Of a DNA stretch of 64,000 nucleotides, positions 1 through 64,000 are shown one piece after another (position 1 is the stretch's first letter; the number at the start of each line of letters is the position of its first letter). The stretch is from assembly GCF_026571515.1 (NCBI RefSeq), contig NW_026860675.1, positions 1 through 64,000 on the forward strand, given 5' to 3'. This stretch comes from Ruditapes philippinarum (Eukaryota). A model generated the notes under the pieces. The model did not search any database, was not told the DNA's origin, and was given only the letters and a program-made list of their open reading frames with translations. The position numbers were made by a program, and so were the translations under genes.

Positions 1-231
1 TAATATATTAGTTAAAATATAATAATCAAAATCGAATTTCTTTTTCTGTGGAACAAGTGGCACTTACTAGATAACAATGGTATGCGCAATGGAGAACTTA
101 TCTTCTTTAACCATTTCAAGTTTATCTCGAAATTTCGAAGACAAAAAAACTTGCTATCATGAAATAGAACGATTTTATCGTATTGTATACAGAATTTGTG
201 TTGTTATTTCGTGTTTTTTTTTGTTTTTTTT

Positions 232-312
232 TTTTTCAGATTGAGTTTTACGTCGCAACAACACAGTATATAGGTCATATGGCGACCGCTCAACTTTACA
301 GACAGAGGAAGA
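232..312 (-). mobile_element. SINE 3' fragment, same family as 22816-22928
   Basis: Shares ttttacgtcgca..acacagtata..ggtcatatggcgac and gaggaagac, with an adjacent T-rich tail. Confidence 0.55.
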
Positions 313-2980
313 CTTCATATGCCCTTCTTTGCATCATTTCAGACACACACGGGTACAAACATCAGGTTCAAATGTTTAAACTGTTGTTTTATGCCATACC
401 ATCATATTCTCAAATTCTCACTTAATTGTCTGTGGAAACATCCATCATTAATACTGCTTAATCATACCAGACTACATGTATATACACATATACAAAACGA
501 AACACGAATATTCCATAAAATATTGAAGATTTGGATCTATTATTATTACAAATTGATTGTCAAGAAATAATTTTTGTATTGTACATGTATTCCAATGATA
601 CCATTAATTCAAAATATACTTTTTCATTTCCTGTTTAAAAACAAATATATCTTTCTTAATTAATTTAAGATGCGACTAAAACATTTAAAATATGTCATTT
701 GCATTGACAATATAAACCAATTCAAGTCGATAAGGAAATTACTTTACGATTTGATTGTTATAGTGGCAACTTTGTAAGGATTGTTTATAATGTTGCTGTA
801 ATGCCATAATTATCTAAATTCTAGAAATTCTTAGAAGTTGTAGAACGATATCAGCAAATAAATACATTTAACATGTTTTTAAATTTTTATTAAATGTAGA
901 CTTTGTAAAAAATTATGAATAATTACATACAACTGAAAAAAATCTTGATTCTAACATACAATATACTCACAGTTAAATCATGGTTCAAATATTTATTTTT
1001 TAATATACACATTTTAAAATTATGTCTATGAACTATATTCTAATAAACTTCATAACTCTAATAAAATACATATTTTTATATACTTACTGTAAAATTATGG
1101 TTCTAATATATAATTATTCTAATATACTCACTGCTTAACAGAAGCAATATATCGCACTGTTTGAAGATCGAAGATTTTTATCTAGCACTGTATCAATAAT
1201 ATATATGCTTACATGTATAGACCATGTACTACAGTGAATTCAACCATTATATATACATGATAAATTAAGGTTCGTATATGCTCGGAACAACAATAAACCA
1301 AATTTTTCAGACCGCTGGAGTTGAATTTATTGTATCGATTTATTGATTTTAAATGGTCAACCTTGATCAAAATTCTGATAAATCATGCCCAATAATCACA
1401 TCACAATACTTCCCGACCTATTTTAAAAAAGATTCTACAAGAAAACAAAATGCCTTTTTTAAAATTTTTTCCGAAAAAGGGAAATATTTAAAATGATATT
1501 TTTTTGAAGTAAAATTCCAATTAAAATACTTTGAATTTTTTTTTGTAATAGTCAGCATTTCCTTTTTAAAATTTTTCATCAAACATGTTTGCAAATATAA
1601 ATGAAAAACATATCTTATTTTTGGGTTTTTCCCAAATTTATAAAAAACTCATCTAAAGAAATTTAAAACCCTATTCAGGGTTTGTGTGGGTTTGGTTTTA
1701 TATTTCTTTGGGGGGTTTTAGTACAATCGTTTTTGATTGATATGATCCGGTCACTTCGAGAAAAAATTACCTTATCAATATAATGTTTCTCAGACAGAAC
1801 ATTTTTTTGACAAATACAATGTTTATTCATTGCACTTTTAACTTTATTCAGTGGTTCTGAACATCATTTGTTTTGGCGGCGGTATCCTCCAGGTTCTTTG
1901 TACTATGGAGCGATGTTTTGTCTAGATAAATCAAGATATTTTCATTTTATTTCTTTTTCTAGCTAACAAAAATGTTACATCTTCCACATAATTGTTTTGT
2001 CCTGTTTTGTTGTAAAAGGTATGCAATCTGTATAACCCTCGAACGAACAAGTTACTTTAAACTTAGATGACATTCAGTTTTAACTACTCTACTTGTAAAC
2101 CTTTGATTAAATATACATACAATATAAGTGATGTTAGACAAGGTCAACAGTAGTAGAATCAAAGGTTAGTGACAGTAATTGAATGCTAACAACTATCTGA
2201 TAAAAGTTACAGTAATATGTGCCACATTTCCTGGTTTCTGACCTGTAATCAAAGATTACGTATAGCATATTCTCTTTGTTGCGAATATTTTGTGGTCATG
2301 TAAAAGTTACATTCATGAAAAAGAATAACATTGAATAAAAATGAATTTACAGAAAACAATTCCTCCAACATAAAGTAAAATGTTCTGAAAAGGTGACAGC
2401 ATTCGGGAGCACTGATTGGTAAAGATGAGTGCGAGTAAACATAAAAGTAACTCATGTAAATTAAATATTAAGCATTCGCCCCTTACCCATTCCATACCCT
2501 TTTTAATAAATGGATGAAAGAGCACGTTATGCAGTAGATATTTGAATTTTGTGCAGAAAACAACATAACAGATTTAGGTTAAAAATAAATGGTAAAATCA
2601 TAGATCAACCCGTGAAGAAATATATCTGGTGACCTGTTTCAAAGTTTAATCACACCCTAAGAATCACTTTTATAGAAATTGAACATTAGATAGCCAAATT
2701 CAAAGTTAATTCCAAAGAAAAAAAAATCACTGTATTTCTTAATTTTCTTTTCCTTTGGTATGCGTAGAGTTTGGAAGACAAATTCAAGCTTTGCCAAACT
2801 TTTTTATAATTGCAATTTGTAGACTCGTATTACACAATTTAGTCCAAACTAGTGTAAGTGTGCTTTTATTATTCAATATCAATTCAATATTTGACATATG
2901 ATATGTATACGGTAGTTTTAATCTATTTCATAAGAATTTACAACTTAATATTGTTAATTACGGACAAATAACGAGATTTC

Positions 2981-3261
2981 AAACGAGATGGCGGCAATGG
3001 ATTGAACATGTCTTACACATGCCTCCTGTCTCGCTACCTAGTGTTTGCTTTTCGATGGAAACCCGATCTTCAGAGGGAAAAAAGAACAGAGACCGAACAA
3101 GAGAAACCTTGCGGCGAATCGAAAACAAGGACCTGAAGAGCTGTGGTCAAACCATAACGCCGGCGCCTCGTATAGTTGCAGATAAAACCAGATGGAGGTC
3201 ATTTGCAGTTGCGACAGGCCCCAGACAGCATAGGCGAGATTTTTTTATAAATGAATGAATA
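2981..3261 (+). mobile_element. RTE-clade LINE 3' fragment with (TGAA)n tail, copy A
   Basis: Degenerate RWRWIxHVLxMPPxSLP...KKNRDRTRETLRR...AADKTRWRSF resembles the RTE ORF C-terminus (GKRxRGRPxETWRR...A.DR..WR); ends aatgaatgaat. Confidence 0.7.
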
Positions 3262-4831
3262 AATCTCCAACTATTTCATCAAATAATTAATATCATATTT
3301 TCATTTATTTCATTCATTTTCATATTATATACCGGAAATGAAAATATACTACGTACATTTAGGTATATCGACATTCTATAGGTATAATCAATTTGATATT
3401 CAAAAAAGATTGTTGAACATTTTAGAAAATCAAACTAAAACAACTTGAAAGAAAACTAAATAACACGCATATAAGTTGATCATGTGAGAGCTATAAATTA
3501 ACAATACATACATTAACATTCACATTTAGAGCACTAATAAATATTTCACAGGATACTAATCTCGTATTAGGTTGTTATTTTTTTCTTCACCGATGACGTC
3601 ATGAAAAAACATGGATACATGAAGCGCTTTATCGCCTTAAAATTTTTCACAATCATAAGCTTAAGTTCAATGACTTATAGGCATTGTAACTGCTCTTGAT
3701 TTTAACCGACAATTCCAATCGGAACATCTCAGCTATTATTCATAATAATTCTTAGCCGAAAATTGACGGAAAGGGCCGAACAATTGCAACTGTGACAACT
3801 CACTGGCAACGGCACCGTTAAGCTGAAACCGCTTTAAGAGCTTGGTCTATAAAGAATATCCGTAACAATAATGTAATTGCCATCCTAAAGTCGATAATTA
3901 GAATGCAGACAGTTAGATTAAAATATGATTTATAAGTGATGCGAAGAAAAAACACATATTAATAATTTATTATTCACTATCTTTGTTCGAAATAATTCCA
4001 TGAAATCATAAAATTAATGTACAAATGCTAGGCCTTTTTAAGATGAAAAGATAAATAATGTGCTTTTGGTAAATAAATTATTAAGTTTCTGTCGATTTTT
4101 CACTGAATATATCGGAAAAAAAATTATTGCTGCGTTACGAAGCAGGCGAAGACCATTAAACGGTTACGGTATAGCGGCATTTATTCGTCTTTTGCTTACG
4201 GAACTGGAACGCGATCGTACTGGAACAAAACCAGGTCCGGGTTACCAAGTTCTTGCAAGAAGTTGGCAAAGAGTACATTTAGGTAAATTTCCTTCTTTTT
4301 TTCTGACAGTGACAAGGCGGTTCTGTGATAGATTATCACACGTTAGTATCGTGATAGTTTATCAGTCACAGGTAGATAAGCCAGCAAGTTTTAAGAATTG
4401 TTCTTGATATTGCAGCGAAAACACGGATGCTATGGAAAAAAACTTTGCTTTTCCTATGTAATATTAAATACGTAAAAACGGTCATTAAGGTGCAAACAAA
4501 CTTTAAAAATTAGTTCCGATATCGTACAGGATATCATATAGTAAAAACAGACAAATGCAGGGTACTTTTAAACTAATATGAATATGACTTACTTTTTTAC
4601 CAAAACATACATTTTTTCTTGCCACCAAAGTGAAAATCATAAATCATAAATATATATATCAAATACTGCAAACGGCGTAGAAAAGGTTGAAAAGGGACAA
4701 CAAAAACCCTAAAAACAAAGCGCTATGGAAAAATCATTTATTTATTAAAAATAATTTTACCTGACAAAAATGTCACAAAATCTGTATAAACATATCTCTC
4801 AAGATGCAGAATTTATACAGAATATCTATAA

Positions 4832-7800
4832 TAATGATAATAATAATAATAATAAAAAATTTCTTTATTTAAAGAAGGTTACACATTAAGAACATACAAT
4901 AACAATCATATATATCTTATTTCCAATGTGGCCTTCTGAAGTAGAAAACAACAACAACAACAACAACAGGACATGCATAGGTAGAAAAATGAATGTATAA
5001 TATGTAATGTTTAGAATAATACAACTCATATACTTTCGACAGACACTCAACAATTTGTTTAAACATATACGTATATTTCATCATTCGTTCGTTCGTTCAT
5101 TCGTTCGTTCATATATTTATTCATTCATTCATTCATTCACTCACTCACTCATTCATTCATATGAACATCAAGATATGCTTTGTATTTTTCTTTAAAACAT
5201 TTAAGGTTATTAACATTACGAATATTTAAAGGTATATTGTTCCAAATGTTCATGCCATAATAAGAAAATGTGTCTTTAATATAATTTGTTTTAGGTCTTG
5301 TCCATAATACAATATCTTTTCGTGACCTAGATCTTAAGTTATATATTTTGTTGTCGGATAAAGTCATCAGTTCTGTCATATAAGTCGGTGCCATGTTATT
5401 TAAAGTTTTAAAAACAAGCACCGCCGTGTGGTATTTACATCTGTCAAGGAACGGTAACCAATTAAGAGTTTCGAATAGATTTATTGACGGAGATCTTTGA
5501 GGTTGCTGTAAAATGATTTTAGCAATTCGTTTTTGTAACTTACAAACATTATGTATGTAGTTTGTGTTTCCATTACCCCATATTATACAACAATAGTCCA
5601 TAATGGGCAATACATGTATATATGCATTGTAAAACAATAATTTCATATCAAAGTGCAAAAAATACGATATTTTTTTCAATAAGGCAATTTTTCCGTTAAG
5701 TTTTTTACAAACATTGTCAATTTGCAAGTGCCATTTTAAGTTGTTATCTATGCAAATACCCAAGACTTTTTGATCAGTTACATTTTCAAGAGCTATTTCA
5801 TTTATCTTAAGAATTAATTTTCTCATAATATTTACTTTTTGTCTTGTTCCTATTACCATACATTTTGATTTATCTGGATTTAAGGCCATATTATTTATTT
5901 TGCACCATTTGTCAATGTTATTTAAATGATCTTGAAGTTTTATTTCTACTTTTGATATATTTTCTCCGGACTCATAAAGAGTAGAATCGTCTGCGTATAA
6001 ATCAATTTTCATATCATTACCAATGAAAGCTATGTCATTTATGTATATTAGAAATAATAAAGGTCCTAATATTGAGCCTTGTGGAACACCGGAAATTATT
6101 TTCATTGGCTGAGATTGAAGATTACCTATCTTAACCAGTTGTATTCTGTTAGAAAGATATGACTTAAAAAACTTAACGGCATTTTCAGAAAAATGATAAA
6201 GTTTAAGTTTATGCAAAAGTATTTCATGGTCAACCAAATCAATATTGGTGTGATATAATCTCCACAATATTTGATGATGTTTGGTCCAATTCCATCTAAT
6301 CCTGTAGATTTTTTAATATTCAGTTTTTCAATAATAAGTTTTACTTCAAACGGTGTAATTAATTCAATATTAAATTCATGATATATTAGCTTTTGGTCTA
6401 AAGTTTCTTTCAATTTTGAAAAATTTGTATTTGAAAACTTTGTTTTATGTATGACATTCGAGATATTGACAAAATACTTGTTTAATTCATTTATAATATT
6501 TACAGTTCCGTAAATTTCTTTATTACCTGTCACTAGTCTGTCTGGCATTGTAATACAACCTTTTTTATTTAGATTTGAAACGTCCTTTAAAATTTTCCAT
6601 AAAAATGCCGGGTCTTTGTTATTTTTAATAGCATTGTTAAAGAAATCTCTTTTACTTTTTTTAATCATTGATGTTATTTTATTTCTGAGCAATTTGTATT
6701 GTTCATGTTTCCCTACTTTATGATAGTAATCGCGTTCATGTATAAGATATTTTATCTCATCAGTAAACCATTCCGGGCGTTTTTCTTTTATTGGTGCATG
6801 CTTTTTCAAGATAGTATTTAAAATGGAGTAAAATAAGCTAAGGGATTCATTCGGATTAATTATGTGCTCGACTAATTCAAGATCGGATAAAGCAAGGTCT
6901 ACCTGAAAATCAATTTCATTGAAGTTTTTAAAACATCTATATTTAATCGAATTATGTTCATTAATCAATCGGGTACATGCTTTCGTTGATCTTGAAATAC
7001 CTATCGGATAATGATCACTTAATGAGGTATCAGAAACAAACGATTCAATAATATATCTGCTACTGTTTGTATAAACATGATCTATAATTTTTTGGGTACG
7101 TTTTGTTATCCTAGTAGGATCTGTGATAAGTTGTTTCAAACCATATTTCGTTATCAAATCACCCCATTTTGTATTGTCATATTTTTTCTTTTTATTCATT
7201 GGATAAAAGTTTATATTGACATCTCCTAGAATATGATATTCTATATTTGATATATCTATTATACTTAGTTGTTTTTCATAATCGTCAATCCAAGATTGGT
7301 GTACATTTGGTGGGCGATATATAAAATTTAAAAGAAAAGGTTTGCAATTTGGGTAAATAATTTCCAACCAAACAGATTCTAATTCGTCCGTTTCTATATC
7401 GTAACGGCGCCGATATGGCACCTTGTCAGCAATATATATTACAACTCCCCCGCCTTTGTGACAACTTTTACGGTCCTTTCTTTCGTGTGTGAAATTGTTA
7501 ATATTTAATTCATCGTCTGTTTTATCATCACCAAGAAATGTCTCAGTAAAGCCGAAAATATCTGGCGAATTTAATTTTTTTAATAGATTGTATTTTATTT
7601 CGTCTATTTTCGGCATTAAGTGATTAACGTTAAGGTGTGCAATATGTAACCTCGTTTTTCAAACTTAGAATTGAACAATTTATTATCTGGAAAATTTGAT
7701 TTATGGAGCGTAACATTATTTAGTACTTTGCAATTATATTCATCATTTCCGTATATATTGTATGGCACTGATTGTTCAAAAGTAACAATTTGATTACCAG

Positions 7801-8753
7801 ATGCAATAGTGTCTATAAATTTTCGTTCTTTTACTATCAAATCGATAATTTTTCGCGTATTTAAACATATGTGTAAAATATCAATTGTGGAATACAACAT
7901 AAAATCGTAACATACATTATAAATTGATATATTAGTTTGAAAATCGCTATAAAGATCTTGTTTTAATATAGATTTATAAGTAGTTACCTCATTATGAATA
8001 CAATTGTATGTTTCAAATTGTTGATTTTCACATAAGCCAATGATTTTTGGTGATTTAGAATTGTTTAAAATATGTTTAATTTCATCCAACTTTGGTAATA
8101 AATGATGTATATTGAGACTGGCAATAAAAAGTCCCACTCCATCAAAAAGTAATGAGTTGGCTTCTGCATTTTGTCTTACTGCGTGTTGTTTAGTTGTTTT
8201 ACATACATGTGTGTGATAACTTATTAATAAATTGTTTTTTAGATGATTCTCAGAACGAAAGCGCCCCTCATGAATACATTTAGTACATGGCGTTTCTAAC
8301 AATAGCTCGGAACTATTTATGACATTCGAAGTTTTATCTTTGCAATTGATATTTTCATCTAAAACATTTGTTATATATATCGAAGGGTTTGTGATAATAA
8401 AAGATCGATTCGCACATAAGCATTTATCCAATACTATTTTGCATTTAATACATGTCTCATTATTATTAGTAAGTGAGATTTGAATTTTCGAATTAGGTTC
8501 ATTAGAACCGATTGATATATTATTTTGAAAATCGCTATAGAGATCTTGTCTGAATATAGATTTATAAGTAGTTACCTTATTATAAATACAATTGTATATT
8601 TCAAATTGCTGATTTTCAAAATTTGAGTGCCTGTCGGATATTTCCTAATTCCTATATATTCTAAAGCTATTCTGTCCATAATAATAATTTTCACTTCCGG
8701 GTCTTCTGTCGTTCCAAGTCTGTCTCCCCCCATAATGCATTCCCCCATAATGC
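4832..8753 (-). mobile_element. CR1-group (L2/Crack-like) non-LTR retrotransposon, internally deleted, 8-bp TSD ATCTATAA
   Basis: Absent from copies B and C (empty site aatatctataatcaacttac near 25730). TSD at 4824-4831 and 8754-8761. The 3' end has AATAAA plus a (ATT)n tail and a (TGAA)n tract in the 3' UTR. Encodes APE and RT. Confidence 0.92.
5149..8431 (-). pseudogene. LINE ORF2 (APE endonuclease + reverse transcriptase), frameshifted and with an RT deletion
   Basis: APE motifs: LHIAHLNVNHLMPKIDE, FGFTETFL, GGGVVIYI, IYRPPN, ILGDVN, IDHVY, SDHYPI. RT motifs: GVPQGSILGPLLFLIYIND, LYADDS. There is a 1-nt frameshift near 7650. RT motifs 1-3 are missing at ~6243, where GDYITPI is fused to DLVDHEILL. 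Confidence 0.9.
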
Positions 8754-9948
8754 ATCTATAACCAACTTACATTCATTTCATCTTGCCACATGTTTCACTG
8801 ATACTTACTAATATATCAAATAAAAATATTGCAAAAAAGAAAGAAAAGGAAAAATGAAAGAAAATATCTATACATTATTTGCATCTAACATATTGGTTAA
8901 ATGCCCATTATGCCCTAGAAATACTTTTTGTTCTGTAAAGCGTTTTATTTTTGGTTTTCTATTATAGTTTCCAAATAGTTTCCAAAAAGGTCATCATAAG
9001 CAAAATATCTGAACCACCCTTTGCTTCTATTGTATTTTTTTTGGCACCTAGTACAAATTATAATAGGTGTTACCTTATTTAAATAAAAATATTATTATTT
9101 TTATTATTGTTGTTGTTGTTGCTGCTGCTGCTGTTGTTGTTGTTGTTGTTGTTAAGTATTTTGTATGGAAGCCAAAATAGTAGTACTGCTTTGTTTATAT
9201 TTTGCCTCTTTTATGACAAATAATTTCACATTCAGTGATACTTCCTTTAAGTAAAAAGCATACAACTTGCTCTAAAACCATAATTTAAACATTATTATAC
9301 CCCTGTTTACCCTTTGTAAAGATGAAACAAATTTTAATTGCTTCATAATGAGCCTTTAAAAAGTTGCAAGTTACAGGTATGTAATGACTGCATGCGAGGC
9401 GAATTTTAACATGATATTGATCTACCTTACTTTTAGTAAAAGTTATACTAGTAACAGGCCAACAGCGTGGTTATTATGATGATTAATTCAAAATGCTAGA
9501 ATGTGAATGCACCTCGTAGCATGGCATAAAACAGCTATGGCAATGGAAAATTGTCCTCTATAACATCAAGCACATTGGTAGGTATGGATTATTAACCAAA
9601 CAGTAAATACTAAATAATACAAATATACTAACTATAAACAAATTTTATGTTTGGTAATTGAATCGCAGCCCTTTGATATCGAAGCGGAAAATGAATGATA
9701 TATTTTATCTGTCTCATTTATGACGCCATAAACAAAACCGGAAAAAAACTCAATTTCTATACTGTTTTTTTTTTTTTTTTTTTTTTTTTTTGGAAAATTT
9801 ATAGATGTACAAAATCAAACGATGAAGAAGAAGTTATCTGACATTTAGAAATTGAAATAAAATCTTGAATTATTATTCTTTGTCTGGGCTATTCAATTGT
9901 ATACTATTACATAACACGAGTTTAAGCAAGTTATCACGTTATTGCTTT

Positions 9949-10251
9949 TTTTAGCTCGACTGTTCAAAGAATAGGGAGGGCTATTGTGTTCATCTTCAGG
10001 TGGGCGTCACAATTTGGGTTTTTGCGTGCAAGTTGGTATCTCCGAAATTACTGAAAGAGATGGATTCAAACATCCGAAACTTATTTGAGTGCATATTGGA
10101 GGTCAATGTCCAAAATCATTAACTCTAGCATGGATTTTGATAGAATTATGACTCATTCTGTACTTAGAAAATTCTATATTATTCAGGCTCTTGTTTTACA
10201 ATCAAGCACTGAAAATAGTCAGGCACGCTATTGCTACTGACAGTTCTTGTT
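9949..10251 (+). mobile_element. Non-autonomous Helentron-associated (HINE-like) element, copy A
   Basis: Starts ttttagctcgactgttc..aatagggagggcta (subterminal IR) and ends aatagtc...ttcttgtt in a T-rich site. Confidence 0.6.
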
Positions 10252-12904
10252 ATTTTGACAAATTGCTGTTAACATTATTGGCAAGAGGGAAGAACAGAAA
10301 TACAATACTTTTGTAAAAAAACATTGATACTAGTAACGATACTGTGCACAGTAGCGAACGCTGAAAGCACGTGGCAAACGCGTGCGTCCCTCCAGATGGA
10401 TTCAAGTCTAATTGTCTTTTGAGTGTACGTTTTTACCAGACTGATGTTATTCTATTGTAGAACGGAATTCTACTTACAGCTGTTCGTTTGAAATGCTTCT
10501 AAGTATCATTTGTTGAATAAGTTTAAAAATTTTAATGACATTTTATCTTAGTAATTAAATATAATGGTAATAAATGTTTTGGTATACATATTAGGCCAAC
10601 TAAGTATTGATTGTAAACAGCGCTTTCTGTATTAGAACAAGGTGCACATTTGTTTATTCGTCGGCTTTAATTATGTGTATCCTTTTACAATTTTCTATTA
10701 CATCAATTGTAATTTTATAATAATAAACAATCGATAGTGCCTTGACCTTTGCCAAAGGGACATTGAATGTGCGCAAACACTATGCCTCACAATGTTGAAC
10801 ATTCGGTTTAAGTTATAAAACAACCCTACTATGTATGTTGAAGACAATGGGCAAGTATTTTCCGCTGACATCTAGTTGTGACCTTGACCTTGTAACAAAC
10901 TGACTGGTGTCCCAAAATATGTAAATTTTAAAATACAATTGAACTCTAATGGTTTTGAAGTGACAGTGTTACATTCAGTAATACCATAAAGATATGTAAA
11001 AAGAAATAGGTTTAAATGAAAATAGCACGTGCTAGCACTGATAATACTAGTGTCCTCCGTAGCAACAATAGCTATACTAGTACTTTCAGCGCTTTAATTA
11101 TTGGCGACGCCGGTGAGCGGCGTCGTCTATTATGGAATGCTTTTTATTTTGGCCTATGGAAGGAGCTGTTATTATTAGCAGTTAATTTCATGTTGTGTTT
11201 ATTAGATTTATTTTGATTCGTAAAAATCAAGTAAACAAATATGTTTGTTATATTTGTATTTAATAACTTTAATATAAAAAGCATGTGCATTGTGATATTA
11301 TTTCACGAAATTGCAGGCTCAGTTTTAACAGCTTGGCCCTTAGTTTTTATTGACAAACACTAAAACCCGGATATCGAATATCGTTGTGGTCTACATTGAT
11401 GCCGTATCCTTTATATATTTTCAAAAATTTTCCTACAAGAAGAAAGTTTCACTGCAAATGAGTATAAGGATAGGTAATGGACTGTTGTAAACGATTATGC
11501 TATTGATTTTATCCATATTACGTTTATCCTTTGCACAGAATGTTTGTTTTTACAAAGTGTACCAGTATCCGGATGATGACAGCTATCCGATTTTCTGCAA
11601 TTACTGCTGCCACATGGCCATCTATTTTTTTTTATGAATACTTTAACATTAATTTGCATGGCATAATAAAACTGAGCCTGCAACATTTCTTAATTATTTG
11701 ATGTTTAGGGTGTTCTTTTGGGTTTCAGGTTTTTTCTATTTTAAGGGGAAGTAACTCATGTTTACTAAATTATTTGTTCTTTTCTGTCTATCTTAGGTAT
11801 TACTTACTATTTTTGTTTTATAAAATTTACCAGTTTTAAGGTCATCAAAAATATAGAGGCCCTGATGAGTGAATATTGATACATATTTTTTTACTGGCTT
11901 TAGATACCCTAGACCAGATTTTTCTAGTTTGTTCAGTTAGTACATACCTATAGGTATTCTGCTAGAGGAATCTTCTAATCAATATGTGAAAATATTATTT
12001 TGTATGTGTTTGTATATAAGTTGTTAATAAAATAACCTTTGGTAAAAATGAAAGGTAGAATATTTAAGCTATACATATAGGTGCTCATTTTAAACACTTG
12101 ATATATATATGCAGTTAGTTATATAGTAAAGTCTAATGGAAGGTTAAAAGAGGCACAGTATTTGTTACTGTAAGAGATATGCATTTAATGTTTAGACACA
12201 CAACTTAATCTTTATTATATGATATAGACTATTTGAGATTTTTTTTACTTTTATACTATACAATATCATGTACATTATAGTTTTCTTTCTACAAGATTAT
12301 GAATTCCATCCAAACACCAATGTTAATAGGATGCTATACAATATTTATTTTTAATGGAACCTGAGAATTATTAATGTAATGTGCATAAAAGTGTATCATA
12401 GTATATGGATAAAATGTGTATTTCTGTATTTAAAGACTTACAGTTATGATGGATGAGACTTGCATTTAAATTTATAAATGATAATACATGTATTGATCAG
12501 TCTACAGGTTATAGATGTTTATACCCAGTGTTAGCTGGCTAATAATAGTATCTATAACAGAGTTTATATATTATAGTTTTCTTTCTACTAGATTTTGAAT
12601 TCCATCCATTAGTACCAATGTCAATGTTAATGTTAGGATTTCATATTTATTTAATAGAAACTGGGAATTATTAATGCTATGTGCATACACAGCTCAATCG
12701 TTACAGCCGCGGTACATTATTCTGTGGGTCACAGGTTTGAGTTCTGATCAAGCTAAAAGTTTTTTTTTCATCCTGTGACTGCAAATAACCATGAGTTTAA
12801 TTCACTATGCTCTGTAAACATCAGAAATGCAAAGACATGAATCAATATAGTGGGGAAATAGGTTTAGGTTTAGAACTGTTTAATTTTTAAAGAGAAAATG
12901 TGTA

Positions 12905-12962
12905 GCCGGTCGGATAGCTCAGTTGGTCTTTTGAAAGTCATGGGTTCGAGTCATGGTCAGGC
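12905..12962 (+). mobile_element. tRNA-derived SINE head (not a functional tRNA)
   Basis: A box tagctcagttgg and B box ggttcgagtc; anticodon arm deleted. Confidence 0.5.
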
Positions 12963-13019
12963 AGTTTCAGTCAGGGTTTAGAAGTGGTTTTTCAACTGAC
13001 ACATGTTTGATTCATTTAA

Positions 13020-13822
13020 TAGGTTGCATTTAATTTGAAATGGACAAAGGCAGTATTGCATGATACTTTTAGATCTACAAAAAGCATTTGATACAGTTGA
13101 TCACACTACACTGCACATGAAGAAGTTCTTTTTCTTTTTTTTCATGGAACTTCAAGCATCTGCCATATGTAATGACATTCTTACATGGTTCAAGTCTTAT
13201 CTCTGATAGTAGTTGGTTAATGAGGCTGGTACTCCTTCTACTACTGCTTTGAGTACCTATGGTGTCCCCCTGATGTTCATTTTGGGTCCTCTTTTATGTC
13301 TTATATATGTCAATGACATACATATGTCTGCAACCCTAAGCAATAAGCTTTTACTATATGCACAGGCACAAGTATCAGACCTGGGAAGAAAAAATATGAC
13401 CAGATTTATAAAAAAACCTGTGTTCATCTTAAAAGTGTCACAAACCAAAAAAAAATGTAAATAATGACCCCCTTTACAAATATACTTTAAGTTAATAGTA
13501 TATTTTTAAAGGGAGTCATTATTTACATTTTTTTTTTTTGGTTTTAAGATGAAAACAGTTTTTTTATCAATCTGGTCTCAGGTCCGATACTAGTGCCTGT
13601 GATTATATGATGATGACTCCGTTATCCTTGTATCTGGTAAAGTAAATCTTAAGATTGGTTTATTGACTATAAATTGTCTTTGCATCTTGGCAAGACAGAG
13701 TCTATTCTTTTTGGTTTAAGTTTCAACTTAAACTGGGCCTAGCCTCCAGGTCACATGACATGGTACTGCTATAAAGTACACATCTTTTGTTAAGTATTTA
13801 GGTGCAAACCTGGATCAAATTC
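13020..13822 (+). pseudogene. Degenerate CR1/L2-group reverse transcriptase fragment
   Basis: LDLQKAFDTVDH, WFKSYL, GVPLMFILGPLLCLIYVND, KLLLY[MITE]DDDS, LSLHLGKTESILFG, VKYLGANLDQ. Confidence 0.8.
13361..13601. mobile_element. Foldback MITE with 8-bp TSD
   Basis: TIR cacaggcac(a/t)agtatc(a/g)gacctg; nearly the whole element is palindromic. TSD actatatg (13353-13360) / attatatg (13602-13609). Confidence 0.85.
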
Positions 13823-13893
13823 TTTTGGCGTCGCCCTTTGATGCTTTGCATCAATGCTTTTCTTGTATCTATATGTAATAATTCAAGTACATG

Positions 13894-14061
13894 TATATGA
13901 AACGAGTTAGTTACGGGGGTATAACACTGACTGGGGCGACATCGAAGGATGTTTCTGCTAAAAAGTACGAGGCCGAGACGACCGAGACATTTTTTTGCAG
14001 AAACATCCCGAGATGTCGCCCCAGCGAGTGTTATACCCCCGTAACTAACTCATTTCATATA
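13894..14061. repeat. 168-bp near-perfect palindrome (~70-bp arms); most of the left arm is deleted in copy C (~20955)
   Basis: tatatgaaacgagttagttacgggggtataacact...agtgttatacccccgtaactaactcatttcatata around a gaggccgagacgaccgag core. Confidence 0.85.
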
Positions 14062-15087
14062 TCATAACTGTTTTATCGCAATCAATGAATCAATGGTAAA
14101 AACTGCAATGCTAAATATAAATTCAGTTTTCAAGTGCACTGAATATAATGGGTTAGTAAGAACAAAGAAAAAAGTTCCAAACCATGCGATAATGACAAAT
14201 AGTAAAGCTAATTTTTGTGGATATTTTGATTCTAAGGCTTTATACAGAACTCAATGTGTTACAACATAGAATAAAGATCTGGAGACGTACTGTTTTAGAG
14301 TCATAGCTATTTTTTTTCTTTTAACAAAAGAGACCGATTCAGGTATAAACCATATGTTAACTTTTTAAAAAAAATGTTAAAATTGACTACTTTTTATTTC
14401 ATTTTCATTCTTGTCATATCAATGAAGTTCATTTACAGAATATCATTTCTCCTGGATAAAGGATGATGACAGCATTCGGGAGCACTGACTGTAAGATAAG
14501 TACAAGTAAACATAAAGTAAATCATAAAAAATAAAGATTAAGCATTCACCCCTTGCCCATCTCAGGCCCCTTTTAACATGATTTGCACTGAATTTTAACA
14601 GTAGATATTTCCTTTTGTGTAGAAAAAAACCTAAACATAGAGTGATACAAGATTGAACTATTTAACATATTCAAGAGGTCTGAGGTTGAAAATAAATGGT
14701 ACATCATTGGTCAACTCGTGAAGAAATATATCTGTTTCAAAGTTTAATCACAACCTAAGACTCACTTTTAAAGAAAATGAACATTACATAGCCATATTCA
14801 AAGTTAATTGCAAAGAAAACAATGTATTTCTAAATCTTCTTTATCTTTGGTTTGCGTAGGATTTTGGAAGATAAATTCAAGCTTTGCTCAACTTATTTAT
14901 TTCTTTAATAACACATGCAATTTGCAGACTCGTTCTTTTAGATTCAGTTCAGTTAGTGTGCTTTTATTATTCGATATAAATTCAGTATTTGGCATAATTA
15001 TGATAGGTATACGGTAGTTTAAATTTATTTCATAACAATTTAAAATATAACATTGATAATTATGGACAAATAATTATATTTAGAAAA

Positions 15088-15365
15088 AACGAGATGGCGG
15101 CGACGGATTGGACATGTCTTTACATATGCCTCCTGACTCGCTACCTACGGTTGCTTTTCGATGGACAACCGATTTCCAGAGGGAAAAAAGAACAGAGGCC
15201 GAACAGAGAAACCCTTGTTGCGAATCGCAAAGAAGGGCCTGAAGAACTTTGGTCAAACAATGGCGCCGGGCCTCGTGTAGCTGCAGATAAAACCAGATGG
15301 AGATCATTTGTAGTTGCAACAGGCTCCAGGCAGCATAGGCGAGATTTTCTTATAAATGAATGAAT
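15088..15365 (+). mobile_element. RTE-clade LINE 3' fragment, copy B
   Basis: Paralog of 2981-3261 within the tandem unit. Confidence 0.7.
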
Positions 15366-16567
15366 AAACCTCCAATGCTTTCATTGTGATGATATGTCAT
15401 GTACTTAATATCATATCTTTTTTAATTCATTTATCGTATAATATACCAGAAATGAAAATATACTACGAACATTTTAGGTTTATTAAAAAAGAGTGTCTAA
15501 AAAGAAATTGAACATTTTAGAAAATCAAACTAAAACAACTTGAAAGAAAACTAAATAACACGCATAAAGTTGATCATGTGAGAGCTATAAATTAACAATA
15601 GATACATTAACATTCACATTTAGAGCACTTATAAATATTTCACAGCATACTAAGCTCGTATTAGGTTGTTTTTTCTTCACCGATAATGTCATGAAAAAAA
15701 CATGGATACATGAAGCGCTTTATCGCCTTAAAATGATTCAAAATCATAAGCTTAAGTTTAATGACTTATAGACATTGTTACTGCTCACAATTCCGATCGG
15801 AACATCTCAGTTATTATTCATAATAAGTCCTTATCCGAAGATTGACGTAAAGGGCCGGAAAGTTGCGATTGCGACAGTCATTGGCAACGGCACGTAAATT
15901 CATTTACGGTTCGACGTTCTTTAAAAGCAATTGTGAGTGAAGAAAATTTTGCTCAAAAAGGAAACATAATTTAATAAAAATGTTTAGAAGTTCACAAACG
16001 GGGTGTGTGGGGGTCACGTTTTTACGGTTTGTTTAAAGTAAAGGTTGAAAGTCAAAACGGTTGTTTGTTCTAATTACACTATCCATTGGCCTTATGAAAT
16101 GGTCATTATTGAATCAAGATCATTCAACGAATACAGTTATATTGACAAGATGTTAGGAAATTGTTCGAAAGTTAACTAGATCATCTGTTCTCCAAACTGA
16201 GCAACCAGACCAACATTTTCCGCTGTGCTTAAAAGTGTATAAAACTATATCTGACTAAAAAAATAACGAAAATTAGAAAAAAAACAGTAAAATTATGATT
16301 TTTTTCATAACCTTATGATCATCTATCTATCCGATTATTTGTTTATAGAATGATAATGTAATATGATAAACGTGAATATTGTACGTAAACAGAATTAAAT
16401 GTTCCGTAAATATTCAAAATATTCAGCTGCTTCTTGATGATTTCACGCATGTATACAAATATGTTTAGTTCTAGGTATTTTTTCTTAATTTTTAATCATT
16501 TTACAATCCACGGCTAGCAAATATATAGCTTTATTACACTTTAAACAAAGGTCTCCTCATGTCAATT

Positions 16568-16951
16568 GTATCATAGTTTGGAGACCTTTCTGTTGAAAAT
16601 GTGTCAGGGTTAAATCGTATACATATACATGCACAGTGCGTTAACTGGAGTGCGGGTATTAGTTACCCGCACTCCAGAGCATGCCCATTGATTGGTTCAT
16701 TTTTGCTGGGGTTTACATATTTTGACGGCAGAGAAAGGGAAAGCGACAGAAATGTCGTATTCAGATGTTTGTTCATTGGTTCATTTTTGCCGGGGTTTCA
16801 TATTGTGACAACAGGGAACGCGCTTTTATGTTTGACTATGATACAAAAGAGAAAGAACACCAAAACACTCGGCAATCTGATTAATACTCGGGGGCTACGC
16901 CCCCTCGTACAAATCAGATAGCCTCGTGTTTCGGTGCTCTTTCTATTACTT
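16568..16951. mobile_element. 384-bp non-autonomous hairpin element (asymmetric IR plus terminal palindrome; possibly Crypton/YR-type)
   Basis: Absent in copy C (gtcaatt|aacataag near 24747). IR ttgtatcatagt (16566-16577) / actatgatacaa (16835-16846), palindrome 16850-16944, internal 14-bp stem 16645-16677. Confidence 0.75.
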
Positions 16952-19606
16952 AACATAAGCTTGGTGATAAAATATATGGATCTAACAGCTGAGTGATTGT
17001 TGAACATAGTTGAGAGTGCTACATTTACAATATTAACAAATAATCAATTAATGAATATGTTACAATATTCAATAAAATTAATTTATTTCTCGGATACACT
17101 TTAAAGTGACCTTAAGCTTTTATTTTTTGTTGGAAAAATAAGTATGTGTTGTTTCAAACTAAAGTATTTCAGTAATTTATTTTGGAAAAGTTAATCGTAT
17201 CACTGATAATTAAGCCTTCTTCAATCAAACCGCCATCCCGAGAGCTATTGACGTTCGCTTCTAAAAATAGAAGGTAGGGTGGAACGAGCCGTCCGCTTAA
17301 CTTATGCGGACCAGTAGATTAGATATATCGAGGGGTTTTCTTATTGTTTATGTATTTTATCGTCAGCAAAATTCATTTTCCACCTTGACAATTATATGAA
17401 ATGATTTATCTAAAAATAACATATTTAACCTTAAGACAAGCTGAAACCGCTTTAAGAGCTTGGTCTATAAAGAATATCCGTAACAATATTGTAATTGCCA
17501 TCCTAAACTCGATAATTAGAATGCAGAAAGTTAGATTAAAATATGATTAATAAGTGATGCTAAGAAAAACACATATTAATAATTTATTATTCACTATCTT
17601 TGTTCGAAATAATTCCATGAAATCATAAAATTAATGTACAAATGCTAGGCCTTTTTCAGATGAAAAGATAAATGATGTGCTTTTTGGAAATAAATAATTA
17701 AGTTTCTGTCGATTTTCACTGAATATATAGGAACAAAATATTTTATTGCTACATTAAGAAGCAGGCGAAGACCATCAAACGGTTACGGTATAGCGGCATT
17801 TATTCGTCCTTACGGAACTGGAACGCGATCGCACTGGAACGAAACCAGGTACGGGTTACCAAGTTCTTGCGAGTACATTTAGGTAAATTTCCTTTATTTT
17901 TTCTGACAGTGACAAGGCGGTTCTGTGATAGATTATCACACGTTAGTATCCTGATAGTTTATCAGTCACATGTAGATAAGCCAGCAAGTTTTAAGAATTG
18001 TTCTTGATATTGCAGCCGGTATTAAATTATAAGCAAAAAACACGGATGCTATGGAAAAAAAACTTTGCTTTTCCTATGTAATATTTTATAATACGTAAAA
18101 ACGGTCATTAAGGTGCAAACAAACTTTAAAAATTAGTTCCGATATCGTACAGGATATCATATAGTAAAAGCAGACAAATGCAGGGTACTTTTAAACTAAT
18201 ATGAATATGACTTACTTTTTTACCAAAACATACATTTTTTCTTGCCACCAAAGTGAAAATCATAAATCAGAAATAAATATATCAAATACTGCAAACGGTG
18301 TAGATTCTAGAAAAAGTTGAAAAGGAACACACAAAAAAAAACTCAAAACAAACACCCATTAGCGCTATGGAAAAATCATAGATTTTATTTAAAATAATTT
18401 TACCTGACAAAAATGTCACAAAATCTGCTTTATAAACATATCTCTCAAGATGCAGAATATATACAGAATATCTGGTATCAACTTACATTCATTTAATCTT
18501 ACCACATGTTTCACTGATATTTTATATATCAAATCAAAAATATTGCAAAAAAGAAAGAAAAGGAAAAATGAAAGAGTATATCTACATTATTTGCATCTAA
18601 CATATTGGTTGCCCATTATGCCCTAGAAATAATTTTATTTTTATTTCTGTAAAGCGTTTTAGTTTCCAAATTGTTTCCAAAAAGTTCCTCATAAGCAAAA
18701 CATCTGAACCACTCTTTGCTTCTATTGCTTTTTTTGGCACCTAATACGAATTATAATAGGTGTTACCTTATTTAAATAAAGATATTATTATTATTGTTGT
18801 TGTTGTTGTTAAGTATTTTGTATGGAGGCCAAACAACTAGTACTGCTTTGTTTATATTTTGCCTCTTTTATGACAAATAATTTCACATTCAGCGCTACTT
18901 CCTTTAAGTAATAAACATATAACATGCTCTGAAACTATAATTTAAATATTATTATACCTCTGTTTACCATTTGTAAAGATGAAACAAATTTTAATTGCTT
19001 CTGAGGCATAATGTGCCTTTAAAAATTTGAAAGTTACAGGTATGTAATGACTGCATGCGAAGCGAATTTTAACATGATATTGATCTACTCTACTTTTCGT
19101 AAAAGTTAAATTAGTATCAGGCCAACAGCGTGGTTATTATGAGGATTAATTCAATATGCTAGAATGTGAATGCACCTCGTAGCATGGCATAAAATAGCTA
19201 TGGCAATAGAAAATTGTCCTCTATGACATGAAACACATTGGTATGGATTATTAACCAAACATTAAATTCTAAATAATATTATATATATACTAACTGTAAA
19301 CAAATTTTATGTTTGGTAATTGAGTCGCAGCCCTTTGATATCAAAGCGGAAAATGAATGATATATTTTAACTGTCTCATTTATGACGCCATAACAAAATA
19401 TAACAAAACCTGAAAAAACCAGTTTCTATGCTATGTTTCTTGTGGGAAAATTTAAAGATGTACAAAATCACACGGGGAAGAAGAAGTTATCTGGCATTTA
19501 GAAATTGAAAAATTATTTTGAATTATTATTCTTTGTCTGGGCTGTTCAATTGTATACTATTACATAACACGAGTTAGAGCAAGTTATCATGTTATTGTTT
19601 TATCAT

Positions 19607-19914
19607 GTTTTAGCCCGACTACTCTGAGCATATAGGGGGGGGGGGGGCTATTGTGTTGCGTTGGCGCCACATTTTGTTTGTTGTTTTTTGCGAGCAATTT
19701 GGTATCTCCGAAACTGAAAGGGATGGATTTAAACATCACACAATTATTTGAGAGCATATAGGAGGTCAGTGTCCAAGATCACTAACTCTTACATGGATTT
19801 TGATAGAATTATGACCCTGTCTATACTTAGAAATTTCTTCATTATTCAGGCTCTTGTTTTTTTAATCAAGCACTGAGAATAGTCAAGCACGCTATTTCAA
19901 CTGACAATTCTTGT
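19607..19914 (+). mobile_element. HINE-like element, copy B
   Basis: Paralog of 9949-10251. Confidence 0.55.
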
Positions 19915-22100
19915 TATTTTGACAAATTGTTGTTGACATTATTGGCAAGAGGGATGAAAAGTAATACTATACTTTTTGTAAAAACATTGATACTAGTAAC
20001 GATAATGTGCACAGTAGCGAACGCTGGAAGCACGTGGCAAACGCGTGCGTCCCTGCAGTGTAATTGTCTTTTGAGTGTTCGTTTTTACCCGGCTGATGTT
20101 ATTCTATTGTATGAAATATATACTGTATAAGCTTCGAATTTTAGAACGGAATTCTACTTACAGCTGTTCGTTTGAAATGCTTCTAAGTGTCATAAATTTT
20201 GTTTAATAAGTTTAAAAAATTTAATAACATTTAATATTACTAATTAAATATAATGGTAATATATGTTTTGGTATACATATTGTCTAGGCCATCTAAGTAT
20301 TGATTGTAAACAGCGCTTCCTGTATTAGAACAAGGTGCACATTTGTTTATTCGTCGGCTTTAAATATATGTGTATTCTTTAATAATTTTCTATTACATCA
20401 ATTTTAATTTTATAATAATAAACAATCGATAGTGCCATATTGTCACAAAATACACCTGTCATAAATCACTAAACTGAACCCTTACATTAAAACCCCACGA
20501 TTTATGACGACCAATTATCAGTTCTAACATTTTCAATTTCTTATCTGACCTCGGACTTATGCATGTGACCTTGACCTTTGCCAAAGGGACCTTGAATGTG
20601 TGCAAACACAATGCCTAACAATGTTGATCATTCCGGCTAAATTATAAAATAACCCTACTATGTATGTTGAAGACAATGGTAAAGTATTTTCAACTGATAT
20701 CTAGTTGTGACCTTGACCTTGTAACTTTCTGGCTGGTGTTCCAAAATATGTAGATTTTAAAATACAATTGAACTCCAATGGTTTTGAAGTGACAGTGTTA
20801 CATTCAGTTATACCATAAAGATATGTAAAAAGAAATAGGTTTAAATAAAAAATAGCACGTGCTAGCACTGACCATACTAGTGCCCCCGTAGCAACAATAG
20901 CTGTACTAGTACTTTCAGCGCTTTGATTATATCTATATGTAATAATTCAAGTACATATATATCGAGGGGTGTTTCTGCTAAAAAAAGTCCGAGGCCGAGA
21001 CGACCGAGACATTTTTTTGCAGAAACATCCCAAGATGTCGCCCCAGCGAGTGTTAAACCCCCGTAACTAACTCATTTCATATATCATAACTGTTTTATCG
21101 CAATCAATGAATCAGTGGTAAAAACTGCAATGCTAAATATAAATTCAGTTTTCAAGTGCACTGAATATAATGGGTAAGTAAGAACAAACAAAAAAAGTTC
21201 TAAACCATGCGATAATGACAAATAGTAAAGCTAATTATTGTGGATATTTTGATTCTAAGGCTTTATACAGAAATCAATGTGTACACTTTACAACATAGAA
21301 TAAAGATCTGGAGACGCTCTGTTTTAGAGTCATAGCTTTTTTTTCTTTTAACAAAAGAGACCGATTCAGGTATAATCCATATGTTAAGTTTTTTTAAAGA
21401 AAAATGTTAAAATTTGACTGCTTTTTATTTCATTTTCATTCTTGTCATATCAATGAAGTTCATTTACAGAAAATCATTTCTCCTGGATAAAGGATGGTGA
21501 CAGCATTCGGAAGCACTGAATGTAAGATAAGTACAAGTAAACATAAAGTAAATCATAAAAAATAAAGATTCAGCATTCACCCCTTGCCCATCTCAGGCCC
21601 CTTTTAATATAATTTGCACTGAATTTTAACAGTAGATATTTCTTTTTGTGTAGAAAAAAAACCTAAACATAGAGTGATACAAGATTGAACTATTTAACAT
21701 ATTTAAGAGGTCTGAGGTTGAAAATAAATGGTACATCATTGGTCAACTCGTGAAGAAATATATCTGCTGACCTGTTTCAAAGTTTAATCACAACCTAAGA
21801 CTCACTTTTAAAGAAAATGAACATTACATAGCCATATTCAAATTTAATTGCAAAGAAAACATTGTATTTCTAAATCTTCTTCATCTTTGGTGGAAGATAA
21901 ATTCAAGCTTTGCTCAACTTATTTATATGCAATTTGCAGACTCGTTTTTTTTAAATTCAGTTCAGTTATTGTGCTTTTATTATTCGATATAAATTCAGTA
22001 TTTGGCATAATTATGATATGTATACGGTAGTTTAAATTTATTTCATAACAATTTAAAATATAACGTTGATAATTATGGACAAATAACGATATTTCAAAAA

Positions 22101-22381
22101 AACGAGATGGCGGCGACGGATTGGACATGTCTTACATATGCCTCCTGACTCGCTACCTATGGTTGCTTTTCGGTGGACACCCGAGTTTCCAGAGGGAAAA
22201 AAGGAACATAGACCGAACAAGAGAAACCCTTGTGGCGAATCGCAAAGTAAGAACCTGAAGAACTTTGGTCAAACAATAACGCTGGGCCTCGTATAGTTGC
22301 AAATAAAACCAGATGGAGATCATTTGTAGTTGCAACAGGCTCCAGGCAGCATAGGCGAGATTTTCTTATAAATGAATGAAT
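22101..22381 (+). mobile_element. RTE-clade LINE 3' fragment, copy C
   Basis: Paralog of 2981-3261 within the tandem unit. Confidence 0.7.
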
Positions 22382-22815
22382 CCAATGCTTTCATTGTGAT
22401 GTTATGTCATGTACTTAATATCATATCTTTTTTAATTCATTTATCGTATAATATACCAGAAATGAAAATATACTACGAACATTTTAGGTTTATTGACAAG
22501 CTAGGTATATCCTTTGATTCTCAAAAAGAGTGTCTAAAAAGAAATTGAACATGTTAGAAAATCAAACTAAAACAACTTGAAAGAAAACTAAATAACACGC
22601 ATAAAGTTGATCATGTCAGAGCTATAAATTAACAATACATACATTAACATTCACATTTAGAGCACTAATAAATATTTCACAGTATACTAAGCTCGTATTA
22701 GGTTGTTTTTTCTTTACCGATGACGTCATGAAAAAAACATGGATACATGAAGCGCTTTATCGCCTTAAAATTGACTTATAGACATTGTTACTGCTCACAA
22801 TTCCAATCGGAACAT

Positions 22816-22928
22816 TTTTTGTTTGTTTTGTTTTGGGTTTTACGTCACATCGACACAGTATAGGTCATATCGCGACCTGAGTAGCACCACCGACGTTCCG
22901 TAAGCTAGCTGGATAGCTTCCTCATATG
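22816..22928 (-). mobile_element. 5'-truncated SINE with 12-bp TSD CAATCGGAACAT
   Basis: Absent in copy B. TSD at 22804-22815 and 22929-22940. The minus-strand 3' end is gacgtaaaacccaaaacaaaacaaac. Confidence 0.8.
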
Positions 22929-25900
22929 CAATCGGAACATCTCAGTTATTATTCATAATAAGTCCTTATCCGAAGATTTTGCGACAGTCACTGGCAACGG
23001 AACGAAATTTCATTTCCGGTTCGACCTTTAATTAAACAGCAATTGTGAGTGAAGAAAAAAATTTTGCTCAAAAAGATAATTTAATAAAAATGTTTAGGAG
23101 TTCACAATCGGATGTGTGGGGGTAATTTTTTTACGATTTGTTTAAAGTAAAGATTGAAAGTCAAAACGGTTGTTTTTTTTAATCAGAATATTCATTGGCC
23201 TAACGAAATGGTCATTATTGAATTTAGATCATTCAACGAATACAGTTACATTTACAAGATGTAAGGAATTTTTTTCGAAAGTCAACTAGATCATCTGTTC
23301 TCCAAACTGAGCAACCAGGCCAACATTTTCCGCTGTGCTTAAAACAGTAACATTATGATGTTTTCATAACCTTATGATCATCTATTCGATGATTTGTAAC
23401 ATAGAATGATAATGTAATATGATAAACGTGAATATTATACGTAAACAGAATTAAATGTTCCGTAAATATTCTAAATATCCAGCTGCTTCTTTTATAGGTT
23501 TGGCGATGATTTCACGCATGTAAACAAATATGTTTAGTTCTAGATATTTTTTCTTAATTTTTTCATGTACTTAATATAATATCTTTTTTAATTCATTTAT
23601 CGTATATGTAATATACCAGAAATGAAAATATACCACGAACATTTTAGGTTTATTAACATTTTAGAAAAACAAACTAAAACAACTTGAAAGAAAACGAAAT
23701 AACACGCATAAAGTTGATCATGTCAGAGCTATAAATTAACAATACATTCATTAACATTCACATTTAGAGCACTAATAAATATTTCACAGCATACTAAGCT
23801 AGTATTAGGTTGTTATTTTTTTCTTCAACGTTGACGTCATGAAAAAAACATGGATATATGAAGCGCTTTATCGCCTTAAAATGATTCACAATCATAAGCT
23901 TCAATGACTTATAGGCATTGTGACTACCACAATTCCAATCGGAATATATCGGCTATTATTCATAATAAGTTCTTATCCGAAGATTGATGGAAAGGGCCGA
24001 AAGGCTGCAATTGCGACAACTCCTTATGCTTGATCACTGGCAACGGCACGAATATTTCATTTACGATTCGACGTTATAAACATGTCCTTTAATAGCAATT
24101 GTGAGTGAAGAAAATTTCGCTCAAAAAAAGGAAACATAAAGTTAATAAAGTGTTTATGAGTTCACAATCGGGTGAGTGTGGGGGTGGGGGGAGGTAACAA
24201 TTTTACGGTTTGTTTAAAGTAAAGATTGAAAGTCAAAACGGTTGTTTGTTCTAATCAGACTATCCATTGGCCTTACGAAGTGGTCATAATTAAATCAAGA
24301 TCATTCAATGAATACAGTTACATTATGTAAGGATTGTTTGCAAGTCAACTAGATCATCTGTTCTTCAAACTGAGCAACCAGACCACCATTTTTGCCGCTG
24401 CGCTTAAATGTGTATAAAACTATATCTGACTAAAAAATTTATAAAAATTTAAAAACAGTAACATAATTATGTTTTCATAGCCTTATGATCATCTGTTCGA
24501 AGATGTTTGTAACATAGAATGTCTGTGTAATATAATAAACGTGAATATTATACGTAGATCTAAACAGAATTAAATGTTCCGTAAATATTCAAAACTTAAA
24601 GCTGCTTCTTTAATAGGTTTGGCGACGATTTAACGCATGTAGACAAATATTTTAAATTCTATGTATTTTTTAATCATTTTACAATCCACATGTAGCAAAT
24701 ATATAGCTTTTAAAAACTTTTAACACAAAGGTCCCCTCATGTCAATTAACATAAGGTTGTTGATAAAATATATGGATCTAGCAGCTGAGTGATTGTTGAA
24801 CATAGTTGAGAGTGCTACATTTACAATATTAACAAACTATAAATTAATGAATATGTTACAATATTCAATAAAATTAATTTATTTCTCGGATACACTTTAA
24901 AGTGACCTTAAGCTTTAATTTTTTGTTGGAAAAATAAGTATGTGTTGTTTCAAACTAAAGTATTTCAGTAATTTATTTTGGAAAAGTTAATCGTATCACT
25001 GATAATTAAGCCTTCTTTAACCGAGAGCTATTGACGTTCGCTTCTAAAAATAGAAGGTATGGTGGAACGAACAGTCCGCTTAACTTATGCGGACCAGTAG
25101 ATTATATATATCGAGGGGTTTCCTTATTGTTTATGTATTTCATCGTCAGCAAAATTCATTTTCCACTTTGACAATTATATGAAACGATTTATCTAAAAAT
25201 AAAATATTTAACCTTAAGACAAGCTGAAACCGCTTTAAGAGTTTGGTCTATAAAGAATATCCGCAACAATATTGTAATTGCCATCCTAAACTCGATAATT
25301 AGAATGCAGAAAATTAGATTAAAATATGATTAATAAGTGATGCGAAGAAAAAACACATATTAATAATTTATTATTCACTATCTTCGTTCGAAATAATTCC
25401 ATGAAATCATAAAATTAATGTACAAATGCTAGGCCTTTTTAAGATGAAAAGATAAATAATGTGCTTTTGGTAAAGAAATTATTAAGTTTCTGTCGATTTT
25501 CACTGAATATATTGGAACAAAATATTTTATTGCTACATTAAGAAGCAGGCGAAGACCATCAAACGGTTACGGTATAGCGGCATTTATTCGTCCTTACGGA
25601 ACTGGAACGCGAAAGCACTGGAACGAAACCAGGTACGGGTTACCAAGTTCTTGCGAGTACATTTAGGTAAATTTCCTTTATTTTTTCTGACAGTGACAAG
25701 GCGTTTCTGTGATGCAGAATTTATACAGAATATCTATAATCAACTTACATTCATTTCATCTTGTCACATGTTTCAATGATACTTACTTCTATATCAAATA
25801 CTTCTATATCAAATCAAAAATATTGCAAAAAAAAGAAAGAAAAGGAAAAATGAAAGAAAATATCTATACATTATTTGCATCTAACATATTGGTTAAATGC

Positions 25901-26898
25901 CCAGTATGCCCTAGAAATATTTTTCTGTAAAGCGTTTTATTTTTGGTTTTCTATTAAAGTTTCCAAATAGTTTCCGAAAAGTTCCTCATAAGCCAAATAT
26001 CTGAACCACCCTTTGCTTCTATTGTTTTTTATTGTTGTTTTTTTTTCGCACCTAATACAAATTATAATAGGTGTTATACCTTATTTAAATAAAGATATTA
26101 TTATTATTATTGTTGTTGTTGTTGCTGCTGTTGTTGTTGTTAAGTATTTTGTATGGAAGCCAACATACTAGTACTGCTTTGTTGATATTTTGCCTCTTTT
26201 ATGACAAATAATTTCACATTCAGAGCTACTTCCTTTAAGTAATAAACATATAACTTGCTCTGAAACTATAATTTAAACATTATTATACCCCTGTTTACCC
26301 TTTGTAAAGATGAAACAAATTTTAATTGCTTCATAATGTGCCTTTAAAAATTTGCAAGTTACAGGTATGTAATGACTGCATGCGAAGCGAATTTTAACAT
26401 GATATTGATCTACCTTACCTTTTAGTAAAAGTTATATTAACAACAGGTTATTATGATGATTAATTCAATATGCTAGAATGTGAATGCATCTCGTAGCATG
26501 GCATAACATAGCTACGGAAAATTGTCCTCTATAACATCAAACATACTGGTATGGATTATTTACCAAACAGTAAATACTAAATAATACAAATTAAAATACT
26601 AGCTATATAAACAAATTTTATGTTTGATAATTGAGTCGCAGCCCTTTGATATCGAAGCGGAAAATGAATGATATATTTTAACTGTCTCATTTATGACGCC
26701 ATAAACAAAACCGGAAAGAACTCAATTTCTTTACTGTCTTTTTTTTGAAAATTTATAGATGTGCAAAATCACACGAGAATGAAGAAGATATCTGGCATGT
26801 ATAAATTGAAAAATAATATTGAATGATTCTTTGGCTGGAATATTCAATTGTATACTATTACATAACACGAGTTTGAGCAAGTTATCACGTTATTGCTC

Positions 26899-27203
26899 AT
26901 TTTTAGCTCGACTGTTCAAAGAATAGGGAGGGCCATTGTGTTCACGTTGAGGTCGGCGTCACAATTTGGGTTTTTGCGTGCAAGTTGGTATCTCCGAAAT
27001 TACTGAAAGAGATGGATTCAAACATCGCACACTTATTTAAGAGCATATTGGAGGTCAATGTCCAAAATCATAAATTCTAGCATGGATTTTGATAGAATTA
27101 TGACTCCTTCTGTACTTAAAAAATTCTATATTATTCAGGCTCTTGTTTTACAATCAATCACTGAAAATAGTCAGGCACGCTATTGCTACTGACAGTTCTT
27201 GTT
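26899..27203 (+). mobile_element. HINE-like element, copy C
   Basis: Paralog of 9949-10251. Confidence 0.55.
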
Positions 27204-28727
27204 ATTTTGACAAATTGTTGTTAACATAATTGGCAAAAGGGAAGAACAGAAATACAATACTTTCGTAAAAAACATTGATACTAGTAACGATACTGTGCAC
27301 AGTAGCGAACGCTGAAAGCACGTGGCAAACGCGTGCGTCCCTCCAGATGGATTTAAGTCTAATTGTCTTTTGAGTGTACGTTTTTACCCGACTGATGTTA
27401 TTCTATTGTAGAACGGAATTCTACTTACAGCTGTTCGTTTGAAATGCTTCTAAGTATCATTTGTTGAATAAGTTTAAAAATTTTAATGACATTTTATCTT
27501 AGTAATTAAATATAATGGTAATAAATGTTTTGGTATTCATATTAGTATTGATTGTAAACAGCGCTTTCTGTATTAGAACAAGGTGCACTTTTGTTTATTC
27601 GTCGGCTTTAAATGTATGTGTATTCTTTAACATTTTTTTATTACATCAATTGTAATTATAATCAACATTCGATAGTGCTTAATCGTCACAAAATAGATCT
27701 GTCACAAATCACAATACTGAACCCTTAATAAAACCCCACAATTTATGACGACTAAATCATCAGTTCTTACATTTTCAATTTCTTATCTGACCTCGGACTT
27801 ATGCATGTGACCTTGACCTTTGCCAAAGGGACTTTGAATGTGCGCAAACACTATGCCTCACAATGTTGAACATTCGGGCTAAGTTATAAAACAACCCTAC
27901 TATGTATGTTGAAGACAATAGGCAAGTATTTTCCTCTGACATCTAGTTGTGACCTTGACCTTGTAACATACTGACTGGTGTTTACAACAATCGCTGCACT
28001 AGTACTTTCAGCGCTTTGATTATATCTATCTTCTGCCCTTTCACTTGTGTTTCAAATGGAAACCCGAGATAAACAAATACCATGCAGCTAATGCTGTCGT
28101 ACGCAATCTTACAGCTATATATAATTTCGCGGTTGTTTGAAGTTGTTTTCGCTGTCGCCAAAAAAAGACGAATAAAACAAGATTTACAACCTTTGTAAAC
28201 TAAAGAACGTCCATGGTGACGGATTGTAAACAAAGTACAGTGTAATGTTGATTCAAGAATTAAGGGCATTTTCAGTGGAACTAATTCATTCAGCGGATGC
28301 ACATTTAAATTTTTAGCAGTTGTATATACATGTACATATATACAATTATATTATTATCATTATATATGTGAATAAATTTCATTTCATTAATTACCTTTGT
28401 TTATATAATTTTTATTATTATTTATATTTTTTTTCCCTGCTGCCCCACTGATATGTATACAAGGTGCAACCCCCCCCCCCCCCAAAAAAAAAAAAAAAAA
28501 CAACAACAACATATATTATAGTTGAGTTTTCTTCTTACATGAATCAATGTAAAAACTGCACTGTTATAGACGCACTGATTTAGAGTCATAGTTAGTCTCA
28601 ACAGGCACTATCCAAAACAACAACAACTGCAAGGCGAGACACGTATAGAAATTACAAAGCTTGAGACGAAAAACATTAAAATTCAATTAATTATTCATAT
28701 GTTTATAAAAAAGTATCTATAAAATAC

Positions 28728-29736
28728 TTATAACTTTAACTTTTTTGTAATTGACAATCGACTGTCTAATGAATCAACAATATAACCGTCCTTAGCTATA
28801 TCAGTTTTCCAACGGCCATGTCTCTTTAAACATCTATCAGACACACCTGAGTTAGCGGCCACTGTAACTCCACTAGCTCTCAAAGAATGTGTACCTAAAT
28901 TTAAATTTGGTGCTACTAACTTTAATTTAGACAAAATGCATTCCCTAACTCGTGTGTAAGACAACTTTTTATTACTTTTTATAAGCGCCGATACCCCCTT
29001 TGACCTAAAACATGGCCTAAACAAAAATTCATTACAGGTTACGTCAAGACAAGCTGCCCTCATATATTTTTTAAGCATATTAAAAGGACATGCATTAGTA
29101 GTACCCTTACAAATCGGAACAGATTTTCCTTGCCTATACACATCAGTTTTGCTCTTACGAATGTTTATCACTAAGTGATCATCATTGAATGTTATATCTG
29201 AACAAATTAAAGAATTCAGTTCGTTGAAACGTAAAAACCCAGCGAAACCTAAAAGAATAATTGACAGATCTCTTAAGGTTACCACGTCGCTGGAATCTGA
29301 AAACATATCACATAATGTTTGTAACATTTCCGAATCTATTGTATCTTCCTTTTTAACAGGTTCATAACATTCTCGTTTACTTGTTTCCAATAAATGTTTA
29401 ACCATTGAATTCGTAGTAGGATCCACATAATCATGCAAAGAATGCATCCATTTAATAGAATACACGGTAGAAGAAATAACACCGTACGACTTTCCGTGAT
29501 CTAACATGTTTGTTAAATACATTGCTACAACTAAAGATGAAGCTGGTTTGGAAACAAAACCATTTTTGACACAATATTCTTCGAAATGTTTGAAATAGTT
29601 CATATATTTCTGTCTAGTAGAAACTGCCTGGGTTGTACAATATAACCTGCCATGTGATCAATAACTGTTTGATGTTTTTGAATGTCCACTCCTGCGTTGT
29701 TCATCATGCTCCTGATTGAAGGTATTAAGTCAACAC
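28728..29736 (-). CDS. Tyrosine recombinase (YR/integrase) of the DIRS-type element; main ORF 28728..29603, N-terminus frameshifted near 29628
   Basis: Catalytic residues FLRFNEL (R), KSKTD (K), HSLR (H-x-x-R), HGRW, DGY (Y); upstream acceptor ttttcgattatag|g at 29737/29736. Confidence 0.93.
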
Positions 29737-29834
29737 CTATAATCGAAAAGGCAAATATTATAAACTTCATAAAATATTGTAAAATAGAATACAGTACATG
29801 TCTCATTAAAATATATCTATATTGGCACTCCAAA

Positions 29835-31920
29835 CTAAAACCTGATCTTGAGTGCCAGCATACAAAACGGCAATGGTGTGTGTGCAAACACGCCATTATT
29901 ACCTTTACCAGTACGTATTATTCCATTTTTTGGTAAAACCTCTACATCTCTTATGTAAGTTTTAAAATTACATTTTGTATCAAACAAACAAGGCCAAAAA
30001 GCTGAAGATTTCCACTTTGGTATAATTAATGTGCAACTTGCATTTTCGTTTACAATTTTGTTTATACACTCTACTATTAGCCGAGGCGGCGGAACTAACC
30101 AATTATTATCATTTTTCCAGGACTGATCCAAAGCATTTATAGCTTCCGTTCCTGGTACCCACCACTTAGAGTTAAACCTTTCACAATGAGTGTTATAATG
30201 AGTAGAAAACCTATCTATTGTGTGTATTCCCCAAATACAATCAAAATATCTGAACCAACGATCTGATATTGACCAATCATCAGAATCAAGACATCTACTC
30301 AAATAATCTGATATCTGATTATTTTCTCTGGGTATCCATTCCGGGCTAATATGGATATTATTTTCTTCACAAAAATCATTGAAACCTAAAGCAATTTTTT
30401 GAAGCTCTGCGTTAACACTGCCGTTCAAAAGAATCGATTTTACATTTTGATTATCAGAAAAAACTTTCACATTTTTGTTTTTGAGAAATTGTGCCTGACT
30501 TCTCACAACCCTATTCACTGCCTCAACCTCACGCCAAGAAGAACTTTTAATCTGTTCTTCAAAAAGCCAACTTCCGGTGACTTTCGTATCTATATCTATA
30601 CTTTTCTTTGTATTATCTAGCATACATTTTTCCACTTCCGGGGAAACAGCTGAAGAAATCGGTGATTTCAACATAACATTCGACATGCAATCCACTTCCG
30701 GGGATAACAATGTTCCACTCATTTGAATATTAGAATGTAATTGAGCTTCATTGCTCGGAAAATATAGGTAACCACCATAACCAGATCCACTGGCATCGCA
30801 AAATACGTGTATATCGTACACTTTCATTTCAGACATGTATTTACCTGATCCATTCAAATTTCTTACATTTTCTTTCCAGTACATAATTTCATGTATGGCT
30901 GATTCGCTCACTAAAACTGGCGAGTCCCAACTAGCCCTAGAGATGATACATTTATACATCTCTCTCGTTCTCAATCTCACTATGTTACCAAAGACAAATT
31001 GAAGAGAAATCAGACGTCCAACCAAAGACGCTAACACACGGACTGGTAGAACACTACACTTGTCACAACTTATCTGATATAGTACAGACTCGATTGATTT
31101 TTCTATGACAGAAATTCGTTCTCCTGTAACAAATATCTTATTCTGAAAAAAATCTAATATAAAACCTAACCATGTTACTTTTTGACAGGGAAACCAATGA
31201 CACTTTTCTTCCGCCAACAAAAAACCAAATTCAATCAGTGTACTTTTTACAAATGCACTACTTTCTAATGCTTCTCGGAAATTAATATGACCACCGATGC
31301 CATCGTCAAGATACATTATCACCTTATGACCTAATGACCTTAAGTACATGACCAATACTCGGACAGTTTTAGAAAAAATATGCCCTGCGCTAGCTATTCC
31401 AAATGGAAGTGAATTAAACACAAAATAAGTCTGTTGACCATTATAGATCCATGAAAAACCTAAATATTTCCTATGAGCTTGAAAAATATCGATGTGATGA
31501 TAAGCTCCTTTCAAATCAAAAGTAAAAGCAAAAACCCCAGCACTAAATAGAGACTGAGCGACACGAACATCTTCAAACTTGATTTTGAATAGATGCAAAA
31601 ACTGATTTACATGCCTACAATCTAAAACCAACCTTGCTTTTCCGGCCTTATTTATAAGCCACAGTCAACGGATTTACAACTTCCGGCACGTGATCTACTA
31701 CCGAAATAACATGTTTTTCTAGTAAACACTCTATTTCCGTCGTAACAAAAGACGGATTGTCTCTAGCGGGCTTATTATTTTTAAGCATTACTTTACTAGG
31801 AATATTTCTAAATGGCAATTTGTAACCATTTTCTATAACTTCTACAATGAAAGAATCGCCATTGATAGATCGCCATTTGCTAGCATGCGCCTTCAATCTT
31901 CCTACTGGCGATATTACACA
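29835..31920 (-). CDS. pol: reverse transcriptase + RNase H + methyltransferase-like domain (frameshift near 31650)
   Basis: RT: VGRLK, VNPLTV, RLVLDCRHVN, DLKGAYHH, LPFGIASA, YLDDG. RNase H: FCDASGSGYGG, REVEAV, SDNQNV, WIPRENNQISDYLSR. MT-like: DDWS..HTIDRFS..RFNSKWW..NWLVPP..IPKW. Confidence 0.92.
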
Positions 31921-32017
31921 CTTAAGTTTTTCTTTTTTGGACTCAAAATGGTCTGCTACTGATACTGAGCATTAACTGTTCGGCTGAGAACAACATCCAT
32001 GATTCACAGAAGAAACA

Positions 32018-32539
32018 TTAAGACTTAAACATTTTTTTAGGAAATACAACGATTTCATTTTCTGAATGATTTTGGTTCGAATCGCAACTAATTGCCTCAA
32101 TATTTATTTGTTCCCTGTAATTGTGATTCAATGAATCACTGTCTAGCATATCGCAATGTTTATTAAATAAACAAAATGTACTCATCTTATTATTCAAATT
32201 TGTAGTATTTGCTGGACATTCTTTTCTCCAGTGACCCGGCTTTCCACAGTAAAAAACATAAGCCTGGTTTCTGTACACCAAATTGCTGCGAAGTGGATTG
32301 ACTTGTAGCTCGTGCAGGTACACTCCTGGTGTAAGGCTTGGTTCTAAACTTTTTAGACTTCTTATTTTTCTCAGCTTTGAGCTTCCTGTCAGCCCTGACT
32401 TCAGCTTTATACATTTTCTTTTCATCATCGCTGTCGTCTGCTAGAGGATTTTGTTCATACTCATGAACTACTCTCCACCCCAATTCACTAGCATCCGCCA
32501 ACTGTATCATCTTTTGTCGGTGTGACAAAATATCCAAGG
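32018..32539 (-). pseudogene. gag exon 2 with CCHC zinc knuckle (frameshift in a T6 run near 32252)
   Basis: RQKMIQLADASELGWRVVHEYEQNPLADDSDDEKK; LCF/YCGKPGHWRKEC is restored by removing one T. Confidence 0.85.
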
Positions 32540-33479
32540 CTGAAAGAAAAATATGCCTATTACTAAAAATATTTAACATAATTTCTATAAATAATGTAAT
32601 CTTTATGAGTCAATATAATCAACTCCTGTGATATAATCCTTGTAACTGAAAATCACATTGATATAATACATAATTTTCTTACAAACTTTTAAAATAAAAG
32701 CAGCCGTATCTAACAAATACTAATATATCACCGTCATTCGTAGTTTTCCTGTGTTTGCTATACTTTAAAAATATCTCAATCAGTAAGCATGCAAAACCCG
32801 TGCTACCGCCATTGATAGTATCACTAAATTTATTTATAAATGATACTACTCTAACTTATTCATATCGGCCTGCGCATTACCAACGCAACGGGTTTTAAAT
32901 CTGTGACAAGCGTATGCAAGTTTATAATGCAACTATATCAGTAATACTATAAAACATGAATCCCCTATTTATACATGTTAAAGAAAAAGGCGAGTCCACA
33001 TTAGTCATTGCTAACCATACAAAAAACATCTATATTGATCGCATCAGCTTATAAAATCTTTATCTTTTTTTTTTTTTTTTTTTTACGTCCTTATGTACTT
33101 ATGTCCAAAAAGACATTAATCTAAATAAATTTGAAAACAGAAGAAACAAAGATTTTTTTTTTTTAAATATAATAGACATATAATTATTATATTTATTATC
33201 ATTCTTATTATTAGCATTATTATTCCTTTAGAAATAAACATATCCCAACAATCTTCATACAGAACAATTCACCTCTAGTATAACAAAAGACACGTGTATC
33301 GAGACCACGTGGTCTACACATTAAACACGTAAAAATATTAGAAAATAGCGAATTTATTAATTGTATCCCGAATTTAAAACTGCTGAATAAAAACCAAGCT
33401 TTTGCAAATTGAAAATGCTTCTTATAAATGGAATAGAGTAGAATTCATTAAGTTTTTGTTTTGTTTTTTAAACACAAAC
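32540..33479 (-). other. Putative 940-nt spliceosomal intron in gag
   Basis: GTTTGT...TTTTTCTTTCAG. Removing it joins SITT-A-LDILSHRQKMIQLADASELGWRVVHEY in frame. The interior is AT-rich and non-coding. Confidence 0.8.
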
Positions 33480-33774
33480 CTGTTGTAATACTGCTTTAGG
33501 CCTTCTCAATTTTACTGCTATCTAACTTAGACTCGGCTTCATTAAGCTTCAACATAACTTTACTATTATGACAAAACTGTTCTTCGTTGCTTTTCCTTTT
33601 AAATTTTGGCTGAGATGATGCCACTAAATTGCTTATTCTAGCAAATTGAGAAGAATTATTTTGTTCACTTATCTTTTCGAACATCGTCCCAATTTCTTGA
33701 AGTAAAGACTGTCTGCTTTCCTCCACGGTGTCCTTTACAACGTCCTTGATAATGTCGTGAGTATCTCGATCCAT
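33480..33774 (-). pseudogene. gag exon 1 of YR retrotransposon (premature TAA at 33496-33498)
   Basis: MDRDTHDII...PKFKRKSNEEQFCHNSKV...IEKA*SSITT, followed by the phase-1 donor ag|gtttgt. Confidence 0.8.
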
Positions 33775-34557
33775 GATAAAAACTTCCCTATGTAGTTAAC
33801 GACGTGTACCAAGCGAGAGTCTCTGTAGAACTGACCACCAGTTTTGATATCGCACCTGTTGAGACAACAGTTCTCCGTCTATACGATGTAACGCGGAGAA
33901 CTACATTTCTTATCATTTTTTTTCTTTTAACAAAAGAGACCGATTCATGTATAATACATATGTTAACTGTTAAAAAATGTTAAAATTTCACTACTTTTTT
34001 ATTTCATTTTTATTCTTGTCACATCAATAAAGCTCATACCATACTTTCGCAAATGTGAATGTGATCAAATCAAGCGGAGATCGATTTGTCAACCTTTTTA
34101 TAAAACCGGTTAAAACCGGTTCTTATGTGACGGTTACAGATTAATAATTATGGTATAAACAGCAACTATACGTCGTTACTGAATACTGATATCTCCTTTA
34201 GCCCGTATTACATGGCACGTTAAGTGACCCTTTGTGACTTTGCGTGTACATTAAAGTAGTCCTCTTTTGAAATATTTTCTTTAGGTACTACCGTATTTGC
34301 CATGTTCATTGACGCATTCTGTCAGATCAGTGCAGATAAAGACAAAAATCCTTCCATTGACACAAACTAAATCTAAATGTTCTTTAATTATCATTATTAT
34401 CACCACCTTAAAATTGAAACTGACTCAGATATCTTAAATATCGATCAATATGACTTTTGGGTCTTTTTTTGTGTGTGTGTGGGGGGGGGGGGTGTACACT
34501 TTTATTCTTTTCAATTACAGGTTGTTTTGAACATCCTACATTTCTTATTTGGAAACT

Positions 34558-34612
34558 GTCGTGACCCGAGTTGGGCTCGAACCCATGATCCTTGGGTTGG
34601 AGAGACATATCG
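34558..34612 (-). mobile_element. tRNA-derived SINE head fragment
   Basis: B box gggttcgagccc on the minus strand. Confidence 0.4.
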
Positions 34613-35218
34613 GGTATTTTGCCTACTTTTTGCATTTTTTTTACAGAGCTGTGCTAATGATATACGTGCTTCATAATTTTTAATCTTTAAAATAACTTAA
34701 TAATTAAGGATATAAAAACATGGTCCGTATATCCTCTAATTGTTGTTATAATAATTATAGTATTAGTAGTTTTTCTATCCTTTGGACTCACTGATTCTAA
34801 CGACCTAAATGTTAAAAAATAATCTTTAGCAACTAAGCCGGTGCAAGGGAGCATACTTGATGTTGTACTGTTCATTATCTCCTACGACAAGACTCAGTAA
34901 TTTTAAATCATCTGTTTTTAATATAACAGTTTCTGCCAGTATTTTGCAGGTGTCACACATAACTTGATGTTTGTATGTATAGGTATCAAAATAGAGGTCT
35001 TTAAAGAGTGGAATACTTCTTTGTGGCAACACAATAAAGCAGGATGGTTGGGTCGGGTCTGTTAATGAGGAACACTGTCAAGTGCTACTTGTGCCATGCC
35101 ACAGAGCTCAGAATGAAGCATTACAAACACTAAAAAGCATCGTGAACATTGGAATTCTTTATGCGGATCAAATGGTATAAGGCCCCGCCAATCACAGACA
35201 GTAAACCGTTGTCAAAGC

Positions 35219-35315
35219 TTTTTTGGGGTTGGGTATTATGTCGCACCAACACAGTATATGTCATATGGCGACTTTCCAGCTTTACTTTCCTGGTGGAGGA
35301 AGACCTCAGGTGTGG
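35219..35315 (-). mobile_element. SINE 3' fragment, same family
   Basis: gtcgcaccaacacagtatatgtcatatggcgactttccagc...ggtggaggaagacc. Confidence 0.55.
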
Positions 35316-36526
35316 GTTTGAAAAGTATATGCTACTGTGAAATTTATCAATTTATTTTGTTTATCATTTGTATTGCTTTTGACATTTCCGGTAAAAGGAT
35401 TGTTTTAAGTTGAATGGCAATACCTCCAACTGTTCTCCTGAAAAGTAATAATTAAAACTGTCAAATGAGCAACTTGGCTGACTCAAGTAAATAGTAAAAT
35501 CCGAGTGTGTGCTAAACTTGATATAATTAATACAGCCGATTCTTCATCTTACGAACTGACTTCAGCGTACCAGTTTTTATACTGTGACACCGTTTTTACA
35601 CTGTGACAGGACGTGAAGACAATGTCATAGGGAAAGTGTACGCTGAGGATTATCGTGCCAGGAATCTGGTACGCTCGCATTCATTCATGAGGCACTCCAT
35701 TGAGTAAAGTGAAGCATCTGCTGATAAAACTGTATAGAATCTATTAATAAGCAAACTTTCAACATATAAAAAACTTATTTCGAACATTAACTAGTTAAGA
35801 ATTTCCGATAGGTGAAAATATTCACTGTTTCGCCGCCATCTTGCCAAATGTTTGATCACGTGACTACGTGAGTAGATTGACCTCGGGTTCATTTTAATAT
35901 GCATGGATAGTTTCGAAAACAATATCATGTGCATTTAACGCCGCATCAGACGAAAGAAAAAAATTAAAAAGCGGCTTATAAAGTGTTGGAAACCAGAACT
36001 ACTCACGATGAACAGCTTCAGTTAAACTGGTTCGGTGATGTTCACACGAATACATGTCTGTTTTCCATTAAACTGAAGGATCTCCTATTTCAATGCAAAT
36101 TTTCCTTTTTCGATGTAAATGTACCCGTTAAGAAAAACAGTTTAAAACACACACTAAATACGAGAACGAAGATATCCGCACAAAGGGTACAAAATAGTAC
36201 TCAAAATGTATAATTAGGGGTTGCAAAGTGAGAGGGAGACCGTAACAAATACAACTACATATAACATCAAAATAACTTTAGCTTACCTTTATTTCGTTTT
36301 ATCTATATATTCCCTCCTTGCATACTTTTATAGATAAATTATTGCTATGTTATTTCATTCAGAAAGAAAAACGAAAATGAAAAACCTATGCGAAACTCGA
36401 TATTGTGTATTGTACGTTGCATTATTATGTTGAAATTAAGCCAATTTTCATATATTCTTTCAATTGTATAATAATTATTTCATAAAGACATTTATACCAG
36501 TTAAATATCAAATTTTAATTATCGTA

Positions 36527-36960
36527 TTTAGCTCAACTATACGAAGTATATGGAGAGCTGTCCTACTCACCCACGCGTCGGCGTCGGTGTCCGCGTCCAG
36601 GTTTCAAATTAAAGTTTTTGTTACTAAGGTGCAACTCTATACTTTAAATATAGCATGTCAATGTTAATTACTCCAACGACAATATTTTTAGAATTATCTT
36701 CCCTTTAAAGAATCTCCACTGTAATTTTGCGTTTAACCGAACATTAATCTTAAAAATTAATTTCCAGTCTCGTTGTGTTAAAAACCCCAGTGGAGTCCCT
36801 TTAAGCTTAGATTTTTTTTTCTTCTTAAACTTCTTTATTTCTGCATGGATTTCATTCAGACTTCAAAAATATGTTTGTGTGTGACTAGATTTATAACGCT
36901 AGCTCCTGTATTTCCAGAATTATCACCATTTATTTTAATATAATTGTTTAAGCTTTTGAG
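36527..36960 (+). mobile_element. HINE-like element with nested MITE
   Basis: tttagctcaactatacgaagtatatggagagct followed by a (gcgtcg)-type microsatellite. Confidence 0.55.
36709..36800. mobile_element. Short TTAA-flanked MITE (Kolobok-like)
   Basis: TTAA|agaatctccactg...cagtggagtccct|TTAA; same family as 44853-45198. Confidence 0.7.
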
Positions 36961-38150
36961 CGGATTACTTATTTATCAATGAAAATTATATTTGATAATT
37001 TCACAGTGAAAATTATCAAAATATAATTTCACAGTGAAAATTAACAAAATATAATTTCACACTTTTTGATGAATAGACTAGAATTTACTTTTTTTAAAGA
37101 TTTTCCCCATGTGGCACCTCACTTTTATTTTCGCTTACAACTACGGCATAATCAGGCCTGTTTAGAGAAAAGCAAAGCTGAAATTGATAAATAACACACA
37201 TTTCAAACGTAACCAAAAAGATAAAACTTACTTCACTTCAACACCAAATATCGCAGTCCAACTAATTGTACCACGCGTTCAGATAGTGTGCTAATCAATT
37301 TATGTGTGGGTAGTGTCTCCCCCTAGCTACGTATGTAAAATAGTGTATTTGTCACGTGACATTACCGGTTCTGTCTGCATGTGTTTATTTTTTCTATTAA
37401 AATCGTTCTGTTAGGAATATTTTCATAAATTAAACATGGAATTGATGTAGAAATGGATAATCTTTAAAGGTATCGTAACATATCTATTTAAATATGAATT
37501 CTAATATGATTTAGACGATTCAAATTTGCGATCAAAATCCCGGCAGGAAAGGTTCTTATTGTTCATAACCACACTGTTATGTATGTGGTACTGCGTTACA
37601 GAGAAATGACGAGACGCTCTTAAAAAATAAAAAGATTTTATACTTAATTCAAGGCATTAATTTATGTAAATATTAATAACTATAATAGGATGAAAATATT
37701 ATTTAATAGGAGCAGATGCAGAACTTATTCGTTGTTTTCAGATCGTTTTAACAATATTAGTAGAATTAAAAGTACGCCACAGTAAAACTATTTCTTGTTA
37801 AAAAAACAAAAACAAAAAAAATAACAAAAAAAAAAACAAAACAAAAAACAGACAAAAACAGGCATTAATTTTGTTCATCTTTCAAGTAAATATAGAATAT
37901 TGGTGATCTTGATATAGTACAATTTTTCAACGCGCATTAGGTTTGTATGTTTTGAGAGCAACGTACAAGATTCCCAGTGAAACCCACATTTCTTAGGAAT
38001 TTGACAGTCTGTTGTTTGTTAACGGGCTGATTAACAATCAAATGATACTTTCAATGTACAAAATAATGTTGATCAATAATAGAACGAACAAATTTTAAAC
38101 ACGGTGCTTCGGTGATATATATGTTTGTGCGATATTTTTCCATGAAAACA

Positions 38151-39095
38151 GGGACCGACGATTTGTTCTTTCTGTATATAAAGTGTATAAATTTTCAAAA
38201 AAGTACCATATTGCCGAGCCAATCGTTTAAACACCACTTGTCTAATTTCTTTGCAGATTCCGATTTTTACAAGTTTGGGGTGTCTTATTTACATAATATA
38301 ATGCCAAAAGCCCTAACCCAAGAGATATGTCCAGGAGATTTCCGCATGGCATGGTCGTTTTTTTGGACCGACGCTTTGTTCTTTCTGTATATAAAAAGTG
38401 CATCAATTTTCAAAAAAGAACCATTTTCTCCTGCAAATTGTTTAAACACCAGTTATATGACTCCTTTGCAGATTCAAGTTTGTACAACTTTGGAGGGTCT
38501 TTCTTTACATAAAATAAGGCCCAACGTCCTAACCCAAGAAATATGTCCAGAAAATCTCCGCATGACATGGTCGTTTTCTGAACCGACGATTTGTTCGTTC
38601 TGTATATAAAGTGTATAAATTTTCAAAAAAGTACAATTTTTTCGAGCCAATCGTTTAAACACCAGTTGTCTGATTCCTTAGTAGATTCGATTTGTACAAG
38701 TTTGGAGGGTCTTCCTTACATAATATAAGGTCCAACGCATTTACCCAAGAAATATGTCCAGGAGGTTTCCGCATGGCATGGTCGTTTTTTAGACTAATGG
38801 TTCGCTTTTTCTGTATATGAAGTACATCAACTTTCAAAAGAATACCATTTTTTCGAGCCAATAGTTTAAACACCAGTTGTCTGAATCCTTTGCCGATTCG
38901 ATTTTGTACAAAGTTGGAGGGTCTACCTTACATGATATCGGTATAAGGCACAAAGTTCTTACATAAGAAATATGTCCAGGAGATTCCGCACGGCATGCTC
39001 ATTTTCTGGACCGACGATTTGTTGTTTTTTTTTCTGTATATAATGTGTATAAATTTCCGCATGGCGTGGTCCTTTTATGAACCAGCGATTTGTTT
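38151..39095. repeat. Tandem satellite, ~215-bp unit, about 4.4 copies
   Basis: The motif accgacgatttgttctttctgtatat (variants) recurs at ~38154, 38367, 38582, ~38792 and 39010. Confidence 0.9.
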
Positions 39096-40029
39096 TCATT
39101 TCATAACCAAAGATTGAAATAAACAGTATGTAGACAAAAGCTTTCTGAAATTGAGATAAACATTATAATTTCAAATGATTATGAAATTGATAAAAGCCAA
39201 ATGAAGAATTTAATTTCTAGAAGTTATAAAAGCCTGATTACGATTCTGTTACTATTATATGGAGTGTTATATTATATACAAAATTTGACAAAGAACCTTT
39301 AGAATCAACGCCTGAGAGCCGAACCATGGACCAGAGGATAAAAATCCTGTGTTTTTCCCAATTGAGCCTTCAAAATAATGGCTCGGAAACAATGTTACCT
39401 AATAACCTATATTTATTCAAGATTTCCTCTCCGGCATGATATTTTGATGTAAATTGTTATAATATTCAGGTCTTTGGGACCATCGATTCCAATACTGATG
39501 TAATATGAAGATTATATTCTACACGAACCGGTGCTGGCGGCGAACGAGTCGGTGCTGAGGGGTAGGGCGTGGTAAGAGAGGGAAATTGGGCATGTAATAT
39601 CTATTATGAACAAATTCGAAATTTTTATCACAGTTTTATTATTGTTTTTATAATAACTCTCTTGGAAACTTATCCTTAACCTTAAACTGGATAGGAAAAG
39701 AATACAATAAAATATTGTTAGTCATGGAAAAGTTCTATTGCATATACTAAGCAAACGAAAACTAAGTGCGTAAAATAGAATGGAATTTTCTGACATACTA
39801 ACTTAATTTCCCGACAGTAATAAGAGAGTGGTACATTCGAACTTACCTGAACACGAGGATGCCCTTTATATAGACGCCACGCGCTTGTCTAGAATCGGTT
39901 ACAAATAATCTCTGATAATTCCCTTTATATAATGTTTTTGTCGTAGTTTTTAGTGTTACGAAGTACATGTACTGTAAAGCACACTTCAATTTATTAGAAA
40001 GTAATGTCGGAATTAATAAAATGCTAGCG

Positions 40030-40330
40030 TTTATACGCCCAAAAAAATTACGGCGTAAAATGGTATGCACCTTGTTCGTCCGTTCGTCCGTCTATTAGCA
40101 GTATTCGTGTTCTGTCTATAACTTTTGAACCGATGGAAAGAAATTGAAACTACTCCGCAGAAATGTTAACCATAATGAGACGATGTACAGAGCGCAGGTT
40201 TGACCTGCCTCAGGTCAAGGTCACACTGTCATTTTGTAAAAATTTTAAAATTTCGTTTCCTCTCTGCATCTTTTGAACCGAAACTTTTAATAATGAGACG
40301 ATGTGCAAAACACAGGTTTGGGCTTATTTT
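40030..40330 (+). mobile_element. HINE-like fragment
   Basis: tttatacgcc...ggcgtaaaa IR, (cgtc)n microsatellite, ggtcaaggtcac core. Confidence 0.5.
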
Positions 40331-42385
40331 GATAGACTTATATTGATGTTTGTGATAATATTGTTCTCCTTTCTGAAACTGTTTTTGGTTAACAAAAACA
40401 GTTAGATACTTGGTCAACTTTTTGCGACACATATACATAAAGTAAATGAAAATGAAACAAAAATAGTTGTTTTCAAAAAAATGGTTGATAAACCTTATCT
40501 TGGCTAAAATTGAAAATTGGACTTATAAAAAGAAATACATTGAGGTTATTAATGCTTTTATTTCGGTTGGAGAAAGCTTTCGATCAATAGAATGGTATAT
40601 CAGTATAAAGGTTAAGAGAATTTCTATATCAATATTAGTATCTTAGTGTTTAACTGTTGAATTCTGCTTAAGCCGGTGCTAGGGGGCGTGGACGGTAACT
40701 TGCACTTTCCAGTACCGTCCATGAACAGGCTCAATCAAACCGAGCCTGCAACATTTTACAATTTTGCTTCGTTGGACCTTTTTTTAGGGATTCTGTTTTT
40801 AACTATTTCGTATGCTTGTGGCGAATTTTAAATTTAAAAAAAACAACTTATTTTAATCTGTTTGATACGATATGTCGCCAGTGACTTTATGGTTCCGAAA
40901 TTTGGGACAAGGGTAAATTATAAGAGCTTAGAATATTATACATGTTGTAAACTATATGCATCTAATGTAGCTTAGCGTCCCATATATAAATGTATATATA
41001 GAACCCGTTTAACAGTTTCAGAGGTGTGTTAAAATATGGTCCAAATTATCAAAATGCCAAACGATAGATTGGTCAAAAAGGTCGTTTAATTATGTATTAT
41101 TATGATATATGGGGACCAGATAATTGAGTATCTTCTTTTAGAAAAAAAAAATACAAAGTGATGGTTTATATTGGATATATGGGAAAATTAATCAGTTATG
41201 TCAGAAAAACAGTTTATAACATAATTTGTATATAGGTTAAAAGATATATTTCAACAATAATGCCATTCATTTGTGAATTCTAATGTCAAAGTATCATTTT
41301 ATAAAACGTTCAATCTGAATGTTATTTAGAAATTATAAAATTTAAATAGATGGACTCAAAGTGACATAATGCTTATATTTTCATAGTCAAGTTGAGCTGA
41401 ATTGACTTTATATTTCAAAAGATTGACTGTGACCAACTGTTTATAATGGAAAACGTTTAGGATAAAATTTAAAATATGGCTAAAATATAAAAAGACTGCC
41501 CCACTCTTTTTATAAATTGAACGATACATGAAAATTTCTAAATTATATTTACAGAAATTTTGTTTGGATCAGGCCGCTGTTTATTGTTTATTTGAAGTAA
41601 ATTATTAATCCAAAGGAATTATTGCAAAATGAAAATTTAATTTGACTCTCACCTGTTCTCTCACTGTGTATCATTAGATGAGCATAATGTCACTTCAAAG
41701 TTTAGAAAAAGGGTCTGATTTTGAAACTGAGATTGATCGGCATTATAGGATAAAGAAAGAAAACAGATTATGCACAAAACGTTCTAAGAATGTAATATAA
41801 GATGAGTTTCATTTTTTACTTAGTTGAATTTTAGTCAGAACTAGAACATAATATTTACCTGTTAATTAAATACAATAATGAACTAACCAAAAACAAAAAT
41901 TTGATATATTAATGTGTACAAAAAAAATGAAGAGCTTATAAAGAGCACAGCTTGTACTGGAAAATAAAATATTTGGAGAATGAATCGTACTAAATATAAA
42001 TGATGAAGATATCGTGTCTACTGTTGTCAATTTTCAACTCTTCTAATGTATTTAATTACATAATGTGAATCAATACTATACAATACAATATAAATTAACT
42101 TTAACTTCGCCAAGGTTACATCAGATATTACAATAATCATGTAAATACATATATATATGTATGTAACAGAAAAGAGTTTTACATATAGGCCAGATAATCA
42201 AGCGAAAAGAAAAAGTACAACTTGAATTTGCCATGTGTAATATGTATATATGTTAATTGTTTCATATAACAAGAAGCATAACTTGTTTACGTTACTTAAT
42301 ATCTTGAACTCTTTTTGACCAAACACCATCACAAAATGTAGGAAGTCAGTACCGGCGTTCCATAAAATGGCATATTGCTACTGCC

Positions 42386-42420
<35 letters not shown>

Positions 42421-43189
42421 TTACATTAATTCAAGTTAAAATATTTCAAATACAATTGTCTAAATGGTTCTTGAAACGTTTATTTTATATGTATCACAAA
42501 TGTATTAAATGGTAAAGGGAGGCAATCTGTCCAACAGATGTGTCTAACAGATGTCTTATTTATCTCCCCTCCGTGATATGTGCTAAATGTAAAGTGTTTC
42601 TCTGCATGTTTACTAGGAATTAATGCCCCTGCATTCACCCCGCAATCCCTGCGATAGTAATGTCTCATCAAACGGCACATGTAAGTCCGAGAACACGACT
42701 CGGGTGCCTGGGATAATTAAATCATATCACCCATCGAAATCAAACTGAAGTATAAATGTTAAAACCAGCTAATCCATTTGTGCCGCACTGAAAAAGCTAG
42801 ATGTCAGCACAAACTGACACAATCATATCAAAAGTTATGTGGTATTCTTCATGTGTAAAACATTGCGAACGTTGAATAAAGAAAACCATCCAATTAAGCG
42901 TTAATATAACATCTTTGTAAGATAAAACCTTTATTGAACTAAAATTACATATATAAGATTGAACAAGCAGATATTCTGTGGGTCTTTTTATCTTTCAGAA
43001 ACATTGTCATCCTTAGATAGTTTAATTATATTTAAGTGTATTATAATACATAATATATATAAGCATAAATTAACATCATTATATCCTAAGCAAAATTTTA
43101 ATGTACTTAGAAAATAATTGGGCCAAAAGTTATACCAACATCTAAGGGCATTCCTTAAAGGCCTATTTTATCGGGTAACTGATAAGTAA

Positions 43190-44000
43190 GGTTGGATTTT
43201 AAATTCTTTAAGAAATTTAGATCCATGTATACATGTATATTAAATTAAAAAAACTGTCATCTGGTCACAAAAACCTTACAATAAGAACAAGACAAAAACA
43301 ATCTGTTAATTAATTAAACGATGACTTTTAAAAATGCACCGGGATTGAATGATATATAATATCTTGAAAATGTTAATAAGTCACCATCACAGATTATAAT
43401 GCTGGTAAATGTCAAGGATAGTTTCAGAGAACTTTTGCTAGGGAAATATGGGAAAATGATGGACAAAACCTAGATCCATTCTCCTAGTTCAATGCGACTT
43501 CGATTATCTTCCAGTTTTTCCCCGATTTGGCCTTGGAAATAGATACCTTCAGGTTCGGAGCAAGTGTAATAATAATTATTTCTAATAGATAGTTCTCTTT
43601 TTTTCCAAATATTTGAAATTATGTTCAAGATTACTTAAGGCTATTCAAGATTACTAAAGAAAGTCAAGGTATGTTCTTCTTTTTTGATAGACGTTTCTTT
43701 CATTTTTTACCGATGCCGATAAAGTTAGTTCTAAATAATTTGGAATAATTAGAGCTTCGGTATACGCCGGAAGGATGTAGGTTAGTCCGAAGTTGACCGT
43801 AACACCTCAATCTGAAAAGAGGTAAGAAAGACATGAAAGTTTCAATTGGCGATGTTCCATAAGTTAGATGATTACATTTCTCCCATGACTGAAATGAATT
43901 TCTGTAAAGGAATTCAAAAATATGGCGTTGATGAGCAACCGTGCTTTGAAATCATGGGACTGAATTTCGCAGATACAGAATATTGGATTACGATTGCATT
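43190..44000 (-). pseudogene. Highly decayed Ngaro-like RNase H end + YR remnant
   Basis: Fragmentary DFKAR, SNLWNI, LSASVK, LKVSISKAKSG..FCP, DGDLLTFSRY and FNPGAF/KSHR in YR order, across several frames. Confidence 0.4.
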
Positions 44001-44852
44001 TTCATTGGATAAGAGCAGTCACGTGGTGACCCAAATTTGCTGACTCATGCACTATTATCGTGCACGGACAATGGTGGCTGCCGTTCAACAAAATAGTTTT
44101 TTTAAATAATTATTTACCTCCAGAGAACTCCACACAATGTTTTATAAATATTCATTTTTTCTATATAAAAATGCATGGCAACGTGTTGAACAAACTTTTT
44201 TTGTGACAATTAATACTTCTATTACGTTCACCTTGTTAGTGCACGTGCTGGCAACATGTGAATGCAGATTAAAATTTCTATCAATTAATGTGCCTACACA
44301 GTTATATAATGCATGAAACTGTATATCCTTTTGTTGCAATCCACAATTTTCCTTACTTGTTCTTCGTGAATATTTTTATTTAGAAATTTAAAAAGGATAC
44401 TTTACCCAACCAGCGTACACCATGGTGTTCAGTGAAATGAATAAATTATTTGGGGTTTTCACTGACATATAGGGTGGTGGGGTGGTTTTAATTTGCAAAA
44501 GTAATAATGTTTCAAAGAAAAAAACTTGAATAAAATAATAAAACTATACATGTCATATAGCTTTTACTGGCCGACTGGCTGTTCGACTAACCTGATTCCA
44601 AAACTCATCTGCTTACGACAAGTAAGTTCAATTTTTGAACAAGACCTTGGCTGGCTTTAATACTGCTTTCTCATCTGTATAAATTCTAACATTCCTGTGT
44701 GATTAAAAAGTCAGACGACGTGTGAAATGTTACTATATGTGGCATTTAAAGATATAAATTTAGTCCTTCTAACAATATATACCACATAATCTACTTAGAT
44801 ATCGCTCTTTAAGGACAACAATGACTTTACTAAAATAAGTCTGTGACATTAA

Positions 44853-45198
44853 AGGGACTCCACTGAGGTTTTATTGACGTGACGGTCGGGACTGGAAATA
44901 ATTTTTCGAGATCGATGTTCCACTGATGTAGGTCTAGGCCAATAACTTGTGAGCAAAAATTCAGATCATTCACTTCCTCTGTTTTTCCATTATAATTATT
45001 CTAATTGTGAAAAATGACCTAAAATTAAAAAGGATTAAAAATAAGCGTATTTAAAGCACAAAATACGATTTTAAATTTATTTTTTTAGCATTTTTCTAAT
45101 ATTCGTTTGCATATCTTTCTGTTTTAAGTGCCCCAGCTGATCTATATAAGCAATTACAATTTTATGTTTATGGGCTTTTGGACCTCAGTGGAGTTTCT
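44853..45198. mobile_element. TTAA-flanked MITE (Kolobok-like, purine termini)
   Basis: TTAA|agggactccactgagg...cctcagtggagtttct|TTAA. Confidence 0.75.
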
Positions 45199-47996
45199 TT
45201 AAAACGAGTTACTATTTAGAAAAAAATGTCTATTTGCTGGCCAGTCTATGATAAAATAGATAAATACAGAATCCCTGAAGAAAGCCCAACACAACAAAAT
45301 TGAAAATGTTGCAGGCTCGGTTTGATTGAGCCTGTTCATGGACGGTACTGGAAAGTGCAAGTTACCGTCCACGCCCCCTAGCACCGGCTTAAGCAGAATT
45401 CAACATTTAAACATGAAATAGTAAAATTTTGAATTTAGAAACATCCGCAGATGTGTTCATACGGCGGTTATCATGGAACCTTCAATGTGACACTTCTGTG
45501 CCATTCCATGATAAGCCCAACAAATTTTGCACCAAGGCTTTTTGATATGTACGATGACCACGCTCCTTGCGAAGATAGACATCTACTTAGTTTATGAAAT
45601 ACGTCTGTCTTACAGAAATATTGGGACTATATGAAGTATTAAACTTGAAGTAATAAATGTATCTTCTTGCCCGGATAGACCCTTACTCATGAAAAAGGTC
45701 TGACTAATAAAGCCCGATATAAGATGAAGGAAAATACCGTAAAATATTGTTCTAAAATCATCCCACTCCTAAGATGCTGCAATCATCGATTTTTTTTATT
45801 TGCACAGTTGACATTTGTTGACCTTTGCAAAGTAAAAGTGCTGATGAATGACTTAAAATTACCTGAAAAGTGCATTGATTTAGTCATATTAGTATGATCA
45901 TTGTTCATTTGGGAAGATAGTTTATTGGTTATGAGTGTGGTAATCTTAACCAATTTGTGTTTTAAGATTGTATATTTTAGTTATCAGAGCATTTACCGTT
46001 GAAAGAATTTAAGAAAAAAATGCAATGTTCTTAACAAACAAAATAAATAACTAATATTGATATTGTCAAAAACGCATCTTTCATCTTGTATATAGTTATT
46101 ACTGTATTGACCATCCCCGTGTCTTGTCTAGTTTTCTAGGTGACCTAGAAAGATTTCAGTCAGGTTATTTTCTATTTTGAAGAATACATGCTACAGATAA
46201 TTGCAGACGTGGTATAGTGTCATATTACAGAATCAGACATATTTATTAGGTAAGACTTTTCATATCAGATGAAATATGGTAAAATGAACATGTTATTGAA
46301 CATAAGGGGGATGTTATATAGGCATATCATTCAAAGAAACCAGAATGTTAGGCTACTTTGTATGTAAATCCTTTAATGGTATATCTAAGCTTCCAAAAAC
46401 AATATGTTGCACATTTTATGATACACTTCTTCACGCACTTACATGACCTTATTACAAGTAATCTGGCATGATTCATACGCAACTACTAAACAAGATCCAT
46501 AGTGACTCACCGTTCGTCTTCGAGTTGGTCCATCAGTGACATTTGGCCGCGAAAAAAGCTGGACAGATACATGTTGTTAAACTGTACTGTACTAGGATGC
46601 ACTTCTACTTTTCTTTTAATCTTTAAAAGGATTAAGTGGAGTAATAGTGTAAAAAGTTGGTCGCGCGGTTACGTCTCGCGGTGATGCGGTTCACGTATAA
46701 GATTACTGCGCTCATTAGAACACAAGTTTTTAGGTCAAACGCAGCATGGTATAAATAAATTAAAAACATTTAAAATTTCACCGACAATGGATGAAAGAAG
46801 ATGGGGCATTATAAGTATTATAAGCCTAATTGGTTTTTATTTTCATGAACTTTAATTCTTTTAAAGTAAACCGGCAACACCGTTAATCTAGCGTTTGAAG
46901 TGATTGCGCTCATACCGGAGATTTGAGAAAAGATAACCATTCAACGTTTGATATCTGACTACATTATTACGGGTGTCTGTGGATTTGTCATACAAAATTT
47001 TGATTAAGCTTGACCATTTATCATTAAATGTTTAAACCTCGTTAGTTTTAATTTTATACCGGTTTGTCCTCACTCCTAAGGTAAATGGATGTCAGTAGCC
47101 GTGTTTAATTTGGCACATCATGCATGGTGTGTAAAGATACGTAAATGTACACTAGTCATGTCACCTGGCTTTTAAAGCGCAATATAATTCCAAGTTCGAT
47201 TCACTATTTTCTGTACGTTGCTAATTTAGCATAAATGTATACCGGAAGAGACATTAAGAAACGACGGAACCAGCTGTTCATCCGAACAAAGTAAATGCAG
47301 ATTGGTAATCAATATAAGCTCGCATGTTTACAGAAAGCTTCTTTAATGCCCTTATTTTACCTAATTTGGTACTGCTACAGGCGATTTAATTGACAAAATC
47401 ATGCTCTTGCCATTTGCTCATAGACTCCAGTATTTCGAACCCATTTAGTAGCCTCTTACGATCACGCAGGGATAAACCGTGGTGGCAAATCTGGTGCCAG
47501 TCCTTTTTGAAGGCAACCTCTCAGCCACAAGGGTATTTTGGTAAAGTTAGTGCACAGTAAAATGACTTGTGCGTATTTGTCAATGGTGTGTGTCATAAAA
47601 AATTTAATTCGGCCGCCGATATACATTCCGCCATAATGACTTGTACGATTGTTATACTTAACAAACAAAATAACAAACTTCTTTTTAAATATTACTTAAA
47701 TTATAACAAATAAACTACATTGAATTCTAAACAATGTTAGCATTAGCAATAAGTTTTGTAGGTATTGTTGCTTTTTTGCGGGGGTTGGCAAGTTGATTTA
47801 TGTAACTGAGACGTACTTTATCTTTAGTGCACAAATGATTTCATCAAAAAAACTCTAATTTATGACTAATTTATTTTCATAACCTTATACCGATTCTGTT
47901 GTGTGTTACTTAATGTAAATCCGCGTGATTCGGCCACTTTAAAAATTCGACAAACCAGACATTCGACATACCAGACGACAATTATTTTACCAAGTT

Positions 47997-49138
47997 GATT
48001 TTTTGATTTGATTTAATCATATTTTATTGCTTGAAACATGTACATGTAACATAGAGATTACATTAATACTAAACAGAATACAATAAATACGAATAAGGAA
48101 ACATGTATGTTAACAGTTTGAAGCAAATGGGTTGGGCCACAAGTTTTACCAACATTAATGAAGGCCCTTCCCAGGCAAGTTTAAATAACAAAATGTTCAT
48201 TATAAAGATACAAAACTTGTTTACGTAATTAATGTGTTAGGCGAAGAAACAAGAAAATATATGTTTTTTGCGCATCATCAAGTAATATTTACAGTTTGCT
48301 TCTATATATATCTATATTGATATAAAAGTATTTAGATGACAATATTTTGAGAGAAAAAAACAACAACAACAAAAAAAATTGATATGAGGTTTAAATATCA
48401 TGAAATAGAAAAAAAAAATACACATTCTAAAAACATCCAAACTTCTGTTCACCTTTCCTCTGAAAAAAAAAAACAGGTTTCGCCTCCATTTCCGTTACTG
48501 GACCAGCATTAAAAATAGAAACACGGAGTTATATTTAATTATCATTAAGATATATTAAGTTCTAAAACGATTCGTATTCTTTAAATATTTTTGAACATGC
48601 CCAAAAATAATGTCATTATCTTCAGGCGACAAGTTATCAATTCCAAACAGCAGTTTATTTACACTTAAAGGATGGTATGGGCGGGTATTAATGAATAATT
48701 GATGGCGCTGTTGATGAAATAACGGACATTTGAAAAAATAGTGTTCTGCATCCTCTATGGTATATCCACAGTCACATTTTTGATTATCACGTAAGTGGTT
48801 GTAAAATAAGTCGGAGTTTAGGTTACTACATTTATTACGTATTCTTGCATGATGGACCTGTGAAAATCTTTCACCAGAAATAAAGAATGGGGGAACTATT
48901 GGGGGTTTAAATTTTTCTTTTAGATTACGTTTAAAAGCTGATAATGAGTCTACAGTACGAGATTGAGTGTCCAAATTGTTCCAAAGTTTGATAGATGAAG
49001 GTATTGTAGATTTAGCATAGATTTCAAGCCGGCGTGCCATAGTAGCATAGTCAGAATTGTTTCTCAAATTGTATGTATTTGCTTCTAAAACGGTATTTGG
49101 AAAAAGTTCAGACAGATAACAGGTTCAGATAACAGATA
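47997..49138 (-). mobile_element. 5'-truncated CR1-group LINE with 8-bp TSD ACCAAGTT
   Basis: TSD at 47989-47996 and 49139-49146; AATAAA plus (AAATC)n tail; contains the ORF2 C-terminus. Confidence 0.85.
48555..49125 (-). pseudogene. LINE ORF2 C-terminal region with Cys/His motif
   Basis: YNLRN...SIKLWNNL...RIRNKCSNLN...CDCGYTIEDAEHYFFKCPLF. Confidence 0.85.
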
Positions 49139-51714
49139 ACCAAGTTCACTAAGGTAAGGAATGACAAAGGTAAATTGTCACAATAATGGCCTTATAGAGT
49201 CAAGTAATCGAATAGCATTTTCATACAAATAGTGTGACATATAAACTTCAAGATAAACAATAAATTTAAGTATTAAACTCCTATTTTACCACATAATAAA
49301 GCGCTTAACTTTAAGCGTGCGAAAATGATTTTGCAAGAATTGAAGAATTGAAAAATATCATATTTCCTTCTGTCAGTCTCGAAATTAATTTGAAGAATGA
49401 AATTGCCGCCGATGAAATTTGTTGAATAAACTTTGAGAAAAGAATTACGTTATTGATTGGTTATATTCGACATACAGATATCATTTAATTGCGCTGAAAT
49501 ATTTTAATTGTATGTTGATGTATTAAAGTCTGACATAAGAGATAACGAAATAGTTCAAAGGATGAAATCATTTATAAAATCATGTGCAATTATTACATAC
49601 TCATTATTTGCATGACTAGGGTAATAACTTATACCAATCAGTCTTCATACGAAATGTATTAATTCCTCACGCGCTGCATATATTACATCAACATGCATTA
49701 TGTACTATTTAATTGTAGCTCCGTTTCCGTGTCCTTGCAGGGTTGGGATTTTACTGTCTACGTGTCCTTGCTTTTTTGTTTGATTTTACGGCGCACTAAC
49801 TAAGTTTGGGTCATATGGCGCCGAAACTGGAAAGATGATTTTTGCTTATCTCGGATGTGCCAAATTGAAAGCAACACCCCTGGTCAAAACCACCTCGCCT
49901 GCTAGAGCTAAGAGACGCATAGACTTCAATAATTCGAACCCATTAAGTCGCCTTTTTACGATCACGCATGATTAAATGGAGGCTGCAATTATGATGCCTC
50001 AACCAGTAAAGGCAGTTCCTCAACCACAAGGGTTGCAGAACATACCTGAGTTTACCCCTAATGTAAGGATGTAAAAGAGTTCTCGCTCATCATGGGATAG
50101 TGTCGACTATAGAAGATTGGAGTTTCAAATGACTATAAGGCGTAGTAAATATTACGAAAAATGACAGCTAATTTTGAAAAAAAAAATGGACTTTCTCAAC
50201 AGATATTGACGAGGTTCCAGGCTATCAGTGTAGTGCTTGATCAGGCAGTTTGAAATATTAAAAAAATGTAACTTTAATGTAGTCTGACCAGATTGAATTT
50301 TGTCTTGGAAATTGTGAATTTTTAGCTAGGTATCCGTACAAAATCGGTGGTTATTCACTTTTGCAGTTATTCACTTTTGCAGACAATAAAATGCTATATA
50401 TATAGTGGATACCTCCTCCACTACTTATATAGATATGCGTGAAAAAAACGTTAAAATTGATAAAGGAAATATTCCCAGTTTTTAGGAATTTTCAGGGAAA
50501 AAAAGGTAATTTTCAACTGTTATTTCATTCGGGAAAATTTCTTTATTTGTCTTCTACTTATTGATATATAGTACTGTAGTTAAAGAGTTTATATACAAAC
50601 AATTGTATTTGTTGTGGGCGTTCGTGATCTTTTATTCAAGCAGGTCCGTATTGTAGAGGAAATATTCCGGAGTTTCCTGGTTGTAGGCGGACCACTCAAT
50701 AGTTGAACTGCTGCTACAAATTTCTTGTTTTCCGGTAGATGTTTAAGTAGCTGTCTGATATAGATCAAACGATATGGCCAAAGTATCATAATCTATTCGC
50801 GGTTAAATATCATATAATGACGGAAATTAGACTGATGGTACACTGTGTAGAAGGAAATCACTACTTTCTGCAAAGTGTCCATTTGTAAGGCTATTAGTGT
50901 CAAATAGTTTACTTCCTTACGTTTGAGAGGGAGACACACTGCCAACCGCAAATAACCTTGATAAAAAAACCTGAAATGTTATTCACTGTATATGTTATCA
51001 TATCAAATATAGATACCAATTTATTTATAGTAACTATATAGTAAATATTTTGTTTTTTGCGCTAACGTTGGCCAAAACTAAAACAGAAAATAGTAATCTT
51101 ATTGTCGTGACTGATTAATTTAACAAACAAAAATTGTGCAGGGCACTGTATGCAACAATAATTATAATCTGGGACCAAAATACGTAATCCCCATCTACAT
51201 GTAATTTGCTCAATATTGAGCGCTTAAATTATCAGTTAAATATGCATTTTTGCATGTTTTTTGCAAGATTTATGCATGATCTTTTTAAGATGACCCCTTA
51301 ATCTTCTGAATTTGTATGATGGATTTGCCCAGCATTGAATAAAAACTGTAAGGGATATTATTATCAAAATACAAATCAGACTACATAAGTGTACAGAATG
51401 GCATCGTTCTATACTGGAAGTTTAAGCTTCCGGTTTCAGTAGGATAAGAAACTTAAGTCGAAAGTCAACGACACTAAGCACTCGCCCACGGAGACATTTT
51501 TTCCTCTTTGCAAATTAATATAAAGTTAAGACAACAACAAAATAAGACACTATGAGAAAGTCGTCGTCCTATTCCTTTTATTTGCTCTTCAGTTACGTGA
51601 CAACAAACACAAATTATTTTCCCTTAAATCATCACTGTCAGCATTTTCTTCTATTTTAGGGCTTATTTGAAAATACACGATGCCATCTACAATTAAGTCA
51701 AAGTACATAACTAG

Positions 51715-52540
51715 TTCCAGTATTTCGATGATATTAGAATCTGACTCAAGTATATACCGGCCATACTTTCGATATTGTTGGGTTTTTTGTTCAATTATCA
51801 GATATAATTTTGATAAAGTCAGTATCTGGTTTAAGTATCAGCCATTACTTCGATATTGTTAGTTTTTGTTTCAAGTACCAGCCATTATTTCGATATTGTT
51901 AGTTTTTGTTTCAAGTACCAGCCATTATTTCGATATTGTTGGTTTCTGATTCAAGTAGCAATCACTATTTCGATATTGTGGGTTTCGGGTTCGAGTATCA
52001 GCCATTATTTCGATATTGTGGGTTTCTGGTTCAAGTACCAGCCATTATTTCGATATTGTGGGTTTCTGGTTCAAGTACCAGCCATTATTTCTATAATGTC
52101 AGTATCTGGTTCAAGTATCAGCCATAATTTCGATATTGTTGGTTTCTGGTTCGATTATCGTACTATAGGTTCATATATACATTAGCCATACTTTCGATAT
52201 TGTTGGTTTCTGGCTCAAGTATCTGTCATAATTCAGATATTGTTGGTTATTTGCTTTGAGAATCAGTCATAATTTATAAGCATAAGCCACATTTTGACAG
52301 TCAAATATATATATTAGCCATGCTTTCGATATTGTCGTTATCTAGTTCAAGTATCAGCCGTTATTTCGATGTTGTTAGTTTCTGACTAAAGTTTTTGCTA
52401 TAGTTCCGGTTATGTCTGTATCTGGTTATTTAAATACTTTCGATATTGTTGGTGTCTGGTTTCAGCATTAGCAATTGTTTCCATGCCATTTTATATAGTT
52501 AAAGTATCAGCCATAATTTTGATAGTGTTGGTTTCTGGTC
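51715..52540. repeat. 39-bp tandem minisatellite (degenerate copies continue to ~53230)
   Basis: Unit ttcaagtaccagccattatttcgatattgtgggtttctg; it accounts for the repetitive ORFs at 51680-52185. Confidence 0.9.
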
Positions 52541-52542
52541 AA

Positions 52543-52830
52543 TGGTAGCTTGTCCGAATGGTTGACATGTCTGACTAGAAATCTACGGATTGCTGGCCGA
52601 GTGGGTTCAAATCCCGTCAGGGACTAGCCGTTTTATCAGTAAGCAAGAAACTATAATATCATTGCTAAATACTGATTGGTTCCAGAAACGGAATCGAGAG
52701 AGTATAACCTAAAAAAACTAAGTATCGGTCATAATTTCGCCATTGTTTGTTTCTAGGTGTTTCAGTGAGCAAGAACTTACACTCATTGCTCAATACTGGT
52801 TGGTTCCAGGAACGGATTCGAGAGTGTATG
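52543..52830 (+). mobile_element. tRNA(Ser)-derived SINE with duplicated core block, inserted in the minisatellite
   Basis: gtccgaatggtt..gactagaaatc..gggttcaaatccc; the block agcaagaa..cattgct.aatactg.ttggttccag.aacgga.tcgagag occurs twice (52641, 52768). Confidence 0.6.
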
Positions 52831-54084
52831 AATAAAAAGAACATGCCATTATTTCGATATTGTTTTAATTTGATATCAGCACTTCTGTCTCTTATTAAAG
52901 TACCAGGTTTAATCTTATGTCGATATCTGGTTAAAGATTCAGCCATTATTTCGATTATATCGGTAAGATGCTATTTCGATAATAACAGTAGATGTATCTG
53001 GTTCAAACCATGCCATTTTTGATGATGATAAAATGGTGCTCAAATATTTGCCTTTATTTAGTTTATGTTTGTATCTGGTTAAAGAATGGCTTTTTTATTT
53101 TGTTGGTTAAGCAAATCGAAAGCTGGTTCTATTAACTATAAAGTTATGTTGGTATCTGGTTAAAATGTACTTTTTTACTTAGCTTATGTCTATAAGTATC
53201 TTCGCCTTTATTTGGATTATATTTGTATCTGGGTACCTTTGTTCGTGTGTTCCTACTTGTACCTCTATATGTTCTAGATAGCTTTTAAAATATAAATATA
53301 TAATGTAACATTAAATGAACATGGAATAGAACGTATTTCAATCAAAAATACATTGATTCTTGGAATTAAATGGAAGTTAATATGTAATTATTATCCCTAC
53401 CCAAAGCCACCACCCCTATCCCCCACCCCTACCCCCTCCAGATAAAAAACTATCACTACTTTGCGTATGTTTTAAATGCATGTTCTCCGTCACAAAACTT
53501 ACGATTTTTTATTGGAAAAAATAAAGATCTTGCACACTTAATATATATTGACATTAATATTGTCTCCACACTGAATGCACAACTTTTTAATTAATACCCT
53601 TATCAATAGTAAAATTTCAGTACCATTTTAGGTACTTTTTTTAACAAAAGGTTATTTTAAGAAAACAATTTTGGATGTCTCTTTGACAAAACTTATCTTT
53701 AATGTTTTATTTCATCATCGTCTTTTTCTAACATTTTATTCTATAAAAAAATGTATAAAAAATGAGAAAATCGCATGCATAGTTACAATATGTCACACCA
53801 TATAAATATTCCCCCAAAAAATGATAAATTAACGAGGACTCTGTGAGAGGGACGAGGTGACTTTTTTCCTGGTATGATTCAACCGTCCAGTGACATTGCA
53901 TTATAAGTATTACTAAAGAAAGCGAATTCATGATGATTTTTCACGAAAAGAAAATGTGAAATATAATCCTATTCTTAACATTTATAAAAATATTTTAACA
54001 TTGTCACCCCGTTTAACTACTGTTTAATTTAATAATACATCTAAAAAATCGCATTGTTACTGTATGTCAAATCGCACTTAAAAA

Positions 54085-54294
54085 GGCGGGGCGAATTGTC
54101 CCAAAAACTCCTATACTACGTCTAAAAATATTATATAAAAGTATATATTTTATTGCCTTTTGTACTTATGGAGGCGGAGCTAGAGTACACCACGTGACGC
54201 TGGTGTATTGGAGTTGTCACTTATACGCAGTTGAGATTGTCAATCAGAATACATTGTATGTGGGCAGATACGTTTATACACCGGCAATATAAAT
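54085..54294 (+). promoter_or_regulatory. Putative proximal promoter of IL-1-like gene
   Basis: GC boxes GGCGGGGC (54085) and GGAGGCGGAGC (54170), overlapping E-box/CRE half-site CACGTGACG (54191), TATA-like TATAAAA (54134) and TATAAAT (54288), 210-420 nt upstream of the ATG. Confidence 0.4.
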
Positions 54295-54507
54295 TGATTT
54301 TCTGTCGTTTATATATTCAATTACTCATTAACAAGCCACAGAGCTATGACTGTAAGACTTATTAACTTGTATTTGTTTTGTACATTCCGTACGTAGCTAA
54401 TCAGAGATAGGAATTTAAGAGGAATTCATTACTTGTGATAGGAGATAAGAAAGATTATAATTTGGTTTGCATTTTGGAATTGTTTTAACGACTAAGACAC
54501 ATCGAAA

Positions 54508-54645
54508 ATGCTTCTAAGTTCAGTGAATTTTGTTGCTAAAACGAAGGCAGTGAAATACAAGGATAAACCAGAAAAGAAAAATGAGAAGAAAATCGAGGAA
54601 GAGAAAGAACTAACAGCTAAAACCTGCAAGAAATGTCAGGAAGAG
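54508..54645 (+). CDS. Exon 1 of IL-1-like gene (MLLSSVNFVAK...TCKKCQEE)
   Basis: ATG in aaaATG context, 46 open codons rich in Lys/Glu, phase-0 donor gtaggt. Confidence 0.75.
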
Positions 54646-57600
54646 GTAGGTCTTTTATATATATTTATGTTCTTGGTTAATGCTTAAAAAGGTTGCAAAG
54701 ACTTTCGTCGATACAAGAAAATTTCCATTGCGATGTCATCCTCTGTTTAGAAAAGTGCAATTATATTTCATGTCAGATTCAAACAACTTCCCCACAACCT
54801 TGTAGACCAGAAAAGAATATGTGATTTCATGTCAAATTCAAATAACTTCCCCACAACCATGTATAACAAAAAATGTGCTGAATTTGAAGGATGCTAAATG
54901 CTTCCTGCAAAACAAATATAGAAAAAGAATTTAAAAATTTAATATATGTCCCCCTCAAATGAATTAGATAGTACAATTTATTCACTTTAAACAAATCTTA
55001 TCCATAATCATTAAACAAAACTACCATTGGTTCTTAGGGAAATAGAAGTTGGAAAAATGAATGAAGTAATAGAATCATCTGTTGAATCATTTTTTTCTTT
55101 AACTAAAGATGTTTTCAATCACATTTAAAATATTTAGGACCAATTATATCATCATTATTGTATATTGTATATAATGTACACAATAAGCATATTTTCAAAT
55201 TATTGCCTTGCATTGCATGGAAGTGGCATAAGCACGTTTGTTTGCACACCAGATAACATTTTGTCATTAAAATGAATATGGCTAGGTACGAGCGACTTGT
55301 TAAAATACATTTTTAAAAGAATAAATTCTATTAAATTGCACCTAATACTTTACTTTCACTTAAAGCGAAATTAAAACAAACGTGTTTACCTCACAGGGCA
55401 GTGTACTAATTTCATAATATCGAAAATAGCAACTAGAAATGGGACCACTTTTCAGAGCACATTGTTTTAAGACCCCCTACAGTTGCCAACACGTGTTAAT
55501 AAGTAAAAATAAGAAAACATATCCTATTTCAGGAAGGGGGGTTTACTATGAAATTGAATATATACAAAGATAGTATTACATACATACCTGTTTAAACCCA
55601 ACACCTTGGCATATCAAGTTCTGTCAGCTTTGTTAACTAATGTAGCGGAAAAGCGATTTGTGGTTTATCTAATTAGTCGGGTCTCGTGCGACAATACATT
55701 AATGAGCCATCCATAGCAGGTGGAATGTGCCGCGTTCCCTCATGCTGCGGGAAATGCTAGCACGTACACTAAACCCCCCTCTAAGACGAAAATACCGTAT
55801 GGTAAAGAAAAATAGAATGTGACAACATTTCGACCCCATACTGCTTTGTTTTAACTGATATAAGGTTACGATAATATCTTAACGAATATCAAATTGCAAA
55901 ACAGAAAGCCCTACGCTAGGTGACGGTCACCTACAACGGTGCATTTATCGAATAATTAACATAGTGTAACACCTGTAATGATATCTTTTGAAATCCGACA
56001 TTGATATAATTTAATAAATTTATAGATGATTTGTTAACATTGTCCTTATGAACGCTGCTGAATTTTTAATTGACGTGCTTTGAATAGTAAAGCATGCGTC
56101 TGTGGGGAATTTACTCTGATACAATCACTTTTTTTAAAATCATAATTGTTCAACATTTATCGTAATAAACTGATATATTACTGACAACGCATGGAACTTC
56201 TGTAGATTTTATATAAAGTCCAAGATAGCATCTGACTTATAAGAATAAATTGTTAAATGTATTCAAATTCGTTATTAATGCAATGTGATGTATGGCAATT
56301 GATTGCATAATGCAATTAATCATTAATGGCAATTTGTTATCAATGACAATCTAAAATGAAATAAGAAATATATATATTCGATTCGTTATGTCAACGATTT
56401 TGATTTTATGCTTCGATTTAAATTTTACTATGACAAACATGGGTTTTCTTTATACATTTACAGATTGAGGAGGAAGGCAAAATATTCCGTTTCCCAACTA
56501 CGTCATCATACAATTCAGGGATCAGCTTTAGTTCCTCAGGTAAGCGAAGAAATTATGTTTCTAACAGAGATTAATTCATGCTGTAATGCCCATCCTGTTT
56601 TGTAACAACATCAGCATCTAACAGAGGCTGTATGATATAAAGTGTATATGTAGGCCGTCGCAGAAATAACAACATTAAATGAAATGTCATGCTGGTATCC
56701 AGCCAGACAGCAAATGGGTTTTAAAAGGTGTAAATATTTTATATAATTGTGCGAATTTAATAGGCATGATAAACCACTCCTACTTGCTGAAACATAATAA
56801 TACTACAGTACATAATGACCTTTGTTTTTTTCTCAAGGTCATTCAAATCTGTATAAATAGGAAATAAAAATGTTGTCTTTTTTCTGGTTTTTTCTTGTTT
56901 GTGTTCTTTTATAATAAAAAAACATCGTTTTCTATGAATAGCCCATTGTCGTCATAGAGCGAATCTCAATTTTCCAGAAATAAAAGCTCACCATTTACGT
57001 CGGCGTGGCGCGTGTGTATTTACAATCTAATACCGAATTTAATTGAATTGAAGTCTCTAAAGTGATGACAAAATGAATTTCAGGAAACCTGTTTACATCA
57101 AATTCTGCTATATTTTTTTTAGAAATTACCCTCCTACTAGGGAATATATAATAACTGTATTACCGTGGTAACGAAAATGTAACATTCAATGTTTTTCTGT
57201 AATATAATATCATTATATACGCGTGCGAAAACTATAATTCTTAAGAATTAAGGATAATCATTTTCAAGGAGCAACATGCCATATTGTCTGTGTTTACATT
57301 TATCCTTATTAATTCGCTTCTTTAAGAGCAACATTACAAAGGTTGATACTGACGTATTTATAGTAAACAGATATTAAATTTATCTCTGCAGGTTACAACA
57401 GCGAAGAAAACCTTGACTTTAGCCAGTTTCCTGGAGATCGTGTCAACATAGCAACGGGGGACGACCTCTGTTTGACCGTGGAACAATTCTTTTACACCAT
57501 TGGCCTACGTGACAAAGCAAAGTCGGACAGCACATGTAAGTTTACGATATATTTTACGACATTCTTTACGACATATTCTAGAATAATTATTTTTTTCTTT

Positions 57601-58965
57601 ATCGAGCTACATCTCCTCTGATAACTTCCAGCGGCTGTAACAACAATTTATTAATGGTAATTGTAGCTTTTAATTCTTTTTTTGCTGACATCAAATGAAA
57701 AATTCGTATATATTGTCAACAACATTTACTGAAACTTTTTCAGGCATATTTCGGAAGAAAGTTCTAGACCGCCAACCATTACCCAATGGCTGCATGGAAA
57801 CGGTTGTTTTTGCACTAGACTGTGACCAGGAATTCTACTTAACAACTTCTAAAAATAGAGATTTGGAACTGAATGTAAGTAACCAGACATCATTCAATAA
57901 AACACTTTAATAGTCTAATTAACCCTAAAAATGAGGTTAAAAGAGCAGTATATGTCCCCATTCCACCATTAAACCATTGTATTGTACACAAACCTTACCA
58001 ATCATCTATTCAAATGATTGCAGACGACATCAGCAGACGGCAGTAAAACCGCTAATCAATTCACTCTTGTTCGTCTTAATTTACCTGACAGCAAAGTTCC
58101 AATCAAGTTCAACCCAAATCAGTTCTTTGAAGGGTAATTGTCGGCATAGAATCAGATTTTCATAGACTTCAGGTGAAATTCACCTGGTTGAGAGGATTTC
58201 AAGCGGTTTTAAATTACAAAATGGAACTTAGAACTAAGCACAGATCAATAATTGTATCGTCATAATATCTGCTTACTGAAGAAGGGAAAAATGAAACAAC
58301 AAAGTATTAACTTTCCTGAGAAATTCAAGGTCGTTTTGGTTTCTGAAAGATGAAATTGTGCAATAAAATGTTAACAAATCTTATGAAACAGAAAATGCGA
58401 AATATCAAATTAAAAAAAAAATTAATTCTTTGTTTTTTATTTCTTTTTAGATTTATCAATGTTCTGCATTTCATATTTTCAGTTTTCTTCTGTTGACCCA
58501 TGCCTAGATAGTCCAGATGAAAGAACGTTCTTGGTATACTTCACGGGTATTGGCCATTGCTTCATCCAGCCGAAACTCCACAAAAACATGTATCTTCACC
58601 ACATCGATCAGGCATTGAGCATTCAGCCATTAGACTTAAATTGGAGGTGCCCGGAAGAATACTTTTTTAACTTCAGCGCTGTTCCCGAGCCGTATGTCAA
58701 ACCTAAAAAGGACCCGAAAGTGTGTACGCATATACAGGAAATTCAAAAAGAAATCGCAAGCACAAATAAAGGAACAACGAAGGAAACCTCGACGCAAGAA
58801 CTCGTGAAAACAATTACCGCGGAGGTTCTAAGACATAACATTCGGTCTGAAATTCCGGATTTTCTTCCATCCAAAAAATCCCGAAATGGACGGCGTTTAT
58901 TGGCAGGATTATTATTTGGGTGCTTCAGTGCAAAGAGCAATAAATTGACTACAACTGAAGTTTGA
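54508..58965 (+). CDS. Five-exon gene, 323 aa: leaderless protein with charged N-terminal pro-region, putative IL-1-family-like beta-trefoil core and basic/Cys C-terminal tail. join(54508..54645,56464..56539,57392..57535,57744..57874,58483..58965)
   Basis: All four introns are GT..AG with pyrimidine tracts (gag|gtaggt, tttacag|att, cag|gtaagc, ctgcag|gt, cat|gtaagt, tttcag|gc, aat|gtaagt, tttcag|ttt). Phases 0,1,1,0 join into a stop-free 972-nt CDS. The core has RVNIATGDDLCLTV..CIFRKKVL..TVVFALDCDQEFYLTT..LELNFSSVDP..DERTFLVY..CFIQPKLHKNMYLH..EYFFNF. Confidence 0.85.
56464..56539 (+). CDS. Exon 2 of IL-1-like gene (IEEEGKIFRFPTTSSYNSGISFSSS)
   Basis: Acceptor tttacag, donor gtaagc, phases 0 and 1 fit both neighbouring exons. 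Confidence 0.8.
57392..57535 (+). CDS. Exon 3 of IL-1-like gene (GYNSEENLDFSQ...KSDST)
   Basis: Acceptor tctctgcag, donor gtaagt, 144 nt, phases 1 and 1. Confidence 0.85.
57744..57874 (+). CDS. Exon 4 of IL-1-like gene (CIFRKKVL...RDLELN)
   Basis: Acceptor ctttttcag, donor gtaagt, 131 nt, phases 1 and 0; lies within ORF 57695..57910. Confidence 0.85.
58483..58965 (+). CDS. Terminal exon 5 of IL-1-like gene (FSSVDPCLD...KLTTTEV*)
   Basis: Acceptor tattttcag, 160 codons to TGA; matches ORF 58459..58965. Confidence 0.85.
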   Translation, partial: FSSVDPCLDSPDERTFLVYFTGIGHCFIQPKLHKNMYLHHIDQALSIQPLDLNWRCPEEYFFNFSAVPEPYVKPKKDPKVCTHIQEIQKEIASTNKGTTKETSTQELVKTITAEVLRHNIRSEIPDFLPSKKSRNGRRLLAGLLFGCFSAKSNKLTTTEV

Positions 58966-61504
58966 TGCTAAATAGACAGAGTAGTTCAAATCTAATAGTG
59001 CTAAATATCCGTCCATGATTTCATTTTTGTTCATGATTTATCATAAGGTGCTTATTATTTTCTTATACATTTTTGGTCAAACGAAATCCAAGATATAGTG
59101 TTAACGAGTTATTAAAGACTTTGTTAAACATGTGCTAGTATCTTAGTGCCTCAAATATAGTAACAATTCAAATCCAATGTCTCACTAGGGGTTGGGTGGC
59201 GGGGGGGGGGGACCTCATATGGGGGTTTTAAGGAGAAAGTGTTTTCTCGGGTGTTTAAGTGAAATGTTGATTATGTTATATTTAATGTTATTTATTTACA
59301 ATCAAGAGGATAATGTTATATTTGTATTTATCAAAATCGCGACATCTTTGCTTCTGTTTGTGAAGGTCCTGTTTGTTATTGTACTCAACTGTTTATTTGA
59401 CCTTGACACTATCGGTGTTAGGGGCGTTGTTATTTTTTGTCATAGTATTTTTTTTTTGGTGTTTATATGTCGTACTCGACCACAGCACGTTTTGTGTTAA
59501 CGTATAGATTATTACAATGTTTGTTAGAAATCTTTGTCACGAGAAAGGGGACTGTTTTGTCACATTGAAAAAAAATATATATACATGAACTGAATCATTT
59601 GGTCTTACATTGGCACCAATTGAAATCTTGCTTTTTCTCAGCCTTCATTTTGGACACTAGAACTTCAGCTTTTTTCTCTTTTTTTCAAGATTTTATTTAA
59701 AAAAGGGGGACAAACAGTACTCTTTTTCGTGACCTTTTGTATAATCTTTTTCTTATTTGTATCCATTTTGACGAGAGTGTTTCTTATGGGCTCCATGTAT
59801 ATTGTCTTAAGAGTTTCTGTTAGTTAAAATATTTACGTTTGTACAAGTCAACGTCCGCGTTTTTTGTGGGAATCAGATAAATATAGGAATAGGTTTTAGT
59901 AACTGTTATATTTATAGTATGTACAGTATATGTATTATTTATTTGTTGGTTGCAATTGTCAACTGTAAAACGTCCGCGTTTTTGTGGTAAACCATTATGT
60001 ACATATTTAGGAAAATAGTTAAGTTTTCTTGATGTATGATTTAAGCCATATATCTTCCAGGATAGGTTGATAAATAAAACTGTTTATATATAGGAGAGAG
60101 GTGGCGATTGAACGGCATTTCAAAGGCCTACTCTCCTTTCATTTATGTGGTTATGTCACGTCAGATGAATTATTGAGAACAAAAGATAAACCGTATAAGA
60201 CACGTGAATGTGTAAAACATATATATTTATATCATAAACAAAATGATTAGTTTGCTGTCTTTTATAAAGTCACATTTTCTGAATACCTTATTCTTCGCGT
60301 GACTTTTAATTTCCTCGCGTGCGCAACTTCAATCTCATTAGATAATATCTAATCAAGCGTTCCGGGAATCAGGGTGACGGAAACGCTTGTCAGTGTTTCA
60401 TTTACCAGACGACATTTTAGAGAGATTCATGACATGAAGTTTGGTCATTTGATTGGTCAAACATGCAATATAACGAGTGTTCTAATTATGGTAACACTGT
60501 ATTATGTGTTCTAAAATTGCTAAACAGAAAATTTCGGAAAGTATGTATTATTTTAATGCATAGAAGTGGTGGCGGTCTAATATTCTAAAACAAGACATTT
60601 CCTTACGGGAATAAAAGCCGTTTGTTTGTAGGAATTAACCGTAAGATTTAATATCTAATCATAACAAAATACATGTTGGCAATGTATAATGTACTTGGTA
60701 GGGACTAATATTTTCCCATAGAACCATTTACTACAAGATTTTATTGTTAAGAGTTTTTGCTTTAATAGAGGAAATGATTTCGTAGCTACTTAAGAAAATT
60801 TTGATAATTTCGCACGAATTTCGTGAATAGTAGGTTGTGTGTATGCATACATGGTGAATTATCTTTTGTTTTAGATTTTAAGTTATTGTGCTCGTGCGGT
60901 ATGAGAATTTAATATAGTTTCGTTTAGACATTGTCAAAATCAGTGGCACTTGAAAACGCACGAGAGAACGAAATTTCGTTGATATAGTTCTAGCTTTCAA
61001 AGGAGTAAAATTTCGCATCTAAACAAGATACTGTGATATATTTATGCAAAAAATGCATTTTTGATATTTTGTGCAATATAAGACTTCATATATCTGTTAT
61101 CATTCCATGTTCATCGTTACCATAGCAACGATATCTGTTGTATATGATCACAAATTATCGATCTTTTCCTCAAGCAATTTATTTAAAGATATATTGAATA
61201 GCATTATTTCATTAGCGTACACATTTTTCAGATTAAAAACGCTTGGGGATTTTTCTTCTTCTCTTTTTTCTAGAACATTTTTGTTAATTATATCATTTTA
61301 AGCTAGACAGATTTTCTGTTGAGGTGTTATATTTCAGAGCTCAGCTGTATTGTCCACATTCTTGATTCGTGATGAAATAAAATGCCATCAGAACAGCTGA
61401 TGTACTATTATTGCATTTGACATTTTATAAGAACAACCCTGAATTTTTGCTGACAAAAATTATACTATAGTAGTATGTTCAAATATACAGTATGTTGTGA
61501 TCAA

Positions 61505-61637
61505 CATCATCATCATCATCATCATCATCACCTTTTTCATCATCAATTTCTTCTCATTCATCGCCATCATCATCAGCAGCATCATCAACAACAACTTTTC
61601 TTCATCATCATCGTCATCATCATCATCAGCATCATCA
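61505..61637. repeat. (CAT)n-type microsatellite
   Basis: Imperfect cat/cag/caa triplets; source of the spurious poly-H/D/M/S/I ORFs. Confidence 0.95.
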
Positions 61638-62782
61638 TTTATTTTAATTTTTTTTACATTCCAAAACAAATTTACATTAAGGAAGATCTGAAAATTTGGC
61701 AACCAAACTCAAATAAAGAAGGAAAAAAACAAGAAAAAAATCTAAAAATGTTTTCTTTTTATAACAGCCCTTGATTTGTTTATATCTGAATGAAATAATA
61801 AAGTCTTACTAAAAGTATGGTTTAGGTTTGATATTTTATATTATTTTCTATAAAGAATTATTTTTCTAGTCAGAAAAAAAAGATGTTTAAGCATTTAATA
61901 TTGTAACGATGTTGATGTTATGAAATGATTTTAATGCAGTATTGTTGTTGATGTTGTTGTTGTTATGGAAAAAAATAAAACAAGAAAATAAGAATACATT
62001 TTGTTATGTTGTGTTTGTTTCACTTGGCTTTAAAGTCACATGTCATGTGGCAACATTACAGCATTTCTGATAGAGGAAGAACGGTCACTCGAATAGAACC
62101 ACTGAGCTCCTTTAAACTTTACCATGAGGAAATTAAGCGTCTTAGGCTTTCCATAGTTTCATCGTCGAATAGAAGCAAAGGATATTCAAGTGAGAACGCG
62201 GCTCCATATCAACAGCAACACTCGACCCTCATTCTTCATCTGTAATGGAGCAGTATCCCCAGATATACCATTAAGGTTCGAGTCTCAAAGAATTGCGCAA
62301 TAAACGTTTTGATATTTTGACTTCTCCATGGAAGGAGTATTTAAATCGATTAAATAAAACCAATAAATGTATTCAAATCTAATCAATTAATTTTCTTGTA
62401 CACGGAAATAAGGCTGTACAAGGCTGATCTGTCCTTAAGTTATCCATAAATTGTATCATGCCCAAAGCTCGACCAAGAAGCAGTTCGGCTTCACAAACTA
62501 CAGTGCACAGTGGCATCAACAAAGAAGTCATTCCTTTACTTTTTATTTCAATTAACGACAGGAAAATGATTTGTTGAAAGATATGACAAGGCCAATAAAT
62601 GATTTCAAAATTGCACAAATGCCTTTTAATCATAAATATGTGTATTCAAATACTGATTTATCCTAGTACAAAAAGGACAGTACTTAACATTTTACGCCGT
62701 TGATAACTCCGGAGTTTTTTTATATACTGTTATTACTTTCACTAACCATTGCGTATCTCTTATTGTCACACACGTTTAATAT

Positions 62783-63425
62783 AAAACAAGAGGGCCATGA
62801 TGGCCCTAATATCGCTCCCCTGATTATAAATGCCCTTAATGACCAGAAACATGTAATATTGTTAAATATAAATGAAAAGCAGATATAAAATCTAAATCTT
62901 AAACTGATATCACAAAGTTCATATTTGTATCTGAAATTGTCCACGTGTAAAAACAAAACTGGTTGCTACTGCTAAGGGGAATCAATAGTTACTAAAGAAA
63001 TTACTGGTTGCTATACAAAATCAATGGATTCACTCCTTGTTATGGAAAGTTAATATTTTCTATGGAAGTCACTGGTTGATATGTACAATATCAATGGTTG
63101 CTATGGGAGTCACTGGTTGCTATGGGAAATCATTGGTTGCTATGGAAATCAATGGTTGCTATAGAAAGTCACCGGTTGCTATGGACATATGATTGCTATT
63201 GAAAGTCAATAAAGTCAATGGTTGCTATGGGAGCTAATGGTGGCTATGGATAGTCACTGGTTGCTATGAGAAGCCACTGGTTGGTAGAGGTCTACTGGAC
63301 GTTTAATGCCAAAAACCTAGGCAGTAGAAGAATTTTTAATTTTTGAAGACTTTACTATATACATATAAGGGAAATCTATGTTCCCCCTGGGCGGGGCCAA
63401 TTTTGACCCAAGGGCTATAAATTAG
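62783..63425 (-). mobile_element. HINE-like element containing a ~20-bp GGTTGCTATGG minisatellite (62960-63290)
   Basis: Terminal aaacaagagggccatgatggccct..atcgctcccctga stem-loop end; core ccccctggggcggggccaattttgaccc. Confidence 0.65.
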
Positions 63426-64000
63426 AAGATTGGTGTCAGGGTAGAGCACCGAACTCTTAGTGCAGCGGTCGGTACGAATCATATTGGAGGTGAGCACTGG
63501 TATAATAACTGGTTAAGACACCAAGGAAACTGGCACCTGGCTCGACTTGTATATTTATATGTATAGGGCTCTAAAATAAGACAATAGATTTATGCTAATT
63601 TTCAGAATATTTTGAAAATGTATGTAAAAGTAAATTAAAGTGATGTGAACAAAGAAAATAATAAACAAAATGCAAACAGCACTTGCAATCTATGAGCATC
63701 ACCTAGGTAGAGGTCAAAATATGTTAGTCACGCAGAAGACATATGGTGATAAATACTGTAAAATCAGTTATTAAATTGGATCTTGATTTTTGTCCAATTT
63801 ACATAAAATTAGTACATTATTCTTAAGTTTGACTTTCTTGAAATATTTATGCTCATTTTCATGCATGTAGCTTTAAATCACATTAAAGTCTGAAACAAAT
63901 ATTTATAAATACAACTAGTGTATCAAACTTCAGCTTGTGAAGACAAGCTCTCTGTCAACAAAGACCACCATATATACTGCTGCGCGGACTGGTCGTTACA

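Follow-up and report, generated by a model that had tools for sequence, protein, structure and literature searches.

A conserved bivalve beta-trefoil family in the Manila clam with a plausible relationship to interleukin-1

The IL-1 family of vertebrates, which includes IL-18, IL-33 and IL-1beta, consists mostly of leaderless proteins in which an N-terminal pro-region precedes a 12-strand beta-trefoil of ~150 aa. The original prediction for the locus described here treated these cytokines as restricted to vertebrates. That view is outdated, as IL-1 homologues (IL-1anc) are reported across Eumetazoa and in fish, with the bivalves Pecten maximus and Crassostrea virginica included (Fontenla-Iglesias et al., Nat Ecol Evol 2026; PMC13736523). 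The same prediction had allowed that invertebrate IL-1-like proteins might already be reported, as this 2026 publication confirms, and the clam gene can no longer be presented as the first IL-1 of an invertebrate. Most invertebrate IL-1anc proteins carry a PDZ domain at their N-terminus and a small subset have none; the trefoil is encoded by 3-5 exons, and the phases of its two central introns are conserved and were used as a family criterion (PMC13736523). The authors of the survey state that their own strategy may miss very divergent members (PMC13736523), and a PDZ-less bivalve branch, if there is one, may therefore have been missed.

Other trefoils also have to be considered. The FGF family, including the FHFs (FGF11-14), has an asymmetric cytokine-type trefoil, and some of its members are leaderless and intracellular. 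Hisactophilin, fascin/FRG1, MytiLec and SeviL are cytosolic beta-trefoils without a leader peptide, and hisactophilin is lipid-tethered to the membrane.

The protein encoded by LOC132713009 of the Manila clam, Ruditapes philippinarum, resembles the vertebrate IL-1 family in the size of its leaderless trefoil, in its N-terminal pro-region and in an aromatic residue at the FES position of strand 9. In contrast to that family, it has no significant sequence match, F-I-Q-P replaces FES, and its relatives have a conserved N-terminal motif, a ~90-aa C-terminal tail with a Cys/basic motif, no conserved caspase site, and one lobe that is conserved far beyond the IL-1 norm. With IL-1anc it shares a leaderless trefoil recognised by structure and not by sequence, several genes per bivalve species, and trefoil exons in which the phases of the two central introns are conserved. 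However, no PDZ domain was found in the bivalve family (0/35 members and 0/25 database matches), and whereas the IL-1anc trefoil lies at the C-terminal end, that of the clam is central, ending at ~233 of 323 residues and followed by a disordered tail and a conserved C-terminal motif. The asymmetric trefoil and a phase-0 intron after strand 7 are shared with the FGF family, but this bivalve family lacks both a PF00167 match and the CxFxE motif, and its domain and middle exon are longer. Unlike hisactophilin, fascin/FRG1 and the bivalve lectins, it has no Pfam match, no threefold repeats and a different flanking architecture. Overall, we consider the assignment of this family to IL-1 plausible.

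An intact five-exon gene and its bivalve relatives

Five exons on the + strand (54508-58965) join into a 972-nt CDS of 323 aa with zero internal stops. The product is identical over 323/323 residues (100% identity) to the RefSeq entry 'uncharacterized protein LOC132713009 [Ruditapes philippinarum]' (database protein P0054), with which the whole-protein searches were run. The five GT-AG exons proposed from the DNA letters are reproduced exactly, and their attribution to a probable mollusc agrees with the species of the record. The gene model is not new, since RefSeq already has the protein. The gene is hidden from the ORF track, as had been pointed out, because only its last exon shows as a long ORF (58459-58965, 168 aa). 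All four introns are GT...AG with a polypyrimidine tract, and their phases are 0, 1, 1 and 0.

All features given here are on the + strand. Coding exon 1 (54508..54645) runs from the start codon through aa 1-46 to a donor GT at 54646, in phase 0. It carries the conserved N-terminal motif MLLSSVNFVAK (54508-54540), next to which is a K/E-rich stretch, as well as CKKC (54625-54636), and it lies inside the match of the family profile to the clam's own genome. Coding exon 2 (56464..56539, 76 nt) encodes a disordered linker (aa 47-71 plus 1 nt) and ends at a phase-1 donor. An SSGYNS motif starts at 56533 and runs on into exon 3, so that in the alignment of relatives junction 2 is bridged by a conserved SSGY motif. 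The linker end and trefoil strands 1-3 are encoded by coding exon 3 (57392..57535, 144 nt), with the trefoil beginning at about 57421; the phase-1 intron that follows interrupts the Cys120 codon immediately ahead of strand 4. Strands 4-7 fall in coding exon 4 (57744..57874, 131 nt), after which a phase-0 intron follows Asn163, where strand 7 ends. Coding exon 5 (58483..58965) contributes aa 164-323 plus the stop, with strands 8-12 extending to about 58692 and the disordered tail thereafter. Within it are FIQP of strand 9 (58561-58572), HHID (58597-58608), RCPEEYFF (58645-58668) and, in the C-terminal tail, a conserved motif, RRLLAGLLFGCFSA (58891-58932), and a terminal T-E-V (58954-58962).

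We recovered 35 or more full-length family members from Veneridae, Mactridae, Myidae, Dreissenidae, Unionidae, Pteriidae and Ostreidae. Three family genes (paralogues), LOC132713009 among them, are present in the R. philippinarum genome. The family is unnamed and, judging from the sequences recovered, appears so far to be confined to bivalves. Its accessions do not occur in the main text of PMC13736523, and a literature search found no paper naming its LOC numbers. Full-length relatives are colinear with the clam protein over all four junctions; several are carried on 1-3 kb contigs and must therefore be spliced transcripts. Given the intact frame and the conserved and colinear orthologues and paralogues, we rejected a pseudogene or annotation artefact and regard LOC132713009 as a real protein-coding gene that is intact in the Manila clam.

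Outside the trefoil, members share the MLLSSVNFV N-terminal motif, a CxxC helix, the ~90-aa tail and a C-terminal LFxGCF motif with basic residues, the Cys/basic motif being found in 34/35. Inside it, the third lobe is near-invariant (Q192, P193, H202, H203, D205, R218, P220, E221 and E222). Strand 9 (189-193) reads C-F-I-Q-P in the clam protein and [FLI]-[ILV]-Q-P in the family consensus, where Q192 is conserved in at least 90% and P193 is invariant. Conservation is thus concentrated in one trefoil lobe and both termini, over more than three bivalve orders. So strong a pattern resembles a housekeeping interaction inside the cell more than it does a rapidly evolving cytokine.

The protein contains no TM segment (maximum 19-residue hydropathy 0.82) and, as predicted, inspection of the N-terminus (MLLSSVNFVAK, then the K/E-rich stretch) reveals no canonical signal peptide. 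A caspase-like site, ENLD80, was rejected as a conserved cleavage site, being common to the Mercenaria orthologue only.

Predicted fold, sequence profiles and intron positions

The AlphaFold2 model of the clam protein is a 12-strand beta-trefoil with pLDDT >90 over residues ~82-233 and disordered ends. Models of two family members, P0054 and P0014, both have pLDDT >90 and 12 strands. The core (residues ~82-233) is modelled as an asymmetric 'cytokine' (IL-1/FGF) type trefoil. IL-1beta residues 1..153 map on residues 82..232 of the clam model with 142 aligned, in agreement with the original prediction, which had paired residues ~86-227 with mature IL-1beta by eye and called a 12-strand beta-trefoil. 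For IL-18, 138/155 residues are aligned. Across the structures compared with the clam model, IL-1 chains align over 136-143 residues and FGF over 123-130, and lectins and FGF together span 119-133. Comparison of lobe against lobe with hhalign gave a probability of at most 0.2%, with no internal repeats, and QxW motifs are absent.

For two family members, the natural structures that match best are those of IL-18 and IL-33. In Foldseek, the best natural match of the clam protein is IL-33, and the best 12 matches of the oyster member are all IL-18 or IL-33. A Foldseek comparison of IL-1 with FGF and lectins had been proposed as a check; the lead of IL-18 and IL-33 in it is slight, roughly tenfold in E-value, and amounts to less than 1 Z unit by structural score. 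Also scoring within one Z unit of IL-1 are HA33/ricin-type lectins, CBM42, FGF-derived Symfoils, FGF and fascin, and in a structure search of a representative set lectins rank ahead; fascin and SeviL are also among the structural matches. The neighbours in a protein-language-model atlas are fascin/FRG1/FGF/ricin clusters and not IL-1, with scores of at most 0.91 and few shared features that make them leads only. Considering size, topology and gene structure together, the modelled clam trefoil appears to sit closest to IL-18, IL-33 and IL-1beta.

An exon-by-exon Pfam search of the clam gene gave nothing useful. With the Pfam IL-1 models IL1 (PF00340) and IL33_bt (PF15095), 0/35 family members scored above the curated threshold, and the two models had zero matches in the whole clam genome. 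The best IL-1-type score came from a single member of the 35, P0019 against IL33_bt (E=0.004, 17.5 bits versus a cut-off of 27). PF00167 (FGF) retrieved two true FGF genes from the clam genome, the LOC132713009 locus not among them, and in the 35 members it found no match, nor is the CxFxE core motif present. Fascin (PF06268) and FRG1 (PF06229) gave nothing at E<=1, and the lectin models had no match, in the same 35 members. One member showed a marginal local resemblance to CBM42 (E=0.22) over the lobe motif IQ....GYYL.H. A family-profile HMMER search of PDB sequences returned low-complexity N-terminal matches only. Strand 9, with F-I-Q, departs from the (F/L)ES motif of the PROSITE IL-1 signature and agrees with it at the aromatic position alone.

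Two introns interrupt the trefoil, one of phase 1 ahead of strand 4 and one of phase 0 following strand 7. Both are kept in 3/3 clam paralogues, in which the exon corresponding to exon 4 measures 131, 131 and 125 nt. IL-1beta genes have intron phases II,0,I,I,0 and encode the 12 strands in their last three exons (PMC4880838). The clam trefoil likewise occupies the last three exons, with phases 1, 1 and 0, and agrees with IL-1 genes. Putative equivalence at the level of residues was judged by range mapping on the structure alignment together with the exon sizes of human IL1B, 165 and 131 nt. The pattern points to IL-1/FGF and not to IL-1 alone, because at least the phase-0 intron recurs in a clam FGF gene, at the equivalent place ahead of the CxFxE strand. 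The middle exon of vertebrate FGFs is 104 nt, from which phases 1 and 0 would follow; a motif scan within 10 kb upstream found no middle exon for the clam FGF gene.

A candidate IL-1 branch and its rivals

Taken as a whole, the observations are best explained by a branch of the IL-1 superfamily that is very divergent and PDZ-less, a lipid-tethered cytosolic protein from which the trefoil is released, although we hold this reading tentatively, as possible and not quite probable. The IL-1-like ligand of the original prediction survives in part. In its favour are the end-to-end alignment with IL-18, IL-33 and IL-1beta, with IL-18 and IL-33 the top natural matches, the intron phases of the trefoil, and the lack of a signal peptide and of any lectin-like repeat. 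Against it stand the tied structural scores, Pfam scores below threshold, FIQ in place of FES, an architecture unlike that of IL-1anc in having no PDZ domain, and the phase-0 intron of clam FGF.

Since it has no leader peptide, the clam protein would be made in the cytosol. Its trefoil is flanked by a predicted disordered N-terminal pro-region and C-terminal tail, with conserved motifs at both termini. The C-terminal hydrophobic-Gly-Cys-Phe motif and the basic residues around it would most likely tether the protein to the inner face of the membrane, by acylation of its Cys (Cys310) plus charge, and the near-invariant third lobe is a probable partner-binding face. Damage or proteolysis would then free the trefoil to act, as with leaderless IL-1 cytokines. 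A bolder form of this reading posits a second bivalve lineage of the IL-1 superfamily beside the PDZ-containing IL-1anc, in which a leaderless trefoil held at the membrane by an acylated Cys/polybasic motif serves as a tethered, degradation-controlled alarmin with a release unlike caspase-1 maturation. Its heteroconch clade would add a phosphodegron-like [ST]SGYxS motif and an S/T-E-V end resembling a PDZ ligand. We regard this combination as unlikely.

Much of the conservation would also suit a lipid-anchored beta-trefoil adaptor that works inside the cell and is no cytokine, placed at the cytosolic membrane face and binding a conserved partner via its third lobe, on the model of the intracellular FGF-homologous factors, fascin/FRG1 and myristoylated hisactophilin. 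Both termini and one lobe are strongly conserved over more than three bivalve orders, 34/35 members have the C-terminal Cys/basic motif, and signal peptide, TM segment and conserved caspase site are all absent; the nearest language-model clusters are fascin/FRG1/FGF, and fascin and FHF are among the structural matches. Yet the Fascin and FRG1 Pfam models have no match, the atlas scores (at most 0.91, few shared features) carry little weight, and IL-1 fits the domain length and end-to-end coverage better, so that an adaptor seems to us somewhat unlikely. Localisation alone cannot separate the two readings, since leaderless IL-1 cytokines are likewise cytosolic before release.

Two further rivals fare worse. 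The weak local CBM42 resemblance of one member (E=0.22) hints at a cytosolic carbohydrate-binding lectin, whether of the leaderless bivalve MytiLec/SeviL type or a ricin-B/HA33/CBM42 module. The three lobes are mutually dissimilar and without QxW motifs, conservation is concentrated in one of them, the lectin Pfam models give no match, the domain measures ~150 aa versus ~125-130 aa, and the intron pattern is the IL-1/FGF one, all of which make a lectin quite improbable. A divergent FGF-family derivative, leaderless and FGF1/2- or FHF-like, instead of an IL-1 relative, could account for the FGF and FGF-derived Symfoil structures among the top matches, for the equivalent phase-0 intron before the CxFxE strand of the clam FGF gene and, given the 104-nt middle exon of vertebrate FGFs, for both phases. 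It is nevertheless very improbable: PF00167 picks the two true FGF genes of the clam and not LOC132713009, none of the 35 members has an FGF match or CxFxE, the middle exon measures 131 or 125 nt in a domain of ~150 aa, and IL-1 chains align over more residues (136-143) than FGF (123-130).

Should the family be truly related to IL-1, bivalves would possess a PDZ-less and possibly membrane-tethered IL-1 branch. With its three genes, its clear domain and a single Cys to mutate, such a branch would make the storage and release of leaderless cytokines before vertebrates tractable in clams and oysters of commercial importance. Otherwise, what remains is an unnamed protein family of bivalves, well conserved in sequence and defined in fold, whose clear motifs merit a family entry.

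Within the 64-kb window, the whole stretch of DNA analysed, the long ORFs are transposon genes and none is a candidate Ig-TIR receptor. The first AATAAA/ATTAAA-type hexamer past the stop of LOC132713009, a candidate polyadenylation signal by pattern match only, lies at 59111..59116 on the + strand.

A five-exon gene hidden from the ORF track

The five-exon gene of the original prediction, said to encode 323 residues and to be hidden from the ORF track, was confirmed. A local script check placed its coding exons at 54508-54645, 56464-56539, 57392-57535, 57744-57874 and 58483-58965 on the forward strand. Joined, they form a 972-nt CDS (323 aa) whose one stop codon is terminal. The introns, of phases 0, 1, 1 and 0, open with GT(A/G)AG-like donors and close with a pyrimidine-rich tract and CAG. 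The mechanical ORF list includes just one of the five exons, the last, as an ORF of 168 aa, which leaves the gene invisible to the ORF track. Transposon genes account for the window's long ORFs. A non-LTR (LINE-like) retrotransposon with three overlapping or adjacent ORFs (5149-8431, reverse strand) encodes an apurinic-type endonuclease (Exo_endo_phos) together with a reverse transcriptase (RVT_1), and a DIRS-like retroelement (28728-32428, reverse strand) carries a tyrosine recombinase (Phage_integrase family), RT/RNase H and a gag ORF with a zinc knuckle. Neither a receptor-like nor an immune gene was seen beside the five-exon gene within the window.

Searches were run exon by exon. Exon 5 retrieved full-length relatives, and a profile search retrieved the RefSeq protein P0054, which matches the joined model at 100% identity (323/323 residues, local BLAST) and was the reference for whole-protein analyses. 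This makes the window DNA of the Manila clam (Ruditapes philippinarum), whose RefSeq annotation already contains the gene model, unnamed ('uncharacterized protein LOC132713009'). Indirect support for the junctions, from the relatives, is good: 35 full-length relatives align colinearly over all four, junctions 1, 3 and 4 are free of indels, and junction 2 is bridged by a conserved S-S-G-Y motif. Many relatives are unbroken ORFs of ~300 aa on contigs of 1-3 kb; we infer that these are spliced transcripts, because introns are present in all three clam genes.

A bivalve-only family with conserved termini

Named members of the family come from Ruditapes, Mercenaria (2), Mactra (2), Mya (3), Dreissena, Potamilus (2), Pinctada, Crassostrea virginica, Saccostrea and Ostrea, and every one is annotated as 'uncharacterized' or 'hypothetical'. 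Sequence and profile database searches returned no named match outside bivalves, and a literature search found no mention of the family's LOC numbers. The family tree has three main groups: one of pteriomorphs (oysters and pearl oyster), one with Mya LOC128218962 among its members, and a heteroconch one in which Mercenaria LOC123554494 is the sister of the window gene.

In the clam genome the family numbers exactly three: the window gene plus two paralogues ~30 kb apart on contig C7113. The first (421164-423230, forward strand; positions 6365-8430 of extracted locus L008) is orthologous to Mercenaria LOC123554332 and has four coding exons, lacking the upstream phase-1 intron (intron 2) of the window gene. 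The second (388839-394862, reverse strand; L007) has an additional phase-1 intron within the HKG|YY codons, and its middle exon is 125 nt long. The tblastn and HMM matches for both paralogues show an in-frame stop at the match edges.

The members share a conserved N-terminus, M-[LI]-L-S-S-V-N-F-V, followed by a CxxC helix, a variable linker, a core domain with the motifs PDERxF, IQPxxHKGYYLHHxD and RKLExNxRPPEEYFF, and a variable tail. At the C-terminus, 34 of the 35 full-length members have a hydrophobic-G-C-F-[GS] motif with basic flanks. The domain's final third is where invariant residues cluster (P193, H202, H203, D205, R218, P220 and E221). Across the exon 2/3 junction, 12 of the 35, all in the heteroconch clade, carry [ST]-S-G-Y-x-S (SSGYNS at residues 70-75 of the clam protein; 56533-56539 and 57392-57402), which we take to resemble a beta-TrCP phosphodegron (DSGxxS/TSGxxS).

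Fold, introns and sequence signatures of the trefoil

The predicted 12-strand beta-trefoil was borne out by modelling. Based on an alignment of 35 sequences, AlphaFold2 gave a pLDDT >90 over residues ~82-233 of the clam protein, with 12 strands and disordered ends; a model of the oyster member P0014 had the same outcome. All structural searches with these models returned beta-trefoils and nothing else. In Foldseek searches of the PDB, the best natural match of the clam protein was IL-33 (4kc3_A, E 2.2e-6), among FGF-derived Symfoils, CBM42, IL-18, fascin and FGF, and the best 12 matches of P0014 were all IL-18 or IL-33. The models thus suggest a consistent but thin structural preference for the IL-1 family; an absence of preference is neither clearly seen nor clearly contradicted. 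Coverage was likewise fuller for IL-1 chains (136-143 aligned residues) than for lectins and FGF (119-133). Language-model neighbours fall in fascin, FRG1, FGF and ricin clusters (score <=0.91) and serve as leads only.

The window gene's last three exons encode strands 1-3, 4-7 and 8-12, with a phase-1 intron cutting the Cys120 codon just before strand 4 and a phase-0 intron after Asn163, where strand 7 ends. When model residues 82-232 are mapped by range onto IL-1beta 1-153, these central introns correspond to IL-1beta positions of about 39-40 and 82-84. Given exons of 165 and 131 nt, the human IL1B introns sit at mature residues 40 and 83/84, which would make the penultimate IL1B exon 131 nt long, as clam exon 4 is. 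All three clam paralogues have the two central introns, the exon between them measuring 131, 131 and 125 nt. In IL-1beta genes the introns follow the phases II, 0, I, I, 0, and the last three exons encode all 12 strands (PMC4880838). Two central trefoil introns of conserved phase were the criterion applied to the published invertebrate homologues (PMC13736523).

Two bona fide FGF-domain loci of the clam lie at C7649:475533-475673 (forward strand; L004:1501-1641) and C10826:75583-75813 (reverse strand; L005). The last exon of L004 starts with a phase-0 acceptor just before the C-x-F-x-E strand, the equivalent place; a motif scan found no upstream exons within 10 kb. Because this FGF gene shares the phase-0 intron, the intron pattern indicates a trefoil of the IL-1/FGF kind rather than singling out IL-1. 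The three lobes of the family trefoil show no similarity to each other and lack the QxW motif, which speaks against ricin- or MytiLec-type lectins and fits the asymmetric IL-1/FGF kind.

No Pfam family reached threshold in the 35 members, and PF00340 and PF15095 had no match in the clam genome. One match was suggestive: within residues 170-247 of P0019 (CHS0354_021411), a divergent member from Potamilus streckersoni, IL33_bt scored 17.5 bits (E 0.004) where the cut-off is 27. That protein also weakly matches CBM42 there (bacterial 3kmv_A, E 0.22), sharing the pattern IQ....GYY[LI].H, which indicates how generic trefoil-lobe motifs are. The likeness first noticed in strands 9/10 (FIQP...YLHH against FES...WYIST) is accordingly one that trefoil lobes have in common, and it is weak evidence, since P0019 matches CBM42 about as weakly as IL33_bt.

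Relation to published invertebrate IL-1s and possible function

Invertebrate IL-1s are already published: IL-1 homologues termed IL-1anc have been described across Eumetazoa (Fontenla-Iglesias et al., Nat Ecol Evol 2026; preprint 2025; PMC13736523), with several genes in each bivalve species examined (three in Pecten maximus, two in C. virginica). Typically, IL-1anc proteins start with a PDZ domain, end with a trefoil, carry an (F/L)ES motif and lack a signal peptide; the authors note that very divergent members were possibly missed (PMC13736523). A PDZ-less subset of IL-1anc entries exists as well and could include the family described here. In contrast to the typical form, no member of this bivalve family has a PDZ domain, the trefoil is central, and the termini carry motifs of their own. 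HMMER searches linked the family to no PDZ protein. The IL-1 interpretation is partly supported: fold and gene structure fit it, but it is matched neither by the sequence signatures nor by the architecture of IL-1anc.

As predicted, the window protein is leaderless, and it lacks a TM segment. In both models a folded trefoil lies between disordered arms, and conservation covers both termini and one trefoil lobe. The hydrophobic-GCF motif with its basic flanks could act as a membrane tether, through Cys acylation plus polybasic contacts, and the invariant third lobe may be a partner-binding face. Our best, still tentative, reading is an IL-1-like alarmin that would be stored and then freed by damage or proteolysis. 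A caspase-like site directly before the trefoil (ENLD80) is common to the window protein and its Mercenaria orthologue only. The alternative, a purely intracellular adaptor, seems to us somewhat less likely.

The window protein ends in T-E-V (residues 321-323; 58954-58962), and its closest orthologues end in S/T-E-V, as class I PDZ-binding C-termini do. The ending is not conserved across the whole family; it is curious in that the published IL-1anc proteins carry a PDZ domain.

Follow-up and report, generated by a model that had tools for sequence, protein, structure and literature searches.

The beta-trefoil encoded by a five-exon gene of Ruditapes philippinarum probably shares its ancestral gene with the trefoils of the vertebrate IL-1 superfamily and of the FGFs, and within this stock it leans toward IL-1, with IL-33 as the nearest relative of solved structure. 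Whether IL-1 cytokines exist outside the vertebrates was long an unsettled question. It has since been answered in the affirmative from structure, synteny and intron phasing (2026, PMC13736523). Trefoil introns that are common to FGF genes speak for IL-1 and FGF trefoils having a common origin, but on their own they are insufficient for calling the gene 'IL-1', because FGF genes share both of them. The bivalve family described here is accessible to study in oysters, mussels and clams, whose immune genes matter for aquaculture.

Gene structure and the bivalve family

The gene lies on the plus strand of the window, by which we mean the whole stretch of 64,000 nucleotides that was analysed, and runs in five exons from the ATG at 54508 to the stop codon at 58963-58965. 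All four joints (54645|56464, 56539|57392, 57535|57744 and 57874|58483) are contained in RNA-derived contigs of two separate studies (X1, depth 49; X2, depth 22), and every intron has GT..AG ends. The same contigs place the 5' UTR back to about 54340 and the 3' UTR to about 59150 (contig ends at 59149-59153). The gene is expressed and encodes a protein of 323 residues, which consists of about 75 disordered residues at the N-terminus, a beta-trefoil with 12 strands and a length of about 150 residues, and a disordered C-terminal tail with a conserved Gly-Cys-Phe motif. Judged by eye, its N-terminus has no hydrophobic signal-peptide core.

The coding part of exon 1 (54508-54645, 46 codons from the ATG), which was delimited by the open reading frame listing, the RNA joint 54645|56464 and alignment to the database relatives P0005 and P0007, encodes an N-terminus that is conserved (MLLSSVNFV...), along with a stretch rich in Lys and a C-x-x-C motif, and is followed by a phase 0 intron. 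Exon 2 (56464-56539, 76 nt), set by RNA joints on both sides and by reading of the sequence, encodes part of the disordered pro-region and ends with the first base of a Gly codon. Intron 2 (56540-57391, phase 1), known from the RNA joints and the paralog comparison, is located about 14 residues upstream of trefoil strand 1. Translation, RNA joints and mapping on the P0005 model assign to exon 3 (57392-57535, 144 nt) a linker and strands 1-3; it ends with the first base of a Cys codon, and it is this codon that intron 3 (57536-57743, phase 1) interrupts immediately ahead of strand 4 (IFRKK...), as seen from the RNA joints, both paralogs and the strands of the model. Exon 4 (57744-57874), defined by translation and the joints 57535|57744 and 57874|58483, carries strands 4-7 and ends in ...DLELN, and intron 4 (57875-58482, phase 0), supported by the RNA joints and both paralogs, falls at the end of strand 7. 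The coding part of exon 5 (58483-58965, 160 codons and TGA), for which translation, RNA contigs and family alignments were used, opens with FSSVDP and contains strands 8-12 (to about 58692) and then a disordered tail of about 90 residues, which includes a conserved GCFS motif and terminates in -TTEV. An exon-like open reading frame at 58024-58133 in intron 4 was considered as an additional exon and rejected, since its 110 nt would disrupt the reading frame and it takes part in none of the RNA joints.

The original prediction that the last three exons are entered by introns of phases 1, 1 and 0 was borne out by these joints and by translation, in which the frames are open only with those phases. 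The RNA joints likewise confirmed the predicted length of 131 nt for the penultimate exon and the placing of the last intron within LELN|FSSVDP.

A search with the exon-5 peptide found relatives in bivalves, and an exhaustive profile search extended these to 37 proteins, whose full-length representatives measure 283-399 aa, from Mercenaria, Mactra, Dreissena, Mya, Pinctada, Crassostrea, Mizuhopecten, Mytilus, Potamilus and Tegillarca. All of them are unnamed in the databases ('uncharacterized'); XP_022288630.1 of Crassostrea virginica and XP_021372121.1 of Mizuhopecten are examples. This is a distinct and unannotated family that is present in every bivalve order sampled. A word search with the trefoil profile returned short bivalve fragments only; none of these carried a Pfam domain, and no relative with a PDZ domain was among them. 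The trefoil sequences are about 30% identical, with eleven invariant and seven nearly invariant positions; many of these positions are polar, among them H121, H122, D124, R137 and E140. Conservation across the family also extends to the N-terminus and to the C-terminal Gly-Cys-Phe motif and basic tail. Such a number of invariant polar residues is unlike fast-evolving cytokines and counts against a reading as IL-1.

Introns in IL-1, FGF and other trefoil genes

The introns of the gene were compared with those of two paralogs in the same genome (contig C7113). Intron 3 and intron 4 are kept in both paralogs, including paralog 2, which is of the P0023-like type and about 23% identical to P0005 in the full-length family alignment; its counterpart of exon 4 is 125 nt long, compared with 131 nt in the window gene. 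Intron 2 is present in paralog 2 and missing in paralog 1, which is the closest paralog, and for that reason the phase 1 intron ahead of the trefoil is weak evidence.

The likeness to human IL1B had been proposed from features ascribed to that gene. For two of these, a penultimate exon of 131 nt and a last junction at LQLE|SVDP, we found no paper in a literature search; both would be consistent with the published phases. The internal introns of IL1B presumably lie just before strand 4 (phase 1) and at the end of strand 7 (phase 0). In the structural superposition, IL-1beta chain residues 3-153 were aligned to residues 76-224 of the P0005 model with a nearly constant offset, and the two bivalve introns therefore correspond to IL-1beta residues about 39-41 and 82-84. 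The ascribed phases of 1, 1 and 0 and the placing of the trefoil in the last three exons agree with the literature, in which the coding-region introns of IL-1beta have phases II,0,I,I,0 and the last three exons encode the 12-strand trefoil (PMC4880838). It has also been reported that the phasing of the two central trefoil introns is conserved from human IL-1 genes to invertebrate IL-1anc (PMC13736523). The resemblance of the bivalve sequence to SVDP at the last junction, which had been part of the proposal, turned out to be a coincidence: SVDP is peculiar to the window gene and absent in its relatives, and it was rejected as evidence of homology since it is not conserved across the family.

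Independently of sequence, the two internal introns speak well for common descent over convergence of the fold. For a domain of 150 codons, with about 450 slots for an intron, and allowing agreement within about 2 codons and in the right phase, the chance of a double match in position and phase is estimated at about 1e-4 to 1e-3. In the gene of MytiLec-1, a bivalve lectin, the entire trefoil is encoded by a single exon, and so the two introns are not general to trefoil genes. FGF genes, by comparison, have introns at the same two structural places as IL-1 genes. FGF5 has coding exons 1 and 2 of 364 and 104 nt with phases 1 and 0, and FGF last exons in the Ruditapes genome start in phase 0, 6-7 residues ahead of the strand with C-x-F-x-E; FGF genes are not known to carry an intron directly ahead of strand 1. 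Our literature search found no paper that notes intron positions common to IL-1 and FGF. The introns speak for an origin in the IL-1/FGF trefoil stock and not in IL-1 specifically, because FGF genes share the phases and, going by established FGF structure, the positions. The original prediction that a shared position of the final intron would provide homology evidence independent of sequence stood with respect to common descent, as both internal introns occur in two deep paralogs, but it cannot tell IL-1 from FGF, as the FGF phases are the same.

Sequence, structure and competing explanations

When the trefoil-only family profile was compared with the PDB, human IL-33 was matched with E=0.0038-0.0053 (20 bits, 118 positions), a specific but weak match; up to E=10 nothing besides IL-33 was found below E=0.9, and no FGF and no lectin were among the matches. 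The full-length family profile had no match in the PDB, nor did the peptide of any window exon in Pfam or the PDB. In Pfam scans of 18 full-length members, no family reached its cut-off and no match to PF00340 (IL1) or to a PDZ family was obtained; in one of the 18, P0018, IL33_bt (PF15095) was matched with E=0.0042 and 17.5 bits, under the cut-off of 27. When all six frames of the genome were scanned with the Pfam models IL1 and IL33_bt, no match was obtained, and among the TIR matches listed (at least 131) none was on contigs C9162 or C7113. An F/L-E-S motif has been described for strand 9, in the 'FES-PG-WF' region (PMC13736523, PMC12108812). In the bivalve family this strand reads [FIL]-[IL]-Q-P, followed by K-G/N and Y-Y/L-H-H, a pattern analogous to F/L-E-S in which the motif itself is absent.

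The AlphaFold2 model was made on P0005, which stands in for the window protein and is 32-72% identical to it when exons are compared singly (48-72% for exons 3-5, which encode the trefoil). The block means of pLDDT are above 90 for residues 79-222, and the model has 12 strands, spread over residues 79 to 221. IL-18, IL-1beta and IL-33 had the highest TM scores when normalised to the query (0.35-0.36, compared with 0.30-0.34 for others), and the same three gave the longest structural alignments: 140-143 residues to IL-1/IL-18 at 2.6-2.8 A, compared with 122-126 to FGF. Trefoil families were not separable by E-value or Z with Foldseek and VIA-align. The nearest clusters in the ESM Atlas were of the fascin/FGF/FRG1 and ricin types, and no IL-1 cluster was among the nearest. 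Taken together, the profile match to IL-33, the sub-threshold IL33_bt match, the TM scores, the alignment lengths and the domain size lean toward IL-1 over FGF, and it is the IL-33 match and the IL-1-like domain size, not the introns, that cause this leaning.

It could be argued that the family represents a divergent trefoil of FGF type that stays inside the cell, comparable to the FGF homologous factors (FHFs), with the FGF intron pattern and a longer middle exon. Intracellular FHFs have no signal peptide and have conserved surface residues, and the bivalve proteins resemble them in both respects; the phases 1 then 0, as given by the FGF5 exon sizes, the phase 0 start of FGF last exons in the same genome just before strand 8, and the fascin/FGF/FRG1 cluster in the ESM Atlas would also fit. 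We nevertheless regard an FGF origin as quite unlikely, as the Pfam FGF model (PF00167), which does detect real FGF exons elsewhere in this genome, matched none of the 18 members at E up to 10, the profile matched IL-33 and no FGF chain in the PDB up to the same value, the C-x-F-x-E signature is missing, the middle exon has 131 or 125 nt instead of the 104 nt typical of FGF, and the domain of about 150 residues has loops of IL-1 length and aligns over more residues to IL-1/IL-18 than to FGF. A trefoil fold of independent origin, with introns that match by chance, appears highly improbable. Trefoils are simple and threefold-repeated, the sequence evidence for any relationship is weak, and convergence has been argued to be plausible for IL-18 and IL-33 by Rivers-Auty et al. 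(PMC5861070). On the other side, two introns agree in place and phase, are kept in deep paralogs and are missing in the bivalve trefoil lectin gene, an agreement for which the estimated chance is very small, and the profile matches are to IL-33 only.

A further explanation accepts descent from the IL-1/FGF stock and takes the protein to be no cytokine but a membrane-tethered intracellular adaptor, its likeness to IL-1 being a matter of ancestry only. The eighteen invariant or nearly invariant trefoil positions, many of them polar, the conservation of the N-terminus and of the C-terminal Gly-Cys-Phe and basic tail, the lack of a signal peptide, and the finding that no TIR-domain receptor gene is linked among the TIR matches listed all speak for it. 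However, IL-1alpha, IL-33 and FGF1/2 likewise have no signal peptide and are stored in cells, and the published IL-1anc proteins of invertebrates, although located in the cytoplasm or nucleus, behave as immune-induced factors (PMC13736523). We consider the adaptor explanation unlikely, and prefer descent from the common trefoil gene with a leaning toward IL-1.

Proposed role and likeness to known systems

According to the preferred reading, the two internal introns, one of phase 1 ahead of strand 4 and one of phase 0 where strand 7 ends, would be inherited from the ancestral gene. Like IL-1, IL-33 and FGF1/2, the protein is probably synthesised in the cytosol, and its C-terminal Cys and basic tail may hold it at a membrane. 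It might act as an IL-1-like alarmin after release or cleavage, or it might act through a conserved intracellular partner that its invariant surface residues Y-L-H-H-x-D and R-P-P-E-E would bind. A more far-reaching proposal, which we hold only tentatively and consider doubtful, is that the family forms, across bivalves, a second branch of the IL-1 superfamily that is IL-33-like, outside the published IL-1anc, without PDZ and perhaps membrane-tethered, and that its introns and those of the FGF genes found in this genome jointly reveal two ancestral introns common to IL-1 and FGF trefoil genes. If this is true, one ancestral cytokine trefoil gene predated the split of protostomes and deuterostomes.

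Among the known systems, the FGFs, including the FGF homologous factors, share with the bivalve family the beta-trefoil of the SCOP 'cytokine' superfamily, the lack of a signal peptide in some members, and intron phases 1 and 0, presumably at the same two structural places. They differ in that the bivalve proteins have no Pfam FGF match, no C-x-F-x-E and longer loops, the middle exon measures 131 or 125 nt instead of 104 nt, and the window gene has further introns upstream.

The likeness to IL1B and classical IL-1 includes the lack of a signal peptide, a disordered pro-region followed by a trefoil of about 150 residues, of which 140-143 superpose at 2.6-2.8 A, and internal introns immediately ahead of strand 4 and where strand 7 ends, at which points those of IL1B presumably lie. 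In contrast to IL1B, the bivalve proteins have no Pfam IL1 match, F-I-Q in place of F-E-S, a conserved N-terminus with a C-x-x-C motif, and a long conserved tail after the trefoil; the upstream phase 1 intron is missing in the nearest paralog of the window gene, and the exon that precedes the 131-nt exon, at 144 nt, differs from the presumed size of its IL1B counterpart. Both genes encode the trefoil in their last three exons and enter these in phases 1, 1 and 0, as PMC4880838 states for IL-1beta.

IL-33 (PF15095; PDB 4KC3 and 2KLL) is the only solved protein family reached by the family sequence profile, and among the structural matches it has the highest sequence identity (14-17%). A lack of a signal peptide and intracellular storage, described for IL-33 in the literature, would be common to both. 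The differences are a profile score under the Pfam cut-off and, in the bivalve family, no evident chromatin-binding N-terminal domain. No paper giving the exon boundaries of IL33 was found in our literature search.

IL-1anc comprises the invertebrate and fish homologues of IL-1 described by Fontenla-Iglesias et al. 2026 (PMC13736523), with bivalves among the phyla covered. Most of the published proteins have a PDZ domain and a subset are PDZ-less, whereas PDZ was found in none of the bivalve family members scanned, and the trefoil of scallop PmaxIL-1.1 spans residues 126-290, compared with about 75-225 of about 300 aa in the bivalve family. Both groups nevertheless occur in bivalves and have no signal peptide, their IL-1-like trefoil is recognised mainly by structure, and the phasing of the two central trefoil introns is conserved in both, as reported for IL-1anc in PMC13736523.

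Gene structure and transcripts

Translation of the last three exons gave a single open frame for each of them: exon 3 (57392-57535, + strand, 144 nt) and exon 4 (57744-57874, + strand, 131 nt) are both read from the third base, exon 4 closing on a whole codon at ...DLELN, and the last exon is in frame from its first base at 58483 (FSSVDP) and runs to a TGA at 58963-58965, so that the introns entering these exons are of phases 1, 1 and 0. When RNA-derived contigs from two runs of different studies were mapped to 53600-59500, the joints 54645/56464, 56539/57392, 57535/57744 and 57874/58483 were found in them, every one GT..AG, and two contigs (1000 and 932 nt), which end near 59150, each covered exons 3, 4 and 5. 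With its ATG at 54508, the gene has five exons (coding exons of 138, 76, 144, 131 and 480 nt, then the stop) and encodes a 323-residue protein. Its transcription and splicing follow this model. The original prediction was that its trefoil introns mirror those of vertebrate IL1B, and the part of it that concerned the window, namely three last introns of phases 1, 1 and 0, a 131-nt middle exon and a junction at LELN/FSSVDP, was confirmed, because the frames and the RNA joints give this five-exon gene.

Intron 4 contains a 110-nt open stretch (58024-58133, + strand) that is exon-like and flanked by AG and GT, and one RNA contig of low depth (57939-58103, depth 5) enters it unspliced. This stretch, which probably reflects intron retention or noise, was rejected as an exon, since no RNA joint uses it and its 110 nt would shift the frame. 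The DNA of the window is AT-rich (~32% G+C), retroelement-bearing and of animal type, with long open frames on the - strand in a LINE-type reverse transcriptase element (5152-8644) and in a tyrosine-recombinase (DIRS-like) retroelement (28731-33795). Copies of several short repeats lie at ~2.9-3.3 kb, 15.0-15.4 kb and 22.0-22.4 kb of the window.

A bivalve family with a predicted beta-trefoil

Searches with the window sequence were run separately on the peptide of each exon, and no single exon peptide matched Pfam families or solved structures. The exon-5 peptide found four close relatives, whose profile retrieved 37 family members from 1.84 billion proteins, many of them full length (283-399 aa) and, where the source names them, 'uncharacterized' bivalve proteins; they come from Mercenaria, Mactra, Dreissena, Mya, Pinctada, Crassostrea, Magallana, Mizuhopecten, Mytilus, Potamilus and Tegillarca. 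In the family alignment, an N-terminal M-[IL]-L-S-x-V-N-F is followed by a variable region of basic and acidic residues with C-x-x-C in many members, a conserved central domain, and a variable tail with a terminal G-C-F-[GS] motif and then basic residues. H-H-x-D and R-x-P-E-E (R-P-P-E-E) residues are invariant in the trefoil (alignments A2 and A4, proteins P0005-P0034), and these, together with the C-x-x-C, form a pattern that would be in keeping with a site for binding a metal or a partner.

AlphaFold2 was run with the family alignment on the Mercenaria protein P0005, a relative that is 32-72% identical to the window exon peptides. This model, of the relative and not of the window protein, has 12 strands at residues 79-221 with pLDDT above 90 and is disordered in the remainder. 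The central domain of the family is thus modelled as a beta-trefoil, which in P0005 is predicted to be well folded and flanked by two disordered regions.

The modelled structure alone does not decide the class of trefoil. Foldseek gave E values of ~1e-5 to 1e-6 alike for designed Symfoils, CBM42, IL-18, IL-1beta, IL-33 and FGFs, and the ESM Atlas neighbours were generic trefoils only. The longest structural alignments were those with the IL-1 superfamily (140-143 residues at 2.6-2.8 A, compared with 122-126 residues for FGF), which also had the highest query-normalised TM (0.35-0.36 versus 0.30-0.34). A trefoil profile of 18 members matched human IL-33 chains in the PDB weakly but specifically (E=0.0038-0.0053 over 118 positions), with nothing else under E=0.9 and FGF, lectin and fascin chains absent; strand 8 (P-D-E-R-x-F) was aligned to the strand-8 stretch of IL-33, and the F-I-Q-P / K-G-Y-Y stretch to the region where IL-1 proteins have an F-E-S type motif. 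One member alone, P0018, matched Pfam IL33_bt (E=0.0042, under the cut-off), and none of the 18 members matched Pfam FGF, a model that detects true FGF exons elsewhere in the clam genome.

Intron positions in IL-1 and FGF genes

On the P0005 model, intron 2 lies ~15 residues upstream of strand 1, intron 3 splits the Cys codon of residue 112, two residues ahead of strand 4 (114-124), and intron 4 separates residues 155 and 156, where strand 7 (152-156) ends. The alignment of IL-1beta chains to the model has a near-constant offset (model 76-224 to chain 3-153, as alignment ranges rather than residue pairs), and therefore the two internal introns correspond to mature IL-1beta residues ~39-41 and ~82-84. 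For human IL1B we take a phase-1 intron at mature residue 40 and a phase-0 intron after residue 83, separated by a 131-nt exon. The exon sizes so assumed are consistent with the published coding-region phases of IL-1beta genes, II,0,I,I,0, in which, as the original prediction held, the trefoil is encoded by the last three exons with phases 1,1,0 (PMC4880838).

Two more family genes lie ~33 kb apart on opposite strands of another contig of the same genome (G000:C7113:386500-424726, loci L002-L005). Paralog 1, the P0005 orthologue, has a phase-1 intron ahead of V-F-R-K-K, a 131-nt exon and a phase-0 intron after L-E-L-N, as in the window gene, and has exons 2 and 3 fused, so that it lacks the pre-trefoil intron. 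Paralog 2, of a P0023-like type with ~23% identity to P0005 in the family alignment, has a second exon of 52 nt, a phase-1 intron in a Gly codon ~15 residues upstream of strand 1, another ahead of V-F-R-K, a 125-nt middle exon, a phase-0 intron after L-E-L-Q, and an extra phase-1 intron, gained or kept, between strands 9 and 10. Because both paralogs keep the two internal introns, these are old in the family; the exact length of 131 nt varies, as does the upstream intron. Following the last intron, S-V-D-P is found in the family only in the window gene and its closest relative, and its likeness to human IL-1beta is a coincidence.

From the FGF1 and FGF2 structures, we take the FGF introns to lie just ahead of strand 4 and just past strand 7. 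The coding first and second exons of FGF5, 364 and 104 nt (PMC2754481), give phases 1 and 0, and in two FGF genes of the clam genome the last exon is entered in phase 0 and begins 6-7 residues ahead of strand 8 with its C-x-F-x-E. Taken together, these phases and assumed positions indicate that genes of the IL-1 type and of the FGF type share both internal introns. The introns do match FGF-type positions, which the original prediction had named as refuting it, but these do not differ from the IL-1 positions. As evidence of homology, the shared introns therefore argue for common descent of the bivalve gene with the whole IL-1/FGF stock and not for IL-1 specifically. They are not general to trefoil genes, since in the gene of the bivalve lectin MytiLec-1 one exon encodes the trefoil. 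Membership of IL-1 cannot be assigned from introns alone; what tips the gene that way is the 131/125-nt rather than 104-nt middle exon, loops of IL-1 length, the IL-33 profile match and the lack of an FGF signal.

On contig C14792, an open frame (56314-56538, - strand; locus L008) also matched Pfam FGF weakly (E=0.1). This frame seems to encode strands 5-8 uninterrupted by the last intron usual in FGF genes, and two TIR-domain matches (26566-26871 and 31229-31525) lie on that contig at a distance of 25-30 kb; the locus may be a further trefoil gene beside TIR-domain genes. Among the matches listed (at least 131), no TIR-domain gene was on C7113 or on C9162, the second contig of this linkage check.

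Possible function and published homologues

The window protein has no signal peptide and would be made in the cytosol. Lipid anchoring is suggested by the conserved Cys adjoining the basic tail, and a conserved binding partner by the invariant polar H-H-x-D and R-P-P-E-E residues; the protein could act after release or cleavage, like IL-1alpha, IL-33 or FGF1/2. Alternatively, the family might have a purely intracellular role, given that its strong conservation is unlike that of typical cytokines.

IL-1 homologues, 'IL-1anc', have been reported across Eumetazoa, several per bivalve species and most bearing a PDZ domain at the N-terminus (Fontenla-Iglesias et al., Nat Ecol Evol 2026, preprint 2025; PMC13736523). 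According to that work, two central trefoil introns keep their phasing between human IL-1 genes and those of invertebrates, so that the idea behind the original prediction is already published as a general statement. In contrast to most IL-1anc, the present family has no PDZ domain in the 18 full-length members scanned, and its trefoil coordinates are unlike those of the one scallop example in that work. The window protein ends in -T-T-E-V (58951-58962, + strand), a C-terminus of class I PDZ-binding type common only to it and its two closest relatives, P0001 and P0007, an oddity given that most of the IL-1 homologues published from invertebrates have a PDZ domain themselves.
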